From Escherichia coli (GTDB taxonomy: Bacteria; Pseudomonadota; Gammaproteobacteria; Enterobacterales; Enterobacteriaceae): DNA of 64,000 nucleotides. How positions within the stretch are numbered: the stretch's first letter is position 1; each line of letters opens with the position of its first letter. Below are positions 1 through 64,000 of this stretch, piece by piece. The notes under the pieces were generated by a model. That model did no database searches and had not been told where the DNA came from. It worked only from the letters and a program-made list of their open reading frames with translations. The stretch is taken from the NCBI RefSeq assembly GCF_029227855.1, contig NZ_CP074356.1. One strand, written 5' to 3'. The position numbers and the translations under genes are program-made.

Positions 1-672
1 GTTAATCGCCCGAATCTCGATTTTCGTGGCTACGCCGGAACGCTGGCATCCGGTCGAGTGGAAGTCGGGCAACGTGTCAAAGTGCTGCCCTCTGGTGTGG
101 AATCAAACGTCGCGCGGATCGTGACTTTTGATGGCGATCGCGAAGAAGCCTTTGCCGGAGAAGCGATCACCCTGGTGCTGACGGATGAGATCGACATCAG
201 CCGTGGCGATCTGCTGCTGGCGGCAGACGAAGCGTTACCGGCTGTGCAGAGCGCGTCGGTGGATGTGGTATGGATGGCGGAACAGCCGCTTTCCGCGGGC
301 CAGAGTTATGACATCAAAATTGCCGGTAAGAAGACGCGTGCTCGTGTTGATGGTATTCGTTATCAGGTTGATATTAATAACCTTACCCAACGCGAAGTTG
401 AAAACCTGCCGCTGAACGGCATCGGCCTGGTGGATCTCACTTTTGACGAGCCACTGGTGTTAGATCGTTATCAGCAAAATCCGGTTACCGGTGGGCTGAT
501 TTTTATCGATCGCCTGAGCAATGTGACCGTGGGTGCCGGTATGGTGCACGAGCCAGTTAGCCAGGCAACTGCTGCGCCATCTGAATTCAGTGCATTTGAA
601 CTGGAATTGAATGCCCTGGTTCGTCGCCACTTTCCGCACTGGGGCGCACGCGATTTGCTGGGGGATAAATAA
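1..672 (+). CDS. cysN: Sulfate adenylyltransferase subunit 1 (CysN), C-terminal part; 5' end lies outside the window
   Basis: Reading frame open from base 1 and continuous with track ORF 58..672; C-terminal sequence recognised as CysN; stop TAA shares one base with the cysC ATG (TAATG). Confidence 0.9.
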
Positions 673-1277
673 TGGCGCTGCATGACGAAAACGTCGTCTG
701 GCATAGCCATCCAGTCACTGTACAACAACGCGAGCTACACCACGGTCATCGTGGTGTAGTGCTGTGGTTTACCGGCCTCTCCGGGTCCGGTAAATCAACG
801 GTCGCCGGGGCGCTGGAGGAGGCATTACATAAACTCGGCGTCAGTACGTATCTGCTGGATGGCGACAATGTTCGCTACGGATTATGCAGCGATCTCGGTT
901 TTAGCGATGCCGATCGTAAAGAGAATATCCGTCGCGTCGGTGAAGTGGCGAATTTGATGGTTGAAGCCGGACTGGTAGTGCTGACCGCATTTATCTCGCC
1001 ACACCGCGCCGAACGCCAGATGGTTCGCGAACGCGTAGGAGAAGGGCGCTTTATCGAAGTGTTTGTCGATACGCCGCTGGCGATTTGCGAAGCCCGCGAT
1101 CCAAAAGGCTTATATAAGAAAGCGCGTGCCGGTGAACTGCGCAACTTTACGGGAATAGATTCCGTTTACGAAGCGCCTGAATCGGCAGAAATTCATCTCA
1201 ATGGTGAACAATTAGTAACAAATTTGGTACAGCAATTATTAGATCTGTTGAGACAGAACGATATTATCAGATCCTGA
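672..1277 (+). CDS. cysC: Adenylylsulfate (APS) kinase
   Basis: Track ORF 201 aa; P-loop GLSGSGKST; sits directly after cysN as in the cysDNC operon. Confidence 0.95.
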
Positions 1278-1326
1278 GACACCACCGGGTTTCCATGCCC
1301 GGTTCGTCAAAGTAACAGGATCAAAT

Positions 1327-1650
1327 ATGCGTAATAGCCATAACATTACACTAACAAATAACGACAGCCTTACTGAGGATGAAGAAACCACATGGTCACT
1401 GCCTGGTGCCGTGGTCGGTTTTATCTCCTGGTTATTTGCGCTGGCGATGCCGATGTTGATTTATGGCTCTAACACGCTGTTCTTCTTTATCTACACCTGG
1501 CCTTTCTTTCTGGCGCTGATGCCCGTCGCGGTAGTGGTGGGGATTGCGCTGCATTCATTGATGGACGGAAAGCTACGCTACAGTATTGTTTTCACCCTGG
1601 TGACAGTAGGCATTATGTTTGGCGCACTGTTTATGTGGCTACTGGGCTAA
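1327..1650 (+). CDS. ygbE: Small inner-membrane protein YgbE
   Basis: Track ORF 107 aa, hydrophobic; conserved position between cysC and ftsB. Confidence 0.8.
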   Translation: MRNSHNITLTNNDSLTEDEETTWSLPGAVVGFISWLFALAMPMLIYGSNTLFFFIYTWPFFLALMPVAVVVGIALHSLMDGKLRYSIVFTLVTVGIMFGALFMWLLG

Positions 1651-1843
1651 TTTGTACTTTCCCGTCTCCTCTGTTCATAATTCAAACCGTAACTAATAAT
1701 GAGATTATGTTCTGCACGCCCTGGGTATACGTAACAATGGACAAATGTGGTACATTTGCCCGCGTTGTCGCGGTATCCCCAACAGAGGATGTAGAGTCGT
1801 CTTCGGATGCATGGGATGATGATGCCGTTTTTCAGGGGGCAGG

Positions 1844-2155
1844 ATGGGTAAACTAACGCTGCTGTTGCTGGCTATTCTGGTCTGGCTACAGTATTCGCTG
1901 TGGTTCGGTAAGAACGGTATACATGACTATACCCGCGTCAATGATGATGTGGCGGCACAGCAAGCTACAAACGCGAAACTTAAAGCGCGAAACGATCAAC
2001 TTTTTGCCGAAATTGACGATCTCAATGGCGGCCAGGAGGCGCTCGAAGAGCGTGCGCGTAATGAACTCAGCATGACCAGGCCGGGCGAAACTTTTTATCG
2101 TCTGGTGCCTGACGCGTCGAAGCGCGCACAGTCTGCGGGGCAAAACAATCGATAA
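1844..2155 (+). CDS. ftsB: Cell division protein FtsB
   Basis: Track ORF 103 aa; N-terminal membrane anchor followed by coiled-coil; conserved position upstream of ispD. Confidence 0.9.
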
Positions 2156-2173
2156 ATCAGCCCAGGAATTAAC

Positions 2174-2884
2174 ATGGCAACCACTCATTTGGATGTTTGC
2201 GCCGTGGTTCCGGCGGCCGGATTTGGCCGTCGAATGCAAACGGAATGTCCTAAGCAATATCTCTCAATCGGTAATCAAACCATTCTTGAACACTCGGTGC
2301 ATGCGCTGCTGGCGCATCCCCGGGTGAAACATGTCGTCATTGCCATAAGTCCTGGCGATAGCCGTTTTGCACAACTTCCTCTGGCGAATCATCCGCAAAT
2401 CACCGTTGTAGATGGCGGTGATGAGCGTGCCGATTCCGTGCTGGCAGGTCTGAAAGCCGCTGGCGACGCGCAGTGGGTATTGGTGCATGACGCCGCTCGT
2501 CCTTGTCTGCATCAGGATGACCTCGCGCGATTGTTGACGTTGAGCGAAACCAGCCGCACGGGGGGGATCCTCGCCGCACCAGTGCGCGATACTATGAAAC
2601 GTGCCGAACCGGGCAAAAATGCCATTGCTCATACCGTTGATCGCAACGGCTTATGGCACGCGCTGACGCCGCAATTTTTCCCTCGTGAGCTGTTACATGA
2701 CTGTCTGACGCGCGCTCTAAATGAAGGCGCGACTATTACCGACGAAGCCTCGGCGCTGGAATATTGCGGATTTCATCCGCAGTTGGTCGAAGGCCGCGCG
2801 GATAACATTAAAGTCACGCGCCCGGAAGATTTGGCACTGGCCGAGTTTTACCTCACCCGAACCATCCATCAGGAGAATACATAA
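2174..2884 (+). CDS. ispD: 2-C-methyl-D-erythritol 4-phosphate cytidylyltransferase
   Basis: Track ORF 236 aa; IspD family; stop overlaps ispF start by 1 nt. Confidence 0.95.
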
Positions 2885-3363
2885 TGCGAATTGGACACGG
2901 TTTTGACGTACACGCCTTTGGCGGTGAAGGCCCAATTATCATTGGTGGCGTACGCATTCCTTACGAAAAAGGATTGCTGGCGCATTCTGATGGCGACGTG
3001 GCGCTCCATGCGTTGACCGATGCATTGCTTGGCGCGGCGGCGCTGGGGGATATCGGCAAGCTGTTCCCGGATACCGATCCGGCATTTAAAGGTGCCGACA
3101 GCCGCGAGCTGCTACGCGAAGCCTGGCGTCGTATTCAGGCGAAGGGTTATACCCTGGGCAACGTCGATGTCACTATCATCGCTCAGGCACCGAAGATGTT
3201 GCCGCACATTCCACAAATGCGCGTGTTTATTGCCGAAGATCTCGGCTGCCATATGGATGATGTTAACGTGAAAGCCACTACTACGGAAAAACTGGGATTT
3301 ACCGGACGTGGGGAAGGGATTGCCTGTGAAGCGGTGGCGCTACTCATTAAGGCAACAAAATGA
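2884..3363 (+). CDS. ispF: 2-C-methyl-D-erythritol 2,4-cyclodiphosphate synthase
   Basis: Track ORF 159 aa; IspF family; 4-nt ATGA overlap with truD. Confidence 0.95.
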
Positions 3364-4389
3364 TTGAGTTTGATAATCTCACTTACCTCCACGGTAAACC
3401 GCAAGGCACCGGGCTGCTGAAAGCCAATCCGGAAGACTTTGTGGTGGTGGAAGATTTGGGCTTTGAGCCTGATGGTGAAGGTGAGCATATTCTGGTTAGA
3501 ATCCTCAAAAACGGCTGCAATACCCGTTTTGTGGCGGATGCACTGGCGAAATTCCTGAAAATTCATGCCCGTGAAGTCAGCTTCGCTGGGCAAAAAGACA
3601 AACATGCTGTTACGGAACAGTGGTTATGCGCTCGCGTGCCGGGCAAGGAAATGCCCGATCTGAGCGCCTTTCAACTGGAAGGCTGCCAGGTGCTGGAGTA
3701 TGCGCGGCACAAGCGCAAGCTGCGTTTAGGCGCGCTGAAAGGTAACGCCTTTACCCTGGTTCTGCGCGAAGTGAGCAATCGCGATGACGTTGAACAACGT
3801 CTGATCGATATTTGCGTAAAAGGCGTGCCTAACTATTTTGGTGCCCAACGTTTTGGGATTGGCGGTAGCAACTTGCAGGGCGCGCTGCGCTGGGCGCAAA
3901 CCAATACTCCGGTGCGCGATCGCAATAAACGGAGTTTTTGGTTGTCGGCAGCCCGCAGTGCGTTGTTTAATCAGATTGTTGCTGAGCGCCTCAAAAAAGC
4001 AGACGTTAATCAAGTTGTTGACGGCGATGCGCTACAATTAGCCGGACGTGGTAGCTGGTTTGTCGCAACCACCGAAGAACTGGCGGAATTACAGCGTCGC
4101 GTCAACGATAAAGAGCTGATGATAACCGCCGCATTGCCGGGCAGTGGCGAATGGGGAACTCAGCGTGAAGCGTTGGCATTCGAACAAGCAGCTGTCGCCG
4201 CAGAAACTGAATTACAAGCCTTACTGGTGCGCGAAAAAGTTGAAGCCGCGCGCAGAGCGATGCTGCTGTATCCGCAACAATTAAGCTGGAACTGGTGGGA
4301 TGACGTCACCGTAGAAATCCGTTTCTGGCTTCCGGCGGGAAGTTTTGCAACCAGCGTTGTCAGGGAACTTATCAACACAACAGGTGATT

Positions 4390-4409
<20 letters not shown>
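3360..4409 (+). CDS. truD: tRNA pseudouridine(13) synthase TruD
   Basis: Track ORF 349 aa; TruD family; conserved synteny. Confidence 0.93.
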
Positions 4410-5771
<1,362 letters not shown>

Positions 5772-5910
5772 AACGTGAGGAAATACCTGGATTTTTCCTG
5801 GTTATTTTGCCGCAGGTCAGCGTATCGTGAACATCTTTTCCAGTGTTCAGTATGGTGCCTTGCACGGTAATTATGTCACTGGTTATTAACCAATTTTTCC
5901 TGGGGGATAA

Positions 5911-7050
5911 ATGAGCGCGGGAAGCCCAAAATTCACCGTTCGCCGCATTGCGGCTTTGTCACTGGTTTCGCTATGGCTGGCAGGCTGTTCTGACACTTCA
6001 AATCCACCGGCCCCGGTCAGCTCCGTTAATGGCAATGCGCCTGCAAATACCAATTCTGGTATGTTGATTACGCCGCCGCCGAAAATGGGGACGACGTCTA
6101 CAGCTCAGCAACCGCAAATTCAGCCGGTACAGCAGCCACAAATTCAGGCAACTCAACAACCGCAAATCCAGCCGGTGCAGCCAGTAGCTCAGCAGCCGGT
6201 ACAGATGGAAAACGGACGCATCGTCTATAACCGTCAGTATGGGAACATTCCGAAAGGCAGTTATAGCGGCAGTACCTATACCGTGAAAAAAGGCGACACA
6301 CTTTTCTATATCGCCTGGATTACTGGCAACGATTTCCGTGACCTTGCTCAGCGCAACAATATTCAGGCACCATACGCGCTGAACGTTGGTCAGACCTTGC
6401 AGGTGGGTAATGCTTCCGGTACGCCAATCACTGGCGGAAATGCCATTACCCAGGCCGACGCAGCAGAGCAAGGAGTTGTGATCAAGCCTGCACAAAATTC
6501 CACCGTTGCTGTTGCGTCGCAACCGACAATTACGTATTCTGAGTCTTCGGGTGAACAGAGTGCTAACAAAATGTTGCCGAACAACAAGCCAACTGCGACC
6601 ACGGTCACAGCGCCTGTAACGGTACCAACAGCAAGCACAACCGAGCCGACTGTCAGCAGTACATCAACCAGTACGCCTATCTCCACCTGGCGCTGGCCGA
6701 CTGAGGGCAAAGTGATCGAAACCTTTGGCGCTTCTGAGGGGGGCAACAAGGGGATTGATATCGCAGGCAGCAAAGGACAGGCAATTATCGCGACCGCAGA
6801 TGGCCGCGTTGTTTATGCCGGTAACGCGCTGCGCGGCTACGGTAATCTGATTATCATCAAACATAATGATGATTACCTGAGTGCCTACGCCCATAACGAC
6901 ACAATGCTGGTCCGGGAACAACAAGAAGTGAAGGCGGGGCAAAAAATAGCAACCATGGGTAGCACCGGAACCAGTTCAACACGCTTGCATTTTGAAATTC
7001 GTTACAAGGGGAAATCCGTAAACCCGCTGCGTTATTTGCCGCAGCGATAA
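5911..7050 (+). CDS. nlpD: Murein hydrolase activator lipoprotein NlpD (LysM plus LytM/M23 domains)
   Basis: Track ORF 379 aa; lipobox LAGCS; Q/P-rich repeat; C-terminal M23-like domain; lies directly upstream of rpoS. Confidence 0.95.
6106..6203 (+). repeat. Imperfect tandem ~27-bp coding repeats inside nlpD, encoding QQPQIQPVQ-type units
   Basis: Repeated cagcaaccgcaaattcagccggtacag-like units visible in the sequence. Confidence 0.7.
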
Positions 7051-7112
7051 ATCGGCGGAACCAGGCTTTTGCTTGAATGTTCCGTCAAGGGATCACGGGT
7101 AGGAGCCACCTT

Positions 7113-8105
7113 ATGAGTCAGAATACGCTGAAAGTTCATGATTTAAATGAAGATGCGGAATTTGATGAGAACGGAGTTGAGGTTTTTGACGAAAAGGCCT
7201 TAGTAGAAGAGGAACCCAGTGATAACGATTTGGCCGAAGAGGAACTGTTATCGCAGGGAGCCACACAGCGTGTGCTGGACGCGACTCAGCTTTACCTTGG
7301 TGAGATTGGTTATTCACCACTGTTAACGGCCGAAGAAGAAGTTTATTTTGCGCGTCGCGCACTGCGTGGAGATGTTGCCTCCCGCCGCCGGATGATCGAG
7401 AGTAACTTGCGTCTGGTGGTAAAAATTGCCCGCCGTTATGGCAATCGTGGTCTGGCGTTGCTGGACCTGATCGAAGAGGGCAACCTGGGGCTGATCCGCG
7501 CGGTAGAGAAGTTTGACCCGGAACGTGGTTTCCGCTTCTCAACATACGCAACCTGGTGGATTCGCCAGACGATCGAACGGGCGATTATGAACCAAACCCG
7601 TACTATTCGTTTGCCTATTCACATCGTAAAGGAGCTGAACGTTTACCTGCGAACCGCACGCGAGTTGTCCCATAAACTGGACCACGAACCAAGTGCGGAA
7701 GAGATCGCAGAGCAACTGGATAAGCCAGTTGATGACGTCAGCCGTATGCTTCGTCTTAACGAGCGCATTACCTCGGTAGACACCCCGCTGGGTGGTGATT
7801 CCGAAAAAGCGTTGCTGGACATCCTGGCCGATGAAAAAGAGAACGGTCCGGAAGATACCACGCAAGATGACGATATGAAGCAGAGCATCGTCAAATGGCT
7901 GTTCGAGCTGAACGCCAAACAGCGTGAAGTACTGGCACGTCGATTCGGTTTGCTGGGGTACGAAGCGGCAACACTGGAAGATGTAGGTCGTGAAATTGGC
8001 CTCACCCGTGAACGTGTTCGCCAGATTCAGGTTGAAGGCCTGCGCCGTTTGCGCGAAATCCTGCAAACGCAGGGGCTGAATATCGAAGCGCTGTTCCGCG
8101 AGTAA
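7113..8105 (+). CDS. rpoS: RNA polymerase sigma factor RpoS (sigma-38)
   Basis: Track ORF 7077..8105; start set to the ATG encoding [21 protein letters not shown], giving 330 aa; sigma-70 family regions present. Confidence 0.95.
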
Positions 8106-8122
8106 GTAAGCATCTGTCAGAA

Positions 8123-8152
8123 AGGCCAGTCTCAAGCGAGGCTGGCCTTTTT
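8123..8152 (+). terminator. Rho-independent terminator of rpoS
   Basis: Hairpin aggccag...ctggcct followed by TTTTT, 18 nt after the rpoS stop. Confidence 0.8.
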
Positions 8153-8154
8153 GT

Positions 8155-8865
8155 TGTGCACAGAAAACCCCCAGCTAGGCTGGGGGTTCCGGAAAGCTTT
8201 CAGCTTTAAGCCAGTTATTAAAACCCCTTTTGATTTGTTAAAACACCTTGCGGTCTGGCAACTGCAAGTGTCAAACAAGAAATCAAAAGGGGGTCCCAAT
8301 GGGGAACGAAAAGAGCTTAGCGCACACCCGATGGAACTGTAAATATCACATAGTTTTTGCGCCAAAATACCGAAGACAGGTGTTCTACAGAGAGAAGCGT
8401 AGAGCAATAGGCAGTATTTTGAGAAAGCTGTGTGAGTGGAAAAGTGTACGGATTCTGGAAGCTGAATGCTGTGCAGATCATATCCATATGCTTGTGGAGA
8501 TCCCGCCCAAAATGAGCGTATCCGGCTTTATGGGATATCTGAAAGGGAAAAGCAGTCTGATGCTTTACGAGCAGTTTGGTGATTTGAAATTCAAATACAG
8601 GAACAGGGAGTTCTGGTGCAGAGGGTACTACGTCGATACGGTGGGTAAGAACACGGCGAAGATACAGGATTACATAAAGCACCAGCTTGAAGAGGATAAA
8701 ATGGGAGAGCAGTTATCGATTCCCTATCCGGGCAGCCCGTTTACGGGCCGTAAGTAACGAAGTTGGATGCAAATGTCAGATCGTGTGCGCCTGTTAGGGC
8801 GCGGCTGGTAAGAGAGCCTTATAGGCGCATTTGAAAAACCTCCGGCTATGCCGGAGGATATTTAT
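8155..8865 (+). mobile_element. IS200-family insertion sequence (IS200/IS605 family); boundaries approximate
   Basis: Intact 152-aa Y1 HUH transposase with the HxH motif; hairpin at the left end (8166..8188); imperfect stem-loop around the RBS (8226..8290); hairpin at the right end (8839..8857); overall size about 0.7 kb as expected for IS200. Confidence 0.8.
8299..8757 (+). CDS. tnpA: IS200/IS605-family transposase TnpA (Y1 HUH)
   Basis: Track ORF 8248..8757 trimmed to the ATG preceded by an AAAAGGGGG Shine-Dalgarno; product 152 aa, MGNEKSLAHTRWNCKYHIVFAPKYRR...HIHMLVEIPPK, typical IS200 TnpA. Confidence 0.9.
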   Translation: MGNEKSLAHTRWNCKYHIVFAPKYRRQVFYREKRRAIGSILRKLCEWKSVRILEAECCADHIHMLVEIPPKMSVSGFMGYLKGKSSLMLYEQFGDLKFKYRNREFWCRGYYVDTVGKNTAKIQDYIKHQLEEDKMGEQLSIPYPGSPFTGRK

Positions 8866-8897
8866 TTCTTTTGGTTGGGGAGCCGGTGTGTTTGTGG

Positions 8898-8930
8898 GCT
8901 GGATAAGCCGCGATAGCGTCTCATCCGGCA
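8898..8930. repeat. REP-like palindromic element
   Basis: gctggataagccgcgatagcgtctcatccggca resembles REP units (ggataagc...catccggc inverted arms). Confidence 0.5.
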
Positions 8931-8939
8931 ATTTGCACC

Positions 8940-9347
8940 CTATGTGTTCATCATCTTGCGCACTAGCTGCATAAACAGCTCCTGCTCTTCTCCACTCAAA
9001 CGCCCCAAAAATTCCTCATCCACGCTGTCACCTATCGGTATCGCCGCAGCAAGTATCTTTTCGCCTTCGGCAGTCAGCCAGACAAAGCGTCGCCGCTTGT
9101 CAGCGGCGTCATGTTCACGTCTGACTAAGCCACGATTTTCCATTCTTGCCAACATTTCTGCCAGCGTTGCTTTGGTGCTGACGGCTGCTTCTATCAGTGC
9201 CACCTGTTCGATACCAGGCTTATCAGCAATGGCGCGCATCACCGCGTACTGTGGTTTGGTCAGGTCAGGTAACTCGTGCTGCCAGCGGGCCGTGTGTTGC
9301 TGAAAAAGCTGTCGTAACTGATGGAACGCTTTATTTCGTAACGCCAT
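8940..9347 (-). CDS. hosA: MarR/SlyA-family transcriptional regulator (HosA-like)
   Basis: Track ORF 135 aa with a winged-helix MarR fold signature; divergent from the UbiX/UbiD-type operon. Confidence 0.8.
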   Translation of the reverse strand: MALRNKAFHQLRQLFQQHTARWQHELPDLTKPQYAVMRAIADKPGIEQVALIEAAVSTKATLAEMLARMENRGLVRREHDAADKRRRFVWLTAEGEKILAAAIPIGDSVDEEFLGRLSGEEQELFMQLVRKMMNT

Positions 9348-9462
9348 GTAAACTCCGGGCTAATTCTCTGTCGCTATCATAGCGGTTTTTCAGTGACGAA
9401 GAAGATGTTGTTACTTTTCAATCCTTGCCGCTGTGGAAATGAAGGAGTATGTTAATAATAAC

Positions 9463-9476
9463 GTTCGTATACGAAC
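9463..9476. promoter_or_regulatory. Perfect 14-bp palindrome GTTCGTATACGAAC in the hosA/ecdB divergent region; candidate MarR-type operator
   Basis: Exact inverted repeat read in the sequence, 18 nt upstream of the ecdB ATG. Confidence 0.5.
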
Positions 9477-9493
9477 AATTAAGAGAGTAAGCA

Positions 9494-10087
9494 ATGAAAC
9501 TGATCGTCGGGATGACAGGGGCTACCGGTGCGCCTCTTGGTGTGGCATTACTGCAAGCGCTGCGGGAGATGCCGAATGTCGAGACTCATCTGGTGATGTC
9601 GAAGTGGGCGAAAACCACTATTGAACTGGAAACGCCTTACAGCGCTCGCGATGTTGCCGCCCTCGCAGACTTCAGCCATAACCCGGCGGATCAGGCGGCG
9701 ACCATCTCCTCAGGTTCCTTTCGTACCGACGGCATGATCGTTATTCCGTGCAGTATGAAAACGCTCGCCGGTATCCGTGCCGGTTACGCCGATGGCCTGG
9801 TAGGGCGCGCGGCGGACGTCGTGCTCAAAGAAGGCCGCAAACTAGTGCTGGTGCCGCGTGAAATGCCGCTTAGCACCATCCATCTCGAAAATATGCTCGC
9901 ACTTTCACGCATGGGCGTGGCGATGGTGCCGCCGATGCCTGCCTTTTATAACCATCCCGAAACGGTAGATGACATTGTCCACCACGTGGTAGCCCGCGTG
10001 CTGGATCAATTTGGCCTCGAACATCCCCACGCCAGGCGCTGGCAAGAATTGCCGCAGGTCCGGAATTTTTCTCAGGAGAATGAATAA
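9494..10087 (+). CDS. ecdB: UbiX-type flavin prenyltransferase, B subunit of a non-oxidative hydroxyarylic acid decarboxylase
   Basis: Track ORF 197 aa; N-terminal MKLIVGMTGATGAPLG flavoprotein motif (UbiX/Pad1 family). Confidence 0.85.
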   Translation: MKLIVGMTGATGAPLGVALLQALREMPNVETHLVMSKWAKTTIELETPYSARDVAALADFSHNPADQAATISSGSFRTDGMIVIPCSMKTLAGIRAGYADGLVGRAADVVLKEGRKLVLVPREMPLSTIHLENMLALSRMGVAMVPPMPAFYNHPETVDDIVHHVVARVLDQFGLEHPHARRWQELPQVRNFSQENE

Positions 10088-11514
10088 TGGCATTTGATAA
10101 TTTACGCAGCTTTTTACAGGCGCTTGATGACCACGGCCAGTTACTGAAAATCAGCGAAGAGGTGAACGCGGAACCGGATCTGGCAGCAGCAGCTAACGCC
10201 ACCGGGCGTATCGGCGACGGCGCGCCCGCGCTGTGGTTTGACAATATTCGCGGCTTTACCGATGCCCGTGTGGCGATGAATACCATCGGTTCCTGGCAGA
10301 ACCACGCGATTTCCCTCGGCCTGCCGCCAAACACCCCGGTCAAAAAGCAGATTGATGAGTTTATCCGCCGCTGGGATAACTTCCCCATTGCCCCGGAGCG
10401 CCGCGCCAATCCAGCCTGGGCGCAGAACACCGTCGATGGCGACGAGATCAACCTGTTCGATATCCTGCCGCTGTTTCGTTTAAACGATGGCGATGGCGGT
10501 TTCTATCTCGACAAAGCGTGCGTGGTTTCCCGCGATCCGCTCGACCCGGATAACTTCGGCAAGCAGAACGTCGGTATCTATCGTATGGAAGTGAAGGGCA
10601 AACGTAAGCTCGGCCTGCAACCGGTGCCGATGCACGATATCGCCCTGCATCTGCATAAAGCGGAAGAACGCGGTGAAGATCTGCCGATTGCCATCACCTT
10701 GGGTAACGATCCGATCATCACGCTGATGGGGGCCACGCCGCTGAAATATGATCAGTCCGAGTATGAAATGGCAGGCGCGCTGCGCGAAAGCCCGTACCCG
10801 ATCGCCACCGCCCCGCTGACCGGTTTTGATGTGCCGTGGGGCTCGGAAGTGATCCTCGAAGGGGTCATCGAAAGCCGTAAACGCGAAATCGAAGGGCCGT
10901 TCGGTGAGTTTACCGGGCACTACTCCGGCGGGCGTAACATGACCGTGGTGCGTATCGATAAAGTCTCTTACCGCACCAGGCCGATTTTCGAATCGCTGTA
11001 CCTCGGCATGCCGTGGACAGAAATCGACTACCTGATGGGGCCAGCCACCTGCGTGCCGCTGTATCAGCAACTGAAAGCCGAGTTCCCGGAAGTGCAGGCG
11101 GTGAACGCCATGTACACCCACGGCCTGCTGGCGATTATCTCCACCAAAAAACGCTACGGTGGCTTTGCCCGCGCGGTGGGCCTGCGTGCGATGACCACGC
11201 CACACGGTCTGGGCTACGTGAAGATGGTGATTATGGTCGATGAAGACGTTGATCCGTTCAACCTGCCGCAGGTGATGTGGGCGCTCTCTTCGAAAGTGAA
11301 CCCGGCAGGGGATTTGGTGCAGTTGCCGAATATGTCCGTGCTGGAACTCGACCCTGGCTCAAGCCCGGCCGGTATCACCGACAAGCTGATTATCGACGCC
11401 ACCACGCCTGTCGCCCCGGACAACCGTGGTCACTACAGCCAGCCGGTGGTGGATTTACCGGAAACCAAAGCCTGGGCTGAAAAACTGACCGCTATGCTGG
11501 CCGCACGTAAATAA
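10087..11514 (+). CDS. ecdC: UbiD-family decarboxylase, C subunit
   Basis: Track ORF 475 aa; UbiD family; start overlaps the ecdB stop (ATAATGG). Confidence 0.85.
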   Translation: MAFDNLRSFLQALDDHGQLLKISEEVNAEPDLAAAANATGRIGDGAPALWFDNIRGFTDARVAMNTIGSWQNHAISLGLPPNTPVKKQIDEFIRRWDNFPIAPERRANPAWAQNTVDGDEINLFDILPLFRLNDGDGGFYLDKACVVSRDPLDPDNFGKQNVGIYRMEVKGKRKLGLQPVPMHDIALHLHKAEERGEDLPIAITLGNDPIITLMGATPLKYDQSEYEMAGALRESPYPIATAPLTGFDVPWGSEVILEGVIESRKREIEGPFGEFTGHYSGGRNMTVVRIDKVSYRTRPIFESLYLGMPWTEIDYLMGPATCVPLYQQLKAEFPEVQAVNAMYTHGLLAIISTKKRYGGFARAVGLRAMTTPHGLGYVKMVIMVDEDVDPFNLPQVMWALSSKVNPAGDLVQLPNMSVLELDPGSSPAGITDKLIIDATTPVAPDNRGHYSQPVVDLPETKAWAEKLTAMLAARK

Positions 11515-11524
11515 GGAGAACAAG

Positions 11525-11761
11525 ATGATTTGTCCACGTTGTGCCGATGAACAGATTGAAGTGATGGCGAAATCGCCGGTAAAAGATGTCTGGACGGTCT
11601 ACCAGTGCCAGCATTGCCTCTATACCTGGCGCGATACCGAACCGCTACGCCGCACCAGCCGCGAACATTACCCGGAAGCGTTTCGTATGACGCAGAAAGA
11701 CATTGATGACGCGCCAATGGTGCCGAGCATTCCGCCGCTGCTGGCGGAAGGTAAGCGCTAA
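11525..11761 (+). CDS. ecdD: Small zinc-ribbon subunit (D) of the decarboxylase
   Basis: Track ORF 78 aa with CPRC...CQHC; third gene of the three-gene operon. Confidence 0.75.
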   Translation: MICPRCADEQIEVMAKSPVKDVWTVYQCQHCLYTWRDTEPLRRTSREHYPEAFRMTQKDIDDAPMVPSIPPLLAEGKR

Positions 11762-11766
11762 ATAAA

Positions 11767-11792
11767 AGGTCCGATGCCCATCGGACCTTTTT
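11767..11792. terminator. Bidirectional rho-independent terminator between convergent ecdD and ygbN
   Basis: aggtccgatg-ccc-atcggacct hairpin flanked by an A-run and a T-run. Confidence 0.75.
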
Positions 11793-11799
11793 ATTAAGG

Positions 11800-13164
11800 T
11801 CAAATTACCGCCCATACGCACCAGGTAATTAAGAATCCGGTAAAACCGAGAATGGTCGTTAACACTGTCCAGGTTTTCAGACCGTCTGCTACCGACAACC
11901 CCAGATATTTGGTCACAATCCAGAACCCTGAGTCATTAATATGTGACGCGCCAAGCCCACCAAAGCAGGCTGCCAGCGTCACCAATACGCACTGAATCGG
12001 ATTCAATCCCATCACCGCTTCTGAGAGTAACCCGCCGGTTGTCAGGATTGCTACGGTTGCTGACCCCTGCGATGCACGCAGCGCCAGTGAAATAATAAAT
12101 GCGGCTGGTAACAGAGGCAGGTCAATCATTTGTAGCATGTTGGCAAGGGCTTTGCCGACGCCCGATTCCACCAGCACTTTGCCAAATACCCCTCCAGCAC
12201 CAGTAACCAAAATCACTACCGCCGCGGTGGGAAGGGCTGAGCCCATAATGTCGCTGGTGTGTTGTAAGCTCCAGCCGCGACGTAAAGCCAATAACCAGAA
12301 TGCCAGCACCAGCGCAATCATTAGAGCTACCATTGGTGAGCCGATCAGCTGTAGCGTACCAAGCAGGGGATGCGAAGGCGGCATCAGTGTTGCGGAAACC
12401 GTACCCGCCATGATAATCGCGATAGGAATAACAATTAGCGAGGTGACCAGCGCGACGCCCGGTGGATTTATTTTATCGCTTAATTTTGTCGCGCCTTCCT
12501 CACTGGCCGGAGCCAGTTGCATCTGTTCCAGTACTTCCACCGACATCGCATATTGGCACTTATTGATTATTTTCGCTGCAAAGTAGCCAACAATCCCTAC
12601 GGGAATAGAAATCGCAATACCGATGATGGTTAGCCAGCCGATGTCTGCGTGGAGTAACCCCGCTGCGGCGACAGGGCCTGGATGCGGCGGTACCGCCACA
12701 TGAACAGTTAGCATGATTCCAGCGACAGGCAGGCCAAATTTGAGTGGCGATATTTTGGCAACCTTGGCAAAACCGTAAATGATTGGCGCAAGAATAATAA
12801 AGCCGACATCAAAGAAGACGGGAATACCGAGGAAGAACGCTGCCAGAGTCAGCGCAGCGATAGTTCGTTTGTCACCTAACTTGCGACTGAAATAATTAGC
12901 CAGTGACTCTGCACCACCAGAGTGTTCGATCATACGCCCCAGCATAGCGCCCAGACCAATAATAATAGTGACGGAACCAAGCACACCGCCCATCCCGGCG
13001 ATCATCACTTTACCCACTTCGCCCGCCGGTATACCCGCCGCAAGTGCGACTAACAGGCTGACGAGGAGCAGAGCAACGAATGGTTGTACCTTTGCCTTGA
13101 TGACCAGCAGCAACAGCATGATTACGCCAGTTAACGCAATGCATAACAATGTAATTGTGGACAT
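11800..13164 (-). CDS. ygbN: GntP-family permease YgbN
   Basis: Track ORF 454 aa, polytopic membrane protein of the GntP family. Confidence 0.9.
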   Translation of the reverse strand: MSTITLLCIALTGVIMLLLLVIKAKVQPFVALLLVSLLVALAAGIPAGEVGKVMIAGMGGVLGSVTIIIGLGAMLGRMIEHSGGAESLANYFSRKLGDKRTIAALTLAAFFLGIPVFFDVGFIILAPIIYGFAKVAKISPLKFGLPVAGIMLTVHVAVPPHPGPVAAAGLLHADIGWLTIIGIAISIPVGIVGYFAAKIINKCQYAMSVEVLEQMQLAPASEEGATKLSDKINPPGVALVTSLIVIPIAIIMAGTVSATLMPPSHPLLGTLQLIGSPMVALMIALVLAFWLLALRRGWSLQHTSDIMGSALPTAAVVILVTGAGGVFGKVLVESGVGKALANMLQMIDLPLLPAAFIISLALRASQGSATVAILTTGGLLSEAVMGLNPIQCVLVTLAACFGGLGASHINDSGFWIVTKYLGLSVADGLKTWTVLTTILGFTGFLITWCVWAVI

Positions 13165-13252
13165 GGGAAACCCTGTCTGAAAGTTATAGTTAACCTACCC
13201 CATCCGTAGATGGGGGGATGTATGGGTACGTTGTAATTAGGGATTTAACGAA

Positions 13253-14029
13253 TTAGCGCCAGGCGTCAAACCAGCCAAGCCCTTCTTCGGTGAGGCCACG
13301 AGGTTTATATTCACAACCGATCCAGCCCTGATATCCCACCTCATCGAACAGGCGGAACAGCCACGGATAGTTGATTTCTCCATCGTCCGGTTCATGTCGA
13401 TCAGGTAGTCCGGCAATTTGTACGTGCGCATATTTCCCGGCGTAGTCGCGGATTAAATGCGTCAGGTTGCCATCTACTTTTTGCGCATGAAAAGTATCTA
13501 GTTGAATAAACACGTTATCTCGCGCAACTTCTTCAACAATAGCCAGTGCCTGATACTGGCTGGAGAAGAGATAATGAGGCTTAACGCCGGGGCTGAGTGC
13601 TTCAACTAATATTCGCTTGCCGTGTGGCGCAAAGCGGTCGGCAGCGTAGCGGAGATTATCGATAAATACTGCCCTGTACCGTTCAGCATCTTCGCCAGCG
13701 GGCACGACGCCTGCCATCACATGGACTTGTTCACAATTGAGCGCCAATGCATATTCCAGTGCCAGGTCGATGTCTGCGTGTGCTTCGTGCTCACGTCCGG
13801 GAAGGGCGGATAATCCCCATTCCCCCGCATTAATATCTCCGGGAGCGGTATTGAACAGCGCCAGTGTCAGATGGTTTTGCTCCAGTTGCTTTTGGATTTG
13901 CAGGGTGGAGTAGTCATAGGGAAACAGAAATTCCACAGCATCGAACCCGGCTTTTCGCGCTGCGGCGAAGCGTTCAATAAAAGGCACTTCGGTGAACATC
14001 ATGGATAAATTAGCTGCAAAACGAGGCAT
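13253..14029 (-). CDS. ygbM: Hydroxypyruvate-isomerase-like TIM-barrel protein YgbM (2-oxo-tetronate isomerase, OtnI)
   Basis: Track ORF 258 aa; xylose-isomerase-like fold; conserved ygb cluster order. Confidence 0.85.
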
Positions 14030-14033
14030 TGCA

Positions 14034-14672
14034 TTAACTCCTTAATTCCGCAATTTCACCTGCGGTCAGATAACGGATCGGGCGGTCACCGAGAATAAAA
14101 ATCAGCTTTGCCGTTTCCTCCAGCTCTTCCATATTGTTGGCGGCTTCTTGCAGGCTTTCACCGCAAACCACTGGGCCATGATTTGCCAGTAAAAAAGCCT
14201 GATTGTCTGCTGCCAGTTCCGCCAGATCCTGTGCGATGCGTTTATCGCCCGGTCGGTAATAAGGCACCAGCGGGACATTTCCCATCCGCATCACCACGTA
14301 TGGTGTGAACGGACGAATAACGTTGCTGCTGTCCAGCCCTTGCAGGCAGGAAAGCGCCGTCGACCATGTGCTGTGCAAATGCACCACCGCTTTACAGCGC
14401 GGATTGTTGCGATACAGCGCCAGATGAAAGAGCACCTCTTTCGAGGGTTTGTCACCACTTAACCATTCGCCATCCGCGGCGACTTTGGAAAGCCGCTGCG
14501 GATCGAGATTGCCCAGGCATGAACCTGTCGGTGTCGCCAGTAAATTCCCGTCAGGTAAAAGCAGCGACAAATTGCCAGCCGAACCGGTTGCATAGCCGCG
14601 CTGAAAGAATGAACTGGCAATCCGCGTCATCTCCTCTCGCAAAGACTGCTCTACTTTTGCGAAATCGCTCAT
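14034..14672 (-). CDS. ygbL: Class II aldolase/adducin-family protein YgbL (3-oxo-tetronate 4-phosphate decarboxylase, OtnC)
   Basis: Track ORF 212 aa; class II aldolase family; 4-nt overlap with ygbK. Confidence 0.85.
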
Positions 14673-15931
14673 GATAAAAACTCTCTTTGGGCTCGTGAAA
14701 AAAAGGCTTCATCACCGAAGTTGCCAGATTTAAGGGCGAGTGAGACAGGTTTATCCAGTGCGTTTACCCACGGCACGCCGGGAGAAATGGTTGGGCCAAT
14801 ATGAAACCCTTTTATTCCCAGGCTCTGTGTGACTACGCCGGAGGTCTCACCGCCTGCGACAATAAAGCGTGTCACGCCTTCCGCTGCTAACCGCGCCGCT
14901 AGTTGAGAAAACAGTGTTTCTACTGCCTGACTGGCTTTATGTGCACCGTATTGCTGTTGAATTGCTGCCAATGCGTCAGTGCTGGCAGTGGCAAAAACCA
15001 GTGGAGCAAGTACACTTTCCTGGCCCAGAACCCACTCTGCCAGTTCGTGTGCATAAGCGGCCAGAGTTTCAATTGAGAGGCAGCGTGCCACATCAACTTC
15101 ACGGGCTGGTGCAATTTGACGGTAATGTGCTACCTGGCAGTTGGTCATTTGAGAGCATGAACCGGAGAGCACTACGCCGCGCCCAGCGAGCGGATGCCCT
15201 GCTTTGCGAGCCTGGTTACCGTTTTCTTGCGCCCACTGCCGGGCAAGGCCAATCGCCAGACCAGAACCGCCCGTTACCAGTGGGGTATCGCGCAAGGCTT
15301 CTCCCTGAATTTCCAGATGGTGTTCGGTCAGCGCATCAAGCACCGCGTAGCGGTAGCCCTCTTGCTGTAAGCGAGCCAGCTCTTGACGAACGGCATCCAC
15401 ACCTTGTTCGAAAACATGTGCCGAAACGACGCCGCAGCGCCCTGTGGATTGCGCTTCAACCAGACGGGGAAGATAGCTGTCGGTCATGGGATTTACCGGG
15501 TGATGGCGCATCCCGGATTCGGCCAGCAGTTGATTCATTACGAACAAATACCCCTGATAAACCGTACGTCCGTTGACCGGCAGGGCCGGAGAGAAGACCG
15601 TAAACGGCGTGTCGAGAGCATCCATTAATGCATCGGTAACCGGGCCGATATTACCTTTCGCCGAACTGTCGAAAGTAGAGCAGTATTTGAAATAGATCTG
15701 TTTGCAACCTTGCTGTTGCAACCAGCTCAGTGCCGCCAGCGATTGCTGTGTGGCTTCAACCACCGGACAGGAACGCGTTTTCAGGCTGATCACCAGTGCG
15801 TCGATTGCTTCCGGCATTTTACCTGTTGGAACACCGTTAATTTGTACCGTTGGTAGACCGTTTTCCACCAGAAAACTGGCGATATCCGTCGCGCCGGTAA
15901 AATCATCGGCGATAACGCCAATCTTGATCAT
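14669..15931 (-). CDS. ygbK: Four-carbon acid sugar kinase YgbK (3-oxo-tetronate kinase, OtnK)
   Basis: Track ORF 420 aa; N-terminal MIKIGVIADDFTGATD motif. Confidence 0.85.
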   Translation of the reverse strand: MIKIGVIADDFTGATDIASFLVENGLPTVQINGVPTGKMPEAIDALVISLKTRSCPVVEATQQSLAALSWLQQQGCKQIYFKYCSTFDSSAKGNIGPVTDALMDALDTPFTVFSPALPVNGRTVYQGYLFVMNQLLAESGMRHHPVNPMTDSYLPRLVEAQSTGRCGVVSAHVFEQGVDAVRQELARLQQEGYRYAVLDALTEHHLEIQGEALRDTPLVTGGSGLAIGLARQWAQENGNQARKAGHPLAGRGVVLSGSCSQMTNCQVAHYRQIAPAREVDVARCLSIETLAAYAHELAEWVLGQESVLAPLVFATASTDALAAIQQQYGAHKASQAVETLFSQLAARLAAEGVTRFIVAGGETSGVVTQSLGIKGFHIGPTISPGVPWVNALDKPVSLALKSGNFGDEAFFSRAQREFLS

Positions 15932-16836
15932 GATTTCGCTCCCGGTAGAGTGATGCCAGAGAAAATCTTGATAACTGCGCTATCGTCTTCTTTCCCGTAA
16001 CCCGCGTTACTGGCGCTGGTGAACATATTCAATGCTGTTGAGGCCAATGGCAGCGGGAAGTGCAGGGCTTTGGCTGTATCGGCAACCAGACCAAGATCCT
16101 TAACAAAAATATCGACGGCTGAATGCGGGGTGTAATCGCCATCCACCACATGACGCATCCGGTTTTCGAACATCCAGGAATTTCCGGCGGCATTGGTCAC
16201 GACGTCATACATCACATCCAGCGGGATCCCCGCACGGGCTGCAAGTGCCATCGCTTCGGCTCCGGCAGCAATATGTACGCCCGCTAACAACTGGTGAATA
16301 ATTTTTACGGTCGAACCTAGTCCCGGTTCTGCACCTATGCGATAAACTTTTCCGGCAACGGCTTCCAGCACGGGTGCCAGTCGTTCAAAGGCAATATCGC
16401 TACCGGAGGCCATGACAGTCATTTCACCGTTAGCGGCTTTTACTGCACCACCAGAAACTGGCGCATCCAGCATTTCCAGATCGAATCCAGCCAGAGCGGT
16501 AGCAATTTCTTGCGCATCAGCACTAGCGATAGTGGAAGAAACCATTACTGCCGTACCGGGTTTCAGATGTTGTGCAACGCCTGTTTCACCAAACAGCACC
16601 TGTTTAACCTGGGCCGCATTGACCACCAGCACCAGCAGAGCGTCCAGTTTTTCGGCAAACGTCGCGGCGTTATCAGAAACCCCGCAAGCACCTGCCTCTT
16701 TCAACGTAGCGCAGGCATTGCTGTTCAGGTCTGCGCCCCAGGTAGAAAGACCTGCGCGGACACATGACAGTGCTGCTCCCATTCCCATTGACCCTAAGCC
16801 AACGATACCGACATGAAACTCAGATCCCGTTTTCAT
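15928..16836 (-). CDS. ygbJ: NAD-dependent 3-hydroxyisobutyrate-dehydrogenase-family enzyme YgbJ (L-threonate dehydrogenase, LtnD)
   Basis: Track ORF 302 aa; Rossmann motif GIVGLGSMG. Confidence 0.85.
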   Translation of the reverse strand: MKTGSEFHVGIVGLGSMGMGAALSCVRAGLSTWGADLNSNACATLKEAGACGVSDNAATFAEKLDALLVLVVNAAQVKQVLFGETGVAQHLKPGTAVMVSSTIASADAQEIATALAGFDLEMLDAPVSGGAVKAANGEMTVMASGSDIAFERLAPVLEAVAGKVYRIGAEPGLGSTVKIIHQLLAGVHIAAGAEAMALAARAGIPLDVMYDVVTNAAGNSWMFENRMRHVVDGDYTPHSAVDIFVKDLGLVADTAKALHFPLPLASTALNMFTSASNAGYGKEDDSAVIKIFSGITLPGAKS

Positions 16837-17031
16837 CTGCTCTCCTTGTTAATTTAAGTGATATTTTGTTTGATATTGTGAATATAGGCGCTGGAAGATA
16901 ACGATATGGTGAGCTGATTCACAAAAATTAACATTGTGTGTTATTTTATGTGAACTAAGCGTTAGTTGCGCCGCGCACGTTTCGCAGGCAAATAGCGTAG
17001 AATGTCAGCAGGACAAAGGAAGGAGCAAAAG

Positions 17032-17799
17032 TTGATACCCGTAGAGCGTCGCCAAATCATCCTTGAGATGGTAGCTGAAAAAGGCATTGTCAGTATTGCT
17101 GAACTAACGGACAGAATGAATGTGTCACATATGACCATTCGTCGGGATTTACAAAAACTGGAGCAGCAGGGAGCCGTTGTGCTGGTGTCCGGAGGCGTCC
17201 AGTCTCCGGGACGCGTGGCGCATGAACCTTCTCATCAGGTAAAAACTGCGCTGGCAATGACGCAAAAAGCGGCTATTGGCAAGCTGGCGGCAAGTCTTGT
17301 TCAGCCGGGAAGTTGTATCTATCTGGATGCGGGAACGACCACGCTAGCGATAGCACAGCATCTGATTCACATGGAGTCACTGACTGTGGTCACAAACGAT
17401 TTCGTTATTGCGGACTACTTGCTCGACAACAGTAATTGCACAATTATTCACACTGGCGGTGCAGTGTGTCGGGAAAACCGTTCCTGTGTCGGGGAAGCCG
17501 CTGCGACCATGCTGCGCAGCCTGATGATTGATCAGGCTTTTATTTCTGCATCGTCATGGAGTGTGCGGGGGATTTCTACGCCAGCGGAAGATAAAGTCAC
17601 GGTGAAACGGGCGATTGCCAGTGCCAGCCGCCAGCGAGTTTTGGTCTGTGATGCGACGAAATATGGTCAGGTGGCGACATGGCTGGCGTTACCATTAAGC
17701 GAGTTTGATCAGATTATTACAGACGACGGTTTGCCGGAGAGTGCCAGTCGCGCGCTGGCGAAGCAGGATCTCTCTTTGCTGGTAGCGAAAAATGAATAA
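17032..17799 (+). CDS. ygbI: DeoR-family transcriptional regulator YgbI
   Basis: Track ORF 17002..17799; I prefer the in-frame TTG at 17032, which has an AAGGAAGGAG Shine-Dalgarno 6 nt upstream and gives 255 aa; the ATG at 17002 has no Shine-Dalgarno and is an alternative. Confidence 0.8.
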   Translation: MIPVERRQIILEMVAEKGIVSIAELTDRMNVSHMTIRRDLQKLEQQGAVVLVSGGVQSPGRVAHEPSHQVKTALAMTQKAAIGKLAASLVQPGSCIYLDAGTTTLAIAQHLIHMESLTVVTNDFVIADYLLDNSNCTIIHTGGAVCRENRSCVGEAAATMLRSLMIDQAFISASSWSVRGISTPAEDKVTVKRAIASASRQRVLVCDATKYGQVATWLALPLSEFDQIITDDGLPESASRALAKQDLSLLVAKNE

Positions 17800-17849
17800 T
17801 GGCCTGCAATAACACCGGGTTACTCATGCTTCACAGAAGAAGCATGAGA

Positions 17850-18506
17850 CTACTTTATTTTATAAAATGACAGCCGCCCGCTTTTCGGCGATCCGGTATC
17901 AATATAAATCTGGTTTGCGAATGTCTGAATGTTATCAAACATCATATGTCCAAATATAAAATAATCAGCGCCGTTTATTTGTTGTAACTCGCCATTAAGC
18001 GATTTCTGCACACGATCAACAGGCCAGAGTAGTTCTCTCTCCGCTATTTCTTTGCCAAAGAGATATTCATTCCCCGGATAATCTGCATGTGCGATGACAT
18101 ATTTTATTATGTCGTTAGTGATTTCAATAATATGTGGAAGGCGATGAAATTTCAGCAACAGATTTATTGCTTCTTGTTGTTCCGTCTCATTTAATTCAAA
18201 GAACCAGTCGCCGCCGCTGGCAAGCCACATATTTCCATCGCCAGTTTCGAATGCATCAAGCGCCATCGCTTCATGGTTGCCTTTAACCGATGTAAACCAG
18301 GGCTGGTTTAACAGGCGTAGTACGTTAAGACTCTCCGGCCCACGATCAATATTATCGCCGACAGAAATAAGTAAGTCGGTTTCAGGGAAAAAAGAGAGTT
18401 GATGTAAGCGGGATTGTAATAATTGATAGTCACCATGAATATCACCAACGGCCCATATATAACGATAGTGATGGGCATTAATTTTTTGATAGCGTGTAGA
18501 TGGCAT
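17850..18506 (-). CDS. pphB: Serine/threonine protein phosphatase 2
   Basis: Track ORF 218 aa; calcineurin-like phosphoesterase motifs GDIHG, GDNIDRG and GNHE. Confidence 0.9.
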   Translation of the reverse strand: MPSTRYQKINAHHYRYIWAVGDIHGDYQLLQSRLHQLSFFPETDLLISVGDNIDRGPESLNVLRLLNQPWFTSVKGNHEAMALDAFETGDGNMWLASGGDWFFELNETEQQEAINLLLKFHRLPHIIEITNDIIKYVIAHADYPGNEYLFGKEIAERELLWPVDRVQKSLNGELQQINGADYFIFGHMMFDNIQTFANQIYIDTGSPKSGRLSFYKIK

Positions 18507-18611
18507 GGTTTTACCCTGTAAAATAAGATTTCCTATTATACAGGGTGTTTTTATTTGATTCGTCAGTTGTCGTTAATATTCCCGATAGCAAAAGACTATC
18601 GGGAATTGTTA

Positions 18612-21173
18612 TTACACCAGACTCTTCAAGCGATAAATCCACTCCAGCGCCTGACGCGGAGTCAGTGAATCCGGGTCGAGGTTTTCCAGTGCCTCGACCG
18701 CAGGCGAAGTTTCTTCTGGTACGGACAGCAAAGACATCTGCGTGCCATCTACCTGCGTCGCGGCGGCATTCGGCGAAATGCTCTCCAGCTCACGCAGTTT
18801 CTGCCGCGCGCGTTTGATCACCTCTTTTGGCACGCCCGCAAGGGCTGCAACCGCCAGGCCGTAGCTTTTGCTCGCCGCGCCATCCTGCACGCTGTGCATA
18901 AAGGCAATGGTGTCGCCGTGCTCCAGTGCATCGAGATGCACGTTGGCGACGCCTTCCATTTTCTCCGGTAACTGGGTCAGCTCGAAATAGTGGGTGGCAA
19001 ACAACGTCAACGCTTTAATCTTATTCGCCAGATTTTCCGCGCACGCCCACGCCAGCGACAGACCATCGTAAGTGGACGTCCCGCGCCCAATCTCATCCAT
19101 CAGTACCAGACTGTACTCGGTGGCGTTATGTAAAATATTGGCGGTTTCGGTCATTTCCACCATAAAGGTTGAACGCCCGGATGCCAGATCATCCGCTGCC
19201 CCTACGCGGGTAAAGATGCGATCGATAGGTCCAATCTCGACTTTTTGTGCCGGTACATAGCTGCCGATGTAGGCCATCAGCGCAATCAGTGCGGTCTGGC
19301 GCATATAGGTACTTTTACCGCCCATATTCGGACCGGTAATGATCAACATGCGACGCTGCGGCGACAGGTTCAGCGGGTTGGCGATAAACGGCTCATTCAG
19401 CACCTGTTCAACCACCGGATGGCGGCCTTCGGTGATGCGAATACCCGGTTTATCAATAAAGGTCGGGCAGGTGTAGTTCAGGGTATAGGCCCGTTCCGCC
19501 AGGTTCACCAGCACGTCGAGTTCCGCCAGTGCGCTCGCGCTCTGTTGCAACGCTTCCAGATGCGGCAACAGCAGGTCGAACAGCTCTTCATAAAGCTGTT
19601 TTTCCAGTGCCAGTGCTTTGCCTTTTGAAGTGAGAACTTTGTCTTCGTACTCTTTTAGCTCTGGAATAATGTAGCGCTCGGCGTTTTTCAGCGTCTGGCG
19701 ACGCATGTAATTGATGGGTGCCAGATGGCTTTGTCCACGGCTGATCTGAATGTAATAACCATGAACCGCGTTAAAGCCGACTTTCAGGGTGTCCAGGCCA
19801 GTACGTTCACGCTCGCGGACTTCCAGACGCTCCAGATAATCGGTCGCGCCGTCAGCCAGCGCGCGCCACTCATCCAGCTCTTCGTTATAGCCCGGTGCGA
19901 TAACACCACCGTCGCGTACCAGCACCGGCGGTGTGTCGATGATTGCTCGCTCCAGCAGATCGCGCAGCTCGGCAAACTCGCCCATTTTTTCACGCAGCGC
20001 CTGTACCGGAGCGCTATCGACATTTTCTAACTGCGCGCGCAGCTCCGGCAGTTGCTGGAAAGCGTGACGCATACGGGCCAGATCGCGTGGGCGAGCAGTT
20101 CGTAAAGCCAGACGCGCCAGAATACGTTCCAGGTCGCCGACCTGACGCAGTACCGGCTGCAGCTCGGCGGTGAAATCCTGCAATGCGCCAATAGTTTGCT
20201 GGCGCTCAAGCAAGACGCGGGTATCGCGCACTGGCATATGCAGCCAGCGTTTCAGCATACGGCTGCCCATCGGCGTGACGGTGCAGTCGAGCACAGAAGC
20301 CAGCGTATTTTCCGCACCACCCGCCAGGTTCTGGGTGATTTCCAGATTACGACGCGTCGCGGCATCCATAATGATGCTGTCCTGCTCACGTTCCATGGTG
20401 ATGGAACGAATATGCGGCAGAGTCGTACGTTGGGTATCTTTCGCATACTGCAACAGACAACCGGCAGCACAAAGTCCGCGCGGCGCGTTCTCGACGCCAA
20501 AACCGACCAGATCGCGGGTGCCAAATTGCAGATTCAACTGCTGGCGCGCGGTGTCGATTTCAAACTCCCACAGCGGGCGACGGCGCAGGCCGCGACGGCC
20601 TTCAATTAACGACATTTCAGCAAAATCTTCTGCATACAGCAGTTCCGCAGGATTAGTGCGTTGCAGTTCTGCCGCCATCGTTTCCCGGTCAGCCGGTTCG
20701 CTCAGGCGAAAACGACCGGAGCTGATATCCAGCGTCGCGTAGCCGAAACCTTTGCTGTCCTGCCAGATAGCCGCCAGCAGGTTGTCCTGACGCTCCTGCA
20801 ACAGGGCTTCATCGCTGATGGTGCCTGGCGTAACGATACGCACAACTTTGCGCTCAACCGGACCTTTGCTGGTCGCCGGATCGCCAATTTGTTCGCAGAT
20901 GGCAACGGACTCGCCCTGATTCACCAGTTTGGCGAGGTAGTTTTCCACCGCATGGTAGGGAATCCCCGCCATCGGGATCGGCTCTCCCGCCGAAGCACCG
21001 CGTTTGGTCAGTGAAATATCCAGCAGTTGCGATGCGCGTTTTGCGTCGTCATAAAACAGTTCATAAAAATCACCCATCCGGTAAAACAGCAGGATCTCGG
21101 GATGCTGGGCTTTCAGCTTGAGATATTGCTGCATCATGGGCGTATGGGCATCGAAATTTTCTATTGCACTCAT
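18612..21173 (-). CDS. mutS: DNA mismatch repair protein MutS
   Basis: Track ORF 853 aa; Walker [10 protein letters not shown]; MutS family. Confidence 0.97.
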
Positions 21174-21419
21174 GGGGTTATGTCCGGTTCCCTGATATTA
21201 AATGGGGTGTGATGGTTTTTATTTTCGTTGTAATCACATAAGGCGCACATGATACCGGAGTTAATCATTTCAGGGGAAGAAGCGAACGGCGAGTTCTTGA
21301 GGGTGATTCCGGGAAAGATGCTGTTTTGCAGCTTTTGCGTGATGATTATGAAGCAAGTACGCAAAATTGCGTCGGTTGAATAAACCTCCTCCTTCAGAGC
21401 CATAGTCCCCTTTCAAATT

Positions 21420-21442
21420 AAGTTGTAATATAAATACACCTT
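21420..21442 (+). promoter_or_regulatory. Candidate NsrR operator upstream of ygbA
   Basis: AAGTTGTAATATAAATACACCTT resembles the NsrR inverted repeat (AAGATGYATTT-N-AAATRCATCTT); ends 17 nt upstream of the ygbA ATG. Confidence 0.45.
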
Positions 21443-21459
21443 AAGAGTATGGAGGCAGC

Positions 21460-21804
21460 ATGTCCGGCAAGCGTATCTCTCGTGAAAAACTGACGATTAA
21501 AAAAATGATCGATCTTTATCAAGCGAAATGCCCGCAGGCGTCAGCGGAGCCGGAGCATTACGACGCGCTGTTTGCCTACGCGCAAAAGCGGCTGGATAAA
21601 TGTGTGTTCGGCGAAGAGAAACCAGCCTGTAAGCAGTGTCCGGTGCACTGTTACCAGCCTGCAAAGCGTGAAGAGATGAAACAGATTATGCGTTGGGCCG
21701 GGCCGCGAATGCTGTGGCGTCATCCGATCTTAACCGTGCGTCATCTCATCGATGACAAGCGTCCGGTGCCGGAGTTGCCAGAAAAATATCGTCCAAAGAA
21801 ATAA
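21460..21804 (+). CDS. ygbA: Cysteine-rich conserved protein YgbA
   Basis: Track ORF 114 aa; conserved neighbour of mutS. Confidence 0.85.
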   Translation: MSGKRISREKLTIKKMIDLYQAKCPQASAEPEHYDALFAYAQKRLDKCVFGEEKPACKQCPVHCYQPAKREEMKQIMRWAGPRMLWRHPILTVRHLIDDKRPVPELPEKYRPKK

Positions 21805-21807
21805 ATC

Positions 21808-21832
21808 TGCCGGAGAGCCATACTCTCCGGCA
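21808..21832. terminator. Bidirectional terminator hairpin between ygbA and the convergent TOBE gene
   Basis: 10-bp perfect stem tgccggagag/ctctccggca with a 5-nt loop; A/T-rich flanks on both sides. Confidence 0.6.
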
Positions 21833-21842
21833 AATAAGGCGT

Positions 21843-22271
21843 TTACGCTTTGGTGGCAATCAGGATGGCTGATGCTTTGATCAATGCAATAACGCGCGAG
21901 CCAGTGGTGAGTTTCATTTCATCCTGACTTTCATTTGTTACCACTGCCACAATTTCAAAACCCGCATCCGTTTTGATATGGACAGTGGCGTTCACTGCGC
22001 CTTCGGTGATTGTCGACACGCTGCCAGCAAACTGGTTGCGAGCAGAGAATTTCAGTCCACAGTCTTCCGTTGCCAGCGTTACCCACGGGGCTTTAATCAG
22101 GGCAATCGCTTCTTTCCCTTTCGCCAGACCCAGAGCCTGCTGGCTGCTGTGAGTCACAATTGCCACCAGCTTTGCACCACCTGCCAGCGTCAGTTCTACT
22201 TCGTCATTCACCGCGCCCATTGCTACTGCGCTAACTGTTCCGGTTAATTGATTTCTTGCTGAAACTGCCAT
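21843..22271 (-). CDS. Tandem TOBE (Mop-like) domain protein, putative molybdate/oxyanion-binding molbindin
   Basis: Track ORF 21843..22310; start set to the ATG preceded by an AAAGGAGG Shine-Dalgarno (142 aa); two internal repeats beginning SARNQLTGTVSAV and SARNQFAGSVSTI. Confidence 0.7.
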   Translation of the reverse strand: MAVSARNQLTGTVSAVAMGAVNDEVELTLAGGAKLVAIVTHSSQQALGLAKGKEAIALIKAPWVTLATEDCGLKFSARNQFAGSVSTITEGAVNATVHIKTDAGFEIVAVVTNESQDEMKLTTGSRVIALIKASAILIATKA

Positions 22272-22315
22272 ACTGCCTCCTTTCATTGAATGTTGATCGA
22301 GTATAACCACATCTG

Positions 22316-24394
22316 TTAAATCAATGCCGATTTATCAATTCCCAGTCGCTTCATCCGTGACAGCAGAGTCGTGCGTTTCAGCCCCAGACGTTGCGCAGCG
22401 CCTTTAGGCCCGGCAACCACGCCGTTTGTTTCTTTCAGCACGCGAACAATCAACTGATATTCATCTTCGCCCTCCTGGGCGACAACCGTTGCGGCAGGCG
22501 GCGTTTCTGGTTCCGGTAAAACAATATCTGGCAGTGACAGCTGCAGCACGTTGCCGCGTGTTAGCAATACCGCGCGCTCGATGACGTTTTCCAGTTCGCG
22601 CACGTTACCCGGCCACTCCATGTTGCTCAAGGTGCGCAACGTCTCGGCAGGAATGCTGTCGATATTGCGCCCCAGACGACGGGCAATTTTGAAGGTAAAG
22701 GCTTTCGCCAGCAGCGGAATATCTTCCGGACGCTCGCGCAGGGGCGGCAGGTGGATCGGGAATACGTTCAGGCGGTAATAGAGATCGCTACGGAACTCTC
22801 GGTCGGCGACCATTTTTTTCAGATCGCGGTTAGTCGCGGCAATTAAACGTACGTCCGTCTGAATGATTTTGTTGCTGCCGAGGCGTTCAAACTCCTGTTC
22901 CTGTAATACACGCAGCAACTTCGGCTGTAACTCCAGTGGCATATCGCCCACTTCGTCGAGGAACAGGGAGCTTTTATCCGCCAGTTCAAAACGACCAATG
23001 CGCTGGGCGCTGGCACCGGTAAAAGCCCCACGCTCATGACCAAACAGATCGCTCTCCAGCAATCCGGCAGGCATCGCCGCGCAGTTCATTTTTACCATGC
23101 GGCGATTATTACGCCCACTGAGATTATGGATAGCACGGGCAATCAGCTCTTTACCTGTACCAGTTTCACCGAGAATCAGCACGGTACTGTCGCTTTGCGC
23201 CACCATTTCAACTTGTTTAAGTACGCTGTACATGGCTTCGCTGCGGCCAATAATCTCGCCAAATTCACTATCAACATTGTTGAGCTGCTCGGTCAGGGCG
23301 AGGTTTTCATCAACCAGCCGTTCTTTCAGACGATGGATTTCCTGATAGGCGAGGGCGTTATCGACAGCGATTGCCACACGTTCGGCAATCTGGCGCAGTA
23401 AATTCAGATTGGTAGTGGTAAACACTTTCTCTTCGCATTGCGCCAGTTTCAGCACGCCCAGCATGGTGTCGCCAGACATCAGCGGTAACAGGCACAAGGT
23501 TTGAATCTGGTTGCCCCAGGTGTCGAACAACATGCGTTCATAGGGGGCTAAATCGTCCCGCTCGTGGAGATTAATCAGCAGCATCTCTTTGCTTTTGAAC
23601 ACGCGTTCGGTGAGGGTTCCGGCTTCATCGACTTCGCTCTGTTCGTGGGCGGGATGCTGTTTATCAAGATAGTGAGTGGAGTAGATGTTGAGTTTGTTTT
23701 TACGGTGGCTGCGTAAGACGATGCTGATATCGTCAATGTCGAAGTAGTAATGGATTTCTTTGGCGACTTCGCTGACCAGTTCGTCCATATCCAGGCGGGA
23801 AAGCACCGCGTTGGTGATGGCGACCAGGATACGGAAGTTATCGCGCTCCCGGCATAACAACTCATAGTCGACATTATTGACGACGCGGCTCTGGATTTGT
23901 TCGGTGACGACAGAAACGATCTGCGTAAATGTTTGCAGACGATTGAACTCTTTTTCGCTCCAGGGGCGATCGTCATAACGAATAAATTCACAGCCACCAA
24001 AAATATGCCCTTCCGCCGCCAGTGGCATCAGGCAATAGTGACCAAATTTGGGGTATAGCCCACCTGCGGCCAGCTGCGGCCAGGTTTCACAAAATTCTTC
24101 GTAACTGCAATGCAGCGTATCAGGGCGCGACAAAATGCTGCGTACCGGACCGTGTGCCAGAACAGTTTCGTCTTCATATTTAATGGGGGTGTCTTTTTCA
24201 CGCGATGCGTAATAAGACGCACGTTGAGTCTGCGCTTGCCACAACACAATAGCCGCGTTGTCGGCGAGCGCAGAACGCTTTACCAGTTGCGAAAGAGCCT
24301 CACACAGCGAGGCCAGATCGGGCTGCTGCAATAGTGTCCGAGTGATGTCGAACAACCCTTGTTGTCCGAGATCACTCATCGGTGTATATGACAT
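22316..24394 (-). CDS. fhlA: Formate hydrogenlyase transcriptional activator FhlA (sigma-54 enhancer-binding protein)
   Basis: Track ORF 22316..24430; start set to the ATG encoding MSYTPMSDLGQQG (692 aa); GAF domains, AAA+ sigma-54 interaction domain ([14 protein letters not shown]) and C-terminal HTH. Confidence 0.95.
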   Translation of the reverse strand: MSYTPMSDLGQQGLFDITRTLLQQPDLASLCEALSQLVKRSALADNAAIVLWQAQTQRASYYASREKDTPIKYEDETVLAHGPVRSILSRPDTLHCSYEEFCETWPQLAAGGLYPKFGHYCLMPLAAEGHIFGGCEFIRYDDRPWSEKEFNRLQTFTQIVSVVTEQIQSRVVNNVDYELLCRERDNFRILVAITNAVLSRLDMDELVSEVAKEIHYYFDIDDISIVLRSHRKNKLNIYSTHYLDKQHPAHEQSEVDEAGTLTERVFKSKEMLLINLHERDDLAPYERMLFDTWGNQIQTLCLLPLMSGDTMLGVLKLAQCEEKVFTTTNLNLLRQIAERVAIAVDNALAYQEIHRLKERLVDENLALTEQLNNVDSEFGEIIGRSEAMYSVLKQVEMVAQSDSTVLILGETGTGKELIARAIHNLSGRNNRRMVKMNCAAMPAGLLESDLFGHERGAFTGASAQRIGRFELADKSSLFLDEVGDMPLELQPKLLRVLQEQEFERLGSNKIIQTDVRLIAATNRDLKKMVADREFRSDLYYRLNVFPIHLPPLRERPEDIPLLAKAFTFKIARRLGRNIDSIPAETLRTLSNMEWPGNVRELENVIERAVLLTRGNVLQLSLPDIVLPEPETPPAATVVAQEGEDEYQLIVRVLKETNGVVAGPKGAAQRLGLKRTTLLSRMKRLGIDKSALI

Positions 24395-24467
24395 TTTGTT
24401 CTTCCAGGAAAGCACCGCAAAGCGGTGCAAAAGGTCATTGACTAACTATAGGAGATTTAGAATTTTA

Positions 24468-25478
24468 TTAGCATATACGCGGAAGCGGTTCGGCGTGTGG
24501 TAAATCGAGGGTTCGTTTCACGCCATACAGACCGGCAAGACGAACACCTTTACGTTCCACCACTTCACCAATCAGCGCCGCGTCTTTCCCCAGTGGATGG
24601 GAATGTAACGCTGCCAAAACTTGCTCTGCCGCGTTGCGTTCAACGGCGATCACCAGTTTGCCTTCGTTGGCAAAGTTAAGGGCGTCCAGTCCCAGCAGTT
24701 CGCAAACGCCGCGCACAGCAGGTTTAACCGGCAGTGCCGCTTCTGAAATTTCAATACCGCAACCGCAGGCTGCCGCGAACTCATGAACTACCGCGTTTAC
24801 ACCACCACGGGTGGCATCACGCAGCGCTTTCACGCCGGGAATGTCACGCAGCGTCTGAATAAGCGGCGTTAGTACCGCGCAGTCGCTGACCAGTTCGCCG
24901 TCCAGCCCCAGTTGCTCACGCAGGTTAAGGATAGTCGCCCCGTGGTCGCCGAGCGTGCCGCTAACCAGTAATACATCGCCTGCGGTTAGCGTCTGTGCGC
25001 CCCAGTGAATATTCGCCGGAATTGCGCCCATGCCAGCGGTGTTGATAAACAGTTTATCTGCCGCGCCGCGCTGCACCACTTTAGTATCGCCAGTGACGAT
25101 GGCAATGCCTGCCGCGCGGGCGGTTTCTGCCATGCTGGTCACTACGGCTTTCAGTGTCTCCATCGGCAATCCTTCTTCGAGGATAAAGCCACAGGAGAGA
25201 TAGCGCGGAATAGCGCCACTGACCGCTACGTCATTCGCGGTGCCGCAAATCGCCAGCTTGCCGATATTACCGCCAGGAAAGAACAGCGGGTCAATGACGT
25301 AACTGTCGGTGGAGAACGCCAGACGGTCGCCTTCCGCTACCAGCTGCGCCAGATCAAGACGGGCCTGATCTTCCTGCTCTGCCAGCCACGGGTTGGCAAA
25401 GGCTTCCATAAACAGGCTGTTGATTAATTGCTGCATCGCCTGGCCGCCGCTACCGTGGGCGAGTTGGATATTATTCAC
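24468..25478 (-). CDS. hypE: Hydrogenase maturation protein HypE
   Basis: Track ORF 336 aa; GTG start; AIR-synthase-like fold; C-terminal PRIC. Confidence 0.93.
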   Translation of the reverse strand: MNNIQLAHGSGGQAMQQLINSLFMEAFANPWLAEQEDQARLDLAQLVAEGDRLAFSTDSYVIDPLFFPGGNIGKLAICGTANDVAVSGAIPRYLSCGFILEEGLPMETLKAVVTSMAETARAAGIAIVTGDTKVVQRGAADKLFINTAGMGAIPANIHWGAQTLTAGDVLLVSGTLGDHGATILNLREQLGLDGELVSDCAVLTPLIQTLRDIPGVKALRDATRGGVNAVVHEFAAACGCGIEISEAALPVKPAVRGVCELLGLDALNFANEGKLVIAVERNAAEQVLAALHSHPLGKDAALIGEVVERKGVRLAGLYGVKRTLDLPHAEPLPRIC

Positions 25479-26596
25479 GCTTCACTCTCCTGCTGACGAT
25501 ACTGATACCACGCGGCGCACGCTCCTTCGGAGGAAACCATCAGCGCACCAAACGCGGTTTGAGGATTACAGGTGTTACCAAACAGCGGGCATTGATGCGG
25601 CTTACATTTGCCCGTTAATACTTCGCCACAACGTGCGCGCGGGTCATCGCAGACCTGCTGCGGTGCCGGGCGGAAATGCGCTTCGGCATCGAATCGTTGA
25701 TAATCCGGCGTCAGGTGTACACCAGAAGATTCAATCACGCCTAAGCCGCGCCATTCGCTGTCGCCGTTGACACAGAACACATCGGCAATCGCCTGTTGCG
25801 CCAGCAGGTTACCGGCATCCGGCACCACCCGACGATACTGATTCTCTACCTTGCTGTGGGCCGCTATTTTCTGCTCCACCAGCATGACCACGCCTTGCAG
25901 TAGATCAAGGGGTTCGAAACCAGCGACCACCAGCGGACGATGAAAATCGCTGGCGATAAAATTATAGGCATCAGTGCCGATAACCATACTAACGTGACCG
26001 GGCGCAAGAAACGCGTCGATACCGTTATCCGGCTCTTCCAGCAAACTGCGCAGCGTCGGGATAAGCGTAATATGCTGGCAGAAGAAGTAAAAATTCTGCA
26101 CATCACGCGCTTTCGCCTGTTGCAGAGTGATGGCCGTCGTCGGCATGGTGGTTTCAAAACCTAAGCCGAAGAACACCACTTTGCGGGTTGGATTCTCCTG
26201 CGCCAGTTTCAACGCATCCATCGGCGAGTAAACGATGCGCACATCGGCACCGCGTGCTTTTGCCTGCAACAGCGATCCCTGTTTCCCCGGCACGCGCATG
26301 GCGTCGCCAAAGGTACAGAAGATGACTTCCGGATGGCTGGCAATCTCCACGCAGGTGTCGATTCTACCCATCGGCAGTACACACACCGGGCAACCGGGAC
26401 CGTGGATAAACTCAACGTTTTCCGGCAGCAACTGGTCGAGGCCGAATTTAAAAATGGCGTGGGTATGACCACCGCACACTTCCATAATCCGCAGAGGGCG
26501 TTCGGCGGTGTAAGAGAGATGTGAAGCACGTTCGCGCAGATGCTCAATTAACTGCATCACCTGTTCCGGCGAGCGATATTCATCAACAAAACGCAT
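25475..26596 (-). CDS. hypD: Hydrogenase maturation protein HypD
   Basis: Track ORF 373 aa; conserved CGGH and GPGCPVC motifs. Confidence 0.93.
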   Translation of the reverse strand: MRFVDEYRSPEQVMQLIEHLRERASHLSYTAERPLRIMEVCGGHTHAIFKFGLDQLLPENVEFIHGPGCPVCVLPMGRIDTCVEIASHPEVIFCTFGDAMRVPGKQGSLLQAKARGADVRIVYSPMDALKLAQENPTRKVVFFGLGFETTMPTTAITLQQAKARDVQNFYFFCQHITLIPTLRSLLEEPDNGIDAFLAPGHVSMVIGTDAYNFIASDFHRPLVVAGFEPLDLLQGVVMLVEQKIAAHSKVENQYRRVVPDAGNLLAQQAIADVFCVNGDSEWRGLGVIESSGVHLTPDYQRFDAEAHFRPAPQQVCDDPRARCGEVLTGKCKPHQCPLFGNTCNPQTAFGALMVSSEGACAAWYQYRQQESEA

Positions 26597-26868
26597 TATT
26601 TTTCCTCGCCATACAACAGCGCACCGACATCCGGCTCAACGTCAAACATGTTTTGTAAGGCGTCGAGAGTGTCGCGCGCTTCGGCTTCATTAATTACGCT
26701 CATGGCAAAGCCAACGTGAACCAGTACCCACTGGCCCACGCGCGGCTGACCGTTTTCATCGCAGCTGCCGACTAACGTTAAATCGACATCGCGCTGAATG
26801 CCGCAGACGTCGACTTTCGCCTGGTTGCCGTCAATGGTGCGGATCTGGCCGGGAACGCCTATGCACAT
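26596..26868 (-). CDS. hypC: Hydrogenase maturation chaperone HypC
   Basis: Track ORF 26596..26895 trimmed to the ATG encoding the canonical MCIGVPG N-terminus (90 aa). Confidence 0.9.
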
Positions 26869-27731
26869 CGCTGTGTCTCCAGCCAGTTCAGCCACTGGTC
26901 CATCCCTTCGCCGCTGGTGGCGGAAATAAGGATGATTTCAATTTCTGGATTGACTTCGCGGGCGCAGGCGATGCACTTCTCAACGTCAAAGTTGAGATAC
27001 GGCAGCAAGTCAACTTTGTTGAGCAGCATCAGCGAAGCTGCGGCAAACATATGCGGATATTTCAGCGGTTTGTCTTCACCTTCGGTAACGGAAAGCACCG
27101 CCACTTTGTGTTTTTCACCGAGATCGAAGCTGGCCGGGCACACGAGGTTGCCGACGTTTTCGATAAACAGAATACCGTTATCGTCCAGTGGCAGGCGCGG
27201 TGCGGCGTCGGCAATCATCTGTGCGTCAAGATGGCAGCCTTTACCGGTATTCACCTGAATCGCTGGTGTGCCGGTAGCGCGAATGCGTGCGGCATCGTTC
27301 ACGGTTTGCTGATCGCCTTCAATAACCGCGCACGGAACGCTGTCTTTCAGGCGCATTAAGGTTTCCGTCAGCAGGGTGGTTTTACCGGAACCAGGGCTGG
27401 AAACCAGGTTGAGCACCAGTTGCTTGCGGGCAGCAAAGCGCGCGCGGTTGCGTTCAGCCAGACGGTTATTTTTGTCCAGCACGTCAATTTCGACTTCCAG
27501 CATCCGACGCTGGCTCATGCCCGGCGCGTGAGTGCCCGCTTCGCCATGACCGTAATGCAGGTCGCCTTCTTCAGTCTGGCTGGGGGTAAATTCAGGCGTT
27601 TTAATGCCGGTGATTTTCATCTTCGGGCGTGCCGCCGGGGCAAATGGCGCGCTACGAAACGCGGAATGAGGGTTATGTTCATCACCCTCGATATACAGGT
27701 TGCCTTCACCGCAACCGCATGTTGTACACAT
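26859..27731 (-). CDS. hypB: Hydrogenase nickel-incorporation GTPase HypB
   Basis: Track ORF 290 aa; N-terminal [10 protein letters not shown] metal-binding motif; P-loop GSGKTT. Confidence 0.93.
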
Positions 27732-27734
27732 CGC

Positions 27735-28085
27735 TCACTCCTGGTCTATTTCTATCCGCCGAATCTGTAAACCGTCGTCTGCCACAATCTGTAGCATGTC
27801 ACCATGACACTGTGGACAGCGGCGGACGCGCTGGGTCAGTAGCGTCACATACTGTTGGCATGTTTCACACCAGCATTCGGCCTCTTGTTCTTCGAGGTGC
27901 AGTTTACAACCTTCCGCCACGCTGCCGCGGCAAACCAGATCAAAACAAAAGGCAAGAGAGCTGGTTTCGACACAAGAAAATGCGCCAATTTTGAGCCAGA
28001 CCCCAGTTACGCGTTTTGCGCCGTGTTTTGCGGCCTGCTGTTCGATCAATTCCAGTGCCCGTTGGCAGAGGGTTATTTCGTGCAT
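27735..28085 (-). CDS. hypA: Hydrogenase nickel-insertion protein HypA
   Basis: Track ORF 27735..28097 trimmed to the ATG encoding MHEITLC (116 aa); zinc-finger CxxC pairs. Confidence 0.9.
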   Translation of the reverse strand: MHEITLCQRALELIEQQAAKHGAKRVTGVWLKIGAFSCVETSSLAFCFDLVCRGSVAEGCKLHLEEQEAECWCETCQQYVTLLTQRVRRCPQCHGDMLQIVADDGLQIRRIEIDQE

Positions 28086-28115
28086 ATCGCCTCCCATTAA
28101 CTATTGCCAGCTACA

Positions 28116-28132
28116 AGCAATAATTGTGCCAG
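28116..28132 (-). promoter_or_regulatory. Sigma-54 (-24/-12) promoter of the hyp operon
   Basis: Reverse complement reads cTGGCACaattaTTGCt, with correct GG to GC spacing, upstream of hypA. Confidence 0.75.
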
Positions 28133-28157
28133 TGTTGATTATCCCTGCGGTGAATAA

Positions 28158-28196
28158 TGTCGATGATGTCGAAATGACACGTCGACACGGCGACGA
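28158..28196. promoter_or_regulatory. Candidate FhlA upstream activating region between the divergent hyp and hyc promoters
   Basis: Two direct TGTCGA repeats followed by an inverted TCGACA copy (tgtcgatgatgtcgaaatgacacgtcgaca); position matches the known FhlA-dependent hyc/hyp control region. Confidence 0.5.
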
Positions 28197-28244
28197 AATT
28201 CATCTTTAGCTTAAAAATCGCTTTAATAACAATAAATTAAAAGT

Positions 28245-28260
28245 TGGCACAAAAAATGCT
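28245..28260 (+). promoter_or_regulatory. Sigma-54 (-24/-12) promoter of the hyc operon
   Basis: TGGCACaaaaaaTGCt with canonical spacing, 37 nt upstream of the hycA ATG. Confidence 0.75.
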
Positions 28261-28296
28261 TAAAGCTGGCATCTCTGTTAAACGGGTAACCTGACA

Positions 28297-28758
28297 ATGA
28301 CTATTTGGGAAATAAGCGAGAAAGCCGATTACATCGCACAGCGGCATCGTCGCCTACAGGACCAGTGGCACATCTACTGCAATTCGCTGGTTCAGGGGAT
28401 CACGTTATCGAAAGCGCGCCTGCATCACGCCATGAGCTGCGCGCCGGACAAAGAACTCTGTTTCGTCCTTTTTGAACATTTTCGCATTTACGTCACCCTG
28501 GCGGATGGCTTTAACAGCCACACCATCGAGTATTACGTCGAAACAAAAGATGGTGAAGACAAACAGCGGATTGCGCAGGCGCAACTGAGCATTGACGGCA
28601 TGATTGATGGCAAGGTCAACATCCGCGATCGCGAACAGGTTCTGGAACACTATCTCGAAAAAATCGCTGGCGTTTACGACAGCTTATACACCGCCATTGA
28701 AAACAATGTGCCGGTGAATTTAAGCCAACTGGTAAAGGGACAAAGCCCGGCAGCATGA
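28297..28758 (+). CDS. hycA: Formate hydrogenlyase regulatory protein HycA
   Basis: Track ORF 153 aa; first gene of the hyc operon. Confidence 0.9.
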   Translation: MTIWEISEKADYIAQRHRRLQDQWHIYCNSLVQGITLSKARLHHAMSCAPDKELCFVLFEHFRIYVTLADGFNSHTIEYYVETKDGEDKQRIAQAQLSIDGMIDGKVNIRDREQVLEHYLEKIAGVYDSLYTAIENNVPVNLSQLVKGQSPAA

Positions 28759-28882
28759 GCTGAGGCTTTGCCCGTTTTGCAGGCGTTACGCCTGTTTGGG
28801 GATGGGCGTGTCGATGAGTGTCGAAAATGACATTTCATCGGCATGTTTTCGTCAAAAATGACAATCACCTGAGGAATGCCTG

Positions 28883-29494
28883 GTGAATCGTTTTGTAATT
28901 GCTGACTCCACGCTCTGTATCGGCTGCCACACCTGTGAGGCCGCCTGTTCAGAGACGCATCGCCAGCACGGCCTGCAATCAATGCCGCGCCTGCGAGTGA
29001 TGCTCAATGAAAAAGAATCTGCGCCGCAGCTCTGTCACCACTGTGAAGATGCGCCCTGTGCGGTGGTCTGCCCGGTTAACGCCATCACCCGCGTTGATGG
29101 GGCCGTGCAGTTGAATGAAAGCCTGTGCGTAAGCTGCAAACTGTGCGGCATCGCCTGCCCGTTTGGCGCAATTGAATTTTCCGGCAGCCGTCCGCTGGAT
29201 ATTCCGGCAAACGCCAATACCCCGAAAGCGCCACCGGCACCGCCTGCTCCGGCGCGTGTCAGCACATTGCTTGACTGGGTGCCAGGTATTCGCGCGATCG
29301 CCGTCAAATGTGACCTTTGTAGCTTTGATGAACAAGGTCCGGCCTGCGTGCGGATGTGCCCGACTAAAGCCCTGCATCTGGTGGATAACACCGATATCGC
29401 CCGCGTCAGCAAACGTAAGCGTGAGCTGACCTTTAACACGGACTTTGGCGATCTCACCTTGTTTCAGCAGGCTCAAAGTGGAGAGGCTAAATGA
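28883..29494 (+). CDS. hycB: Formate hydrogenlyase subunit 2, 4Fe-4S ferredoxin-type
   Basis: Track ORF 203 aa; multiple CxxCxxCxxxCP clusters. Confidence 0.93.
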   Translation: MNRFVIADSTLCIGCHTCEAACSETHRQHGLQSMPRLRVMLNEKESAPQLCHHCEDAPCAVVCPVNAITRVDGAVQLNESLCVSCKLCGIACPFGAIEFSGSRPLDIPANANTPKAPPAPPAPARVSTLLDWVPGIRAIAVKCDLCSFDEQGPACVRMCPTKALHLVDNTDIARVSKRKRELTFNTDFGDLTLFQQAQSGEAK

Positions 29495-31317
29495 GCGCAA
29501 TTTCCCTGATCAATAGCGGCGTGGCGTGGTTTGTCGCCGCCGCTGTTCTGGCATTTCTCTTTTCTTTTCAAAAGGCGCTAAGCGGCTGGATAGCCGGAAT
29601 TGGCGGCGCGGTGGGTAGTCTGTATACGGCAGCCGCGGGCTTCACTGTACTGACTGGCGCGGTTGGCGTGAGCGGTGCGCTGTCGCTGGTAAGCTACGAT
29701 GTGCAAATCTCTCCGCTTAACGCGATTTGGCTGATTACGCTCGGCCTGTGCGGTCTGTTTGTCAGCCTCTACAACATTGACTGGCATCGCCACGCGCAGG
29801 TGAAGTGCAACGGCTTGCAGATCAATATGTTGATGGCTGCTGCCGTCTGTGCCGTCATCGCCAGCAACCTCGGTATGTTCGTGGTAATGGCAGAAATCAT
29901 GGCCTTGTGCGCGGTGTTCCTCACCAACAACAGCAAAGAGGGCAAACTGTGGTTTGCACTGGGGCGTCTTGGCACTCTGCTGCTGGCGATTGCTTGCTGG
30001 CTGCTGTGGCAGCGTTACGGCACGCTGGATCTGCGCCTGCTGGATATGCGTATGCAACAGCTGCCGCTCGGTTCCGATATCTGGCTGCTCGGTGTGATTG
30101 GCTTTGGCCTGCTGGCCGGGATTATTCCGCTGCACGGCTGGGTGCCGCAGGCACATGCTAACGCCTCTGCGCCAGCTGCCGCGTTGTTTTCCACGGTAGT
30201 CATGAAAATTGGCCTGCTGGGCATTTTAACCCTGTCACTGCTGGGCGGTAATGCACCGCTGTGGTGGGGAATCGCGCTGCTGGTGCTCGGCATGATCACC
30301 GCGTTCGTCGGTGGTCTGTATGCGTTGATGGAACACAACATCCAGCGCCTGCTGGCTTACCACACCCTGGAAAATATCGGCATTATCCTGCTGGGGCTGG
30401 GCGCTGGCGTAACGGGTATCGCGCTCGAACAACCGGCGCTGATTGCTCTTGGCCTGGTCGGTGGTCTGTACCATCTGCTTAACCATAGCCTGTTCAAAAG
30501 CGTACTTTTCCTCGGGGCGGGGAGCGTCTGGTTCCGTACCGGTCATCGCGATATCGAAAAACTCGGTGGTATTGGCAAGAAAATGCCGGTTATCTCCATC
30601 GCCATGTTAGTTGGGCTGATGGCAATGGCTGCGTTGCCGCCGCTGAACGGGTTTGCCGGGGAATGGGTTATCTATCAATCCTTCTTCAAACTGAGCAATA
30701 GTGGCGCGTTTGTTGCCCGTCTGCTGGGGCCGCTGCTCGCAGTGGGTCTGGCAATTACCGGTGCGCTAGCGGTGATGTGTATGGCGAAAGTCTATGGCGT
30801 CACGTTCCTCGGCGCGCCGCGTACCAAAGAAGCCGAAAACGCCACCTGTGCGCCGCTCCTGATGAGCGTAAGCGTAGTGGCACTGGCGATTTGCTGCGTA
30901 ATTGGCGGTGTTGCTGCGCCGTGGCTGCTGCCGATGCTCTCTGCTGCTGTACCTCTGCCGCTGGAGCCTGCTAACACCACCGTTTCTCAACCCATGATCA
31001 CGTTGCTGCTGATTGCCTGCCCGCTGCTGCCATTCATCATTATGGCGATTTGCAAAGGCGACCGTTTGCCGTCGCGTTCCCGCGGCGCGGCCTGGGTGTG
31101 CGGCTACGACCACGAAAAATCAATGGTGATTACCGCTCACGGTTTTGCCATGCCGGTGAAACAGGCGTTTGCGCCAGTGCTGAAACTGCGCAAATGGCTG
31201 AATCCGGTGTCGCTGGTGCCGGGCTGGCAGTGCGAAGGCAGTGCGTTGCTGTTCCGCCGGATGGCGCTGGTTGAACTGGCGGTGCTGGTGGTGATTATTG
31301 TTTCACGAGGAGCCTGA
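29491..31317 (+). CDS. hycC: Formate hydrogenlyase subunit 3, membrane antiporter-like (NuoL/M/N family)
   Basis: Track ORF 608 aa, polytopic membrane protein. Confidence 0.93.
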   Translation: MSAISLINSGVAWFVAAAVLAFLFSFQKALSGWIAGIGGAVGSLYTAAAGFTVLTGAVGVSGALSLVSYDVQISPLNAIWLITLGLCGLFVSLYNIDWHRHAQVKCNGLQINMLMAAAVCAVIASNLGMFVVMAEIMALCAVFLTNNSKEGKLWFALGRLGTLLLAIACWLLWQRYGTLDLRLLDMRMQQLPLGSDIWLLGVIGFGLLAGIIPLHGWVPQAHANASAPAAALFSTVVMKIGLLGILTLSLLGGNAPLWWGIALLVLGMITAFVGGLYALMEHNIQRLLAYHTLENIGIILLGLGAGVTGIALEQPALIALGLVGGLYHLLNHSLFKSVLFLGAGSVWFRTGHRDIEKLGGIGKKMPVISIAMLVGLMAMAALPPLNGFAGEWVIYQSFFKLSNSGAFVARLLGPLLAVGLAITGALAVMCMAKVYGVTFLGAPRTKEAENATCAPLLMSVSVVALAICCVIGGVAAPWLLPMLSAAVPLPLEPANTTVSQPMITLLLIACPLLPFIIMAICKGDRLPSRSRGAAWVCGYDHEKSMVITAHGFAMPVKQAFAPVLKLRKWLNPVSLVPGWQCEGSALLFRRMALVELAVLVVIIVSRGA

Positions 31318-31319
31318 GA

Positions 31320-32243
31320 ATGAGTGTTTTATATCCGTTAATTCAGGCGCTGGTGTTATTTGCCGTTGCGCCGCTGCTCTCCGGTATAACCCGCGTGGCG
31401 CGCGCCCGCTTGCATAACCGTCGCGGGCCGGGCGTGTTGCAGGAGTATCGCGACATTATCAAACTGCTGGGTCGCCAGAGCGTTGGCCCGGATGCCTCCG
31501 GCTGGGTGTTCCGCCTGACGCCGTATGTGATGGTGGGCGTCATGCTGACTATCGCTACTGCGCTGCCGGTGGTGACCGTTGGTTCTCCGCTGCCGCAGCT
31601 GGGCGATTTGATCACTTTACTGTATCTCTTTGCCATCGCGCGTTTCTTCTTTGCCATTTCTGGTCTGGATACCGGTAGCCCGTTTACCGCTATCGGCGCG
31701 AGCCGTGAAGCGATGCTTGGCGTGCTGGTTGAACCGATGCTGCTGCTTGGTCTGTGGGTCGCCGCACAGGTTGCCGGTTCCACCAACATCAGCAACATCA
31801 CCGACACCGTTTATCACTGGCCGCTGAGCCAGAGCATTCCGCTGGTGCTGGCGCTTTGTGCCTGTGCATTCGCCACCTTTATCGAAATGGGCAAACTGCC
31901 GTTCGACCTGGCGGAAGCCGAGCAGGAGTTGCAGGAAGGTCCGCTCTCTGAGTATAGCGGCAGCGGCTTTGGCGTCATGAAATGGGGTATCAGCCTGAAA
32001 CAGCTGGTGGTGTTGCAGATGTTCGTCGGGGTGTTTATTCCGTGGGGACAAATGGAAACCTTCACCGTCGGTGGGCTGCTGCTGGCGCTGGTGATTGCCA
32101 TCGTCAAACTGGTGGTTGGCGTCCTGGTTATCGCGCTGTTCGAAAACAGCATGGCCCGTCTGCGTCTTGATATTACTCCGCGCATTACCTGGGCTGGGTT
32201 TGGCTTTGCATTTTTAGCGTTCGTCTCCTTGCTGGCGGCGTGA
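31320..32243 (+). CDS. hycD: Formate hydrogenlyase subunit 4, membrane (NuoH-like)
   Basis: Track ORF 307 aa, membrane protein. Confidence 0.93.
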   Translation: MSVLYPLIQALVLFAVAPLLSGITRVARARLHNRRGPGVLQEYRDIIKLLGRQSVGPDASGWVFRLTPYVMVGVMLTIATALPVVTVGSPLPQLGDLITLLYLFAIARFFFAISGLDTGSPFTAIGASREAMLGVLVEPMLLLGLWVAAQVAGSTNISNITDTVYHWPLSQSIPLVLALCACAFATFIEMGKLPFDLAEAEQELQEGPLSEYSGSGFGVMKWGISLKQLVVLQMFVGVFIPWGQMETFTVGGLLLALVIAIVKLVVGVLVIALFENSMARLRLDITPRITWAGFGFAFLAFVSLLAA

Positions 32244-32260
32244 TTAAAGAGAGTTTGAGC

Positions 32261-33970
32261 ATGTCTGAAGAAAAATTAGGTCAACATTATCTCGCTGCGC
32301 TGAATGAGGCATTTCCGGGCGTCGTGCTGGACCACGCCTGGCAGACCAAAGATCAGCTGACCGTGACCGTGAAGGTGAACTACCTGCCGGAAGTGGTGGA
32401 GTTTCTCTACTACAAGCAGGGGGGCTGGCTGTCGGTGCTGTTTGGTAACGACGAACGCAAACTTAATGGTCATTACGCCGTTTACTACGTGCTGTCGATG
32501 GAGAAGGGCACCAAATGCTGGATAACCGTGCGCGTTGAAGTTGACGCCAACAAACCGGAATATCCGTCCGTAACGCCGCGCGTTCCGGCGGCGGTATGGG
32601 GCGAGCGTGAAGTGCGCGATATGTACGGTTTGATTCCGGTAGGGCTGCCGGATGAACGTCGTCTGGTGCTGCCGGATGACTGGCCGGATGAACTTTATCC
32701 GCTGCGTAAAGACAGCATGGATTATCGTCAACGTCCGGCACCGACTACCGATGCTGAAACCTACGAGTTCATCAACGAACTGGGCGACAAGAAAAACAAC
32801 GTCGTGCCGATTGGTCCGCTGCACGTCACTTCCGACGAACCGGGTCACTTCCGTCTGTTCGTCGATGGCGAAAACATTATCGACGCCGACTACCGCCTGT
32901 TCTATGTCCATCGCGGCATGGAAAAACTGGCGGAAACCCGCATGGGTTACAACGAAGTGACCTTCCTCTCTGACCGTGTGTGCGGGATCTGCGGCTTTGC
33001 TCACAGCACCGCCTACACCACGTCGGTGGAAAACGCGATGGGTATTCAGGTGCCAGAACGTGCGCAGATGATCCGCGCCATTCTGCTGGAGGTAGAACGC
33101 CTGCACTCGCATCTGCTCAACCTCGGCCTCGCCTGTCACTTTACCGGCTTCGACTCCGGCTTTATGCAGTTCTTCCGCGTGCGTGAAACCTCCATGAAAA
33201 TGGCAGAGATCCTTACCGGTGCGCGTAAAACCTACGGCCTGAACCTGATCGGCGGAATTCGTCGCGATCTGCTGAAAGATGACATGATCCAGACCCGCCA
33301 GTTGGCGCAACAGATGCGTCGTGAAGTGCAGGAGCTGGTGGATGTGCTGCTGAGCACACCGAACATGGAACAGCGTACTGTCGGCATTGGTCGTCTGGAC
33401 CCGGAAATCGCCCGCGATTTCAGTAACGTTGGCCCGATGGTCCGCGCCAGCGGTCACGCCCGCGATACCCGTGCCGATCACCCGTTTGTTGGTTATGGCC
33501 TGCTGCCAATGGAAGTCCACAGCGAGCAGGGCTGCGACGTTATTTCCCGTCTGAAAGTGCGTATCAACGAGGTCTATACCGCGCTGAACATGATCGACTA
33601 CGGTCTGGATAACCTGCCGGGCGGTCCGCTGATGGTGGAAGGCTTTACCTATATTCCGCACCGTTTTGCGCTGGGCTTTGCCGAAGCGCCGCGCGGCGAC
33701 GATATCCACTGGAGCATGACCGGCGACAACCAGAAGCTGTACCGCTGGCGCTGCCGTGCCGCGACCTACGCGAACTGGCCGACCCTGCGCTACATGCTGC
33801 GCGGCAACACCGTTTCCGATGCGCCGCTGATTATCGGTAGCCTGGACCCTTGCTACTCCTGTACCGACCGCATGGCCGTGGTCGATGTGCGTAAGAAGAA
33901 GAGCAAAGTGGTGCCGTACAAAGAACTCGAGCGTTACAGCATTGAGCGTAAAAACTCGCCGCTGAAATAA
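32261..33970 (+). CDS. hycE: Hydrogenase 3 large subunit (NiFe)
   Basis: Track ORF 32240..33970; start set to the ATG encoding MSEEKLGQHY (569 aa); NiFe-binding cysteines and C-terminal DPCYSCTDR. Confidence 0.93.
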   Translation: MSEEKLGQHYLAALNEAFPGVVLDHAWQTKDQLTVTVKVNYLPEVVEFLYYKQGGWLSVLFGNDERKLNGHYAVYYVLSMEKGTKCWITVRVEVDANKPEYPSVTPRVPAAVWGEREVRDMYGLIPVGLPDERRLVLPDDWPDELYPLRKDSMDYRQRPAPTTDAETYEFINELGDKKNNVVPIGPLHVTSDEPGHFRLFVDGENIIDADYRLFYVHRGMEKLAETRMGYNEVTFLSDRVCGICGFAHSTAYTTSVENAMGIQVPERAQMIRAILLEVERLHSHLLNLGLACHFTGFDSGFMQFFRVRETSMKMAEILTGARKTYGLNLIGGIRRDLLKDDMIQTRQLAQQMRREVQELVDVLLSTPNMEQRTVGIGRLDPEIARDFSNVGPMVRASGHARDTRADHPFVGYGLLPMEVHSEQGCDVISRLKVRINEVYTALNMIDYGLDNLPGGPLMVEGFTYIPHRFALGFAEAPRGDDIHWSMTGDNQKLYRWRCRAATYANWPTLRYMLRGNTVSDAPLIIGSLDPCYSCTDRMAVVDVRKKKSKVVPYKELERYSIERKNSPLK

Positions 33971-33979
33971 GGAATCGCC

Positions 33980-34522
33980 ATGTTTACCTTTATCAAAAAA
34001 GTTATCAAAACCGGCACGGCGACCTCGTCTTATCCGCTGGAGCCGATTGCGGTTGATAAAAACTTCCGTGGTAAGCCAGAGCAGAACCCGCAGCAGTGCA
34101 TCGGCTGCGCGGCCTGCGTCAATGCCTGCCCGTCAAACGCCTTAACGGTTGAAACTGACCTCGCCACAGGAGAGCTTGCCTGGGAGTTTAATCTCGGGCG
34201 CTGCATCTTCTGTGGACGCTGCGAAGAAGTTTGCCCGACGGCGGCGATTAAGCTGTCGCAAGAGTACGAACTGGCGGTGTGGAAGAAAGAAGACTTCCTG
34301 CAACAGTCCCGCTTCGCGCTGTGCAACTGTCGCGTCTGCAATCGTCCTTTCGCCGTCCAGAAAGAGATCGACTACGCCATTGCGCTGCTCAAGCACAACG
34401 GCGACAGCCGCGCGGAAAACCACCGCGAAAGCTTTGAGACTTGCCCGGAATGTAAGCGCCAGAAATGCCTGGTGCCGTCCGACCGTATTGAACTGACTCG
34501 CCATATGAAAGAGGCCATCTGA
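33980..34522 (+). CDS. hycF: Formate hydrogenlyase subunit 6, 4Fe-4S ferredoxin
   Basis: Track ORF 180 aa with CxxCxxCxxxCP motifs. Confidence 0.93.
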
Positions 34523-35289
34523 TGAGCAATTTATTAGGCCCCCGTGACGCCAACGGCATTCCGGTCCCGATGACGGTGGATGAATCCATCGCCAGCATGA
34601 AGGCGTCGTTACTGAAAAAAATCAAACGTTCTGCCTACGTTTACCGCGTGGACTGCGGCGGCTGCAACGGCTGCGAAATCGAAATTTTCGCCACGCTTTC
34701 GCCGCTGTTTGATGCAGAACGCTTCGGCATTAAAGTCGTTCCTTCACCGCGTCATGCGGATATTTTACTGTTTACCGGCGCGGTCACCCGTGCAATGCGA
34801 TCCCCTGCGCTGCGTGCGTGGCAGTCCGCGCCGGACCCGAAAATTTGTATCTCCTACGGTGCCTGCGGTAACAGCGGCGGGATCTTCCACGATCTCTACT
34901 GCGTGTGGGGGGGTACGGATAAAATCGTCCCGGTGGATGTTTATATCCCTGGCTGCCCGCCAACGCCTGCCGCCACGCTGTACGGCTTTGCAATGGCGCT
35001 CGGCCTGCTGGAGCAGAAAATTCACGCCCGTGGGCCGGGTGAGCAGGATGAACAACCGGCGGAGATCCTGCATGGCGATATGGTGCAGCCGCTGCGCGTG
35101 AAAGTGGATCGCGAAGCTCGCCGCCTGGCGGGTTACCGTTACGGTCGCCAGATTGCCGATGACTTCCTGACACAGTTAGGGCAGGGCGAAGAGCAGGTTG
35201 CACGCTGGCTGGAAGCGGAAAACGATCCGCGTCTGAACGAGATTGTCAGCCATCTGAATCATGTTGTTGAAGAGGCGCGTATCCGATGA
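34522..35289 (+). CDS. hycG: Hydrogenase 3 small subunit (NuoB-like)
   Basis: Track ORF 255 aa; CGGCNGCE and GCPP motifs. Confidence 0.93.
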
Positions 35290-35696
35290 GTGAAAAGGTG
35301 GTGTTCAGTCAACTGAGCCGTAAATTTATTGATGAGAACGATGCCACGCCCGCCGAGGCGCAGCAGGTGGTCTATTACAGCCTGGCGATTGGTCACCACC
35401 TTGGGGTTATCGATTGCCTGGAAGCGGCGCTCACCTGTCCGTGGGATGAATATCTGGCATGGATTGCCACTCTGGAGGCGGGCAGCGAAGCCCGCCGCAA
35501 AATGGAAGGCGTGCCGAAATATGGTGAGATCGTCATCGACATTAACCATGTGCCGATGCTGGCCAACGCATTCGATAAAGCCCGGGCTGCGCAAACTTCG
35601 CAGCAGAAAGAATGGAGTACAATGCTGTTAAGTATGCTGCATGATATTCATCAGGAAAACGCCATCTATTTGATGGTGAGGAGATTGCGTGACTGA
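35286..35696 (+). CDS. hycH: Formate hydrogenlyase maturation protein HycH
   Basis: Track ORF 136 aa; conserved operon position. Confidence 0.9.
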
Positions 35697-36159
35697 CGTT
35701 TTACTCTGTGTTGGCAATAGCATGATGGGCGATGATGGCGCAGGTCCGCTGCTGGCGGAAAAGTGTGCCGCCGCGCCGAAAGGTAACTGGGTGGTGATTG
35801 ACGGCGGTAGCGCACCGGAAAACGACATCGTCGCTATTCGCGAACTGCGCCCGACACGACTGTTGATTGTCGACGCCACGGATATGGGGCTAAACCCCGG
35901 CGAGATCCGCATCATCGATCCGGATGATATCGCCGAGATGTTTATGATGACTACCCATAACATGCCGTTGAACTACCTTATCGACCAGTTGAAAGAAGAC
36001 ATTGGCGAAGTGATTTTCCTCGGCATCCAGCCGGATATCGTCGGCTTTTACTACCCGATGACCCAGCCGATTAAAGACGCCGTAGAAACCGTTTATCAAC
36101 GACTGGAAGGCTGGGAAGGGAATGGCGGATTCGCGCAGTTAGCGGTGGAAGAAGAGTAG
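35689..36159 (+). CDS. hycI: Hydrogenase 3 maturation endopeptidase HycI
   Basis: Track ORF 156 aa; N-terminal LLCVGNSMMGDDGAGP protease motif. Confidence 0.93.
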   Translation: MTDVLLCVGNSMMGDDGAGPLLAEKCAAAPKGNWVVIDGGSAPENDIVAIRELRPTRLLIVDATDMGLNPGEIRIIDPDDIAEMFMMTTHNMPLNYLIDQLKEDIGEVIFLGIQPDIVGFYYPMTQPIKDAVETVYQRLEGWEGNGGFAQLAVEEE

Positions 36160-36215
36160 TTCGTAGACAAACATGTTCACGTTTTGGAATTTGGACGTGC
36201 AATTGTGACGTGTAG

Positions 36216-36259
36216 ACGGGTGTTTACATATTGTGAACACCCGTGTGATCAACTACTAT
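36216..36259 (+). promoter_or_regulatory. Putative promoter and operator of the HigBA-like module: 9-bp perfect inverted repeat overlapping the -35, then a -10
   Basis: acgggtgtt-N11-aacacccgt inverted repeat at 36216..36244; TTGTGA (36231..36236), 17-bp spacer, TACTAT (36254..36259); 66 nt upstream of the toxin ATG. Confidence 0.45.
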
Positions 36260-36325
36260 AGAAAAATAAATCCGAAGGAATGGTAGTCCAGGTTTAGTCA
36301 TTCAGGCGCTAATAAGGAAGTTAAA

Positions 36326-36637
36326 ATGCACATCATTTCGAAAGCGCCATTTGAAGAGTGTGCGCGCAAATATCCTAACGACGCTCTGGCTCTACACTCA
36401 TTGTATCGGGTTATTAAGGAAACGGATTTTTCTACACCAGAAGAAATGCGAACGGCGTTTCCTAACCTCGACAATTTTAAATATCGCAACAAATGGTACG
36501 TTCTGGATGTCGGCGGGAACAATCTTAGGGTTATTGCCTACATAAACTTTGTTAATAAGCGGTTCTTTGTGAAGCACATAACGAATCACGCAGAGTATGA
36601 CAAACTGACACGTTACTACAGAGAGAACAAAGAATGA
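36326..36637 (+). CDS. Type II toxin, HigB-like (RelE/ParE superfamily mRNA interferase)
   Basis: Track ORF 103 aa; resembles E. coli HigB (MH.I.KA...YP, FP.LDNFKY, VGGN.LRV, TH.EYD); AAGGAAG Shine-Dalgarno; stop overlaps the next ATG (ATGA). Confidence 0.8.
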   Translation: MHIISKAPFEECARKYPNDALALHSLYRVIKETDFSTPEEMRTAFPNLDNFKYRNKWYVLDVGGNNLRVIAYINFVNKRFFVKHITNHAEYDKLTRYYRENKE

Positions 36638-37053
36638 CTGCTAATGCTGCACGCGCTGTTAAAGCAACAAGAGAACTGGTCAATGCAGTCCCCTTTCTGG
36701 GAGGCAGTGACTCAGAAGATGATTATCGTGAAGCACTGGAACTGGTCGAATATTTGATTGAAGAAGATGACACCAATCCACTTATCGACTTTCTGGCGAG
36801 CCGCATTGCAGAATATGAAAACAACAACGAAAAGTTTGCAGAGTTCGACAAAGCCGTTGCAGCAATGCCGGTTGGCGTGGCGTTACTTCGTACGCTGATT
36901 GATCAACATAATTTGACCTATGCGGATTTGAAGAACGAAATCGGCTCTAAATCTCTGGTCAGTCAGATTTTGTCTGGGCAACGATCCCTGACGATATCCC
37001 ATATTAAGGCACTTTCAGCCCGATTTGGCGTTAAGCCGGAATGGTTTCTTTGA
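36634..37053 (+). CDS. Type II antitoxin, HigA-like (XRE-type HTH)
   Basis: Track ORF 139 aa; C-terminal HTH (SKSLVSQILSGQRSLTISHIKALSARFGV); same architecture as HigA; translationally coupled to the upstream toxin. Confidence 0.8.
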   Translation: MTANAARAVKATRELVNAVPFLGGSDSEDDYREALELVEYLIEEDDTNPLIDFLASRIAEYENNNEKFAEFDKAVAAMPVGVALLRTLIDQHNLTYADLKNEIGSKSLVSQILSGQRSLTISHIKALSARFGVKPEWFL

Positions 37054-37079
37054 TTTTGACTGATGCCAAACCCAAGATT

Positions 37080-37104
37080 GCCCGATGCGCAACGCTTATC
37101 GGGC
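37080..37104. terminator. Hairpin between the antitoxin and convergent ascB (weak terminator or REP-like)
   Basis: gcccgat-N11-atcgggc followed by TTT on the plus strand. Confidence 0.4.
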
Positions 37105-37131
37105 TTTCCTGGTTCGTGCGACGGTAGTTAC

Positions 37132-40022
<2,891 letters not shown>

Positions 40023-40107
40023 CGGATTTTATCCTGTTATCAGTAGGGTAGATGTAGTTGTTATCAGTCGACGTGACGGAAAAATGCCGATGCTGAAACG
40101 GAATTAG

Positions 40108-40194
40108 GAAACCGGTTTCACAAAATCATGAATAGTTGTCACTAAATAAGCAAGAGAGTTAATTGTTCATTTTTTATATTTGTGAAACCGGTCA
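40108..40194. promoter_or_regulatory. Two candidate AscG (LacI-family) operators in the ascF/ascG divergent region
   Basis: Perfect 12-bp palindrome GAAACCGGTTTC (40108..40119) and related TGAAACCGGTCA (40183..40194). Confidence 0.5.
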
Positions 40195-40278
40195 CCTGAA
40201 TATTTTTCCCGCCGATTGCGCAAGGACAATCGGCAAACGGTGCAGTACACTGCGTTGATTGCGTGTAAAGGGATGAAA

Positions 40279-41292
40279 ATGATGACGACGATGCTGGAAG
40301 TGGCGAAGCGCGCCGGGGTTTCAAAAGCGACCGTTTCCCGCGTGCTTTCAGGTAATGGCTACGTCAGCCAGGAGACTAAAGATCGCGTGTTTCAGGCGGT
40401 AGAAGAGAGCGGTTACCGTCCAAACTTGCTGGCGCGCAATCTGTCGGCGAAGAGTACTCAGACGCTGGGGCTGGTCGTGACCAACACGCTTTACCACGGC
40501 ATTTATTTTAGTGAATTACTGTTTCATGCCGCGCGAATGGCGGAAGAGAAAGGGCGACAGTTGCTATTGGCAGATGGTAAACATAGCGCCGAAGAAGAGC
40601 GCCAGGCGATTCAGTATCTGCTGGATTTGCGCTGCGACGCCATTATGATTTACCCGCGTTTTTTAAGTGTGGATGAGATCGATGACATCATTGACGCGCA
40701 CAGTCAGCCGATAATGGTGCTTAATCGCCGCCTGCGCAAAAATAGCAGCCATAGCGTCTGGTGCGATCATAAACAGACCAGCTTTAACGCCGTGGCAGAG
40801 TTGATAAACGCCGGGCATCAGGAGATTGCTTTCCTTACCGGCTCGATGGATTCCCCCACCAGCGTTGAACGTCTTGCCGGGTATAAAGACGCGCTGGCGC
40901 AGCATGGTATTGCGCTCAATGAAAAACTTATCGCTAACGGTAAATGGACGCCTGCCAGCGGGGCCGAAGGGGTAGAAATGTTGCTCGAACGTGGGGCTAA
41001 ATTTAGCGCGTTAGTTGCCAGTAACGACGATATGGCGATAGGTGCGATGAAAGCGTTGCACGAGCGCGGCGTAGCGGTGCCAGAGCAGGTGTCAGTTATC
41101 GGATTCGATGATATCGCTATTGCCCCCTACACCGTTCCGGCGCTCTCCAGCGTAAAAATTCCGGTAACTGAGATGATTCAGGAAATTATTGGACGGCTGA
41201 TTTTTATGCTCGATGGTGGGGATTTCTCACCGCCGAAAACCTTCAGCGGAAAACTGATCCGCCGCGGCTCCCTCATTGCTCTTTCGCAATAA
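40279..41292 (+). CDS. ascG: LacI-family repressor AscG
   Basis: Track ORF 40216..41292 (TTG-initiated extension); start set to the ATG at 40279 (MMTTMLEVAKRAGVSKATVSRVL), 6 nt after an AAGGG Shine-Dalgarno. Confidence 0.88.
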   Translation: MMTTMLEVAKRAGVSKATVSRVLSGNGYVSQETKDRVFQAVEESGYRPNLLARNLSAKSTQTLGLVVTNTLYHGIYFSELLFHAARMAEEKGRQLLLADGKHSAEEERQAIQYLLDLRCDAIMIYPRFLSVDEIDDIIDAHSQPIMVLNRRLRKNSSHSVWCDHKQTSFNAVAELINAGHQEIAFLTGSMDSPTSVERLAGYKDALAQHGIALNEKLIANGKWTPASGAEGVEMLLERGAKFSALVASNDDMAIGAMKALHERGVAVPEQVSVIGFDDIAIAPYTVPALSSVKIPVTEMIQEIIGRLIFMLDGGDFSPPKTFSGKLIRRGSLIALSQ

Positions 41293-41296
41293 ACAT

Positions 41297-41335
41297 TGTC
41301 ATCACATGTCATCGTCACTAGTGTCGATGACATCG
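41297..41335. promoter_or_regulatory. Repeat cluster upstream of hydN: two direct TGTCATC copies plus an inverted GATGACA, and the palindrome CGATG-a-CATCG
   Basis: Read directly; architecture parallels the TGTCGA repeat cluster in the hyc/hyp control region. Confidence 0.35.
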
Positions 41336-41440
41336 TTTTTCCTGCATTACAGAATTTAATTTCCTTAAATAACAGTAAATTAAAAACTGGCATGATTTGT
41401 GAATGTATCGGCGCATTAACTGTCATTGCTGGAGAATTTG

Positions 41441-41968
41441 ATGAACCGTTTCATCATTGCTGACGCGAGTAAATGTATTGGTTGCCGTACCTGTGAAGTG
41501 GCGTGCGTGGTTTCTCATCAGGAAAATCAGGACTGTGCATCGCTGACCCCGGAAACATTTTTACCGCGTATCCATGTCATTAAAGGTGTGAACATTTCCA
41601 CGGCGACAGTTTGCCGTCAGTGTGAAGATGCACCGTGCGCTAACGTCTGCCCGAATGGTGCTATCAGTCGTGATAAAGGGTTTGTTCATGTGATGCAGGA
41701 GCGTTGCATTGGTTGCAAAACCTGCGTTGTGGCTTGCCCGTATGGCGCGATGGAAGTGGTGGTACGTCCGGTGATCCGCAACAGTGGCGCAGGGCTTAAC
41801 GTACGGGCTGACAAAGCCGAAGCCAATAAATGCGACCTGTGCAACCATCGTGAAGACGGCCCGGCGTGTATGGCGGCTTGCCCGACCCATGCGCTGATTT
41901 GTGTCGATCGTAATAAACTTGAACAACTGAGCGCAGAAAAACGTCGCCGTACGGCGCTGATGTTCTAA
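41441..41968 (+). CDS. hydN: Ferredoxin-type electron-transfer protein HydN
   Basis: Track ORF 41426..41968; start set to the ATG encoding [19 protein letters not shown] (175 aa), preceded by a GGAGA Shine-Dalgarno. Confidence 0.9.
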
Positions 41969-42120
41969 AAATCTTACAGAACTGTTCTGGTATCAAAGGA
42001 ATTCCCGGAAATATTCGTAGAATACGAAGCGGGCAGTATCGCCGACCTGTGACTGCCGGATGCGACGCGCTCGTGTCCGGCTGGGCGGGTTACGCAATTC
42101 ATGATGGCGGGAATAACTCA

Positions 42121-44361
42121 ATGGCAAAAAACACATCTTGCGGTGTCCAACTGCGTATTCGTGGCAAAGTGCAGGGCGTCGGTTTTCGTCCGTTTGTCTG
42201 GCAGCTGGCACAGCAATTAAATCTTCACGGCGATGTCTGTAATGACGGCGATGGCGTAGAAGTCCGGCTGCTGGAAGACCCGGAAACGTTTCTTGTGCAG
42301 TTGCATCAGCACTGCCCGCCGCTGGCGCGTATTGATAGCGTCGAGCGTGAGCCGTTTATCTGGTCACAGCCGCCCACCGAGTTCACCATCCGCCAGAGCA
42401 CAGGCGGCACCATGAATACGCAAATTGTTCCCGATGCCGCCACTTGCCCTGCCTGTCTTGCCGAAATGAATACCCCAGGCGAGCGGCGTTATCGTTATCC
42501 GTTTATCAACTGTACTCACTGTGGCCCGCGTTTCACCATTATTCGCGCCATGCCTTACGACCGCCCGTTTACCGTAATGGCGGCGTTTCCGCTGTGTCCA
42601 GCCTGTGATAAAGAGTACCGCGACCCGCTCGATCGTCGCTTCCACGCCCAGCCGGTGGCCTGCCCAGAGTGTGGCCCACATCTTGAATGGGTAAGTCATG
42701 GTGAACATGCGGAACAAGAGGCGGCATTACAGGCAGCTATCGCACAGTTAAAAATGGGCAACATTGTCGCCATCAAAGGGATTGGCGGATTTCATCTTGC
42801 CTGCGATGCACGTAACAGTAACGCGGTGGCGACACTGCGGGCGCGCAAACATCGCCCGGCGAAACCGCTGGCGGTTATGTTGCCAGTGGCAGAAGGTTTA
42901 CCAGACGCTGCCCGTCAGTTGCTTACCACACCCGCCGCGCCGATTGTGCTGGTGGATAAAAAATATGTACCTGAGCTTTGTGATGATATCGCCCCTGGCC
43001 TTAACGAAGTCGGGGTAATGTTGCCTGCGAACCCGCTCCAGCATTTGCTGTTACAGGAACTGCAATGCCCGCTGGTGATGACCTCCGGTAACCTGAGCGG
43101 TAAACCACCGGCTATCAGCAACGAACAGGCGCTGGCGGATTTGCAGGGCATTGCCGACGGATTCTTGATACATAACCGCGACATCGTGCAGCGGATGGAT
43201 GATTCGGTGGTGCGCGAAAGCGGCGAAATGCTGCGCCGTTCGCGGGGGTATGTGCCGGATGCGCTGGCTTTGCCTCCGGGTTTTAAAAATGTTCCGCCTG
43301 TGCTGTGTCTCGGCGCGGATCTGAAAAACACCTTCTGCCTGGTGCGCGGCGAACAAGCGGTGTTGAGTCAGCATCTGGGCGATTTAAGTGACGATGGCAT
43401 CCAGATGCAGTGGCGCGAAGCGTTACGCCTGATGCAAAACATCTACGATTTTACCCCGCAATACGTTGTGCATGACCTGCATCCGGGCTATGTCTCCAGC
43501 CAGTGGGCGCGCGAAATGAATCTGCCGACGCAAACGGTGCTGCATCATCATGCTCATGCGGCGGCGTGTCTGGCAGAACATCACTGGCCACTGGATGGCG
43601 GTGATGTCATTGCGTTGACGCTCGACGGTATCGGTATGGGGGAGAACGGCGCTTTATGGGGCGGCGAGTGCCTGCGGGTGAACTATCGCGAATGCCAGCA
43701 CCTGGGCGGCTTGCCTGCAGTGGCGCTTGCTGGGGGCGATTTGGCGGCGAAGCAGCCGTGGCGTAACCTGCTGGCGCAGTGCCTGCGCTTTGTGCCGGAG
43801 TGGCAGAATTACCCTGAAACGGCAAGTGTGCAACAGCAAAACTGGAGCGTGCTGGCGCGGGCCATTGAGCGTGGAATTAACGCGCCGCTGGCGTCATCGT
43901 GTGGGCGTTTGTTCGATGCTGTGGCGGCGGCACTGGGCTGTGCGCCAGCCACGTTAAGCTATGAAGGTGAAGCGGCTTGTGCTCTGGAGGCGCTAGCAGC
44001 TTCATGCGACGGAGTGACGCATCCGGTGACGATACCGCTGGTGGACAATCAACTGGATCTCGCCACTTTCTGGCAGCAGTGGCTGAACTGGCAGGCACCG
44101 GTTAATCAACGCGCGTGGGCGTTTCATGATGCGCTGGCGCAGGGTTTTGCCGCGTTGATGCGTGAGCAGGCCACGATGCGTGGTATCACTACGCTGGTAT
44201 TTAGCGGCGGGGTTATTCATAACCGTTTGCTGCGTGCACGTCTGGCGCATTATCTCGCTGATTTCACATTGCTCTTTCCACAGAGTTTACCGGCGGGTGA
44301 TGGCGGCTTGTCTCTGGGGCAGGGGGTTATTGCTGCGGCGCGCATCCTGCATGCTGCATAG
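42121..44361 (+). CDS. hypF: Carbamoyltransferase HypF (hydrogenase maturation)
   Basis: Track ORF 42049..44361; start set to the ATG encoding [27 protein letters not shown]; acylphosphatase, zinc-finger, YrdC and Kae1-like domains. Confidence 0.93.
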
Positions 44362-44405
44362 TGGTGGATGTGGCGTAACTAAGCGTAAAAAGAGCGCGGA
44401 CAGTC

Positions 44406-44426
44406 CCCTCGCCCTTTGGGCGAGGG
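44406..44426. terminator. GC-rich hairpin between convergent hypF and norW
   Basis: 9-bp perfect stem ccctcgccc/gggcgaggg with a TTT loop. Confidence 0.4.
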
Positions 44427-44438
44427 AGAAAACCATGC

Positions 44439-45572
44439 CTACACCGGCAACGTTTTCAACAATCCAAACGCCTCTTTCATCCGATCCTCACTGACCACAA
44501 AGGCGCGAAGCTGGTCTGTATCGTCAACGCCGCGTGCCACCATTCCCTGATGTTCGGTACAAATCTGCCAGCGCAAATCCCGACGCTGGGTTTCGCCTGC
44601 CAGATGCAGCGGTAATTCCGGCGTTTTGATTTTCACCAGCATCGCAGGGAGTTTCAGCGGCGTGTTATTGCCGAGAAGATTTTTTGCCAGCACCATCGCG
44701 CTAAGTTGAATCGGCTGGAGGAACGGCAATACCTGACCGTTAATTTCCGCGCAATCGCCCAGCGCATAAATATCGGCATTACTGGTTTGCAGATAACTAT
44801 CGACGCAAACGCCGCGATTAATCGTCAGCCCGGCGCGTCGTGCCAGGGCGGTTTCCGGGCGCAGCCCGGTGGCGGCAATTACCGCATCCACTTCGATGCT
44901 GCGCTGGCGGTCCAGCGTTGCCAGAATGCCAGAATCCGTTTTTTCCAGCCCCTGCAACTGAGATTTCAACAGCAGATGAACGCCCATCTCCGTCAACCGA
45001 TGCTGCAAGCGGCTGCTTACTTCCGGTGGCATTAACGACGCCAGAATACTGGCAGCGTTGTCGATTAGCGTGACCGCTTTGCCTGCACGACAAAAATCCA
45101 TCGCCAGTTCGCTACCAATCAAGCCACCGCCAACAATCAACACGCGTCGGGCATCCCGCAGTTGCGTTTCACAGGCGCGATACTCTTGCTGACTATTTAA
45201 CGTCAGCATTAACTCACGCCCAGGCACTGGCGGGACAAAGGCACTGGCACCAGTTGCCAGCACCAGCTTGTCGTATTGCCACTGATTATTCTGGCTTTTC
45301 ACCACATGGGCTTCGGCATCGATATCCGTTACCCAGGTGTGCGGAAACAGGCGCAGATTAAACTTCTCGGCAAATTCACCTGCCGTCTGGCGGGTAAGGT
45401 CATCGGCACGTTGCCCCTGGCTGATAACATGGCTGAGGTCAGGTTTGTTGTACTCATCCATGCTGTCGGCGGCAATCAGGGTTAATGGAATACTGGCGTC
45501 CTGTTTGCGAATATTTTTCACCAGTTGGCGGGCGGCGAAGCCCGAACCAATGATCACAATGCCGTTGCTCAT
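44439..45572 (-). CDS. norW: NADH:flavorubredoxin reductase
   Basis: Track ORF 377 aa; FAD/NAD dinucleotide-binding motifs. Confidence 0.93.
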
Positions 45573-47008
45573 TTTGCCTCCGATGCCAGTTCGTCAAAGA
45601 CGTCTTTGCCGAGAGAGCATTCCGGGCACAGGAAGTTATCCGGGACTTCACTCCACGGCGTTCCTGGCGCAACGTCCTGCATTGGCTCGCCTTTTGCCGG
45701 ATCGTAAATCCACTGGCAGACGCTGCACTGCATCCGTGGGCCGAGGTCAGCCGTCGTGGTGGCAGAGGTTTCTTCTTTAACCACCGTATTCACCGTGCTC
45801 TGCGGCAGCGGCGCGAGCGCCCACTGACGGGCGATTTCGCGACCGTGTTCACGACATAGCTCCAGAGCGTCCTGGTCCGGTCGCCATTTGGCTTTCAGGC
45901 TAAGCGACATTTCGAAACCTGCATCCTGCAGGCGTGTGGAAAGACGATCCACCGCACCGCCGCTCCAGCCGTGAGATCCGAAAGCACTGGCGCGTTTGTT
46001 ACGGAAGCGTAAACCAGTCATCTCCTCCACCAGCCCGGCGATTTTCGGCATCATCACGTTATTCATCGTCGAAGTGCCGACCAGCACGCCTTTTGAGCGG
46101 AATACATTGGTCAGGATTTCGTTTTTATCGCTTCGGGCGACGTTGAAAATTTTCACCGCCACGCGTGGGTCGGTTTCCGCAATCCCCTGGGCAATAGCGT
46201 CAGCCATCATGCGGGTGTTATTCGACATGGTGTCGTAGAAAATGGTGATTCTGTCTTCCTGATAATCCGCCGCCCATTTCAGGTACAGCTCGACAATTTG
46301 CGTCGGGTTATCGCGCCATACCACGCCGTGAGAGGTCGCTATCATATCGACTGGTAAGTTAAAGCCCAGGATCTCGGTAATTTTCGGCGTTACCAGGCGG
46401 CTGAACGGCGTCAGGATATTGGCGTAGTAACGCTGGCACTGCTCGAAAAGCTCCGTCTGATCCACTTCATCGTTGAACAGATGCTCGTCGCAGTAGTGCT
46501 GACCGAAAGCATCGTTACTGAATAGCACCGCGTCGCCTGTCAGGTAAGTCATCATGCTGTCCGGCCAGTGCAGCATTGGCGTTTCGACAAAAATGAGCTG
46601 TTTGCCGTTGCCGATATCCAGCGTGTCGCCAGTTTTCACCACATTAAAATTCCACTCCGGATGATGGTGATGACCATTTATCGAGTCGATAGCGTTGGCA
46701 GTACAGTAAATCGGCGTATCGGGAATTTGCGCCATCAGTTCGGTCAGCGCCCCGGCGTGGTCCTCTTCTGCATGGTTAATCACGATGTAATCGATATCCG
46801 CCAGATCGATTTCATTACGCAGGTTCTGCACAAATTCGCGGCTGAATTTATGGTCAACGGTGTCGATCAGCACGTTTTTTTCTTCGCGGATGAGGTAGCT
46901 GTTGTAGCTGCTGCCGCGCAGCGTTTTATATTCTGTGCCGTGAAAATCACGCACTTCCCAGTCACGTTGACCAACCCAATGAATGTTATTTTTCACCACA
47001 ATAGACAT
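45569..47008 (-). CDS. norV: Anaerobic nitric oxide reductase flavorubredoxin
   Basis: Track ORF 479 aa; metallo-beta-lactamase-like, flavodoxin and C-terminal rubredoxin (CxxC...CPxC) domains. Confidence 0.93.
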
Positions 47009-47054
47009 AGCAACCTCAATTTATTCAGCGTGTTCTAAAAAGATGTCTTGCTAA

Positions 47055-47072
47055 TTGCAGATTGCGTGCCAG
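47055..47072 (-). promoter_or_regulatory. Sigma-54 promoter of norVW
   Basis: Reverse complement reads cTGGCACgcaatcTGCAa, with canonical -24/-12 spacing, upstream of norV. Confidence 0.8.
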
Positions 47073-47126
47073 TTTTTTATCTAATTGATTTTTATGTATA
47101 AATTAATTCATGCTCATTAATGAGTA

Positions 47127-47182
47127 GTCAAAATGACTATCAATCAAATGGTCGATATGACAATATCTATAGTCAAATTGAC
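47127..47182. promoter_or_regulatory. Three NorR enhancer sites (GT-N7-AC)
   Basis: GTCAAAATGAC (47127..47137), GTCGATATGAC (47151..47161) and GTCAAATTGAC (47172..47182) in the norR/norV intergenic region. Confidence 0.8.
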
Positions 47183-47194
47183 AGTGAGGCAAAG

Positions 47195-48709
47195 ATGAGT
47201 TTTTCCGTTGATGTGCTGGCGAATATCGCCATCGAATTGCAGCGTGGGATTGGTCATCAGGATCGTTTTCAGCGCCTGATCACCACGCTGCGTCAGGTGC
47301 TGGAGTGCGATGCGTCTGCGTTGCTACGTTACGACTCGCGGCAGTTTATTCCGCTTGCCATCGACGGGCTGGCGAAGGATGTACTTGGTAGACGCTTTGC
47401 GCTGGAAGGTCATCCACGGCTGGAAGCGATTGCCCGCGCGGGTGATGTGGTGCGCTTTCCCGCAGACAGCGAATTGCCCGATCCCTATGACGGTTTGATT
47501 CCCGGGCAGGAGAGTCTGAAGGTTCACGCCTGCGTTGGTCTGCCATTGTTTGCCGGACAAAACCTGATCGGCGCATTGACGCTCGACGGGATGCAGCCCG
47601 ATCAGTTCGATGTTTTCAGTGACGAAGAGTTACGGCTGATTGCTGCCCTGGCGGCGGGAGCGTTAAGCAATGCGTTGCTGATTGAACAACTGGAAAGTCA
47701 GAATATGCTGCCAGGCGATGCCGCGCCGTTTGAAGCGGTGAAACAGACGCAGATGATTGGCTTGTCGCCAGGCATGACGCAATTGAAAAAAGAGATTGAG
47801 ATTGTGGCGGCGTCCGATCTCAACGTCCTGATCAGCGGTGAGACGGGAACCGGTAAGGAGCTGGTGGCGAAAGCGATTCATGAAGCCTCGCCACGGGCGG
47901 TGAATCCGCTGGTCTATCTCAACTGTGCCGCACTGCCGGAAAGTGTGGCGGAAAGTGAACTGTTCGGGCATGTGAAAGGGGCGTTTACTGGCGCTATCAG
48001 TAACCGCAGCGGGAAGTTTGAAATGGCGGATAACGGCACACTGTTTCTCGATGAGATCGGCGAGTTGTCGTTGGCATTGCAGGCCAAGTTGCTGCGAGTG
48101 TTGCAGTATGGCGATATTCAGCGTGTTGGCGATGACCGCAGTTTGCGGGTCGATGTGCGCGTGCTGGCGGCGACTAACCGCGACTTACGCGAAGAGGTAC
48201 TGGCAGGGCGATTCCGCGCCGATTTGTTTCATCGCCTGAGCGTGTTCCCACTTTCGGTGCCGCCGCTGCGTGAGCGGGGCGATGATGTCATTCTGCTGGC
48301 GGGGTATTTCTGCGAGCAGTGTCGTTTGCGGCTGGGGCTCTCCCGCGTGGTATTAAGCGCCGGAGCGCGAAATTTACTGCAACACTACAGTTTTCCGGGA
48401 AACGTGCGCGAACTGGAACATGCTATTCATCGGGCGGTAGTACTGTCGAGAGCCACCCGCAGCGGCGATGAAGTGATTCTTGAGGCGCAACATTTTGCTT
48501 TTCCTGAGGTGACGTTGCCGCCGCCAGAAGCAGCGGCGGTGCCCGTTGTTAAGCAAAATCTGCGTGAAGCGACAGAAGCGTTCCAGCGTGAAACCATTCG
48601 CCAGGCACTGGCACAAAATCATCACAACTGGGCTGCCTGCGCGCGAATGCTGGAAACTGACGTCGCCAACCTGCATCGGCTGGCGAAACGTCTGGGATTG
48701 AAGGATTAA
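47195..48709 (+). CDS. norR: Anaerobic nitric oxide reductase transcriptional regulator NorR (sigma-54 enhancer-binding protein)
   Basis: Track ORF 47120..48709; start set to the ATG encoding [18 protein letters not shown] (504 aa), downstream of the NorR sites; GAF, AAA+ ([14 protein letters not shown]) and HTH domains. Confidence 0.93.
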
Positions 48710-49671
48710 ATAATCCCGGCCTGATAGAAATCCTGCAGGTTAATTGCGCCGGTGAGTTTGCCGTTTTCATCCACTACCGGTGCGGCGGTGATTTTGCGTT
48801 TCATCAGGATCTCTTTGGCGTCGATGGCGCGACTTTGTGCCTGTAATGTGGTGCCGCCTGTCGTCATCGCTTCATTAACTGGCGTGGTGAGTGCGCCGCC
48901 GCCAACCAGCCAGCGACGTAAATCACCGTCGGTAAAGACGCCTTGTACCTGTTGTTGAGCGTCACATACCGCCACCAGCCCCAGACCAGTGCGGCTAAGT
49001 TCCAGCATCGCGTCCATCACGCTGGCGGTTAACGCCACCTGCGGGATGGCATCGTCACGACGCATAAGATGATGCACTTTGTTCAGCAAGCGAGCGCCCA
49101 GCGCACCGGCTGGATGTGAACGGGCAAAATCTTCTTCATTAAAACCGCGCGCCTGCATGACTGCCATCGCCAGCGCGTCGCCCATCATCAGGGTATTTAC
49201 AGTGCTGGAAGTCGGCGCAAGGTGCATCGGGCAGGCTTCGCGTTCTACGGAGATATCCAGCACCGCTTTCGCCGCCAGGCCCAGCGGTGACGTCGGTTTG
49301 CCGGTCATCGCCAGCAGCGCGATAGATTTATCTTCCAGACGCGGAATAATCAGATCCAGTTCCTTCGCGCCACCGGAGTAAGAGATAAACAGCATCACAT
49401 CGCGGCTTTCGATCATCCCCAGATCGCCGTGCAATGCCTCTGCCGGATGGACAAAAAAGGCAGGAGTGCCGGTGCTGGCAAGCGTTGCGGCGATTTTCTT
49501 ACCAATGTGGCCCGATTTGCCAATTCCCGAAACCACCACTTTGCCTTCGCAGTGCAGGATGATATTGGCGGCGCGAACAAAATCATCGCCCAGACGTTCC
49601 GGTAAACGGCTTGCTTCCTGTAACTCCAGCATTAACGTCTGACGTCCCGCGTTCAGTAGTGCTTCACTCAT
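48706..49671 (-). CDS. gutQ: D-arabinose 5-phosphate isomerase (SIS plus CBS domains)
   Basis: Track ORF 321 aa; last gene of the srl/gut operon. Confidence 0.93.
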
Positions 49672-50437
49672 TGCTCTCTCCGGTTATGATCACATCGATC
49701 CCTTTCTTTTCCAGCGCCTGACGAAACGCCGGATCGATACCTGCGTCGGTAATTAGCTTATCGACGCTTTCAAGACTGCAAACTACGTTGGGGCTTTTAC
49801 GGCCAAACTTTGATGAGTCTGCCATCAAAATCACTTCGCGCGCGGCATTGCACATTGCCTTACTGACGGTATAAACCTCGTTGAACGTGGTTACGCCCGC
49901 ATTGAGATCGATGCCGTCGGTGCCCATAAACAATTTATCGAAGGTGAAATGCTCGAAGGCATTCTCTGCCAGTTGCCCGTGAAATGAGGCCGATTTTTTA
50001 CGAAATGTTCCGCCTGGCATCAGGATAGTTTGTTCGTTATCCAGTTCGGATAGCGCATTGACGATATGCAGGCTGTTGGTCATCACTGTGATGTTATTAA
50101 AGCGCGAGAGCAGGGGAACCATCTGCAAAACGGTACTGCCAGCATCAAGAATGATCGAATCGCCATCATGGATAAAACTAACGGCAGCTTCTGCAATCAG
50201 CTCTTTCTTGTGGGTGTTGATGAGTGTTTTATGATCGATAGGCGGATCGGATTCCTCTTTATTCAACACCACTCCGCCATAAGTACGAATGACGGTTCCG
50301 GCATGTTCCAGAATGACCAGATCTTTGCGGATGGTTGTGCCTGTGGTGTCAAAGTATTGCGCCAATTCTTCAACCGAGCATTTACCCTGCTTTTGCAGAT
50401 ACTCCAGAATGGCGGCCTGACGCTGACGAGGTTTCAT
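49664..50437 (-). CDS. srlR: Glucitol operon repressor (DeoR family)
   Basis: Track ORF 257 aa; N-terminal DeoR-type HTH. Confidence 0.93.
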
Positions 50438-50503
50438 GGGCGTGATTACCTGATTTAGGTTTCAAAATGATAACTTCGCAAGCAAGTAACATTCACAACG
50501 AAA

Positions 50504-50863
50504 TTATCCACGTTTCAGTTTAAGCGCCAATGATAGAGCATTCTGTGATAGTGGATCATGGGGAAAGATCACATCGGGCTGTAAATCACCCGCATACATA
50601 CCGGTAATTGCGGGAATTTTTTGCGGTCGGGCGAAGACGGTCAGTCCTTTCATAAACAAGGTGCCGACGATGCGTTGCTGATCGTCCAGGGCGATGGCGA
50701 CCACGACCCGCGGTTTAAAGCGCCCGCTGGAACGGCCCACGCCAACCCGCCCTTGCTGGCATAGTGTGTAGAAGGCACGGTTAAAACGAGAAATTTGCCA
50801 ACCGCCTAAGGCCAGTTGCGCACACCAGGCGATAACGGCGACGGTGATGAGTGCGGATACCAT
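50504..50863 (-). CDS. srlM: Glucitol operon activator GutM
   Basis: Track ORF 119 aa; conserved position between srlD and srlR. Confidence 0.9.
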   Translation of the reverse strand: MVSALITVAVIAWCAQLALGGWQISRFNRAFYTLCQQGRVGVGRSSGRFKPRVVVAIALDDQQRIVGTLFMKGLTVFARPQKIPAITGMYAGDLQPDVIFPHDPLSQNALSLALKLKRG

Positions 50864-50898
50864 AACTTTTCCTTAATGTAGTGGCGGAAGTCCTGTAT

Positions 50899-50962
50899 GC
50901 CTGATGAGCGTAGCGCATCAGGCATTTTATTAGTCTCGCGGAGATCCTTAACGGATCTCCGC
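50899..50962. repeat. Two perfect hairpins (REP-like) in the srlD/gutM spacer
   Basis: gcctgatg-N9-catcaggc (50899..50923) and gcggagatcc-ttaac-ggatctccgc (50938..50962). Confidence 0.6.
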
Positions 50963-50968
50963 TGTTGA

Positions 50969-52123
<1,155 letters not shown>

Positions 52124-52133
52124 GTTTCAGCCT

Positions 52134-53671
<1,538 letters not shown>

Positions 53672-53908
53672 TTATTGTTTTATTACCAAACGGCAACCTA
53701 ATCTAATCAGATTGAAAGATTTAAAAGTGTTATTTTGATCGCAAAATGAAAGATAAATATTTTAACTTGAAAGTTTAAATAAAAGGATAGCGAGGAGAAT
53801 GAGTTGAGTTATGTAAAGTCCGTATCGGGCAGTGACTACCGCTTCCTTGTGCGGGGCGTGATGCTTTACCATACTTGCCCCTGGTTGAATCTGTTAAATG
53901 GACCCCTC

Positions 53909-54994
53909 ATGTTCAAGCGTCGTTATGTAACATTGCTTCCCCTTTTTGTATTGCTTGCCGCCTGTAGCAGCAAGCCAAAACCTACTGAGACTGAAACGAC
54001 CACCGGAACGCCGTCTGGCGGCTTCCTGCTTGAGCCGCAGCACAATGTGATGCAGATGGGCGGCGATTTCGCTAATAACCCGAATACCCAGCAGTTCATC
54101 GACAAAATGGTGAACAAACACGGTTTCGATCGTCAGCAGTTGCAGGAAATTCTCTCCCAGGCGAAACGTCTGGATTCGGTACTGCGGCTGATGGATAACC
54201 AGGCACCAACCACATCGGTGAAACCGCCATCAGGTCCGAACGGCGCATGGCTGCGTTATCGCAAAAAATTTATTACGCCGGACAACGTGCAGAACGGTGT
54301 GGTTTTCTGGAATCAGTATGAAGATGCGCTGAATCGCGCGTGGCAGGTGTATGGCGTACCGCCGGAAATTATCGTCGGGATTATCGGCGTTGAAACGCGC
54401 TGGGGGCGCGTGATGGGGAAAACTCGCATCCTCGATGCGCTGGCAACGCTGTCATTTAACTACCCACGCCGCGCGGAGTATTTCTCTGGCGAGCTGGAAA
54501 CTTTCCTGCTGATGGCGCGCGACGAGCAGGACGATCCGCTCAATCTGAAAGGTTCCTTTGCCGGGGCGATGGGCTACGGACAGTTTATGCCGTCGTCTTA
54601 CAAACAATACGCGGTAGATTTCAGCGGCGACGGGCATATCAACCTGTGGGATCCGGTTGATGCCATTGGTAGTGTGGCGAACTATTTCAAAGCGCACGGC
54701 TGGGTGAAAGGTGATCAGGTTGCGGTGATGGCAAACGGTCAGGCTCCAGGCTTGCCAAATGGCTTCAAAACCAAGTACAGCATTTCGCAGCTTGCCGCGG
54801 CAGGTTTAACGCCACAGCAGCCGCTGGGCAACCATCAACAAGCCAGCCTGCTGCGTCTGGATGTCGGTACCGGTTACCAGTACTGGTACGGTCTGCCGAA
54901 CTTCTACACCATCACCCGTTACAACCACAGTACCCATTACGCAATGGCGGTCTGGCAGTTAGGACAAGCCGTGGCGCTGGCGCGCGTGCAGTAA
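53909..54994 (+). CDS. mltB: Membrane-bound lytic murein transglycosylase B
   Basis: Track ORF 53804..54994; start set to the ATG encoding MFKRRYVTLLPLFVLLAACSS (lipoprotein signal, lipobox LAAC), 361 aa. Confidence 0.9.
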   Translation: MFKRRYVTLLPLFVLLAACSSKPKPTETETTTGTPSGGFLLEPQHNVMQMGGDFANNPNTQQFIDKMVNKHGFDRQQLQEILSQAKRLDSVLRLMDNQAPTTSVKPPSGPNGAWLRYRKKFITPDNVQNGVVFWNQYEDALNRAWQVYGVPPEIIVGIIGVETRWGRVMGKTRILDALATLSFNYPRRAEYFSGELETFLLMARDEQDDPLNLKGSFAGAMGYGQFMPSSYKQYAVDFSGDGHINLWDPVDAIGSVANYFKAHGWVKGDQVAVMANGQAPGLPNGFKTKYSISQLAAAGLTPQQPLGNHQQASLLRLDVGTGYQYWYGLPNFYTITRYNHSTHYAMAVWQLGQAVALARVQ

Positions 54995-55138
54995 CTATTT
55001 GCAAGAGGGGAGCGTGAGCTTCCCTCTGGCTAATCAGTTTTTTTCTGAATCCTCCTCGTAAAATTGCAACGCCAACACCATCTTCCTGACGAAAGTGCTA
55101 TCTTGTCCGGCATAAATTTTTGACTGACAGAGGTTGTG

Positions 55139-55636
55139 ATGACTGACAGTGAACTGATGCAGTTAAGCGAACAGGTTGGGCAGGCGCTGAAAGCCCGTGG
55201 CGCAACCGTAACAACTGCTGAGTCTTGTACCGGTGGTTGGGTAGCGAAAGTGATTACCGATATTGCCGGCAGTTCCGCCTGGTTTGAACGCGGATTTGTC
55301 ACCTACAGTAACGAAGCGAAAGCGCAAATGATCGGTGTACGCGAAGAGACGCTGGCGCAGCATGGCGCGGTGAGCGAACCTGTCGTGGTGGAAATGGCGA
55401 TAGGCGCACTGAAAGCGGCTCGTGCTGATTATGCTGTGTCTATTAGTGGTATCGCCGGGCCGGATGGCGGCAGTGAAGAGAAGCCTGTTGGCACCGTCTG
55501 GTTTGCTTTTGCCACCGCCCGCGGCGAAGGTATTACCCGGCGGGAATGCTTCAGCGGTGACCGTGATGCGGTGCGTCGTCAGGCTACTGCGTATGCATTG
55601 CAGACCTTGTGGCAACAATTTCTACAAAATACTTGA
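55139..55636 (+). CDS. pncC: NMN amidohydrolase PncC (CinA-like)
   Basis: Track ORF 55136..55636; second ATG gives MTDSELMQLSEQ (165 aa); conserved position immediately upstream of recA. Confidence 0.9.
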   Translation: MTDSELMQLSEQVGQALKARGATVTTAESCTGGWVAKVITDIAGSSAWFERGFVTYSNEAKAQMIGVREETLAQHGAVSEPVVVEMAIGALKAARADYAVSISGIAGPDGGSEEKPVGTVWFAFATARGEGITRRECFSGDRDAVRRQATAYALQTLWQQFLQNT

Positions 55637-56777
<1,141 letters not shown>

Positions 56778-56797
56778 TCGTCTTGTTTGATACACAA

Positions 56798-56827
56798 GGG
56801 TCGCATCTGCGGCCCTTTTGCTTTTTT
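56798..56827 (+). terminator. Rho-independent terminator after recA
   Basis: gggtcg-catctg-cggccc hairpin (one G-U pair) followed by TTTTGCTTTTTT. Confidence 0.7.
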
Positions 56828-56845
56828 AAGTTGTAAGGATATGCC

Positions 56846-57346
56846 ATGACAGAATCAACGTCCCGTCGCCCGGCATATGCTCGCCTGTTGGATCGTGCGG
56901 TACGCATTCTGGCGGTGCGCGATCACAGTGAGCAAGAACTGCGACGTAAACTCGCGGCACCGATTATGGGCAAAAATGGCCCGGAAGAGATTGATGCCAC
57001 GGCAGAAGATTACGAGCGCGTTATCGCCTGGTGCCATGAACATGGCTATCTCGATGACAGCCGATTTGTTGCGCGCTTTATCGCCAGCCGTAGCCGCAAA
57101 GGTTATGGACCTGCGCGTATTCGTCAGGAACTGAATCAGAAAGGTATTTCCCGCGAAGCGACAGAAAAAGCGATGCGTGAATGTGACATCGACTGGTGCG
57201 CACTGGCGCGCGATCAGGCGACGCGAAAATATGGCGAACCTTTGCCAACTGTCTTTTCAGAAAAAGTTAAGATCCAGCGTTTTCTGCTCTATCGTGGCTA
57301 TCTGATGGAAGATATCCAGGATATTTGGCGAAATTTTGCCGACTGA
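56846..57346 (+). CDS. recX: RecA regulator RecX
   Basis: Track ORF 166 aa immediately downstream of recA. Confidence 0.93.
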
Positions 57347-57473
57347 ACGCATACGGTATTTTACTTCCCAGTCAAGAAAACTTATCTTATTCCCACTTTT
57401 CAGTTACCAGCCCGGCGGTTAAGACACGCTGGAGCTGGTGGCGATATTTCGTTAGCTTGATTTCAGGATAATT

Positions 57474-60104
57474 ATGAGCAAGAGCACCGCTGAGATCCGT
57501 CAGGCGTTTCTCGACTTTTTCCATAGTAAGGGACATCAGGTAGTTGCCAGCAGCTCCCTGGTACCCCATAACGACCCAACTTTGTTGTTTACCAACGCCG
57601 GGATGAACCAGTTCAAGGATGTGTTCCTTGGGCTCGACAAGCGTAATTATTCCCGCGCTACCACTTCCCAACGCTGCGTGCGTGCGGGTGGTAAACACAA
57701 CGACCTGGAAAACGTCGGTTACACCGCGCGTCATCATACCTTCTTCGAAATGCTGGGCAACTTCAGCTTCGGCGACTATTTCAAACACGATGCCATTCAG
57801 TTTGCATGGGAACTGCTGACCAGTGAAAAATGGTTTGCCCTGCCGAAAGAGCGTCTGTGGGTTACCGTCTATGAAAGCGACGACGAAGCCTACGAAATCT
57901 GGGAAAAAGAAGTAGGGATCCCGCGCGAACGTATTATTCGCATCGGCGATAACAAAGGTGCGCCATACGCATCTGACAACTTCTGGCAGATGGGTGACAC
58001 TGGTCCGTGCGGCCCGTGCACCGAAATCTTCTACGATCACGGCGACCACATTTGGGGTGGCCCTCCGGGAAGTCCGGAAGAAGACGGCGATCGCTACATT
58101 GAGATCTGGAACATCGTCTTCATGCAGTTCAACCGCCAGGCAGATGGCACGATGGAACCGCTGCCGAAGCCGTCTGTAGATACCGGTATGGGTCTGGAGC
58201 GTATTGCTGCGGTGCTGCAACACGTTAACTCTAACTATGACATCGACCTGTTCCGCACGCTGATCCAGGCGGTAGCGAAAGTCACTGGCGCGACCGATCT
58301 GAGCAATAAATCGCTGCGCGTAATCGCTGACCACATTCGTTCTTGTGCGTTCCTGATCGCGGATGGCGTAATGCCGTCCAATGAAAACCGTGGTTATGTA
58401 CTGCGTCGTATCATTCGTCGCGCAGTGCGTCACGGCAATATGCTGGGCGCGAAAGAAACCTTCTTCTACAAACTGGTTGGTCCGCTGATCGACGTAATGG
58501 GCTCTGCGGGTGAAGACCTGAAACGCCAGCAGGCGCAGGTTGAGCAGGTGCTGAAGACTGAAGAAGAGCAGTTTGCCCGTACTCTGGAGCGCGGTCTGGC
58601 GCTGCTGGATGAAGAGCTGGCAAAACTTTCTGGTGATACGCTGGATGGCGAAACGGCTTTCCGTCTGTACGACACCTATGGCTTCCCGGTTGACCTGACG
58701 GCTGATGTTTGTCGTGAGCGCAACATCAAAGTTGACGAAGCTGGTTTCGAAGCAGCAATGGAAGAGCAGCGTCGTCGCGCGCGCGAAGCCAGCGGCTTTG
58801 GTGCCGATTACAACGCAATGATCCGTGTTGACAGCGCATCTGAATTTAAAGGCTATGACCATCTGGAACTGAACGGCAAAGTGACCGCGCTGTTTGTTGA
58901 TGGTAAAGCGGTTGATGCCATCAATGCAGGCCAGGAAGCTGTGGTCGTGCTGGATCAAACGCCATTCTATGCGGAATCCGGCGGTCAGGTTGGTGATAAA
59001 GGCGAACTGAAAGGCGCTAACTTCTCCTTTGCGGTGGAAGATACGCAGAAATACGGCCAGGCGATTGGTCACATCGGTAAACTTGCTGCGGGTTCTCTGA
59101 AAGTGGGCGACGCGGTGCAGGCTGATGTTGATGAGGCTCGTCGCGCCCGTATTCGTCTGAATCACTCCGCAACGCACCTGATGCACGCTGCGCTGCGCCA
59201 GGTTCTGGGTACTCATGTATCGCAGAAAGGTTCACTGGTTAACGACAAAGTGCTGCGCTTCGACTTCTCACACAACGAAGCGATGAAACCAGAAGAGATT
59301 CGTGCGGTCGAAGACCTGGTGAACGCACAGATTCGCCGTAACTTGCCGATCGAAACCAACATCATGGATCTCGAAGCGGCGAAAGCGAAAGGTGCGATGG
59401 CGCTGTTCGGCGAGAAGTATGATGAGCGCGTACGCGTGCTGAGCATGGGCGATTTCTCCACCGAGCTGTGTGGCGGTACTCACGCCAGCCGCACTGGTGA
59501 TATTGGTCTGTTCCGCATCATCTCTGAATCGGGTACTGCTGCAGGCGTTCGTCGTATCGAAGCGGTAACCGGAGAAGGCGCTATCGCCACCGTTCATGCA
59601 GACAGCGATCGCTTAAACGAAGTCGCGCATCTGCTGAAAGGCGATAGCAATAATCTGGCTGATAAAGTGCGCTCAGTACTGGAACGTACGCGTCAGCTGG
59701 AAAAAGAGTTACAACAGCTTAAAGAACAAGCTGCCGCACAGGAGAGCGCAAATCTTTCCAGTAAGGCAATTGATGTTAATGGTGTTAAGCTGTTGGTTAG
59801 CGAGCTTAGCGGTGTTGAGCCGAAAATGTTGCGTACCATGGTTGACGATTTAAAAAATCAGCTGGGGTCGACAATTATCGTGCTGGCAACGGTAGCCGAA
59901 GGTAAGGTTTCTCTGATTGCAGGCGTATCTAAGGACGTCACAGATCGTGTGAAAGCAGGGGAACTGATTGGTATGGTCGCTCAGCAGGTGGGCGGCAAGG
60001 GTGGTGGACGTCCTGACATGGCGCAAGCCGGTGGTACGGATGCTGCGGCCTTACCTGCAGCGTTAGCCAGTGTGAAAGGCTGGGTCAGCGCGAAATTGCA
60101 ATAA
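57474..60104 (+). CDS. alaS: Alanine--tRNA ligase
   Basis: Track ORF 876 aa; class II aaRS motifs; C-terminal [12 protein letters not shown]. Confidence 0.98.
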
Positions 60105-60338
60105 TATAAGCGTCAGGCAATGCCGTGGACTCGCTTCACGGCATTCGCATTAACGCTATCGACAACGATAAAGTCAGGTTGAAGTTGTGTATATCGGCTA
60201 AACTTAGGTTTAACAGAATGTAATGCCATGACTGCTTACATGTAATGTGTTTGTCATTGCTTACTTTTTGGCGTTATATGATGGATAATGCCGGGATACA
60301 GAGAGACCCGACTCTTTTAATCTTTCAAGGAGCAAAGA

Positions 60339-60524
60339 ATGCTGATTCTGACTCGTCGAGTTGGTGAGACCCTCATGATTGGGGATGAGGTCACCGTGAC
60401 AGTTTTAGGGGTAAAGGGCAACCAGGTACGTATTGGCGTAAATGCCCCGAAGGAAGTTTCTGTTCACCGTGAAGAGATCTACCAGCGTATCCAGGCTGAA
60501 AAATCCCAGCAGTCCAGTTACTAA
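60339..60524 (+). CDS. csrA: Carbon storage regulator CsrA
   Basis: Track ORF 61 aa: [61 protein letters not shown]. Confidence 0.98.
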
Positions 60525-60750
60525 TCTTTCCGCGTCTCATCTTTATCGGTGAGACGCACCCCTCAAAATATCTCCTTCACTCCATTGTCTTTTCGCTTTA
60601 CTCCCGTTCATTCAACTTAAGTCTCCATTTTTTTGCATTACTGCTATCTGACAGACCTCCGTTTTTCTGTTGATAAAACACTCTTTTTGACGTTTTTACA
60701 GACTAATTGAGCGTGAAGTGTGCAAACGATAAAAGTGTGGGAAAAATTGT

Positions 60751-60778
60751 TTGACTTATAAGTCTCAGAAAGTAATAT
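60751..60778 (+). promoter_or_regulatory. Putative sigma-70 promoter of the serV-argVYZQ tRNA operon
   Basis: TTGACT (60751..60756), 16-bp spacer, TAATAT (60773..60778), then a GC-rich discriminator gcgccacgc; A/T-rich upstream. Confidence 0.55.
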
Positions 60779-60840
60779 GTGCGCCACGCAGCGACGATGA
60801 GCGATAAACAAGTTCTTCGAAGCACTCGTAAGAGGCGTGT

Positions 60841-60933
60841 GGTGAGGTGGCCGAGAGGCTGAAGGCGCTCCCCTGCTAAGGGAGTATGCGGTCAAAAGCT
60901 GCATCCGGGGTTCGAATCCCCGCCTCACCGCCA
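60841..60933 (+). tRNA. serV: tRNA-Ser (anticodon GCU)
   Basis: 93-nt type II tRNA, ggtgaggtggccgagaggc...ccgcctcaccgcca, with anticodon loop ctGCTaa and long variable arm. Confidence 0.95.
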
Positions 60934-60936
60934 TTT

Positions 60937-61013
60937 GCATCCGTAGCTCAGCTGGATAGAGTACTCGGCTACGAACCGAGCGGTCGGAGGTTCGAATCCT
61001 CCCGGATGCACCA
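60937..61013 (+). tRNA. argV: tRNA-Arg (anticodon ACG), copy 1
   Basis: 77-nt cloverleaf gcatccgtagctcagctggatagag...cctcccggatgcacca, anticodon loop ctACGaa; 3 nt after serV. Confidence 0.93.
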
Positions 61014-61128
61014 TATTCTACGTACTTTCAGCGATGAAGGTATGGAAGAGGTGGCGGTAATAACCGCAGGCACCAGGGAGGATAACGTTGCTTTAGCAAC
61101 GGCCCGAAGGGCGAGCCGCAAGGCGAGT

Positions 61129-61147
61129 AATCCTCCCGGATGCACCA
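61129..61147 (+). other. Orphan 3' fragment of a tRNA-Arg gene (T-loop/acceptor remnant) inside the 198-nt spacer
   Basis: aatcctcccggatgcacca is identical to the last 19 nt of the intact tRNA-Arg copies but has no 5' acceptor strand; the spacer after it matches the other inter-tRNA spacers. Confidence 0.7.
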
Positions 61148-61211
61148 TCTCTTACTTGATACGGCTTTAGTAGCGGTATCAAAAAATCTGAAGTAAAGTA
61201 AGTTTCCCGAT

Positions 61212-61288
61212 GCATCCGTAGCTCAGCTGGATAGAGTACTCGGCTACGAACCGAGCGGTCGGAGGTTCGAATCCTCCCGGATGCACCA
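61212..61288 (+). tRNA. argY: tRNA-Arg (anticodon ACG), copy 2
   Basis: Identical 77-nt sequence to copy 1. Confidence 0.93.
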
Positions 61289-61350
61289 TCTCTTACTTGA
61301 TATGGCTTTAGCAGCGGTATCAATATCAGCAGTAAAATAAATTTCCCGAT

Positions 61351-61427
61351 GCATCCGTAGCTCAGCTGGATAGAGTACTCGGCTACGAACCGAGCGGTCG
61401 GAGGTTCGAATCCTCCCGGATGCACCA
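61351..61427 (+). tRNA. argZ: tRNA-Arg (anticodon ACG), copy 3
   Basis: Identical 77-nt sequence to copy 1. Confidence 0.93.
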
Positions 61428-61529
61428 TATTCTCCGTAATCATCAGTGATGATGGTTAAGATGGATTTTCTTATTTGATATGGCTTTAGTAGCGGTATCA
61501 ATATCAGCAGTAAAATAAGTTTTCCCGAT

Positions 61530-61606
61530 GCATCCGTAGCTCAGCTGGATAGAGTACTCGGCTACGAACCGAGCGGTCGGAGGTTCGAATCCTCCCGGAT
61601 GCACCA
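61530..61606 (+). tRNA. argQ: tRNA-Arg (anticodon ACG), copy 4
   Basis: Identical 77-nt sequence to copy 1. Confidence 0.93.
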
Positions 61607-61753
61607 TCTTCTCCAAAAAATTTCCTTCAAAAATATCTCATTTCTAAATAACTACTTTATCCATTTCCTGAATTTTCTTCTCCTTCGCCATCAGCGACAA
61701 AATCAAGCAATTACGCTAAAGTAGCGTCATATTTTTCGACTTGCGAGAAGACC

Positions 61754-62320
61754 ATGTACGAGCGTTATGCAGGTTTAATTTTTGATATGGATGGCACCAT
61801 CCTGGATACCGAGCCTACGCACCGTAAAGCGTGGCGCGAAGTATTAGGGCACTACGGTCTTCAGTACGATGTTCAGGCGATGATTGCGCTTAATGGCTCG
61901 CCCACCTGGCGTATTGCTCAGGCGATTATTGAGCTGAATCAGGCCGATCTCGACCCGCATGCGTTAGCGCGTGAAAAAACAGAAGCAGTAAGAAGTATGC
62001 TGCTGGATAGTGTCGAGCCGCTTCCTCTTGTTGAAGTGGTGAAAAGCTGGCATGGTCGTCGCCCAATGGCTGTAGGAACGGGGAGTGAAAGCGCCATCGC
62101 TGAGGCATTGCTGGCGCACCTGGGATTACGCCGTTATTTTGACGCCGTCGTCGCTGCTGATCACGTCAAACACCATAAACCCGCGCCAGACACATTTTTG
62201 TTGTGCGCGCAGCGTATGGGCGTGCAACCGACACAGTGTGTGGTCTTTGAAGATGCCGATTTCGGTATTCAGGCGGCCCGTGCAGCAGGCATGGACGCTG
62301 TGGATGTTCGCTTGCTGTGA
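61754..62320 (+). CDS. yqaB: HAD-family sugar phosphatase YqaB (fructose-1-phosphate phosphatase)
   Basis: Track ORF 188 aa; HAD motif I FDMDGTILDT. Confidence 0.9.
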   Translation: MYERYAGLIFDMDGTILDTEPTHRKAWREVLGHYGLQYDVQAMIALNGSPTWRIAQAIIELNQADLDPHALAREKTEAVRSMLLDSVEPLPLVEVVKSWHGRRPMAVGTGSESAIAEALLAHLGLRRYFDAVVAADHVKHHKPAPDTFLLCAQRMGVQPTQCVVFEDADFGIQAARAAGMDAVDVRLL

Positions 62321-62745
62321 GTGAAGCATTATCGCTTTTCTCGTTGTTTGCCAGTAGTTTTCTCAGCGCTACACTATTACCCGGCAACTCCGAAGTCGTG
62401 CTGGTGGCAATGTTGCTTTCCGGGATCAGTCATCCCTGGGTTTTAGTTTTAACAGCAACAATGGGTAATAGCCTTGGAGGGTTAACTAACGTTATCCTTG
62501 GGCGTTTCTTTCCATTGCGTAAAACATCGCGCTGGCAAGAGAAAGCTACCGGCTGGCTGAAACGCTATGGTGCAGTCACGCTATTATTAAGCTGGATGCC
62601 CGTGGTTGGCGATTTACTGTGTCTGTTAGCGGGATGGATGCGCATCTCCTGGGGGCCGGTAATCTTTTTTTTGTGCCTTGGTAAAGCGTTACGCTATGTT
62701 GCAGTTGCAGCAGCGACCGTTCAGGGCATGATGTGGTGGCACTAA
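62317..62745 (+). CDS. yqaA: DedA/SNARE-associated family inner-membrane protein YqaA
   Basis: Track ORF 142 aa; hydrophobic; 4-nt overlap with yqaB. Confidence 0.88.
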   Translation: MSEALSLFSLFASSFLSATLLPGNSEVVLVAMLLSGISHPWVLVLTATMGNSLGGLTNVILGRFFPLRKTSRWQEKATGWLKRYGAVTLLLSWMPVVGDLLCLLAGWMRISWGPVIFFLCLGKALRYVAVAAATVQGMMWWH

Positions 62746-62790
62746 TTGTAGGCCTGCACATATGGTCACCATTACAGTTATGCTAATTAA

Positions 62791-64000
<1,210 letters not shown>

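Follow-up and report, generated by a model that had tools for sequence, protein, structure and literature searches.

Which sequences within the divergent ygbI-ygbJ spacer of Escherichia coli are recognized by YgbI, and how are they arranged around the two promoters found there? YgbI is a recently de-orphaned regulator with one known genomic target, and both the regulator and its function are already published: it represses the acid-sugar operon ygbJKLMN from this spacer. ChIP-exo with YgbI-8myc gave a single genomic site, in the ygbI-ygbJ spacer, with an S/N of 12.5, and deletion of ygbI raises ygbJ, K, L, M and N by log2 values of 5.6, 5.2, 5.1, 4.6 and 4.0, respectively, and permits growth on L-tartrate (PMC8464067). 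The published ChIP-exo and deletion RNA-seq thereby bear out the claim, made in a first-pass annotation of this DNA, that YgbI controls ygbJKLMN from the ygbI-ygbJ spacer. In laboratory evolution on m-tartrate, mutations in ygbI came under selection, and both ygbI and ygbJ-N were overexpressed (PMC6452873; PMC6892915); the overexpression of ygbI in ygbI mutants supports autorepression. In the part of the literature mentioning ygbI that was covered, no YgbI operator sequence was found.

The window is the whole stretch of E. coli DNA that was analyzed, 64,000 nucleotides in length, and the genes and spacer that concern us lie within it as follows.

15928-16836, minus strand: ygbJ (ltnD), L-threonate dehydrogenase, the first gene of ygbJKLMN; an open reading frame that matches the NCBIfam ThreonDh equivalog at 473.6 bits and is so annotated in RefSeq.
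16837-17031: the ygbI-ygbJ divergent spacer, 195 bp.
17032-17799, plus strand, starting at TTG: ygbI, a DeoR-family repressor of 255 amino acids; NCBIfam trans_reg_YgbI at 484.5 bits (equivalog cutoff 400), with the RefSeq start.

YgbI combines an N-terminal HTH_DeoR domain (PF08220, 59.4 bits) with a C-terminal DeoRC sensor domain (PF00455, 174.2 bits). NCBIfam equivalogs in the cluster comprise YgbI, L-threonate dehydrogenase, 3-oxo-tetronate kinase and 3-oxo-tetronate-4-phosphate decarboxylase; the fifth cluster gene passes the 2-oxo-tetronate isomerase model at 396.4 bits, and its highest-scoring model is PRK09989 at 588.3 bits. YgbI is the sole regulator encoded within the cluster, and its gene adjoins and diverges from the catabolic operon. 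The longest open reading frame would start ygbI at an ATG at 17002 (265 amino acids), a start that was rejected because the mapped transcription start, at about 17011, is downstream of this ATG; the TTG at 17032 is used by RefSeq and by the orthologues, and the same correction from ATG 17002 to TTG was made earlier (PMC2760140). An Rfam scan of 16600-17250 gave no match, and an RNA element is not indicated. The ygbI-ygbJ stretch is 100% identical to that of several E. coli strains and 98.9% identical to that of K-12 MG1655, in which window position w becomes position g of NC_000913.3 by g = 2861430 - (w - 16836). Within the spacer there are four differences from K-12 (16887, 16904, 16913 and 16924), all outside the conserved hexamer cores described below: position 16913, in the CRP spacer, is G in the window and T in K-12, and position 16924, in the spacer of box C, is A in the window and T in K-12. 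Position 16875 is listed alongside these four differences.

A find-repeats analysis of the spacer recovers four related 16-mers, copies of TGTTAATTTwwGTGAA, which the first-pass annotation had missed. The spacer contains 24 pairs of 16-mers with at least 12 of 16 positions identical, versus 1.96 in shuffles, and 0 of 500 shuffles reach 24. The four copies, referred to as boxes A to D, are the following.

16847-16862, plus strand: box A, TGTTAA-tttA-AGTGAT (TGTTAATTTAAGTGAT); half-sites 10 bp apart, with identities of 0.97 (A1) and 0.90 (A2) across 19 genera; PWM score 27.4 bits.
16867-16882, plus strand: box B, TGTTTG-atat-TGTGAA (TGTTTGATATTGTGAA); TGTT and TGTGAA/TGTTAA conserved, spacer identity 0.32; PWM score 10.1 bits.
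16918-16933, minus strand: box C, TGTTAA-tttt-TGTGAA (TGTTAATTTTTGTGAA); contains the near-universal TCACAaaaATTAACA block; PWM score 27.2 bits.
16939-16954, plus strand: box D, TGTTAT-ttta-TGTGAA (TGTTATTTTATGTGAA); an inverted repeat with box C across a 5-nt gap; PWM score 21.4 bits.

A PWM trained without Escherichia sequence and run over both strands of the 64-kb window scores boxes A, C and D above every other site; the half-site regex was derived from these E. coli boxes, and that regex in turn served to pick the sites for the PWM, which makes the scores partly circular for the core positions, not for the locations. Box D is conserved in Escherichia, Salmonella, Entomohabitans and Edwardsiella. 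The fourth-best dimer-box hit of the window, AGTGTGAATAATTGTGCAAT (17435-17454, minus strand, 14.6 bits), falls within the coding sequence of ygbI, some 400 bp from its start, and could reflect chance, coding constraint or an internal operator.

Are these boxes conserved together with the protein? An alignment of 18 YgbI orthologues (58-87% identical to the window protein) was used to fetch 80 loci, one genome per species, and ygbJ is divergent from ygbI in about 70 of the 80, which span the Enterobacterales, Pasteurellaceae, Aeromonas and Succinivibrionaceae. The recognition-helix segment of YgbI, VSHMT[IV]RRD, shows little or no variation among the orthologues, so that a shared half-site is to be expected, and TGTKAA is the sole motif common to all of the orthologous spacers examined. 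Aligned across 21 genera, the ygbJ-proximal 112 nt give the consensus TGTTAAtTTnAGTGATanTTTGTTnTnTnnTGTtAA..TaTAng ... GTGat-N5-TCACAaaaATTAACA. Averaged over the 19 other genera, identity with the E. coli base at the remaining half-sites is 0.86 for B2, 0.92 for C1, 0.83 for the left CRP half-site and 0.87 for the right CRP half-site, which is also C2; the predicted ygbJ -10 hexamer scores 0.85, the promoter spacer 0.29 and the CRP spacer 0.25. Conserved cores with variable spacers across genera define the repeated unit as the hexamer [TA]GT[GT]A[ATC], which is paired at exactly 10 bp in a set of 46 non-redundant orthologous spacers.

In these spacers, whose common descent inflates z-scores and overstates independence, 371 hexamer half-sites are found versus 101 expected, and same-strand spacings peak at 10, 20, 30 and 40 bp with 95, 39, 44 and 16 pairs, versus about 0.4 each. 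Dimer boxes, meaning hexamer pairs at 10 bp, occur at least once in 46 of 46 spacers, versus a total of 0.5 in shuffled spacers, and their density of 7.81 per kb compares with 0.021 per kb in 242 kb of flanking sequence, an enrichment of about 370-fold. Boxes are also found at non-homologous positions. Haemophilus influenzae has four hexamers in strict 10-bp register, box arrays at such positions are found in Gilliamella, Aeromonas and Succinivibrionaceae as well, and in Serratia, Yersinia, Pectobacterium and Pantoea a box directly follows the ygbI -10, for example TACAATGTGAAAAAATGATAA. At the level of sequence, repeated half-sites thus overlap and flank the promoter and are conserved with YgbI, as looked for in a DeoR/GlpR-family system.

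The boxes are interleaved with three further elements of the two promoters.

16908-16923, centre 16915.5, no strand: CRP site GGTGA-gctgat-TCACA (GGTGAgctgatTCACA), identified from sequence and its conserved half-sites.
16881-16886, minus strand: predicted ygbJ -10 hexamer, TATATT, placed by its fixed distance from the CRP centre in orthologues.
16998-17003, plus strand: ygbI -10 hexamer, TAGAAT, conserved as GCGTAnAAT; 5'-RACE places the ygbI transcription start at about 17011, 21 nt before the TTG (PMC2760140).

The CRP site matches the consensus at nine of 10 core positions, and the TGTGA of box C is the reverse complement of its TCACA half-site. A novel in-vitro CRP site between ygbI and ygbJ, taTGTGAatcagaTCACCata, has been reported with a Kd of 8.4 nM (PMC12871828, a 2026 preprint); this is the K-12 allele of 16908-16923, on which the Kd was measured, and the window allele differs from it in one spacer base and one flanking base. 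To survey the -10 region in orthologues, the best CRP-like site of each was taken and the minus-strand hexamer starting 29.5 nt from its centre was read. The hexamers obtained are TATATT (17), TACATT (7), CAGGAT (7), CAGAAT (7) and TATACT (4), with TAATAT, CATAAT and TACAAT among the rest. At this distance a hexamer of the form [TC]AnnnT is present in nearly all of about 70 orthologues, and its second-position A and sixth-position T extend to Haemophilus, Actinobacillus, Aeromonas and the Succinivibrionaceae. The 21 nt between the CRP site and the -10-like hexamer are kept in length and not in sequence (identity 0.29). This fixed distance across a non-conserved intervening sequence suggests that ygbJ has a CRP-dependent promoter of class II, with a predicted start near 16874.

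Relative to this predicted start, the CRP centre is placed at -41.5 (about -95.5 from the ygbI start). Box A would occupy +13 to +28 of the ygbJ transcript; box B, -8 to +8, overlapping the -10 by 2 bp; box C, -44 to -59, its TGTGA being the upstream CRP half-site; and box D, -65 to -80. A genomic-SELEX survey with RpoD holoenzyme predicted another ygbJ promoter, TTCACA-16-GTTAAT, inside boxes D and C (16918-16954), flagged the spacer as H-NS-associated, and built a predicted ygbI promoter, TTCACA-18-TATTTT, from the hexamers of boxes C and D. The latter disagrees with the mapped ygbI start. A simple promoter scan returned the same TTCACA-18-TATTTT as its only plus-strand candidate, which was set aside as contradicted by the mapped start.

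With two promoters in an AT-rich spacer, and with box B overlapping the predicted -10 hexamer, it could be held that there is no specific operator here at all and that the conservation comes from promoter elements only. Elements of the -10 and -35 type do not, however, explain a strict 10-bp register or GT[GT]A cores that are conserved between variable spacers, and the same boxes recur at several positions and on both strands; we find this account scarcely credible. A second alternative accepts the phased TGTKAA boxes and assigns them to another protein, as extra CRP half-sites or as sites for H-NS or some other AT-tract binder, with YgbI placed elsewhere in the spacer. It draws on the fact that TGTGA is also a CRP half-site, on the H-NS flag of the genomic-SELEX survey, on a YgbI ChIP-exo peak that is not centred on any box, and on the overlap of a PWM hit at idnD-idnK (15.3 bits, see below) with a CRP-like site. 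CRP, however, requires inverted half-sites with a 6-bp spacer rather than direct repeats at 10 bp, and the TGTTAA and AGTGAT variants are conserved as such. The boxes, moreover, are enriched only next to ygbI, which they follow even where they have moved within the spacer, and it is YgbI that the cluster encodes as its only regulator. Binding of the boxes by a protein other than YgbI is accordingly regarded as improbable.

The first-pass annotation had proposed two different elements as YgbI sites, and the published ChIP-exo peak lies close to one of these.

16860-16877, plus strand: GATATT-N6-GATATT, out of register with the conserved boxes and not conserved.
16953-16967, no strand: palindrome AACTAA-gcg-TTAGTT, invariant within the aligned E. 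coli and not conserved outside.
About 16955-16985, give or take 2: the YgbI ChIP-exo peak of 31 bp, NC_000913.2 2859304-2859334 (PMC8464067 supplement).

Both repeats are present where they were placed, with the GATATT copies at 16860-16865 and 16872-16877 and the palindrome as listed. The general idea behind them holds, and the specific sites mostly do not, because the repeats are at chance level and are not conserved in orthologous spacers. Against dinucleotide shuffles of the 195-bp spacer, perfect 6-nt inverted repeats with a gap of 0-8 number one versus a mean of 0.50, a count matched by 33% of shuffles, and perfect 6-nt direct repeats within 20 nt number two versus 0.99, matched by 25%; the two perfect 6-mer repeats are mostly what chance produces in an AT-rich spacer (P ~0.25-0.33). 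Over the 64-kb window there is a single instance of either exact pattern, versus 0.01-0.03 expected, a post hoc test, and after the generic 6-mer repeat test this rarity was rejected as proof of significance. Conservation in orthologous spacers, the check that the annotation itself had named, is lacking for both: copies with 0 mismatches occur in E. coli sequences only, and neither GATATT-N6-GATATT nor AACTAA-N3-TTAGTT is found at 0 mismatches outside E. coli among 74 spacers.

The first GATATT consists of the tail of the conserved half-site A2 (AGTGAT, 16857-16862) plus the gap between boxes A and B, an overlap for which the earlier proposal deserves partial credit. The second consists of the variable 4-nt spacer of box B plus one base on either side. 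Across 19 genera it matches the E. coli base with a mean identity of 0.37, it is polymorphic within E. coli (GATGTT in IHE3034, ECONIH2 and 09A19CPO009), and its counterpart in E. albertii is TATGTT. The palindrome is unchanged in five of five aligned E. coli strains, and 4080 of 4571 E. coli genomes (89%) share the same 71 bp around it. In E. albertii it reads ACGTAA-gtg-ATAGTC, with four arm changes and 0 compensatory ones, and it is absent from the Salmonella, Entomohabitans and Edwardsiella spacers. In the five nearest species its arms have identities of 0.43 and 0.37, versus 0.80-0.90 for the adjacent hexamers of box D, and it evolves faster than the spacer average. Within its right arm, CGTTAG (16960-16965) lies 11 bp after the TGTGAA of box D and, to judge by its sequence, could act as a weak third half-site next to that box.

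That the GATATT pair and the palindrome are themselves the YgbI operators is, on this evidence, unlikely. Both do lie within the spacer that YgbI binds in vivo, and the palindrome, besides its near-uniform surroundings in E. coli, is covered by the converted ChIP-exo peak, the other point on which the earlier proposal earns credit. The operator of E. coli DeoR is a palindrome containing TGTTAG, which the CGTTAG of the right arm resembles. An operator unique to E. coli, however, is unlikely to be the main one when the recognition helix of YgbI is invariant across its orthologues, and polymorphism of the second GATATT and uncompensated changes in the palindrome also count against these repeats. 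They are mostly not YgbI recognition units and largely coincidental, and the palindrome may make a local, E. coli-specific contribution to YgbI binding.

The TGTKAA boxes remain the favoured candidates for the YgbI contacts, and the position of the peak has to be considered in relation to them. The converted peak abuts the last base of box D, with its centre about 23 bp from that box, and is therefore adjacent to the box cluster rather than centred on it; beyond the palindrome it takes in GC-rich sequence of poor conservation and extends to the ygbI -35 region (-56 to -26). Its conversion combines NC_000913.3 gene coordinates with an offset of 1977-1978 between NC_000913.2 and NC_000913.3 at this locus, which we take to be made up of the IS1 and IS5 insertions plus 1 bp. 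The genomic-SELEX table agrees with such an offset, in that it assigns 2859272-2859340 to the ygbI/ygbJ spacer. The peak may be off-centre as a result of peak-calling that took one border pair of a large multi-site complex. It may also be that YgbI occupancy extends from box D via CGTTAG toward the ygbI promoter, in which case this would be the autorepression contact of E. coli, replacing the start-site box of Serratia, Yersinia, Pectobacterium and Pantoea.

Taken together, the most probable arrangement, and one in which we have considerable confidence, is that YgbI acts on TGTKAA pairs 10 bp apart, with the four boxes A to D disposed around a class II CRP-dependent ygbJ promoter. The sequences, conservation, spacing and specificity behind this model were computed here; YgbI binding in vivo, derepression and in-vitro CRP binding come from the literature. 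The assignment of the boxes as YgbI contacts, like the ygbJ start site and its class II geometry, is inferred from sequence. YgbI would recognize TGTKAA-type hexamers (TGTTAA, TGTGAA and AGTGAT), and pairs of them would lie on one face of the helix, since they are exactly 10 bp apart. Boxes A and B would form a tandem that covers the ygbJ -10 hexamer and start and continues downstream of them, and boxes C and D an inverted pair, 5 bp apart, on the upstream side of the ygbJ promoter. YgbI on box B would block RNA polymerase at the ygbJ -10 and start, whilst on box C it would compete with CRP for the TGTGA pentamer that the two share. The centre of the A/B cluster is separated from that of the C/D cluster by about 72 bp, and a loop may form between the two; autorepression would come from YgbI on the C/D side, with its occupancy perhaps spreading toward the ygbI -35 region.

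A more elaborate version can be put forward only tentatively. A higher-order YgbI oligomer might bind two clusters of four hexamers, A/B and C/D, so that the CRP site and the core promoter of ygbJ fall within a loop, with CRP and YgbI mutually exclusive via TGTGA. In Escherichia the array might run from box D through CGTTAG toward the ygbI -35 and so replace the start-site operator of Serratia, Yersinia, Pectobacterium and Pantoea, which would explain the off-centre peak. The inducer is probably a phosphorylated intermediate of the pathway. A search of the PDB returned only a relative of the DeoR C-terminal domain (7l6l) and no DNA-complex template, and a literature search on direct-repeat operators of the DeoR family gave nothing useful.

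Other sites have been attributed to YgbI. Reg-Seq mass spectrometry assigned it to idnK (-48 to -27) and leuABCD (-18 to +1), and neither of these two Reg-Seq sites contains a dimer box; there is at most one half-site (CGTGAA at idnK). The K-12 idnD-idnK spacer does hold the 15.3-bit PWM hit (locus 1958-1977), which lies outside the Reg-Seq mutagenized window and overlaps the CRP-like site TGTGATGAAGATCACG. With the only good hit outside that window, the idnK and leuABCD sites were set aside as independent motif support, giving none either way, and the Reg-Seq assignments may reflect weak or non-specific binding. A "YgbI box" at dgcZ, where no regulation was seen (PMC13131220), was likewise discarded as support, its best PWM hit being only 7.1 bits.

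The spacer itself is present in 4587 of 5426 complete E. coli genomes, about 15% of strains being without the junction. Strain KFu019 (H40) has two matches; one is confined to the 54% of the query on the ygbI side, which suggests a disruption of the ygbI-ygbJ region. A contig labelled "MAG: Oscillospiraceae bacterium" (RKCM01000024.1) carries a ygbI that is 99% identical and a spacer that differs at five of 195 positions (~97% identical), and is almost certainly E. coli contamination of a metagenome bin. In Salmonella enterica subsp. arizonae there is no full ygbJ match upstream of ygbI, and box A1 reads TATTGA versus TGTTAA; a protein search also found shortened YgbI forms of 191 amino acids, one of them named for S. 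arizonae. These observations suggest that the ygbI-ygbJ locus is decaying in the S. arizonae lineage.

What is new here is a four-box operator model that, together with the proposed class II CRP promoter, gives precise and testable positions. It is a modest refinement of a conventional repressor-operator system and brings no new biology, and the box model would let YgbI regulons for the use of L-threonate and D-erythronate be predicted in other Gammaproteobacteria.

In its general design the locus matches other DeoR-family regulons of E. coli, those of UlaR, DeoR and GlpR among them, in which the repressor is encoded at the locus, a divergent gene is autoregulated, and multiple operators lie on and around a promoter activated by CRP. 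One of the closest parallels is UlaR, a DeoR-family regulator of E. coli that acts at the divergent ulaG and ulaABCDEF promoters, with operators on both sides and activation by CRP. The action of UlaR at ulaG and ulaABCDEF was reportedly described by Garces et al. in 2008. YgbI resembles UlaR as a locus-encoded DeoR-family repressor at the divergent promoters of an acid-sugar pathway, with several predicted operators on both sides, probable CRP activation and an expected phosphorylated effector, and the two pathways are linked in that L-threonate is a breakdown product of ascorbate. In contrast to UlaR, the half-site sequence of YgbI is different and no IHF site was identified at ygbI-ygbJ, and oligomeric state, looping and effector are, for YgbI, proposals only. 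DeoR itself uses three looping operators with a 16-bp palindrome (TGTTAGAA/TTCTAACA), and GlpR uses tandem operators with a 20-bp period. As in both of these, multiple predicted operators of YgbI would cover and flank the promoter and CRP would co-regulate; the DeoR half-site TGTTAGAA resembles the TGTTAA of the YgbI boxes, and boxes A and B resemble the GlpR tandem operators with their 20-bp period. However, the proposed YgbI unit consists of two hexamers in direct repeat at 10 bp, with palindromy only between whole boxes (C versus D), which sets it apart from DeoR.

In Brucella, VdtR is a DeoR-family repressor of an ltnD/otnK erythronate-threonate cluster; the ltnD promoter has several binding sites for it, and free acid sugars do not release it (PMC10580937). 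By analogy, free acid sugars are probably not the ligand of YgbI. VdtR governs the same pathway genes, but it is alphaproteobacterial, no motif has been defined for it, and it is likened to YgbI here by pathway and family. Finally, the published YgbI ChIP-exo study (PMC8464067) deals with the same regulator and locus and likewise concludes that YgbI represses ygbJKLMN, has a single target and regulates itself; it offers one 31-bp peak and no motif, and to this the present analysis adds a proposed operator of four boxes and a proposed class II CRP promoter.

Follow-up and report, generated by a model that had tools for sequence, protein, structure and literature searches.

Directly upstream of ygbA in Escherichia coli lies a 23-bp imperfect inverted repeat, and the question raised by this locus is whether the repeat is the operator through which ygbA responds to nitric oxide, and why one of its halves is so much weaker than the other. 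The regulator concerned is NsrR, a Rrf2-family iron-sulfur repressor whose cluster is nitrosylated by nitric oxide, upon which the protein is released from DNA. The DNA analysed here is a single stretch of 64,000 nucleotides, hereafter designated as the window, and the features on which the argument turns are collected in Table 1.

Table 1. Coordinates of the ygbA operator, its putative promoter elements and the flanking genes in the window
Feature	Position	Strand	Remarks
NsrR operator	21420..21442	.	11-1-11 imperfect inverted repeat AAGTTGTAATA-T-AAATACACCTT; best matrix match in the window
Left half-site	21420..21430	+	AAGTTGTAATA; the weaker half
Right half-site	21432..21442	-	reverse complement AAGGTGTATTT
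Putative -35 of the ygbA promoter	21403..21408	+	TAGTCC; weak, weakly conserved; 17-bp spacer to the -10
Putative -10 hexamer of the ygbA promoter	21426..21431	+	TAATAT; site positions 7-12, inside the left half-site
Predicted transcription start	21438..21439	+	within the right half-site, 7-8 nt beyond the -10; from geometry only
Shine-Dalgarno of ygbA	21451..21455	+	GGAGG, by direct reading; purine-rich block at equal distance kept in orthologues
ygbA CDS	21460..21804	+	114 aa; Pfam PF11756 YgbA_NO, E=4e-41; regulated gene
mutS	18612..21173	-	RefSeq annotation
fhlA	22316..24394	-	RefSeq annotation

The ygbA site and its published record

Direct reading of the window gave AAGTTGTAATATAAATACACCTT for bases 21420..21442, confirming to the letter the sequence that an earlier, sequence-only reading had placed directly upstream of ygbA, whose start codon begins at 21460. 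The site falls within the 286-bp spacer between mutS and ygbA, and a gap of 17 nt separates its end from the ygbA ATG. The window is chromosomal DNA of E. coli, and over the 1.3 kb surrounding the site it is 100% identical to E. coli strain JNEC-KY178. The ygbA operator region was found in 5420 of the 5426 complete E. coli genomes, and nsrR, a gene located outside the window, in 5425 of them at an identity of at least 95%.

Membership of ygbA in the NsrR regulon, which had been noted together with the sequence, is documented by PMC5320621, where the gene is described as known to be NsrR-regulated, as well as by expression data from Salmonella Typhimurium, in which ygbA mRNA was 31.8-fold higher in an nsrR mutant (PMC2884951). 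According to the original communication recorded in PMC1274295, YjeB/NsrR represses hmp, ytfE, and ygbA via a common inverted repeat. E. coli ygbA is separately reported to be one of the genes with the strongest induction by nitric oxide derived from nitrate. As for binding, PMC5320621 relates that NsrR was found at the ygbA promoter of K-12 by ChIP-chip, and that CFT073 ChIP-seq revealed no NsrR peak at ygbA, a result regarded by its authors as probably a false negative. Table 4 of the same paper gives AAGGTGCATTTATATTACAACTT as the CFT073 ygbA NsrR site, with a PatSer ln P of -16.65, the threshold being -14.28. The reverse complement of that sequence occupies the same locus, position, and 23-bp register as the repeat in the window and differs from it at 1 of 23 bases, with G instead of A at 21436, while the ygbA site of K-12 MG1655 (Bodenmiller & Spiro 2006, Partridge et al. 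2009, cited in PMC5320621) differs at 2 of 23 (T/A at site position 4 and C/T at 20). The proposal that the repeat is probably the ygbA operator thus agrees with a published site one base away, and also with the matrix scan and the 80 orthologous loci described below. Earlier publications already cover the NsrR operator of ygbA together with its regulator and its response to nitric oxide, and the site is an ordinary regulatory site; NsrR binding and repression are taken here from that literature.

The ytfE, hcp, and hmp operators, which form the core of the NsrR regulon, share the same 11-1-11 repeat, AAGATGCATTT-n-AAATGCATCTT, near the start codon, and for these genes as for ygbA, repression is relieved by nitric oxide. 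The distance upstream of the start codon is 15-27 nt for the hcp sites and 33-45 nt for the ytfE sites, to be compared with that of ygbA given above. The highest score belongs to the ytfE site, whose palindrome is perfect; that of ygbA lacks this symmetry, since TAATAT or TATTAT replaces CATTTA in its left half.

Matrix scores, conservation and strain variation

A symmetric 23-bp log-odds matrix was trained on the CFT073 sites having a ChIP-seq peak (PMC5320621, Table 4), a set from which ygbA is absent because it had no peak in that experiment. Scanning with an NsrR position-weight matrix, the check suggested when the site was first noticed, ranked the operator first among the 63,978 positions of the window, with a score of 21.7 bits, or 22.5 bits once the hycB site present in the same window was left out of the matrix. 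This score falls inside the range of 13-32 bits spanned by the training sites and corresponds to a per-position P of 1-2e-8, with 0.0007-0.0014 matches expected per 64 kb and, by extrapolation, about 0.1 per 5-Mb genome. With ygbA-free matrices, the ln P of the operator was -17.1 to -18.4, and its comparison with the published cut-off of -14.28 is only approximate because the thresholds come from different matrices. Palindromy (8/11 symmetric pairs) was also considered as evidence and was rejected, since the window contains 98 23-mers with 8/11 or more.

Both parts of the original description, a right half near consensus and a left half matching partially, could be put into figures. The right half-site reached 14.25-14.6 bits of a possible 16.35-bit maximum, agreed with the half-site consensus AAGATGCATTT at 9/11 positions, and was the top single half-site among ~128,000 positions on both window strands when scanned with an 11-bp half-site matrix. 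The left half-site scored 7.72 bits, with a training median of 10.3, and agreed with AAGATGCATTT at 7/11 positions; its departures from consensus include site positions 9 and 11, both within the putative -10 hexamer.

The second-best matrix match in the window is the hycB site (28825..28847, AAATGACATTTCATCGGCATGTT, 14.3-17.1 bits), located 35 nt before the hycB ATG. This site belongs to the same motif class as that of ygbA, and its letters are identical to the published CFT073 NsrR ChIP-seq hycB site; unlike the ygbA operator, it lies between hycA and hycB. Expression of hycB falls under nitrate (fold change 0.01) and does not rise, so that simple derepression does not describe hycB. On the minus strand of the hypA-hycA divergent spacer, a single, strong NsrR half-site was also observed (28196..28206, AAGATGAATTT, 13.4 bits), hypA being a reported NsrR ChIP target in K-12 and CFT073. 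The same window carries norW-norV and the divergent norR (44439..48709), which constitute the other E. coli system that responds to nitric oxide, and the weak, AT-rich NsrR-matrix matches of 10-12 bits found in the norV-norR spacer (47052..47104) are probably compositional.

Scanning one genome per species yielded 80 ygbA orthologue loci in Enterobacterales, including Escherichia, Citrobacter, Salmonella, Enterobacter, Klebsiella, Raoultella, Kluyvera, Leclercia, Lelliottia, Hafnia, Rahnella, and other genera. The ygbA operator is conserved in position across Enterobacterales: the top matrix match in the 300 nt upstream of ygbA is located 12-22 nt before the start codon in 79/80 loci, the exception being Hafnia, where the best upstream match is found 41 nt before it. 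These upstream matches have a median of 20.2 bits, as compared with a median best score of 0.5 (95th percentile 7.3, maximum 15.2) in 278-nt control segments taken from the remainder of these 80 loci, where no match exceeds that maximum. An ungapped, site-anchored profile revealed a sharp 23-bp conserved island, in which A1, A2, G6, T7, A8, A11, T12, T16, C18, A19, T22, and T23 vary little or not at all and the conserved right half reads AAATGCAnCTT (site positions 13-23). Information is ~0 bits at positions -14 to -3 and everywhere upstream of -20, as scanned to -60. Since the 81 compared sequences share descent, the conservation argument rests on these unconserved flanks, which serve as an internal control.

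Strains of E. coli differ from one another in the operator at three site positions, 4 (T/A), 17 (A/G), and 20 (C/T), corresponding to 21423, 21436, and 21439 in the window. The predicted scores of the alleles are 21.7 bits for the window (AAGTTGTAATATAAATACACCTT), 22.4 for CFT073 (AAGTTGTAATATAAATGCACCTT), 22.6 for K-12 (AAGATGTAATATAAATACATCTT), and 23.3 for EC02 (AAGATGTAATATAAATGCATCTT), and each variant base is also seen elsewhere among known NsrR sites. Since the flanks vary too, a search with 40 nt recovered just 2578/5426 genomes; the exact 40-nt context of the window was nevertheless present in 1297 genomes, so that the allele is a common one rather than a private mutation.

Putative promoter overlap and competing explanations

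Several of the invariant positions depart from what is seen at NsrR sites. All 81 sequences have T7, A8, and T12, and 80/81 have A11, giving TAnnAT; the hexamer at site positions 7-12 is TATTAT (53), TAATAT (8), TAGAAT (7), TAAAAT (7), or a close variant of these, and every variant agrees with TATAAT at 4-5 of 6 positions. In contrast, of 16 known NsrR sites 14 have T at position 11, and just 1 has T at the central position 12. The TAnnAT invariants are thus apparently not imposed by NsrR, and they match the requirement of a sigma-70 -10 hexamer. Upstream of the operator, conservation is limited to positions -17 to -15, which read (T/C)(T/A)G, with G in 74/81 sequences, and mean identity to TTGACA peaks at the corresponding -35 offset (2.81 vs about 1.4 elsewhere).

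Based on these sequence comparisons, we infer that the ygbA promoter is composed of TAGTCC, a 17-bp spacer, and TAATAT, with a predicted ygbA leader of about 22 nt from the geometry of the putative -10. The left half-site probably doubles as the -10 hexamer, and this dual use would account for its weakness as an NsrR half-site. A sigma-70 consensus scan of 21100..21900 found no promoter, and in a relaxed identity scan TAGTCC-17-TAATAT reached only 7/12 in the window, tied with other candidates; what singles it out is cross-species conservation only. An RNA hairpin formed by the repeat was considered and dropped, since the predicted start falls within the right half and the two arms would not be co-transcribed.

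We estimate at about 0.92 the probability that 21420..21442 is the operator by which an NsrR homodimer represses ygbA, with the proposed occlusion of the -10 hexamer. Without nitric oxide, holo-NsrR would occupy the 11-1-11 inverted repeat, and since the repeat covers both the putative -10 and the predicted start (about 21438), bound NsrR would keep RNA polymerase from the promoter. Upon nitrosylation of its cluster by nitric oxide, NsrR would come off the DNA and ygbA would be transcribed.

The poor -35 TAGTCC and the consensus scan that found no promoter are also what would be expected if NsrR acted at this operator on a ygbA promoter located further upstream, as a roadblock to elongation or promoter escape. 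Such an arrangement is unlikely, as there is no conservation among genera upstream of the -35-like TTG, with information of ~0 from -60 to -20, and as TAnnAT inside the site is invariant though NsrR sites do not require it. We consider it highly improbable that the conserved block is the ygbA core promoter only (-10 and discriminator), its likeness to NsrR sites being coincidental and NsrR control taking place elsewhere or indirectly. This would be in line with the -10-like hexamer being among the most invariant positions and with the CFT073 ChIP-seq result at ygbA, but the best-matching and strongly conserved right half sits downstream of the -10, where a sigma-70 promoter does not require a sequence of this kind. 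The chance expectation for the whole site in the window, about 0.001, the ceiling of 15.2 bits for any other match in the 80 loci, and the NsrR ChIP-chip binding reported in K-12 all argue against it as well.

The explanation to which we give the least credence makes the palindrome the operator of another regulator (FNR, NarL/NarP, or IscR) responding to nitrate, nitrite, or anaerobiosis. These regulators also act in the anaerobic nitrate cultures in which ygbA is induced, yet the NsrR matrix gives the sequence 22 bits, and the nsrR mutation alone derepresses ygbA in Salmonella (PMC2884951). FNR and NarL pattern scans gave no overlap with the site either: within the mutS-ygbA spacer, the FNR pattern TTGATNNNNATCAA (TTGAT-N4-ATCAA, up to 3 mismatches) matched only at 21224 and 21339, with no match in 21420..21442, and no exact NarL heptamer was found in this spacer.

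YgbA, neighbouring features and standing of the finding

The small protein YgbA carries a C-x9-C-x2-C-x3-C motif (DKCVFGEEKPACKQCPVHCY) and one further Cys, a pattern that suggests a metal or iron-sulfur site. The earlier remark that its function is still unknown holds within the literature searched, which included no ygbA-titled paper, and sequence comparison found no solved YgbA structure. Between ygbA and fhlA, RefSeq annotates on the minus strand a gene with two TOBE domains (21843..22271) that has no K-12 annotation, and its product is Mop-like and a candidate molybdate binder. The stretch including this gene is fully covered in only 1887/5420 E. coli genomes, and in the strains compared that carry it, YgbA ends in ...RPKK instead of ...RPKKPHE. 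A 14-pair hairpin (21805..21835) starts directly after the ygbA stop, between the convergent ygbA and TOBE genes; its T-run occurs on the minus strand only, so that it looks like the terminator of the TOBE gene.

The mutS-ygbA spacer contains two further features. RefSeq annotates a 44-aa "hypothetical protein" on the plus strand (21249..21383) that has no Pfam match; its region carries a 1-nt deletion in CFT073, where no annotation is found, and is unconserved outside Escherichia, and this ORF is probably not a gene. At 21339..21352, some 90 nt upstream of where ygbA transcription is predicted to start, GTGATGATTATGAA fits the FNR consensus with 2 mismatches.

Mobile elements and an inserted gene pair were observed elsewhere in the window. 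An IS1 element (6360..7057) separates the nlpD stop (6273) from the rpoS start (7113), a position that we take to be inside the rpoS mRNA leader and that could presumably alter RpoS expression, and an IS200 copy (8299..8757) is located downstream of rpoS. An insertion between hycI and ascB (36326..37053) holds a HigB-family toxin gene together with an antitoxin-like gene of the helix-turn-helix type.

The proposed dual use of the left half is a small refinement of a published operator, and one that curated databases may already record. Taking it together with the polymorphism, a tentative and rather doubtful reading can be proposed, in which the left half of a dual-use operator is fixed as a -10 hexamer, so that NsrR would rely mostly on the right half for anchoring, as a natural case of the proposed sufficiency of a single half-site, and in which the variable positions 4, 17, and 20 could set lineage-specific basal levels of ygbA. 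The real question at this locus is what YgbA does, on which the operator does not bear. The outcome is a modest one: it confirms the annotation, quantifies the earlier call, offers a probable explanation for the weak left half, and illustrates both the conservation of the ygbA operator across Enterobacterales and its polymorphism within E. coli.

Follow-up and report, generated by a model that had tools for sequence, protein, structure and literature searches.

What is the small gene that separates fhlA from ygbA in some strains of E. coli, and why does it lie behind the genes for hydrogenase maturation and formate hydrogenlyase control? We addressed this question in a 64,000-nucleotide stretch of E. 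coli DNA (contig NZ_CP074356.1), which we call the window. The following features of the window are relevant to the answer:

21460..21804, plus strand: ygbA, the convergent neighbor, coding for 114 amino acids in the gene-carrying allele
21805..21835, minus strand: intrinsic terminator directly after the stop codon of the gene under study, with a 14-bp stem and a U-rich tail (terminator scan, RNA fold)
21843..22271, minus strand: coding sequence, stop codon included, of a predicted di-Mop (ModG-type) molbindin of 142 amino acids (ORF, Pfam, NCBIfam, RefSeq)
21861..22046, minus strand: Mop/TOBE domain 2, residues 76–137 (Pfam PF03459, 6.2e-16)
22074..22262, minus strand: Mop/TOBE domain 1, residues 4–66 (Pfam PF03459, 1.6e-17)
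22276..22282, minus strand: Shine–Dalgarno sequence AAGGAGG, 4 nt upstream of the ATG (read from the sequence)
22300..22305, minus strand: TATACT, a −10-like hexamer in the spacer behind fhlA, lacking a good −35 and not called by the consensus promoter scan
22316..24394, minus strand: fhlA, formate hydrogenlyase transcriptional activator, upstream on the same strand (ORF, annotation)
24468..28085, minus strand: hypABCDE, hydrogenase maturation genes, upstream in a presumed common transcription unit (annotation of a near-identical locus)
28116..28131, minus strand: candidate sigma-54 −24/−12 element TGGCACAATTATTGCT upstream of hypA (pattern match, one mismatch)

The reading frame starts with the ATG at position 22271 of the minus strand and codes for a 142-residue protein. 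Its equivalents are c3292 of strain CFT073, the name used here, and RefSeq entry WP_000301062.1 ("TOBE domain-containing protein"). The RefSeq annotation of c3292 comes from a genome with a 100% match over a 1301-bp query around the gene, and that of hypABCDE from a locus with one mismatch in 17.3 kb relative to the window. The fhlA stop codon at 22316–22318 leaves a spacer of 44 nt before c3292, and the GGAG of the Shine–Dalgarno sequence is invariant in a spacer alignment of 12 genera. A first-pass annotation of the window had described exactly this arrangement: a 142-residue protein with two repeated TOBE domains, preceded by a strong Shine–Dalgarno sequence and encoded directly downstream of fhlA and convergent to ygbA. 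An ORF-finder listing also gives a 155-residue version with a GTG start, which we rejected because the orthologues and the N-termini of ModG and Mop proteins all begin with M-x-(V/I)-SARN.

Comparison with related genomes confirmed that c3292 is a real and intact gene and not a chance reading frame, since each of 45 orthologues from Enterobacterales has 142 residues and an ATG start, a length that is constant across about 20 genera, and since dN/dS falls between 0.02 and 0.12 overall (Nei–Gojobori, with the window gene as reference). The ratio is 0.03 against E. albertii, 0.05 against Citrobacter, 0.06–0.08 against Klebsiella, Kluyvera, and Enterobacter, and 0.09–0.12 against Cedecea and Edwardsiella. 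These values point to strong purifying selection.

Protein family and oxyanion ligands

In addition to the two PF03459 matches, the NCBIfam model TIGR00638 ("Mop") recognizes two stretches of the c3292 protein with 142 bits against a cut-off of 55 (E 4e-42). The two halves of the protein are identical at 30 of 70 residues with an offset of 72. Pfam and NCBIfam searches detected no DNA-binding or ATPase domain, nor any other domain besides the two tandem Mop/TOBE domains. The closest structural relative is ModG from Azotobacter vinelandii (PDB 1H9J, 1H9K, 1H9M), a cytoplasmic di-Mop molbindin that likewise consists of two domains in ~140 residues. The c3292 protein matches ModG 1h9j over its full length (phmmer E 5e-33), and a BLASTP alignment contains 49% identical residues and no gaps (E 2e-42). 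An AlphaFold2 model of the monomer, computed with 23 homologues, reached a mean pLDDT of 96 and a pTM of 0.87. Its top Foldseek matches in the PDB are ModG 1h9j, 1h9k, and 1h9m (TM 0.95, rmsd 1.3 Å, 142 columns), followed by the DiMop domain of E. coli ModE (TM 0.88–0.90).

The ligands of bound oxyanions have been described for Tub from Eubacterium limosum, and ModG, Mop, and ModE are stated to have similar sites (PMC11980592). The type-1 site is formed by the backbone of Ala20-Val21-Asn22, and the type-2 site by Ser4, Arg6, Lys60, and Ala61 together with Ser40 from the neighboring subunit (PMC11980592). By way of ungapped alignments with Tub, ModG, and ModE, we mapped the corresponding positions of the c3292 protein to S4, R6, A20-V21-N22, T40, S43, K60, and A61 in domain 1, and to S76, R78, A92-V93-N94, T112, S115, K132, and A133 in domain 2. 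The SARN, GAVN, T..S, and KA motifs are thus present in both domains, as they are in ModG, and the ligand positions are invariant or nearly so among 46 sequences. Judging from these residues and from the predicted fold, we consider it very probable that the c3292 protein binds molybdate or tungstate.

The protein is a ModG-type di-Mop molbindin, because it contains neither a DNA-binding nor an ATPase domain and scores far below the equivalog cut-offs for ModE and for ModC/WtpC. The C-terminal DiMop portion of E. coli ModE (PDB 1H9R, 1H9S, 1O7L, 1B9M) does share the two-domain fold and the domain 1 ligands with the c3292 protein, at 34–37% identity. However, ModE is a protein of about 262 residues that combines this portion with a winged-helix, DNA-binding N-terminal domain, which the c3292 protein lacks. 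The match to the NCBIfam ModE model is confined to profile positions 124–261 and reaches 88 bits, short of the cut-off of 369. There is also no space for an N-terminal domain in c3292, because the reading frame starts 44 nt after the fhlA stop codon. Furthermore, ModE no longer has the ligands in its second Mop domain (NADN for SARN, P for T, NA for KA); the c3292 protein keeps both sets. With these ModE traits missing, the label "modE" that Lerminiaux et al. gave to the gene between fhlA and ygbA (PMC7232297) and the name "molybdate transport system regulatory protein" in some sources are wrong.

The same is true for the name "transporter" used by some sources, since the ModC and WtpC models match with their C-terminal TOBE part only (47–49 bits against cut-offs of 285–440) and not with the ABC ATPase that precedes this part in ModC and WtpC. 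"Molybdopterin-binding protein", found in some records, is a mislabel as well. Identification of the c3292 product as a ModG-type molbindin would correct all three labels.

The single-domain hexameric molbindins, such as MopII from Clostridium pasteurianum (1GUG), Mop from Sporomusa ovata (1FR3), and Tub (9BEB), differ from the c3292 protein in chain architecture. Each half of the latter aligns end to end with the ~70-residue Mop and Tub sequences (40% identity to Tub), and the ligands of both site types occupy identical positions, but both domains reside in one chain of 142 residues. The gene product would be a cytoplasmic molbindin of 14–15 kDa with two β-barrel domains of the Mop/TOBE type, both ligand-competent. 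By analogy with A. vinelandii ModG, the fusion of two domains implies that three chains instead of six would make up an eight-site particle, and the protein most likely forms a trimer with room for up to eight molybdate or tungstate oxyanions where its subunits meet.

The parallel with ModG does not extend to genomic context. As described in PMC11980592 and references therein, A. vinelandii ModG contributes to molybdenum homeostasis and nitrogenase synthesis and is regulated by ModE. According to literature cited there (PMC11980592), modG sits with the mod transport genes, whereas c3292 ends the hyp–fhlA unit. The host of c3292 is not a diazotroph and has no ModE box at this gene; presumably, the client enzyme is not the one served by ModG. 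The link to mod genes and ModE reported for modG is thus absent from c3292, although this link is a contextual trait and not part of the structural definition of the family.

Distribution, alleles, and ancestry of the locus

Searching complete E. coli genomes with the gene as a query identified c3292 in 1892 of 5426 (about 35%). It is always chromosomal, always present in a single copy, and full length and intact in all but three of the carriers (1889 of 1892). The 1301-bp query around the gene matches in 5419 of the 5426 genomes, but with at least 80% coverage in only 1888; the remaining genomes are missing its middle part. Carriers include the ST131 strain JJ1886, CFT073, and the phylogroup F strain IAI39; our statements on phylogroups rest on such named strains and on PMC4209514 and PMC7232297. 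O157:H7 strains do not carry the gene, and in K-12 MG1655 a gene-free gap of 36 bp separates fhlA from ygbA.

Alignment of the two types of locus showed that ~470 bp are missing from the K-12-type allele, a gap that begins just past the terminator hairpin and ends a few bases short of the fhlA stop codon. A homologous terminator hairpin is retained. A 106-bp probe spanning the K-12 junction (at least 97% identity over at least 80% of its length) detected the identical deletion in 3505 of the 5426 genomes (65%). Since 1892 and 3505 account for 5397 of 5426 genomes, E. coli is essentially dimorphic at fhlA–ygbA, with one deletion allele. The first-pass annotation had suspected that the gene is absent from K-12 and variable among strains, and had suggested comparing the fhlA–ygbA interval across E. 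coli genomes. The comparison bears out both suspicions, and with significant TOBE matches in the product and an empty interval in K-12, nothing speaks against the original description. The alleles also differ in ygbA, the product of which has 117 residues in the K-12 deletion allele versus 114 (ending in YRPKK) where c3292 is present. The differing ends map to 21795–21804 of the window and to 6454–6465 of a K-12-type locus (L052). The deletion therefore remodeled the C-terminus of ygbA and the common terminator hairpin as well.

Both c3292 and its polymorphism were already known from annotation and from the literature; the name on record is a predicted one. Ewers et al. (2014) used a c3292 primer and reported a fhlA–mutS amplicon of 1673 bp for CFT073 and of 1208 bp for MG1655 and EDL933 (PMC4209514). 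Their c3292 primer matches the window exactly at 22228–22246, and the distance between the fhlA and mutS primers in the window is about 1674 bp. The long amplicon was reported for B2-associated "pattern III" strains only (PMC4209514). The window is a counter-example to this exclusivity: besides c3292 it has, in the ygbN–rpoS interval, the MarR/SlyA-like regulator and the hydroxyarylic acid decarboxylase BCD of "pattern IV". In the literature we found no experimental or functional study of the c3292 protein, only passing mentions (PMC4209514, PMC7232297); a transcriptome paper on E. coli Nissle in colitis does not mention the gene. c3292 is in this sense an already catalogued accessory gene of a well-understood and structurally known family.

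Which of the two alleles is older can be judged from other genera. In 36 of 46 Enterobacterales loci the orthologue directly follows fhlA, and in three further loci, from Phytobacter/Kosakonia (including Kosakonia sp. S29), it directly follows hypE with fhlA absent. The order hypE–fhlA–gene, usually continued by ygbA, occurs in E. albertii (99% protein identity), in a cryptic Escherichia clade, and in Citrobacter, Pseudocitrobacter, Raoultella, Klebsiella, Kluyvera, Pluralibacter, Yokenella, Lelliottia, Enterobacter, and Kosakonia. Because these outgroups share the synteny, the presence of c3292 at the fhlA locus is ancestral in Enterobacteriaceae and the K-12 deletion is derived; the carriers did not acquire the gene. 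Two loci, from Raoultella sp. BIGb0138 (L014) and Enterobacter sp. BIGb0383 (L030), have ygbA downstream but differ from their congeners in that the 6 kb upstream contain neither hypE nor fhlA.

In Serratia, Cedecea, Edwardsiella, and Salmonella the orthologue occurs in contexts unrelated to hyp–fhlA. In Serratia and Edwardsiella its neighbors are dapA, gcvR, exporters, a nucleotidase, and a diguanylate cyclase, and a search beside these orthologues for a second, independent link to molybdenum or formate hydrogenlyase found none. The Salmonella enterica orthologue (L055, 6001–6429; L056, 4025–4453) is 89% identical and does not lie downstream of fhlA. Its surroundings are variable, with an IS21 fragment, a CaiF/GrlA-type regulator, and fimbrial genes including an usher, and a sulfite-oxidase-family molybdoenzyme with a cytochrome b partner (MsrPQ-like) is encoded ~3 kb away. 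This context suggests relocation or horizontal transfer in that genus.

Proposed transcription unit and function

We infer that c3292 is the last cistron of the hypABCDE–fhlA transcription unit, because the spacer to fhlA is short, no terminator intervenes, a strong one follows, and the gene has no consensus promoter or ModE site of its own. The terminator scan found no terminator in the 44-nt gap, which is also predicted to be unstructured (z 0.24). The hairpin at 21805..21835, in contrast, folds with −25.4 kcal/mol (z −5.35); it lies between the convergent c3292 and ygbA and is common to both. No sigma-70 consensus promoter was found on the minus strand within 21300–24700, and a scan for sigma-54 −24/−12 elements near c3292 returned sub-chance matches only. 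From the biology of the K-12 hyp operon, we take the element TGGCACAATTATTGCT upstream of hypA to be the would-be FhlA- and formate-dependent promoter that could drive the whole unit.

ModE of E. coli recognizes the consensus ATCGNTATATA-N6-TATATANCGAT (PMC545781). The core CGNTATATA-N6-TATATANCG has no match with up to three mismatches anywhere in the 64-kb window. The spacer motif CTATACT does not qualify as part of a ModE site either, as no second half-site accompanies it. The TATACT hexamer within this motif is kept as CTATA(C/A)N in Escherichia, Citrobacter, Pseudocitrobacter, Pluralibacter, and Kluyvera, while the remaining spacer diverges. It could serve as the −10 element of a weak internal promoter, and its conservation could mean that transcription of c3292 is partly independent of fhlA.

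What would a molbindin contribute at this position? Formate hydrogenlyase needs nickel for hydrogenase 3, delivered via HypA and HypB, and molybdenum for formate dehydrogenase-H. Transcription would read through from fhlA into c3292 and end at the strong terminator behind the latter. As the last gene of the hypABCDE–fhlA unit, c3292 would be expressed when formate hydrogenlyase is assembled, in the absence of oxygen and on induction by formate. The most likely job of its product would be to capture and buffer cytoplasmic molybdate for synthesis of the molybdenum cofactor of formate dehydrogenase-H, so that cofactor supply can match the Hyp-dependent insertion of nickel into hydrogenase 3. Since formate hydrogenlyase requires both metals, a molybdate buffer or store for formate dehydrogenase-H is the most economical reading of the locus. 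The first-pass annotation had offered buffering of molybdate or tungstate beside formate hydrogenlyase as a speculation, and this idea agrees with the kinship to crystallized ModG and with the complete set of conserved ligands. The chances that the protein serves formate hydrogenlyase and formate dehydrogenase-H in particular seem to us about even. The combined reading, in which a ModG-type oxyanion binder is made from the hyp–fhlA unit and buffers molybdenum for formate dehydrogenase-H, we regard as moderately probable.

Several observations count against a molybdenum buffer. The gene is dispensable, as it is cleanly deleted in the 3505 genomes with the junction allele, K-12 among them, and the formate hydrogenlyase of K-12 works well. 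The link to hyp–fhlA is not universal, given the Serratia, Cedecea, Edwardsiella, and Salmonella loci. Finally, c3292 has no ModE box, whereas A. vinelandii modG is under ModE control according to literature cited in PMC11980592.

Other readings of c3292 were weighed as well. The protein could mainly bind tungstate ("TudG-like"), thereby keep tungsten out of molybdenum-cofactor synthesis, and protect formate dehydrogenase-H and other molybdoenzymes from tungsten misincorporation in the gut. Mop/TOBE sites accept molybdate and tungstate alike. Tub has equal affinity for the two and acts as a tungsten store in vivo (PMC11980592), and its ligand set is identical to that of the c3292 protein. The ModG architecture is also more frequent in gut species predicted to use tungsten, a prediction that was made from the presence of TupA or of tungsten-dependent oxidoreductases (PMC11980592). 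Sequence alone does not separate a preference for molybdenum from one for tungsten, and the link of c3292 to hyp–fhlA is explained more simply by molybdenum supply than by a tungstate sink. Moreover, E. coli is not known to make physiological use of tungsten. We consider a tungstate sink to be unlikely. A role in regulation, either as a molybdate-dependent partner of the ModE di-Mop domain or by acting on FhlA in the manner of HycA, would allow the protein to tune the FhlA regulon or the mod operon. The position immediately downstream of a regulator gene in 36 loci, the fold shared with the ModE sensor domain, and the fact that expression of hyc and fdhF in K-12 requires molybdate are consistent with such a sensor. 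However, the protein has no DNA-binding domain, and unlike ModE it has full ligand sets in both domains, as storage proteins do. Molybdate-dependent regulation also operates in K-12, where c3292 is absent. In Phytobacter and in Kosakonia sp. S29 the gene remains after hypE without fhlA, which speaks for a tie with the hyp operon and not with FhlA as such. Taken together, a sensor function appears very unlikely.

The abundance of the deletion allele raises a different possibility, namely that the protein has kept its capacity for oxyanion binding but makes no measurable contribution in E. coli, and was lost from most of the species for this reason. Such a marginal relic would account for the one deletion allele common to 65% of complete genomes and for the absence of the gene from K-12 and O157:H7; in addition, ModE and ModABC already control molybdenum homeostasis in E. 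coli. The low dN/dS against E. albertii and Citrobacter, the invariant length across about 20 genera, and the intact state of the gene in nearly every carrier argue in the opposite direction, as does the finding of a single deletion allele in place of many independent decay events. For these reasons we judge a relic to be improbable.

The wider bearing of c3292 is modest. Molybdenum homeostasis of E. coli was worked out in K-12, that is, without c3292, while about 35% of sequenced E. coli carry a gene for a free cytoplasmic molbindin, and many other Enterobacteriaceae have such a gene attached to the hyp–fhlA operon. If the protein affects the handling of molybdenum or tungsten, it would act as a lineage-specific modifier of formate hydrogenlyase and of molybdoenzyme biogenesis. 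In a stronger form of this proposal, which we hold to be decidedly unlikely, the fhlA-linked ModG orthologue is a molybdenum chaperone or store reserved for formate dehydrogenase-H that protects formate hydrogenlyase, and possibly other molybdoenzymes, from molybdate scarcity or tungstate. Were it true, textbook molybdenum homeostasis built on K-12 would have missed a molybdenum chaperone or store. Presence of the gene in B2/F ExPEC-type lineages, E. albertii, Citrobacter, and Klebsiella versus its loss in K-12-type strains would then make strains differ in their fitness in the gut and in how they respond to tungstate-based microbiota editing.

Other variable features of the window

The window contains further differences between strains. 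A transposase gene of the IS200C family (8248–8757, plus strand) lies between rpoS (7113–8105) and a MarR/SlyA-like regulator gene. The near-identical strain JNEC-KY178 has an additional IS1 between nlpD and rpoS that is absent from the window, so the neighborhood of rpoS has been struck repeatedly by insertion sequences. The adjoining segment at ~8940–13164, with the MarR/SlyA-like regulator, the genes for hydroxyarylic acid decarboxylase B, C, and D (kpdBCD), and ygbN, corresponds to "pattern IV" of the o454–nlpD polymorphism (PMC4209514).

On the other side of hyp, the hycI–ascB interval carries a HigB-family toxin gene and an overlapping gene for a helix-turn-helix antitoxin (~36326–37053, plus strand). 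The same interval in K-12 MG1655 is a gap of only 158 bp, which makes the toxin–antitoxin pair another strain-variable insertion, here beside the hyc operon. Between mutS and ygbA, RefSeq annotates a 44-residue "hypothetical protein" (21249–21383, plus strand) in c3292-positive as well as K-12-type genomes.

Follow-up and report, generated by a model that had tools for sequence, protein, structure and literature searches.

The divergent sigma-54/FhlA control region between hypA and hycA of Escherichia coli

Introduction

In Escherichia coli the genes hypA and hycA lie back to back, and the 211-bp spacer between them is the control region for two transcription units that are read in opposite directions. 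The question raised by this locus is how so short a region serves both sides, and which of its sequence elements act on which promoter. The locus is the hyc-hyp control region of E. coli K-12 (Lutz et al. 1990; Schlensog et al. 1994; Hopper et al. 1994; Leonhartsberger et al. 2000). An earlier note, made from the letters of a 64-kb stretch of E. coli DNA (the window, meaning the whole stretch that was analysed), had described back-to-back sigma-54 promoters with a cluster of repeats between them. That reading is correct, and the divergent sigma-54 region that it describes is already known and conserved.

Here we report a computational analysis of the region. We conclude, with a probability of roughly 0.93, that it serves the E. 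coli formate regulon as a divergent control region in the textbook sigma-54/FhlA sense. The sequences, matrix ranks, conservation and phasing on which this conclusion draws come from the present analysis, and sigma-54 occupancy together with sigma-54- and FhlA-dependence are taken from published work.

Results

Identity and conservation of the locus

The genes on either side of the spacer had been named hypA and hycA in the earlier note, and both identities were borne out by RefSeq annotation and by Pfam (Table 1). The Pfam domains recognised in FhlA, whose gene lies further along the hyp unit, were GAF, Sigma54_activat and the AAA lid, with HTH_8 falling just below threshold (21.0 bits against a cutoff of 22). 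A 1.1-kb stretch around hypA/hycA was 100% identical to many E. coli chromosomes, in which hypB, hypA and hycA are annotated there, and this stretch was found in 5,425 of 5,426 complete genomes.

Compared with K-12 MG1655, the hypA/hycA spacer was identical at 210 of its 211 bases and the spacer between hycA and hycB was identical throughout, so the published work on K-12 applies directly here. Subtracting a window position from 2,878,732 gives the corresponding K-12 v3 coordinate. The one substitution spares the two promoters and the two FhlA arrays. It falls at 28220, with G here and T in K-12, inside the A/T-rich stretch 5' of the IHF-like core described below.

Orthologues were drawn from 80 loci encoding HycA relatives, with one genome per species, spanning Escherichia, Salmonella, Citrobacter, Enterobacter, Klebsiella, Raoultella, Kluyvera, Kosakonia, Lelliottia and others. 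All 80 have hypA divergent from hycA, across a spacer of 188-223 bp. Aligned, the spacers displayed conserved footprints in a fixed order: the hypA ribosome-binding site; the hyp -12 and -24 elements; a core, ATGTCGAyGATGwCGAAATGACAyGTCG, kept in all genera examined; a stretch rich in A/T that closes with AATCAATnnnTTAAAA; the -24 and -12 elements of hyc; and the hycA leader.

The 5' leader of hycA (28272-28296, TCTCTGTTAAACGGGTAACCTGACA) is unusually conserved across genera for a 26-nt leader that has no canonical Shine-Dalgarno sequence. Its conservation could reflect translational control, contacts downstream of the promoter or a protein site.

Table 1. Features of the hypA/hycA control region in window coordinates, and distances between its elements in orthologues.
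Feature	Sequence	Position or distance	Strand	Basis
hypA CDS, first gene of the hypABCDE-fhlA operon		27735..28085	-	ORF; RefSeq annotation, 100% identity; Pfam HypA, E = 7.6e-31
hycA CDS (FhlA antagonist), first gene of the hyc operon		28297..28758	+	ORF; RefSeq annotation, 100% identity; Pfam HycA_repressor, E = 1.3e-90
fhlA (sigma-54 enhancer-binding protein), downstream of hypE in the hyp transcription unit		22316..24394	-	Annotation; ORF; Pfam
hyp sigma-54 promoter	CTGGCACAATTATTGCT	28132..28116	-	-24 GG at 28130-28129; -12 GC at 28118-28117; predicted start 28105
hyc sigma-54 promoter	TGGCACAAAAAATGCT	28245..28260	+	-24 GG at 28246-28247; -12 GC at 28258-28259; predicted start 28271
Central FhlA enhancer (UAS-1)	ATGTCGATGATGTCGAAATGACACGTCGACACGGCGACGAAAT	28157..28199		FhlA matrix rank 2; sole tight TGTCGA cluster; cross-genus core
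Second FhlA enhancer (UAS-2)	TGTCGATGAGTGTCGAAAATGACA...TTTTCGTCAAAAATGACA	28809..28866		FhlA matrix ranks 1 and 6; conserved; aligns with central array
IHF-like core	TAACAATAAATTA (consensus WATCAANNNNTTR, one mismatch)	28227..28239	+	A/T-rich 5' flank; ends 5 nt before hyc -24
Distance between the two promoter 16-mers		classes 91 / 101-102 / 111-115 bp		Orthologues
Distance from central array core to hyc -24		classes 49 / 60-63 (one at 65) / 71-72 bp		Orthologues
Distance from hyp promoter to array core		classes 39-41 / 48-52 bp		Orthologues

Two outward-facing sigma-54 promoters

Both promoters are oriented outward within the one spacer, and the coordinates at which the earlier note had called their -24/-12 elements (28116..28132 on the minus strand, 28245..28260 on the plus strand) proved exact. 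The hyp promoter is the sole exact match to TGGCAC-N5-TTGC in the window, and the hyc promoter departs from this consensus at one position. The same holds when GG and GC are required to stand exactly 10 bp apart within TGGCAC-N5-TTGCW, which hyp fits exactly and hyc with one mismatch. Counted from the C of the -12 GC, the A of the start codon is 32 nt away at hypA and 38 nt away at hycA.

Matches to TGGCAC-N5-TTGC with one mismatch numbered 10 in the window against 7.6 expected in shuffles, which is no excess over chance. Therefore, we scored 127,970 window positions with an RpoN matrix derived from 186 promoters (printed in PMC7658346). The hyp core (TGGCACAATTATTGC, 28131..28117, minus strand) ranked first of all positions at 18.9 bits, and the hyc core (TGGCACAAAAAATGC, 28245..28259, plus strand) ranked third at 15.3 bits. 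Among the 81 distinct orthologous spacers the GG and the GC of both promoters were invariant, and the spacing between the -12 GC and the ATG stayed within 36-39 nt for hycA and within 30-36 nt for hypA, apart from one spacer at 44 nt. It is thus matrix rank, position and conservation that make the two promoters significant, simple consensus counts being insufficient for this by themselves.

Published data place sigma-54 on these same sequences. The hyp and hyc 17-mers are letter for letter the sigma-54 ChIP-seq motifs OS28 (hypA) and OS27 (hycA) of Bonocora et al. 2015 (PMC4591121), whose Table 1 marks the two promoters as 'experimentally confirmed in EcoCyc' and whose predicted starts, 20 nt before hypA and 26 nt before hycA, correspond to window positions 28105 and 28271. 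RpoN holoenzyme binds the hypA/hycA spacer in vitro (gSELEX peak, PMC8743547). ChIP-chip places sigma-54 on the orthologous sites of Salmonella, and expression there is sigma-54-dependent, 26-fold for hyc and 5.6-fold for hyp, with FhlA named as the activator (PMC3844500). The title of Lutz et al. 1990, as it is cited in PMC3844500, refers to the 'divergent NtrA-dependent promoters' of this cluster. Entries for hycA and hypA are absent from the supplement of a sigma-factor network paper. A scan of positions 27900-28950 for sigma-70 promoters and terminators returned nothing that exceeded the shuffle expectation.

The two promoters also mirror each other. Over the 27 nt that run from the -24 element to the predicted +1 (28105-28131 against 28245-28271), the two sides are 81% complementary. 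Each promoter carries a second CTGGCA that ends at the predicted start, and in the orthologues GGGGCA or GGCA is retained at the +1 of each promoter. This symmetry could be the remnant of an inverted duplication or could reflect a shared initiation context.

One further candidate was considered and rejected as a likely promoter. This sigma-54-like site within hycA (TGGCACATCTACTGCA, 28366-28381, plus strand) ranks fourth with the RpoN matrix and has the orientation of hyc. Trp and Cys codons account for its GG and GC, as the site overlaps the residues W-H-I-Y-C; orthologues often have TGT or CGT there, and its conservation does not go beyond coding constraints. The site is absent from the main-text peak tables of PMC4591121.

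The central array of FhlA-type repeats

Between the promoters, TGTCGA occurs at 28158-28163 and 28167-28172 and its inverse TCGACA at 28182-28187. This is the only site in the window with at least three TGTCGA-type copies within 30 bp, and given the 53 copies present the probability of such a cluster arising anywhere in 64 kb is ~0.014. The repeats form part of a longer array over 28157-28199, made up of the units ATGTCGATG / ATGTCGAA / ATGACACG / TCGACACG / GCGACGAAAT, in which five G(T/A)C cores are spaced at 9, 8, 8 and 8 bp. The direct repeat and inverted copy that the earlier note had reported at 28158..28196 are thus present, in an account that stopped short of the five-core array.

We asked whether the -24/-12 matches and the hexamer repeats could be chance resemblance in an A/T-rich spacer. 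The unremarkable count of one-mismatch consensus matches would agree with this, as would the fact that short hexamer repeats are common. The matrix ranks, from ~128,000 positions, nevertheless speak against it, and so do the GG and GC kept unchanged by 81 of 81 spacers, the in-vivo ChIP-seq peaks on exactly these motifs with in-vitro gSELEX binding, and a TGTCGA cluster that is unique in the window and conserved across genera. Matrix rank, conservation, ChIP-seq and gSELEX already refute chance resemblance, to which we attach next to no probability.

The array carries the features of an FhlA target. With a matrix built from 13 characterised FhlA sites (PMC7658346), which reads TGWC-RAWRAT-GWCA, positions 28158-28171 scored 15.3 bits and ranked second in the window. 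The FhlA consensus CATTTCGTACGAAATG, attributed to Leonhartsberger 2000 in the part of PMC4987338 that quotes it, is represented by half-sites, TCGAAATG at 28170-28177 and ACGAAATT at 28192-28199; this consensus is loose, and its full 16-bp palindrome was unmatched in the central array. The internal spacing of the unit TGTCGAAA(A)TGACA differs by one base between the two arrays of this locus and between species. Motifs of the same type recur in the formate regulon, in the hycA-hycB spacer and upstream of fdhF, hyfA and hydN, the last three also being picked by the matrix. According to the papers that cite them, Schlensog 1994 and Leonhartsberger 2000 reported that purified FhlA protects its upstream activating sequence and that this sequence is needed for induction by formate. 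The published matrix, the consensus half-sites and the core kept in all genera examined together support the proposal, already made in the earlier note, that these repeats are FhlA upstream activating sequences.

The cluster might instead be mainly the target of another protein, such as ModE, HycA or a nitrate or oxygen regulator. A reference-list entry names ModE as a secondary activator of hyc, and, to our knowledge, how HycA antagonises FhlA has yet to be settled. Against this, the cluster matches both the FhlA matrix and the consensus half-sites, and its motif recurs at FhlA-dependent promoters. Moreover, ModE-type elements have the form TATAT-N7-TAYAT, and none was evident by eye within 28157-28199. 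We consider a main role for such a protein very improbable, and FhlA remains the preferred occupant of the array.

Both arrays of the locus are conserved in Escherichia, Salmonella, Citrobacter, Enterobacter, Klebsiella, Kluyvera, Kosakonia and others, with the right-hand part of the central array (GGCGACGAAAT) conserved only in Escherichia, Salmonella and Citrobacter. The distribution of this part bears on the inverted repeat CGTCGCCGTGTCGACG (28195..28180, minus strand), which a scan flagged as terminator-like and which could be read as an RNA hairpin or terminator. Such sites are expected 1.6 times in shuffles, though, and this one alone was found. Both divergent transcripts begin downstream of it, so none that is known runs through 28180-28195, and its right half, GGCGACG, is not conserved beyond the same three genera. 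An Rfam scan of 27500-29500 gave only a sub-threshold isrA match inside hycB (28915-29050, E = 0.7) and no RNA element in the spacer. The chance that the repeat acts as a hairpin or terminator is, in our judgement, vanishingly small.

Among the Klebsiella/Raoultella loci (L036, L039, L043, L058, L063 and L083), the central array of the sampled spacers (L036, L058 and L063) has a 12-nt insertion that brings in extra GTC/GAC units. The central array is expandable by units of about one helical turn.

A second array between hycA and hycB

The highest FhlA matrix score in the window falls outside the hypA/hycA spacer. It belongs to positions 28819-28832 (TGTCGAAAATGACA), and the sixth-ranked match, at 28850-28863, lies close by; both are in the hycA-hycB spacer, within the second array (UAS-2, Table 1). 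Over its first 24 nt, UAS-2 departs from the central array only by two one-base gaps. Among 78 distinct orthologous hycA-hycB spacers the UAS-2 element TTTCGTCAAAAATGAC is nearly invariant, and the array is conserved at least as strongly as its central counterpart. As UAS-2 is strongly conserved and has the higher FhlA score, it must have a selected function. The array spans +538 to +595 relative to the predicted hyc start and -704 to -761 relative to the predicted hyp start. The earlier account of the control region as a good fit to the textbook model was supported, and it had missed both this second cluster and the IHF-like site.

A search of the literature for text on an FhlA site between hycA and hycB found nothing usable, the original papers being outside its reach. 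Papers from the Böck laboratory reportedly credit the downstream, hycA-hycB array with activating hyp and the central array with activating hyc. In a strain where hycA had been replaced by fdhF fused to hycB, most of the native hyc-promoter activity was lost (bioRxiv 10.1101/2021.01.06.425572). That report is silent on whether the hycA-hycB spacer and UAS-2 went with the replacement; the loss of activity may hint at an important role for the hycA-hycB region, with which it fits.

Directly after the hycA stop codon, a hairpin (CAGGCG-TTA-CGCCTG) followed by TTTGGGG occupies 28780-28801. Only the long hycA-hycB spacers, those of Escherichia, Salmonella and Citrobacter, contain it, and the terminator scan left it unflagged.

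An IHF-like site and the spacing of the elements

Next to the hyc promoter lies a match to the IHF consensus (Table 1). Matches to WATCAANNNNTTR with one mismatch showed no excess over chance in the window, and the E. coli core by itself is not significant. Across the orthologues, the consensus recurs in a fixed place, 5-6 nt ahead of the hyc -24, being perfect in 27 of 81 and having one mismatch in a further 29. Hopper et al. 1994 reportedly described binding of IHF in the hypA/hycA spacer.

Relative to the predicted starts, the central array extends from -114 to -72 on the hyc side and from -52 to -94 on the hyp side. When arrays are expected ~80-150 bp upstream of a sigma-54 start, this placement suits hyc and is marginal for hyp. 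The array lies ~70-115 bp upstream of the hyc start and a putative IHF-type bend site stands between it and the hyc -24, which leads us to take it as the hyc enhancer. Distances among the promoters and the array fall into discrete classes in the orthologues (Table 1). Insertions and deletions in roughly helical-turn steps, amounting to only about four independent events, suggest a face-of-helix constraint, as would be expected of an enhancer that loops.

These distances also provide an argument for a different arrangement, implied by the earlier note, in which the central cluster would be a single bidirectional enhancer shared by hyp and hyc, leaving the hycA-hycB cluster auxiliary or for something else. 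The cluster does sit between the two promoters, and its distances to both vary only in roughly helical-turn steps, which points to a face-of-helix constraint on the hyp side too. A precedent exists in the divergent sigma-54 promoters of zraP/zraSR, which reportedly have a central site for the activator ZraR. However, only ~50-95 bp separate the array from the predicted hyp start and no bend site intervenes, the IHF-like site being on the hyc side only. The higher matrix score and at least equal conservation of the hycA-hycB cluster also tell against a single shared enhancer, as does the primary literature, which reportedly gives that cluster to hyp. We regard a shared enhancer as unlikely. The assignment that we prefer, central array to hyc and UAS-2 to hyp, draws on geometry and on these literature reports, and UAS-2 is most likely the main hyp enhancer, looping over ~700 bp.

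Discussion

The elements described above can be placed in a mechanism of the familiar sigma-54 kind. Sigma-54 RNA polymerase would occupy the two back-to-back -24/-12 promoters in closed complexes, with the hyp promoter reading leftward into hypABCDE-fhlA and the hyc promoter rightward into hycABCDEFGHI. Both would stay silent until FhlA, an AAA+ activator that responds to formate, contacts the polymerase from the G(T/A)C-rich arrays by DNA looping and opens the promoter through ATP hydrolysis. On the hyc side, IHF would probably bend the DNA. As fhlA ends the hyp unit and hycA, encoding an antagonist of FhlA, heads the hyc unit, the arrangement would build both positive and negative feedback on FhlA into the locus.

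A more speculative possibility is that the two near-identical arrays flanking hycA work together as a paired enhancer. Bridged by an FhlA oligomer, they would loop out hycA, and both promoters would fire from a single nucleoprotein complex. This would fit the helical-turn steps of the indels to either side of the central array, and also the mirrored promoters, with their possible origin as an ancestral inverted-duplication remnant. We know of no description of such a cooperative two-enhancer geometry for the formate regulon, and we hold it to be a long shot. The arrangement that we favour remains that of two arrays, each serving mainly one promoter.

Related systems share parts of this design. 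The gene for formate dehydrogenase H, fdhF, is the founding member of the formate regulon and likewise combines a sigma-54 promoter (TGGCATAAAAGATGCA) with an FhlA array that lies ~100 bp upstream, is rich in G(T/A)C and includes CGTCAAAACTGACG and the half-sites TATTTCGT and TTTTTCGT. It differs in having a single unidirectional promoter and an array that scores 8.7 bits with the FhlA matrix, against 15-17 bits for the hyc/hyp arrays. Within the window, 13 kb away, the hydN-hypF promoter is another that is regulated by FhlA: its sigma-54 motif (CTGGCATGATTTGTGAA, 41387-41403, plus strand) is the ChIP-seq site OS26, and a cluster of TGTCA/TGTCGA repeats (41295-41335) lies ~60-100 bp upstream, with an A/T-rich stretch between. 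In contrast to the hypA/hycA region, hydN-hypF is unidirectional, has a weaker -12 element (TGA rather than TGC) and arranges its repeat units in another way.

The zraP/zraSR region (Leonhartsberger et al. 2001) resembles this locus in its layout, with two back-to-back sigma-54 promoters flanking activator sites and the activator gene transcribed from one of them. It responds to a different activator and a different signal (zinc), and its single central site reportedly acts in both directions, whereas here a second copy of the enhancer lies 650 bp away.

The discovery value of the locus is small, its promoters having been described in 1990 and re-confirmed genome-wide. Its use is as a positive control, for a sigma-54/enhancer architecture was correctly recognised from sequence alone. 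What the analysis adds are refinements: the second enhancer, the IHF-like site, the phasing and the mirrored promoters. Looking ahead, the conservation of helical phase and the second conserved enhancer could guide synthetic re-wiring of formate hydrogenlyase for the production of hydrogen or formate.

Two further sites in the window coincide with published sigma-54 peaks. The norV sigma-54 promoter (TGGCACGCAATCTGCA, 47056-47071, minus strand) holds rank 2 with the RpoN matrix and is the ChIP-seq site OS25, and an intragenic site in hycC (TGGCGCGTTTGTTGCC, 30702-30717, plus strand) is the published intragenic sigma-54 peak IS31.

Follow-up and report, generated by a model that had tools for sequence, protein, structure and literature searches.

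The stretch of DNA analyzed here, which we call the window, is a 64-kb (64,000-nucleotide) segment of Escherichia coli DNA. In the window, hycI ends at position 36159 and ascB, which lies on the - strand, ends at position 37132; thus the spacer between them runs from 36160 to 37131 and is 972 bp long. The spacer holds two open reading frames of 103 and 139 amino acids, both on the + strand. K-12 has a hycI-ascB spacer of 158 bp and O157:H7 one of 123 bp, in agreement with the earlier note on this DNA, which had claimed that about 1 kb lies here in place of the short spacer of K-12. That note had also considered the segment to be more AT-rich than its flanks, and the GC content was indeed 0.41-0.46 over 36200-37000 versus 0.50-0.63 in hyc and asc. 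The identity of the window to K-12 and O157 stops at 36161 (TAG+TT) and restarts at 37060 (CTGATGCCAAA). The features of the locus are as follows.

36159: end of hycI
36162..37059, + strand: segment absent from the K-12 and O157 spacers, carrying the promoter, higB and higA
36162..36311, + strand: allele-specific upstream region that replaces orf251, present in 343 of 5426 genomes
36216..36244, no strand: palindromic operator O1, ACGGGTGTTTACA tat TGTGAACACCCGT, an inverted repeat with 13-nt arms
36222-36238: core of O1, GTTTACATATTGTGAAC, matching the family motif
36231..36259, + strand: inferred sigma-70 promoter, with -35-like TTGTGA (36231-36236), a 17-nt spacer and -10-like TACTAT (36254-36259)
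36314..36320, + strand: Shine-Dalgarno sequence AAGGAAG, 5 nt 5' of the higB ATG and conserved in locus L005
36326..36637, + strand: higB-like toxin gene, 103 aa, WP_000547555.1 (PF09907, 5IFG_A, AF2 model)
36634..37053, + strand: higA-like gene, 139 aa, WP_000126294.1, with predicted roles as antitoxin and repressor (HTH_3, 5IFG_B)
37080..37104, no strand: REP-like GC-rich hairpin GCCCGATGCG...CTTATCGGGC followed by TTT, common to the K-12 and O157 spacers
37132, - strand: end of ascB

The hairpin at 37080-37104 is part of the old spacer and not of the higBA module, and it is probably a bidirectional terminator for hyc/higBA and ascB. A scan between hycI and higB found no terminator, and an Rfam search of 35900-37400 returned no RNA family. 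In the RefSeq annotation, the toxin is named a HigB family toxin and the antitoxin only a helix-turn-helix protein. We found no experimental study of this hyc-linked higBA locus in the literature.

The 103-aa protein matched the Pfam family HigB_toxin (PF09907) at residues 22-93 with an E-value of 4.6e-23, and phmmer aligned it over its full length (residues 1-100) with K-12 HigB (PDB 5IFG_A) with an E-value of 7e-22. Its AF2 model had a pLDDT of 90.1 and superposed on 6KML_C with a TM-score of 0.94 and an rmsd of 1.0 Å. The secondary structure of the model (helices 7-15, 17-32 and 38-44, strands 57-62, 67-74 and 79-87, and helix 88-100) corresponds to the RelE-like fold, that is, three helices, a three-stranded sheet and the C-terminal helix alpha4. 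Hence the HigB-like toxin proposed by the earlier note has both the family match and a predicted RelE-like fold. After K-12 HigB, the structural neighbours of the model were the ribosome-dependent RNases Cami1, YoeB and RelE. The toxin also matched phrog_5734. A search of NCBIfam assigned no family to the toxin and gave only a chance match for the antitoxin. Between the hyc-linked higB and locus L005 there were 5 synonymous and 0 non-synonymous differences, and the intact gene is under purifying selection.

The 139-aa protein carries HTH_3 at its C-terminus (residues 85-138, E = 8e-9), as expected from the XRE-type helix-turn-helix that had been described for it, and it aligned over its full length (residues 9-138) with K-12 HigA (5IFG_B, E = 2.5e-35). 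Its N-terminal domain aligns to the domain by which K-12 HigA dimerises and binds its toxin. Between alleles, the dN/dS of higA was 0-0.05. The ATG of higA (36634-36636) overlaps the TGA of higB (36635-36637) to form ATGA, so that the coordinates of the reading frames confirm the toxin-first order and the stop/start overlap that had been noticed before.

The two arms of O1 are complementary at 12 of 13 positions, and O1 is the only stretch of the upstream DNA that is conserved across alleles and species. The operator motif GTTYACANNNTGTRAAC occurred once in the 64-kb window versus 0.01 matches expected by chance, and it was present 5' of the toxin in 23 of 35 fetched loci, which represent about 10 genera. 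The candidate autoregulatory operator of the earlier note is thus a conserved palindrome, which is predicted to be the binding site of a HigA dimer. The -35-like TTGTGA sits within the right arm of O1. A scan with the sigma-70 consensus found no + strand promoter above the threshold between hycI and higB; the candidate promoter of higB scores 8/12, under that threshold, and we therefore infer it only from its geometry across species, which is TTGTGA-17-TATAGT in L005 and TTGTAA-17-TATAGT in other genera. When the region 36162-36311 was compared with the upstream DNA of the orf251-higBA allele, the only recognisable homology was in the operator core, the -10-like element and the Shine-Dalgarno sequence. 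The operator aside, the 150 bp 5' of higB had no homologue, either in the fetched loci or in the rest of the window.

The canonical HigB/HigA of K-12 (YgjN/YgjM; PDB 5IFG and 6KML) shares with the hyc-linked pair the Pfam families, the toxin fold, the antitoxin architecture, the gene order and the ATGA-type overlap. Its operator is also a palindrome with a 3-nt spacer, but the sequence is CCGTTGCCA-atc-TGGCAACGG. The toxins are only 39% and the antitoxins 47% identical, and the K-12 genes are located between fadH and rlmG instead of hycI and ascB. A megablast search with K-12 higBA detected this separate locus, so the hyc-linked pair is not an orthologue of the canonical one, as the earlier note had stated. 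In the closest genome, TUM1886, which is 100% identical over the region, only 117 bp lie between rlmG and fadH, meaning that canonical higBA is absent there. The description of the hyc-linked pair as a paralogue of canonical higBA therefore stands as regards its distinct lineage, but not as regards a second copy in TUM1886. The higBA knockout of CFT073 reported by Norton and Mulvey was considered as a test of the hyc-linked locus and was ruled out, because the primers encode canonical HigB.

The nearest characterised relative of the hyc-linked toxin is SehA of Salmonella enterica (STM4031), which has 103 aa, belongs to PF09907 and is 58% identical to it. We recovered SehA via peptide fragments of SehB rebuilt from published mutagenesis primers, and we verified its identity by published primers and by the context fdhE-sehDC-STM4032-sehAB. 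Another Salmonella protein, P0030, is 69% identical and has the same residue numbers, but it was ruled out as SehA, since it lies in a prophage immunity region and is paired with a 139-aa antitoxin. Alanine substitution at Y53, D61, H88, Y91, K93, T95, Y97 or Y98 abolishes the toxicity of SehA (PMC12817084), and all eight residues are present in the window toxin.

The sehAB operon resembles the hyc-linked pair in its toxin-first order, its overlapping genes and the palindromic operators in its promoter, and SehB (STM4030.S), like the window antitoxin, combines an N-terminal domain for dimerisation with a C-terminal HTH. However, SehB has 142-148 aa versus 139 aa here and is 45% identical to the window antitoxin, which is thus no closer to SehB than to K-12 HigA. 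The operator sequences are unrelated (TTTTCAAnTTGAAAAC for SehAB versus GTTYACA-N3-TGTRAAC for the hyc-linked family), and sehAB occupies the chromosomal site fdhE-yiiD next to sehCD. Because antitoxin, operator and site all differ, the hyc-linked pair is not the orthologue of SehAB.

The closest relatives of the pair are HigB/HigA proteins of plasmids and phages of Leclercia, Enterobacter, Klebsiella and Cronobacter and of Salmonella prophages, with 76-80% identity for the toxin and, in the fetched loci, for the antitoxin. Toxins of 60-80% identity occurred in 531 plasmid records, 78.6% being the highest value among the matches listed. About 20 loci of other genera encode a 103-aa toxin and a 139-aa antitoxin with the same overlap, and the operator motif recurs in them at constant spacing. 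In these plasmid and phage modules, the ATG is preceded by a short leader and by two operators, at -73 and -35, which are spaced by 38 bp. The E. coli copy, in contrast, carries a single operator near -104 and its leader is longer, so its regulation may differ from that in the other genera. No homologue in another genus adjoins hyc, asc or orf251, and hence no donor context was identified. A peptide-pattern scan of genome contigs returned no Salmonella or Escherichia locus, the patterns being too specific.

In E. coli, the module occurs solely on the chromosome, as a single copy and always at hycI. In Salmonella the gene order is hycI-orf251/orf269-hydN without higBA, and in B2 E. coli it is hycI-orf251-higB-higA; a search of Pfam, PHROG and PADLOC gave no assignment for orf251. 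The K-12 and O157 spacers contain the 5' UTR and ATG of orf251 fused to its last 25 nt, and a CTGA junction joins this remnant to the DNA 3' of higA. Since the start and the last 25 nt of orf251 are retained and are followed by the CTGA junction, the short spacers are deletion scars. The higBA insertion is older than the K-12 layout: Escherichia gained the module downstream of orf251 long ago and inherited it vertically at this single site. The K-12 layout is here the derived state, and higBA is a long-standing part of the E. coli chromosome that K-12 has lost. The earlier note had regarded the pair as an insertion relative to K-12 and had proposed to compare the hycI-ascB interval across E. 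coli genomes; its absence from K-12 was confirmed by that comparison, but the direction of the change was not, since the scars speak against a recent insertion.

Population counts were made on 5426 complete E. coli genomes. Among them, higA was kept in 2508 and higB in only 1091, so that at least 1417 genomes, over half of the carriers, possess higA without higB. The locus thus decays toxin-first. The orphan higA arose by no fewer than two independent deletions that each spared the higA ribosome-binding site, and the operator was lost. The orphan alleles differ by 7-15 synonymous versus 0-2 non-synonymous changes and are under strong purifying selection. The frequent loss of higB suggests that the toxin is dispensable or costly.

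We propose that the hyc-linked pair is an intact, autoregulated type II HigB (PF09907)/HigA operon of a large enterobacterial subclade that contains SehA, and that its toxin acts on its target in the mode of SehA; taken together, we give this reading about an even chance of being correct. In this proposal, a dimer of HigA would repress the operon by binding to the palindrome at 36216-36244, with which the -35 element overlaps, and the N-terminal domain of HigA would bind HigB and neutralise it. When HigA is depleted, free HigB would stop protein synthesis, possibly by inhibiting RNase III, as has been reported for SehA. The reported action of SehA is to inhibit RNase III, not to cleave mRNA, and its binding to RNase III's dsRBD has also been reported (PMC12817084). 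This mechanism comes from one laboratory, and the first paper on sehAB (PMC3868539) was retracted. The earlier note had left the target of the toxin open, and the 58% identity to SehA and its eight conserved residues narrow it to the published target of SehA (PMC12817084) as the leading candidate.

The module and its regulation would be the same if the toxin acted like K-12 HigB (YgjN), that is, at the ribosomal A site, cutting translated mRNA between the second and third positions of codons, and we regard this as possible though somewhat doubtful. The Pfam family and the closely superposable fold are common to the two toxins, and the next structural neighbours are ribosome-dependent RNases. 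The residues K56, R68, H88 and Y91, which we presume by analogy with RelE-type toxins to be possible catalytic or RNA-binding positions, are common to the window toxin, SehA and K-12 HigB, and the toxin is thus compatible with a ribosome-dependent RNase mode. K-12 HigB, the one other PF09907 toxin that has been characterised, restricts its cleavage in vivo to translated mRNA (PMC2814082), and the HigB family has been tabulated as ribosome-dependent mRNases (PMC11980606). However, the window toxin is much less similar to K-12 HigB than to SehA, and K-12 HigB differs at four of the eight SehA-critical positions (N61, F93, V97 and H98). In addition, induction of SehA gave no signature of cleavage in coding regions, and its toxicity needed rnc (PMC12817084). 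The SehA mutant data themselves do not discriminate between the RNase III mode and the ribosome-dependent RNase mode.

Two further readings come into consideration. The pair might be mainly an anti-phage abortive-infection module, in which infection frees HigB and translation halts before the phage cycle ends. Close homologues are carried by Cronobacter phage JK004 and by Salmonella prophages, in the latter within the immunity regions, the phrog_5734 match points the same way, and the PADLOC models of PD-lambda-2 matched both the toxin (component A, E = 1.2e-15) and the antitoxin (N-terminal part of component B, E = 2.4e-14). PD-lambda-2 is an anti-phage system found experimentally in E. coli by Vassallo et al. 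in 2022, with genes for a HigB-like protein, an HTH-peptidase fusion and a P4-antitoxin-like protein (PMC9519451); as here, its first gene is HigB-like and its second opens with a HigA-like HTH. The antitoxin, however, matched component B only at profile positions 9-115 of 402, and because it lacks a peptidase domain and is followed by ascB instead of a third component, the pair is not a member of PD-lambda-2. Moreover, the toxic part of PD-lambda-2 is component B and not the HigB-like component A (PMC9519451). Since the E. coli locus lies between housekeeping operons and not in a defence island, and since over half of the carriers have deleted the toxin, we consider this reading improbable. 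We think it very improbable that the pair is a stranded selfish addiction module without a host function, with HigA retained for anti-addiction or immunity against related plasmid and phage HigB or as a stand-alone regulator. The many orphan higA genes, their repeated origin with the ribosome-binding site intact, their constrained sequences and the abundance of related toxins on plasmids would fit this reading; but the intact higB, which persists in 1091 genomes, is also under purifying selection, the orphan alleles have no operator, and cross-neutralisation at 76-80% identity is only hypothetical.

Returning to the SehA-like reading, we speculate on a wider version of it, which as a whole is rather unlikely. 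That is, the hyc-linked HigB may be a SehA-type toxin that arrests growth via RNase III-dependent rRNA maturation and not by mRNA cleavage, RNase III inhibition may be the common mode of the plasmid, phage and chromosomal members of the subclade with K-12 HigB as the outlier, and the orphan HigA may be maintained by neutralising the closely related toxins of plasmids and phages.

The pair itself adds little, since it is a recognisable HigB/HigA module with a toxin already annotated by RefSeq, and HigB_toxin clusters have already been counted in population surveys of E. coli. As the E. coli member of HigB's SehA-like branch, however, it makes it possible to ask directly, in the standard host, whether the reported RNase III mode extends beyond Salmonella or these toxins are ordinary ribosome-dependent RNases. 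The derived nature of the K-12 layout, which should not be read as ancestral here, calls for caution in comparative work. The locus also documents, at a single fixed site, how a toxin-antitoxin pair decays in nature: the intact operon, independent deletions of the toxin that leave the antitoxin conserved, and full loss with scars form a clean series, which is suited to the question of why orphan antitoxins persist.

The spacer between the end of hycI (36159) and the end of the convergent ascB (37132) is 972 bp long, and most of it is occupied by two open reading frames that overlap at ATGA. The layout described in the earlier note, namely about 1 kb with a 103-aa toxin gene preceding a 139-aa antitoxin gene, was thus found in full. 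The K-12 spacer measures 158 bp and lacks the pair, in line with the earlier note; that of O157:H7 measures 123 bp. The segment was also rightly described as more AT-rich than its flanks (GC 0.41-0.46, against 0.50-0.63 for the flanking operons).

Features of the hycI-ascB spacer (window positions)
36216-36244, predicted operator, inverted repeat with 13-nt arms
36231-36236 and 36254-36259, plus strand, candidate promoter: -35-like TTGTGA, 17-nt spacer, TACTAT
36326-36637, plus strand, higB-like toxin ORF, 103 aa
36634-37053, plus strand, higA-like antitoxin ORF, 139 aa

Profile and sequence searches placed both proteins in the proposed HigB and HigA families. The 103-aa protein matched Pfam HigB_toxin (PF09907, E 4.6e-23) and aligned end to end with crystallised K-12 HigB (5IFG_A, E 7e-22); the 139-aa protein has an HTH_3 domain at its C-terminal side and aligned with K-12 HigA along its entire length (5IFG_B, E 2.5e-35). 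The AlphaFold2 model of the toxin (40 homologues, pLDDT 90) has an alpha1-3 / beta1-3 / alpha4 layout and superposed on K-12 HigB with a TM of 0.94 and an rmsd of 1.0 A, that is, the RelE/HigB fold is conserved; its next structural neighbours were the ribosome-dependent RNases Cami1, YoeB and RelE. The hyc-linked pair is a genuine and intact toxin-antitoxin operon of the HigB/HigA type.

RefSeq names the proteins "type II toxin-antitoxin system HigB family toxin" (WP_000547555.1) and "helix-turn-helix domain-containing protein" (WP_000126294.1), and in a 950-genome survey three HigB_toxin clusters are listed for E. coli with no description (PMC10790755). Our literature search found no paper naming HigB, HigA and hycI together, and none citing the four RefSeq accessions. 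The pair is thus listed in databases but uncharacterised, while the family itself is known. Norton and Mulvey's higBA knockout in CFT073 concerned the canonical locus.

Among 5426 complete E. coli genomes, hyc-linked higA was full length in 2508, always chromosomal and single-copy. At least 80% of higB was present in 1091, and its last 33 bp alone in 581 more. Therefore, at least 1417 genomes hold an orphan higA antitoxin. The 150-bp upstream region of the window allele occurred in 343 genomes. Several other alleles contain orf251, a 251-aa gene 3' of hycI that is absent from the window.

Alleles 3' of hycI
hycI-orf251-higB-higA: B2 strains, e.g. clone D i14 and Nissle 1917; also JNE23-001, with a frameshifted orf251
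Truncated orf251, last ~35 bp of higB, higA: FUJ80154 and R13
Intact orf251, filler, last ~30 bp of higB, higA: 09-02E

The two higB deletions have different junctions and are therefore independent, and both spare the ribosome-binding site of higA. After the hycI stop, the K-12 and O157 spacers retain the orf251 5' UTR and ATGT, joined through GGATGT microhomology to a 25-nt remnant of the orf251 3' end that matches the 09-02E allele exactly; a second join, at CTGA microhomology, leads to DNA 3' of higA. Judged from these remnants, the two spacers are not empty ancestral sites. The order in Salmonella enterica is hycI-orf269-hydN-hypF, without higBA or asc, and orf269 is the orthologue of orf251 (70-72% identical). 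On the evidence of the scars and the Salmonella order, hycI-orf251-hydN is the ancestral state, higBA was gained 3' of orf251 in the Escherichia lineage, and repeated decay followed, orf251 and higBA being lost together in K-12. The insertion proposed earlier thus holds on a deep timescale, as Salmonella lacks higBA, but not relative to K-12, and the suggested alignment across E. coli genomes resolved boundaries that in K-12 and O157 are those of deletion. The alleles at the hycI site form a naturally occurring series of decay in which the toxin goes first and orphan antitoxins are conserved. In the fetched loci, no homologue in another genus adjoined hyc, asc or orf251.

Canonical higBA (K-12, L009:8253-8980) had a match in 4377 genomes and was complete in 2825. 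Among the incomplete copies, many have lost the first 237 bp of higB and keep higA; that is, this locus likewise decays toxin-first, in agreement with Table S1 of PMC3464220 and with PMC7232551.

As to orf251 itself (WP_001305268.1; L005:1803-2558 in clone D i14), the protein has a signal-peptide-like N-terminus and gave no Pfam, PHROG or PADLOC match. Its Salmonella counterpart (269 aa) lies 3' of hycI, and homologues also occur in Klebsiella spallanzanii and Leminorella; the K-12 scar lies at L002:761-810. In 1272 genomes the E. coli alleles diverge by 10-20% at the DNA level, seemingly more than neighbouring hycI does. In some E. coli proteins of 203-209 aa (P0319, P0322), one of which its source calls ygjM, the first ~50 residues of orf251 precede an HTH_3 domain; a toxin deletion may have created them by fusing orf251 and HigA in frame. 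B2-type strains lack the entire asc operon and carry a 142-145-aa hypothetical protein between higA and hydN (L005:3540-3968, minus strand; L008:2504-2941).

Between alleles 3-5% apart in DNA, orphans included, higA showed 7-15 synonymous against 0-2 non-synonymous differences (dN/dS 0-0.05), and window higB differed from that of clone D i14 by 5 synonymous and 0 non-synonymous changes. Both genes are kept as proteins under purifying selection. The JNE23-001 HigB variant (WP_000547559.1, L004:1728-2039), beside the frameshifted orf251, differs from the window by 5.5 non-synonymous and 3.5 synonymous changes; constraint may be relaxed there, the numbers being small.

Among the CHARACTERISED toxins compared, K-12 HigB shared 39% identity with the window toxin; for the window antitoxin, identity with K-12 HigA was 47%. 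These values and the separate locus fit the earlier view of a paralogue of canonical higBA, but TUM1886, identical to the window over the region, has no second copy: its rlmG-fadH gap is 117 bp (L035:2692-2810). In TUM1886-like strains, neither of the two sites holds an operon of the family other than the hyc-linked pair. TUM1886 also has an island beside tRNA-Ile (L035:22623-33073) with an integrase, an Icd-like inhibitor, a primase, a major capsid protein, a head decoration protein and a small terminase, which looks like a phage satellite.

Salmonella sehAB was located by searching with SehB peptides rebuilt from the mutagenesis primers of PMC7160566 and fetching the contig. Its order, fdoHI-fdhE-sehDC-STM4032-sehA-sehB, agrees with the published description, and the toxin C-terminus AYYRGNKE and internal PFNEAM agree with the published sehA primers. 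The founding paper (PLoS Pathog 2013, PMC3868539) carries a retraction mark and continues to be cited in later work for the operator and complex formation. SehA was 58% identical to the window toxin. Alanine substitution at Y53, D61, H88, Y91, K93, T95, Y97 or Y98 abolishes SehA toxicity (PMC12817084); all eight residues are present in the window toxin, and four in K-12 HigB. SehB was only 45% identical to the antitoxin, no closer than K-12 HigA, and sehAB differs in operator and chromosomal site. The pair is thus not an orthologue of sehAB, but its toxin falls in the same branch as SehA.

The pair's closest relatives are carried by mobile elements. Toxins 76-80% identical, with antitoxins likewise 76-80% identical in the fetched loci, occur on chromosomes and plasmids of Leclercia, Enterobacter, Klebsiella, Citrobacter and others; toxins with 60-80% identity appear in 531 plasmid records in all. 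The Cronobacter phage JK004 toxin is 76.7% identical, and relatives also lie in immunity regions of Salmonella prophages.

By analogy with the family (PDB 5IFG, 6KML; PMC2814082; PMC7160566), a HigA dimer would repress the operon from the palindrome, the HigA N-terminal domain would neutralise HigB, and free HigB would stop translation. K-12 HigB cuts translated mRNA only, between codon positions 2 and 3 (PMC2814082), and this signature is absent with SehA, for which inhibition of RNase III has been reported instead (PMC12817084). Because of sequence proximity we favour a SehA-like mode for the window toxin, to which we would give about an even chance. Cleavage of translated mRNA as by K-12 HigB is somewhat less likely. 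In its favour, K56, R68, H88 and Y91 are found in all three toxins, and three of them (K56, R68, Y91) do not vary across the 40-sequence alignment. From general knowledge of RelE-type toxins, these four residues could presumably support RNase catalysis. Moreover, the SehA mode comes from one laboratory, and the first sehAB paper is retracted. A weaker alternative is an anti-phage role, since both proteins match PADLOC models of PD-lambda-2; however, the peptidase fusion that defines that system and its third gene are missing here, and its toxic part is component B. The hyc-linked toxin offers a test case in E. coli for the SehA mechanism.

The operator suspected upstream of the toxin was borne out by the inverted repeat. 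The motif GTTYACA-N3-TGTRAAC lies upstream of homologous operons in all of about 20 loci of other genera, and occurs once in the 64-kb window (36222-36238; 0.01 expected). The motif usually occurs twice in those operons, 38 bp apart: the copy at -73 from the start codon overlaps a -35-like TTGTRA, and that at -35 follows a TATAGT-like -10. Apart from this motif, the window allele shares no upstream DNA with the E. coli allele that contains orf251, nor with other species. E. coli thus retains a single predicted operator, at about -104, with a longer leader. TTGTGA-17-TACTAT is plausible as the promoter, with a score under the consensus-scan threshold. The K-12 HigA palindrome (CCGTTGCCA-atc-TGGCAACGG) and those 5' of sehA (TTTTCAAnTTGAAAAC) are unrelated in sequence to the window motif, so that cross-regulation among the three systems is unlikely.

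An extra REP element (ATGTAGGCCGGATAAGGCGTTCACGCCGCATCCGGCA) lies beside ascB in K-12 (L002:875-911) and some other alleles, and is absent from the window and O157. No intrinsic terminator was predicted between the hycI stop and higB (36160-36325), and the REP-like hairpin that closes the K-12 spacer sits 3' of higA in the window (37080-37104); hence hyc operon transcripts could read through into higBA under fermentative conditions.

Follow-up and report, generated by a model that had tools for sequence, protein, structure and literature searches.

A 17-bp palindrome as the probable HigA operator of a second higBA-type toxin-antitoxin module, located between hycI and ascB in Escherichia coli

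The best-studied relatives of the module described here are the higBA (ygjN-ygjM) operon of E. coli K-12 and the sehAB operon of Salmonella (STM4031/STM4030.S). K-12 HigB-HigA, encoded between fadH and rlmG, shares with the present module a toxin-first operon, a toxin of family PF09907, and an antitoxin whose HTH_3 domain is C-terminal; its single promoter, mapped by primer extension, is derepressed upon deletion of the locus and repressed by HigA supplied in trans, and inverted repeats have been drawn as putative binding sites (PMC2814082). Two such sites, GTTGCCA-ATC-TGGCAAC and ATTGCCA-ATT-TGTCAAC, flank the sequence TATCAT at a centre-to-centre distance of 29 bp and follow a 7-3-7 design (GTTnnCA-N3-TGnnAAC), with the -35 element TTGCCA placed in the left half of the first operator (O1). 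A search of the literature by PDB code found no paper on a HigA-DNA complex for the K-12 type. The sehAB locus, located for this work in metagenome contigs by means of a published primer sequence, carries GTTTTCA-ACT-TGAAAAC, 21 nt, and GTTTTCA-GGT-TGAAAAC (i.e., two perfect 17-bp palindromes 38 bp apart), and its promoter, TTGAAA-17-TAAATT, has the -35 element in the right half of O1 and the -10 element just before the second operator (O2). SehB shifts its own promoter fragment at 125-250 nM in electrophoretic mobility shift assays, and mutants in its helix-turn-helix (HTH) do not (PMC7160566); deletion of sehB raises sehA mRNA more than 32-fold (bioRxiv 10.1101/2024.07.09.602740; later PMC12817084). 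The most direct published evidence for the binding of a homologue to one of these palindromes, surface plasmon resonance of SehB on the first palindrome with a Kd of 150 nM, is found only in a retracted paper and was given no weight (PMC3868539). The HigB-HigA system of the Proteus vulgaris plasmid Rts1 resembles the arrangement predicted below in function only, the operator sequence being different: an HTH antitoxin dimer sits on inverted repeats overlapping the -35 and -10 elements, most of the repression is retained with one operator, and the P. vulgaris HigB-HigA proteins fail to bind the hig operator of E. coli (PMC12266136).

The module considered here lies in a stretch of E. coli DNA of 64,000 nt, analysed as a whole and referred to as the window, which is 100% identical to the E. 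coli TUM1886 chromosome over the query. The gene order is hycI (35689-36159), a 166-bp spacer, higB, higA, and a convergent ascB (Table 1), and a literature search returned no paper combining higB with hycI and none on this locus. A preliminary description of the sequence had announced a toxin-antitoxin pair downstream of an inverted repeat, and domain searches bear this out, yielding a HigB-family toxin and an HTH_3 antitoxin. The toxin gene comes first, its stop codon and the start codon of higA overlap by 4 nt (ATGA), and the two genes are presumably co-transcribed. By toxin family, full-length homology of the antitoxin, and gene order, the module is of the K-12 YgjN/YgjM type. HigA is 46% identical to K-12 HigA over 134 residues and matches PDB 5ifg_B with an E value of 2.5e-35 (among its relatives, only K-12-type HigA structures have been solved), and HigB is 39% identical to K-12 HigB and 58% identical to SehA. 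Assignment of the module as an orthologue of SehAB was considered and rejected, given a HigA-SehB identity of 44%, a different half-site, and a different genomic context; sehAB is rather a sister subfamily. Judged from these comparisons, the higBA pair of the window is a third subfamily with a half-site of its own, about equally distant from K-12 higBA and from sehAB.

Table 1. Positions of the genes and of the observed and predicted regulatory elements in the window.
Feature	Position	Strand	Remarks
Full 29-bp palindrome ACGGGTGTTTACA-TAT-TGTGAACACCCGT	36216..36244	.	Arms of 13 nt, 12/13 complementary; centre TAT, 3 nt; encloses the 9-bp arms
Outer left arm ACGGGT	36216..36221	.	Allele-specific, not conserved; ACAAGT in allele B
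Conserved core GTTTACA-TAT-TGTGAAC	36222..36238	.	Predicted operator for a HigA dimer; equals O1 of orthologues
Predicted -35 element TTGTGA	36231..36236	+	Last base of the centre plus five bases of the right half-site; 4/6 to consensus
Outer right arm ACCCGT	36239..36244	.	Allele-specific, not conserved; TTGGAT in allele B, ACTCGT in strain WL297
Predicted -10 element TACTAT	36254..36259	+	17 nt after the -35 element; closes the 21 nt that follow O1
Position of O2	36260..36276	.	GTTYACA-TAA-TGTAAAC in orthologues; decayed in the window
Shine-Dalgarno-like AAGGAAG	36314..36320	+	Ahead of the higB start codon; taaggaagttaaaa common to allele B
higB-family toxin gene	36326..36637	+	103 aa; PF09907, E 3.8e-23, 82 bits against a cutoff of 27; RefSeq: HigB family toxin
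higA-family antitoxin/repressor gene	36634..37053	+	139 aa; PF01381 (HTH_3) at residues 85-138, C-terminal HTH

The spacer between hycI and higB contains the perfect 9-bp inverted repeat of the preliminary description (acgggtgtt at 36216-36224, a gap of 11 nt reading tacatattgtg, and aacacccgt at 36236-36244), the size of which had been understated: the 9-bp arms are present as described, and they extend inwards to arms of 13 nt (36216-36228 and 36232-36244). When the 166-bp spacer was subjected to 5000 dinucleotide shuffles, 66 of them (1.3%) contained a perfect repeat of 9 bp or more whose gap did not exceed 20, and 4 (0.08%) a repeat with 12 or more matches, no more than one mismatch, and a gap of 11 or less. 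Across the window, about 14 distinct perfect 9-bp inverted repeats with a short gap were counted against about 5 expected (64000 x 21 / 4^9), so that a 9-bp repeat taken alone is weak evidence.

Far more informative is what lies at the middle of the palindrome. Here, two 7-bp half-sites, complementary at 6 of 7 positions, surround a 3-bp centre, and this 17-bp core recurs upstream of every orthologous higBA locus that could be analysed. Loci were gathered by a scan with the HigA alignment, limited to one genome per species, which gave 25 loci from, among others, Leclercia, Mangrovibacter, Kluyvera, Citrobacter, Phytobacter, Yokenella, Pluralibacter, Photorhabdus, Pantoea, and Mixta; two loci on a Salmonella mobile element were added by exact-protein look-up, and loci L010, L012, and L027, which have no recognisable higB at the expected place, were left out. 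All 22 orthologous or allelic loci analysed carry one or two GTTYACA-N3-TGTRAAC sites upstream, nearly all of them exact and none with more than two mismatches. Two copies, O1 and O2, occur in 16 loci, where exactly 21 nt lie between them in every case (38 bp between centres), and in these loci the information content per position is 1.87 bits for O1 and 1.82 bits for O2, as against 0.24 in the 30 nt before O1 and 0.84 between the operators. The core moves with higBA into unrelated genomic contexts that contain no hycI. Even a metagenome-assembled genome of the Desulfuromonadales, whose HigA is 48% identical to that of the window and has the same recognition helix (SKSLVSQILSG), presents GTTCACT-TCT-TGTAAAC and GTTTACC-CAA-GGTAAAC around a -10-like GATACT. 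Within the window itself, a scan for GTTYACANNNTGTRAAC allowing two mismatches gave a single match, the core, with 0 mismatches; chance alone would, on our own reckoning, give about 0.001 exact matches in 64 kb. The 11 nt regarded in the preliminary description as a spacer carry most of the conserved recognition sequence, and its 9-nt arms consist mostly of the allele-specific flanks ACGGGT and ACCCGT.

The mobility of the module is illustrated by Salmonella enterica (L036-L038), in which a higBA copy 79% identical to that of the window, with both operators intact, has transposase genes, a phage-holin-like gene, and a YdaS-family gene as neighbours; a copy amid such genes indicates that the module is also carried on mobile or prophage DNA.

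The same comparison supports the promoter. TTGTGA within the repeat and TACTAT 17 nt further on lie exactly where they had been placed before, and they match the conserved -35/-10 register of the relatives, in which TTGTAA, formed from the centre and right half of O1, is followed after 17 nt by TATAGT, TATCAT, or TATAAT; in sehAB, the equivalent of the -35 position is TTGAAA. With the window anchored on O1, the gap after O1 ends with TACTAT, and the two elements are therefore positional homologues of the conserved ones. A consensus promoter scan did not call the TTGTGA/TACTAT pair, which agrees with the consensus at 8 of 12 positions; the promoter was retained despite the missed call solely because its position is conserved in relatives. 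Transcription of higBA is predicted to start at about 36266.

Comparison of the three subfamilies also suggests how their operators may be told apart. The bases GTT..CA / TG..AAC are invariant across all three, and the two central bases of the half-site vary together with the recognition helix of the antitoxin: GC with SKSMVSRVLSG in K-12 HigA (half-site GTTGCCA), TT with SKSNVSNILNG in SehB (half-site GTTTTCA), and TA or CA with SKSLVSQILSG in the clade of the window (half-site GTTTACA in the window itself). In this clade, HigA residues 102-128, the region of the recognition helix, are almost invariant among 15 orthologues. The shared design GTT-NN-CA / TG-NN-AAC thus offers a simple and testable specificity code by which paralogous toxin-antitoxin systems would be insulated from one another. 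The layout of sehAB is that of the orthologues of the window; SehB differs from the HigA of the window in being longer at its N-terminus, and the two modules differ in genomic location and in the number of operators, both being kept in Salmonella and one being lost in the window. With respect to K-12, the window has one operator rather than two (its orthologues having two at 38 bp instead of 29 bp), and its -35 element falls in the right rather than the left half of O1.

Taken together, the core conservation and the known autorepression of K-12 higBA and sehAB make it highly probable that the palindrome contains the operator of a chromosomal higBA-type module between hycI and ascB, at which HigA would repress its own operon by binding the 17-bp core. 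The preliminary reading of the repeat as an operator for autorepression is in this way upheld by homology, and it requires correction with regard to the boundaries of the site and to the second operator. By analogy with its homologues, HigA is expected to bind at 36222-36238, where a dimer of the protein, built of an N-terminal helical domain and the C-terminal HTH, would set an HTH against either 7-bp half-site. With 10 bp, or one helical turn, between the centres of the half-sites, both would lie on one face of the helix and each would accept one recognition helix. As the right half-site forms part of the -35 element, bound HigA, or the HigB-HigA complex, would keep RNA polymerase off the promoter; such steric exclusion would bring about autorepression of higBA, and loss of the antitoxin would lead to its derepression. 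On this reading, the arrangement is an ordinary HigA-family antitoxin operator, and the understanding of toxin-antitoxin autoregulation is unchanged by these findings. For annotation, the gain lies in regulatory-site boundaries for a widespread and uncharacterised second higBA module of E. coli, which with its promoter is present in about 20% of complete E. coli genomes, including that of the enteropathogenic strain E2348/69.

A departure from the relatives concerns O2. A search for a second copy of the motif in the 200 nt upstream of higB found none within three mismatches, and two copies flanking the -10 element, one of the features taken to characterise a HigA-family operator, are thus not seen in the window. 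Where a typical orthologue reads TATAGT-GTTCACATAATGTAAAC-GGATGGAAC from the -10 element onwards, the window, representing E. coli allele A, reads TACTAT-AGAAAAATAAATCCGAA-GGAATGG, and allele B reads TATAGT-TTCCGAACACATAAGGATAGAAC (with the place of O2 at about 2431-2447 of L001). O2 is consequently decayed in both E. coli alleles, and differently in each. Relatives with a single operator occur in Pantoea, Mixta, and locus L013. With O2 lost, repression in the window would rest on one operator, and regulation of higBA may be weaker or different here. Loss of O2 in both alleles provides a natural comparison of one- and two-operator control. Both E. coli alleles were also seen to have a longer 5' leader and a new ribosome-binding region (taaggaagttaaaa).

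The two alleles were counted in 5426 complete E. coli genomes. Allele A, defined by the upstream sequence of the window, occurs in 343 genomes (about 6%), including that of EPEC E2348/69, and 308 of the 343 match the intergenic query at 99% or more. Allele B, found in 748 genomes, differs greatly in its upstream sequence and has hycI and higB separated by a hypothetical gene of about 250 aa; of the remaining genomes, some have higA only and some have neither gene. The same HigA (WP_000126294.1) is paired with both promoter alleles, the spacers of which share, as their only long identical block, a 21-nt run containing the core, in addition to the -10 area and the ribosome-binding site; in allele B, the -10 element is TATAGT at the same 17-nt spacing. 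That an identical HigA serves both alleles and that both have kept the core fits the proposal that this protein reads the core.

The outer 6 bp of each arm, by contrast with the core, most likely lie outside the recognition sequence. Across 32 orthologous operators, 47 of 192 flank positions (24.5%) are complementary, which is the random level, and the longest contiguous extension among them is 3 bp. Between alleles A and B, the right-flank hexamer differs at 5 of 6 positions, and the bases that follow, TGAT..A.C, are common to both. Pairing of the allele B flanks with a 2-nt shift, considered as evidence of covariation, was rejected, as it amounts to 3 bp only. Nevertheless, a perfect 6-bp extension has a chance of about 1 in 4096 per site and is unexpected if the core alone matters. 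Template-switch mutation perfects quasi-palindromes by copying one arm onto the other, and it is plausible that the outer arms are a neutral by-product of a single event of this kind, which would also explain a right flank so altered beside bases common to both alleles. E. coli strains were also searched for outer-arm changes that compensate for one another, with no informative case, allele A being nearly invariant and WL297 the sole variant. This strain (L033), at 92.6% identity the most divergent of allele A, has the right arm TGTGAATACTCGT (aligned to 36232-36244) with two C to T changes, one of them at the last base of the conserved core, and its HigA bears a different accession, WP_000126291.1.

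Apart from a neutral origin, the 6-bp extension might add a second function to the operator, either as an RNA hairpin on the hyc transcript or as an affinity-raising compensation for the lost O2. We regard such a second function as unlikely overall; if true, one palindrome would serve both a host operon and an inserted toxin-antitoxin module. Under the compensation hypothesis, the outer arms would be a functional extension of the operator that, following the loss of O2, restores tight repression through higher HigA affinity or through cruciform or bent DNA. The decay of O2 in the window and the rarity of so long an extension are in keeping with this proposal, as is the near invariance of the extension in four other aligned allele-A strains, although the latter may reflect recent common descent. 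Allele B, in its 748 genomes, has also lost O2, yet it shows no in-register extension; the orthologous flanks pair no better than at random; and 29 bp exceeds the usual contact of a single HTH dimer. The proposal is accordingly held to be quite improbable.

A role at the RNA level, in which the hairpin would terminate the hyc operon mRNA or stabilise its 3' end and would insulate higBA from read-through, appears less credible still, despite some features of the transcript in its favour. In + strand RNA, the single mismatch between the arms becomes a U.G wobble and gives an uninterrupted 13-bp stem, located 57 nt after the hycI stop codon, with a minimum free energy of -21.6 kcal/mol (z = -3.7; 0 of 200 shuffles as good) compared with -17 kcal/mol for the - strand, and a terminator scan found no other terminator-like site between hycI and higB. 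Both substitutions of WL297 are C to T opposite G and keep the pairing in + strand RNA, but such a change always gives a wobble, and WL297 is therefore weak evidence. Against the proposal, the tail, GUGAUCAAC, has no U-tract, so that the hairpin falls short of a canonical intrinsic terminator; it went uncalled in the terminator scan, and no Rfam family matched at E values up to 1 between 36000 and 37200. Since the core travels with higBA to contexts that contain no hycI, the RNA hypothesis can moreover concern only the allele-specific outer arms. We consequently rate a role of the hairpin in the hyc transcript as very unlikely. The idea that the palindrome is fortuitous, or that it belongs to some other regulator unconnected with the toxin-antitoxin pair, may draw on the abundance of 9-bp repeats in the window and on the weak promoter match, but it is excluded for practical purposes by the exact conservation of the core with higBA across genera and contexts in which the surrounding DNA is not conserved, and it is further opposed by the rarity of the core motif and by a reading of the repeat-region sequence that revealed no full site of the CRP type (TGTGA-N6-TCACA) or the FNR type (TTGAT-N4-ATCAA).

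Several further observations accompany the assignment of the core as the HigA operator. Upstream of the palindrome, two strings resemble half-sites, TGTTCAC at 36174-36180 and ATTGTGAC at 36202-36209, the second of which makes a direct repeat of ATTGTGA with 36230-36236. Inspected by eye as candidates for a further operator, they showed no convincing partner half-site and were set aside in that capacity, the motif scans being confined to sites with at most two mismatches (whole window) or three (back to 36126); they may be relics of older operator copies.

At least four states of the hycI-ascB gap (36160-37131 in the window) occur in E. coli: higBA with the short spacer, the ~250-aa gene together with higBA, a remnant with higA only, and an empty site. 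In the empty site (L004), short stretches still match the two ends of the hypothetical gene and the DNA that follows higA, which suggests a deletion scar and not an insertion site that was never occupied. Strain BEN2908 (L003, 1585-2215) has lost the DNA from within the hypothetical gene to a point close to the 3' end of higB; promoter, operator, and toxin are gone, and an intact orphan higA stands just after hycI. In many genomes, the match to the query is confined to its higA half. A hairpin, GCCCGAT-gcgcaacgctt-ATCGGGC at 37078-37102, separates the ends of higA and of the convergent ascB; it is kept in the empty-site strain and may be a terminator region that the convergent genes share.

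Lastly, the toxin itself invites comparison with SehA, which did not appear among the protein matches listed. SehA has been reported to inhibit RNase III and not to cleave mRNA (PMC12817084). The residues reported as critical in SehA (Y53, D61, H88, Y91, K93, T95, Y97, and Y98) are present as the same residues, with the same numbering, in the toxin of the window, and by analogy this E. coli 'HigB' may act like SehA rather than as an mRNA interferase.

Follow-up and report, generated by a model that had tools for sequence, protein, structure and literature searches.

The closest described counterpart of the locus examined here is the ascFB promoter of Escherichia coli K-12, which is the same locus with the same control elements: 256 of the 259 bp between ascF and ascG are identical, the CRP box is unchanged, and position 40107 of our sequence, a G, is an A in K-12. 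The 2009 study of Ishida and colleagues reportedly characterized the ascFB sites, their repressor AscG and the overlapping CRP box in K-12, elements that are also in RegulonDB. It is said to give an AscG consensus made of the half-sites TGAAACC and GGTTTCA, to place two AscG sites at ascFB with a CRP box overlapping one of them, and to conclude that AscG represses by interfering both with cAMP-CRP binding and with RNA polymerase binding. Two AscG binding sites at ascFB are stated by Meinhardt et al. (2012; PMC3505978), citing Ishida et al. (2009), and the K-12 asc operon is expressed only after disruption of ascG, as by IS186, so that an intact ascG is the normal K-12 state (PMC3505978 Table 1).

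Other well-studied systems share parts of this arrangement. The lac (O1 and O3) and gal (OE and OI) operators resemble those of asc in that a primary operator lies at the transcription start and an auxiliary one lies upstream, next to or overlapping a CRP site. The O1–O3 spacing of lac is 92 bp, of similar order to the 76 bp at asc. The systems differ in that LacI forms tetramers and GalR loops only with HU, whereas AscG has no tetramerization helix, and in that the upstream box of asc is nested inside the CRP box itself. CytR, a LacI-family protein like AscG, counteracts CRP activation at a catabolic promoter; it takes up positions between CRP dimers or next to them and interacts cooperatively with CRP (the CytR–CRP interaction is described in PMC3505978). 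At asc, by contrast, one set of base pairs makes up both the AscG box and the CRP box, an overlap that implies competition rather than co-binding. Finally, the operator of the Pseudomonas LacI-family repressor PtxS, 5'-TGAAACCGGTTTCA-3', has the same 14-bp palindrome consensus, and PtxS operators lie at or just downstream of the transcription start or the -10 element (at +5, for example) and repress by occlusion, as the start-proximal site at asc probably does; PtxS differs from AscG in its effector (2-ketogluconate), its regulon and its lineage, and no CRP overlap is described for it there (PMC5902321).

The two sites described below are thus already-described control elements of ascFB and present nothing new in kind. 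Our analysis nevertheless corrects the picture of them, in that the second "operator" is mainly a CRP activator site, the spacing of the pair is that of class I CRP geometry, and looping is unsupported. It also makes one small evolutionary addition, namely that the second AscG box appears to be derived and nearly confined to Escherichia.

The divergent ascF–ascG control region

We analyzed a window of 64,000 nucleotides from one E. coli genome (RefSeq assembly GCF_029227855.1, contig NZ_CP074356.1), in which the asc genes, named after the RefSeq annotation of matching genomes, lie as follows:

37132–38556, minus strand: ascB, 6-phospho-beta-glucosidase, 474 aa, intact, downstream of ascF
38565–40022, minus strand: ascF, PTS cellobiose/arbutin/salicin IIBC transporter, 485 aa, intact
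40282–41292, plus strand: ascG, LacI/GalR-family repressor, 336 aa, intact

In the RefSeq annotation of matching genomes, ascG is followed on the plus strand by hydN and then hypF. Both proteins of the operon match their family models over the whole length and above cut-off (AscF: NCBIfam NF007311, 1028 bits; AscB: NCBIfam NF007356, 1088 bits). No NCBIfam model scored above cut-off for AscG, which is therefore identified by being 99% identical to AscG of K-12 and to the protein of PDB entry 3BRQ. It agrees with K-12 AscG at 332 of 336 residues, and residues 1–194, which include the DNA-binding domain, are all identical; the domains found are a LacI helix-turn-helix and Peripla_BP_3 (Pfam), and the sequences of 3BRQ and of a further PDB entry, 3DBI, are nearly identical to it. 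The first-pass annotation of this DNA, made from the sequence alone, had taken the ascG frame to be intact, and the full-length, 336-residue product bears this out.

ascF and ascG are divergent, and both sites of interest lie in their shared control region, next to the gene of their cognate regulator. This 259-bp spacer (40023–40281) was found in 4698 of 5426 complete E. coli genomes. The MG1655 spacer has 98.8% identity to it, the differences being three substitutions, at 40107, 40160 and 40219, of which the latter two fall outside the boxes. An Rfam scan of the spacer at E<=1 returned no RNA family.

A separate observation concerns the far side of the operon, where a higB/higA-like toxin–antitoxin pair lies at 36326–37053, between hycI and ascB. 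Its first open reading frame encodes 103 aa (Pfam HigB_toxin, 82 bits) and the overlapping second, of 139 aa, has an HTH_3 domain. The hycI–ascB interval of K-12 is free of genes, and that of strain ECCNB12-2 holds an unrelated hypothetical gene; the differing contents of K-12, ECCNB12-2 and the window point to a strain-variable insertion spot.

A start-site operator and a CRP activator box

The spacer contains the string GAAACCGGTTTC at 40108–40119 (site 1), a perfect 12-bp palindrome, and the related string TGAAACCGGTCA at 40183–40194 (site 2). Both had been picked out at these positions by the first-pass annotation, as a palindrome and a related site 75 bp apart. The sites stand and the distance does not: the second string carries an extra T, so that starts in different registers had been compared. 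In register, GAAACCGGT begins at 40108 and at 40184, the site centers are 40113.5 and 40189.5, and the spacing is 76 bp.

Perfect 12-bp palindromes are not rare in themselves (18 in the window against about 15.6 expected). The rarity of the pair emerges when it is compared with the AscG consensus, which we take to be TGAAACCGGTTTCA. Sites with at most one mismatch to this assumed consensus are expected 0.01 times per window and one was found, site 1, and shuffled versions of the spacer (n=20,000) contain at least two sites within three mismatches at a frequency of 1e-4. On a weight matrix built solely from operators of orthologous, non-Escherichia loci, the highest score among 63,985 window positions is that of site 1 (23.9 bits), followed by that of site 2 (15.2 bits). 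The site pair is far beyond chance. The symmetry of the pair is also longer than first noticed, ACCGGTTTCACAAA (40111–40124) and TTTGTGAAACCGGT (40179–40192) forming an exact 14-bp inverted repeat. The corresponding shuffle statistic, the longest exact inverted repeat, is uninformative, since a self-palindrome requires just half as many matches and thereby raises the null (at least 14 bp in 2.6% of shuffles); we used consensus matches and matrix ranks instead.

The elements of the ascF promoter, which runs leftward in the window, are the following:

40107–40120, no strand assigned: site 1, the promoter-proximal AscG operator GGAAACCGGTTTCA, matching 13 of 14 positions of the assumed consensus and holding the 12-bp palindrome at 40108–40119
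40117, minus strand: implied ascF transcription start, computed from the center of the CRP box and its published position of -71.5 (PMC3105977)
40125–40130, minus strand: putative -10 hexamer CATGAT, conserved as cATGAT directly upstream of the operator in all genera
40148–40153, minus strand: putative -35 hexamer TTGCTT, conserved as tcTTG, 17 bp upstream of the -10 hexamer
40181–40196, no strand assigned: CRP activator box TGTGAAACCGGTCACC of the ascF promoter, center 40188.5 (-71.5), containing site 2

With the start at 40117, CATGAT would occupy -13 to -8 and TTGCTT -36 to -31; we assign the two hexamers from their conservation together with the published -71.5 position. A generic sigma-70 promoter and terminator scan of 39950–40350 found nothing. 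We do not accept this as proof that ascF lacks a promoter, since transcription here depends on an activator and each hexamer agrees with the sigma-70 consensus at no more than three to four of six positions. The published CRP position, -71.5, is one of the centers (near -61.5, -71.5 or -82.5) typical of class I CRP sites at activator-dependent promoters. This promoter anatomy is usable for engineering asc-based cellobiose utilization.

Site 1 lies over the ascF transcription start, its 14-mer spanning about -3 to +11 with the center at +4.5. Guharajan et al. (2021) give TGAAACCGGTTTCT as the AscG binding sequence from PascF (PMC8667592 Table S3); it is consistent with the consensus used here and is the K-12 form of site 1 read on the ascF strand, differing from the site in the window at the outermost base only, so that the comparison with reported AscG sites identifies site 1 as a published one. 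Placed at +1 of a synthetic promoter, the K-12 14-mer confers strong AscG-dependent repression (PMC8667592). The outermost base, 40107, is the only common E. coli variation at site 1: exact 40-mers with G, as here, occur in 2149 E. coli genomes and with A, as in K-12, in 2248, and the 12-bp palindrome is intact in both alleles. Other genera most often carry G at this position, with T in Aeromonas.

The ascF 5' leader contains a third TGAAAC half-site, TGAAACGG, at 40094–40101 (about +17 to +24), 13 bp from the site 1 center; the spacer holds three TGAAAC/GTTTCA hexamers against 0.25 expected. GTTTCA is kept at this position in Escherichia, Citrobacter, Kluyvera, Aeromonas and Sodalis, and not in Enterobacter or Klebsiella. 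We reject it as a full third operator, its rank on the AscG matrix being only 1444th.

Site 2 is primarily a CRP activator box, which in Escherichia is AscG-like as well. TGTGAAACCGGTCACC departs from TGTGA-N6-TCACA at one position, and only three sites in the window match as well. The AscG-like 14-mer within it, TGAAACCGGTCACC at 40183–40196 (center about -72.5), agrees with the assumed AscG consensus at 11 of 14 positions; the right half, GGTCACC, is a poor match to the AscG half-site (three mismatches), and the Escherichia CRP-box spacer AACCGG matches the consensus at six of six positions. Given the coordinates of the CRP box, the AscG site that reportedly overlaps it in the account of Ishida and colleagues corresponds to site 2, and we infer from this overlap that the second published AscG site is 40183–40196. 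A RegulonDB-derived supplementary table lists ascFB as CRP-activated at -71.5 with the sequence GGTGACCGGTTTCACA, which is the reverse complement of 40181–40196, so that the CRP box here is identical to the annotated one, and ascF was among the known CRP targets recovered by genomic SELEX (Shimada et al. 2011; PMC3105977).

It could be supposed that site 2 is a CRP box and nothing else, that its likeness to an AscG box is accidental, that AscG is absent from it in vivo and that site 1 alone regulates the operon. A consensus CRP box supplies 5 of the 14 AscG positions free (consensus against consensus), the right half, with its three mismatches, matches AscG poorly, and most genera have site 1 alone. 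However, the six-of-six match of the spacer has a chance of about 1/4096 under uniform base use, and AACCGG replaces the T and A found at spacer positions 1 and 6 in most other genera; site 2 is second among 63,985 positions on a matrix that is independent of it, 4546 E. coli genomes carry an exact copy of its surrounding 40-mer, and two AscG sites have been counted at ascFB in the literature (PMC3505978). A purely accidental likeness is unlikely, and we consider the supposition as a whole quite improbable. The first-pass proposal of two operator candidates thus holds insofar as both boxes are AscG-like and two AscG sites are on record for ascFB (PMC3505978), but its treatment of them as equivalent operators does not, site 2 being the ascFB CRP activator box and, in other genera, a CRP box without an AscG-like spacer.

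Occlusion, competition with CRP and looping

To place the two sites in an evolutionary frame, we fetched 80 asc loci from other species and aligned the resulting 81 loci, read on the ascF sense strand; the sampled taxa include Escherichia spp., Citrobacter, Enterobacter, Klebsiella, Raoultella, Kluyvera, Leclercia, Phytobacter, Aeromonas and Sodalis, among others. ascF is divergent to ascG in 79 of the 80, with spacers of 192–459 bp. Four blocks are conserved on the ascF strand, namely a CRP-like GTGAtC....TCAC, then tcTTG, then cATGAT and, abutting the last, TGTGgAACCGGTTtCC. The core of site 1, AACCGGTT, is invariant in all 81 aligned loci, the 80 orthologous ones representing over 15 genera that range from Escherichia to Aeromonas, and always abuts the conserved -10 block; this invariance identifies site 1, positioned over the ascF transcription start, as the ancestral AscG operator.

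This conservation also bears on the suggestion that the boxes are common to the paralogues GalR and GalS, which would tie asc expression to the control of galactose genes or to a chromosome architecture shaped by GalR. Both K-12 asc sites were flagged when GalR operators were sought with an information-theory scan, one at 2839356 between ascG and ascF and the other, AAGAAACCGGTTTCAC, at 2839425–2839440 (PMC5110547). This is an in silico prediction, however, and asc is missing from the 15 GalR-bound regions found by ChIP-chip (PMC5110547), and the cognate repressor gene, which is adjacent, accompanies site 1 in all genera examined. We reject GalR cross-binding as the main explanation and regard any such tie as extremely improbable.

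The history of the upstream box is different. Its CRP arms, GTGA-N6-TCAC/TCGC, lie 74–75 bp from the operator center in nearly all genera, and the 6-bp spacer between them varies freely (TGATGA, CTTAGA, TTACGA and others), most other genera having T and A at spacer positions 1 and 6 (GTGAT....ATCAC). The spacer AACCGG occurs only in Escherichia, with AACCGA or AATCGA in Kluyvera and one related MAG, and among the 80 loci the distal AscG-like box is absent from Citrobacter, Enterobacter, Klebsiella, Raoultella, Aeromonas and others, in which the spacing is kept. As an AscG operator, then, site 1 is conserved at the orthologous position and site 2 is not. The distal AscG box would accordingly be a derived feature that is almost limited to Escherichia and apparently arose within the spacer of a CRP box that predates it. 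The distance between the CRP-like box and the operator center is 65 bp, not 74–75 bp, in four loci (Escherichia sp. ESNIH1, Pseudescherichia vulneris, one Enterobacteriaceae MAG and Enterobacter sp. ENT03); this deletion of 10 bp, one helical turn, would shift CRP from -71.5 to -61.5 and leave it on the same face of the helix.

One MAG in the sample deserves separate mention. The 'Citrobacter sp.' MAG HRGM_Genome_0066 carries, on a 6.8-kb contig (DXKH01000019.1), an AscG that is 99.7–100% identical to that of the window and, on a second contig (DXKH01000052.1), a Citrobacter-type asc locus with 83% identity. The short contig DXKH01000019.1 is probably a mis-binned E. coli fragment.

The first-pass annotation had read the two boxes as consistent with two-site binding and looping by a LacI-family repressor. 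In its full form this reading holds that AscG dimers at both sites associate and loop out 76 bp that include the ascF core promoter, much as at LacI O1/O3 or in the GalR repressosome, and that the loop is the main source of tight repression. Several features are compatible with it: the AscG-like boxes are 76 bp apart center to center, or about 6.9 turns at 11 bp per turn, a distance between the two, 75.5 and 77.5 bp, at which LacI loops are stable in vivo (PMC3505978); the boxes form the 14-bp exact inverted repeat around the promoter; the DNA between them, at 24% GC, should bend easily; and some LacI/GalR paralogues loop without a tetramerization helix (PMC3505978).

The evidence on the other side concerns both the protein and the spacing. 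AscG aligns to residues 5–327 of the 360 residues of LacI and ends 7 residues later, and therefore lacks the C-terminal tetramerization helix. The chimera LLhA/Q55A, which joins the LacI DNA-binding domain to the AscG core, varied less than 2-fold across four diagnostic spacings in vivo, a weak spacing dependence that its authors contrast with the two natural sites at ascFB (PMC3505978); neither the C terminus of AscG nor the chimera points to the bridging on which a LacI-type loop depends. AscG alone at -61 has almost no regulatory effect (PMC8667592). At 10.5 bp per turn, 76 bp amounts to 7.24 turns and is out of phase. Moreover, the auxiliary box is not conserved together with the primary one, and yet the 74–75 bp spacing is kept in genera without the distal AscG-like spacer. 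An operator at +4.5 combined with class I CRP binding at -71.5 would give just this spacing, and its retention without a distal AscG box indicates that class I CRP geometry, not looping, explains it. With no tetramerization helix, no spacing dependence of the chimera and a spacing that CRP geometry explains, the looping proposal is unsupported, and we consider it unlikely.

We favor instead a model in which AscG occludes the promoter at +4.5 and, in Escherichia, also competes with CRP at -72.5, and we regard this combination as highly probable. The 259-bp spacer would carry a weak, CRP-dependent sigma-70 promoter for ascFB composed of the -35 hexamer TTGCTT, the -10 hexamer CATGAT, a start near 40117 and the class I CRP box at -71.5. 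Dimeric AscG on site 1 (-3 to +11) would block RNA polymerase or promoter escape. In Escherichia, the AACCGG spacer would embed a further AscG box, weaker than site 1, in the CRP site, and AscG bound there, at -72.5, would compete with cAMP-CRP and take away activation too. The two boxes would then act as two separate locks, one of occlusion and one of anti-activation, and not as loop anchors; with an intact ascG and no known inducer, the operon would be silent ("cryptic"), as in K-12. Competition with CRP is the likely mechanism at site 2, in keeping with the interference with cAMP-CRP binding that is reportedly described in the abstract of Ishida and colleagues.

Since the second AscG box is absent outside the Escherichia/Kluyvera lineage, the double lock would be limited to that lineage. 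More speculatively, the distal box may be a lineage-specific innovation, present in Escherichia and in a near form in Kluyvera, that arose in a part of the CRP box unread by CRP and turned a single operator into a double lock. It could in that case partly explain why asc is cryptic in E. coli, and the operon may have stayed inducible in relatives whose sole operator is the one at +1; we offer this as a tentative and rather doubtful possibility.

The ascG side of the spacer

On the opposite side of the spacer, the most conserved block is GGTGCAGTACACTGCG at 40239–40254, 28–43 bp upstream of the ascG start codon, which occurs once in the window and is almost invariant from Escherichia to Aeromonas. 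Our preferred reading is that the region fits an ascG core promoter with a putative -35 element aGGACA at 40223–40228, a 17-bp spacer and a putative -10 element TACACT at 40246–40251; GACAAT occurs at 40225–40230, likewise upstream of the block. GGTGCAGTACACTGCG could also be a protein-binding site, a role suggested by its conservation beyond what a -10 element needs and by its inverted repeat, GCAGT-ac-ACTGC. A reading of the same block as an RNA hairpin was rejected because a C-to-A change in several genera is uncompensated.

Between the CRP box and the putative ascG promoter lies a perfect inverted repeat (40211–40234) whose 8-bp arms, GCCGATTG / CAATCGGC, are separated by a spacer of 8 nt; the repeat overlaps the putative ascG -35 element and is not conserved outside Escherichia. 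Position 40219, within the spacer of this repeat, is polymorphic, being C here and T in K-12.
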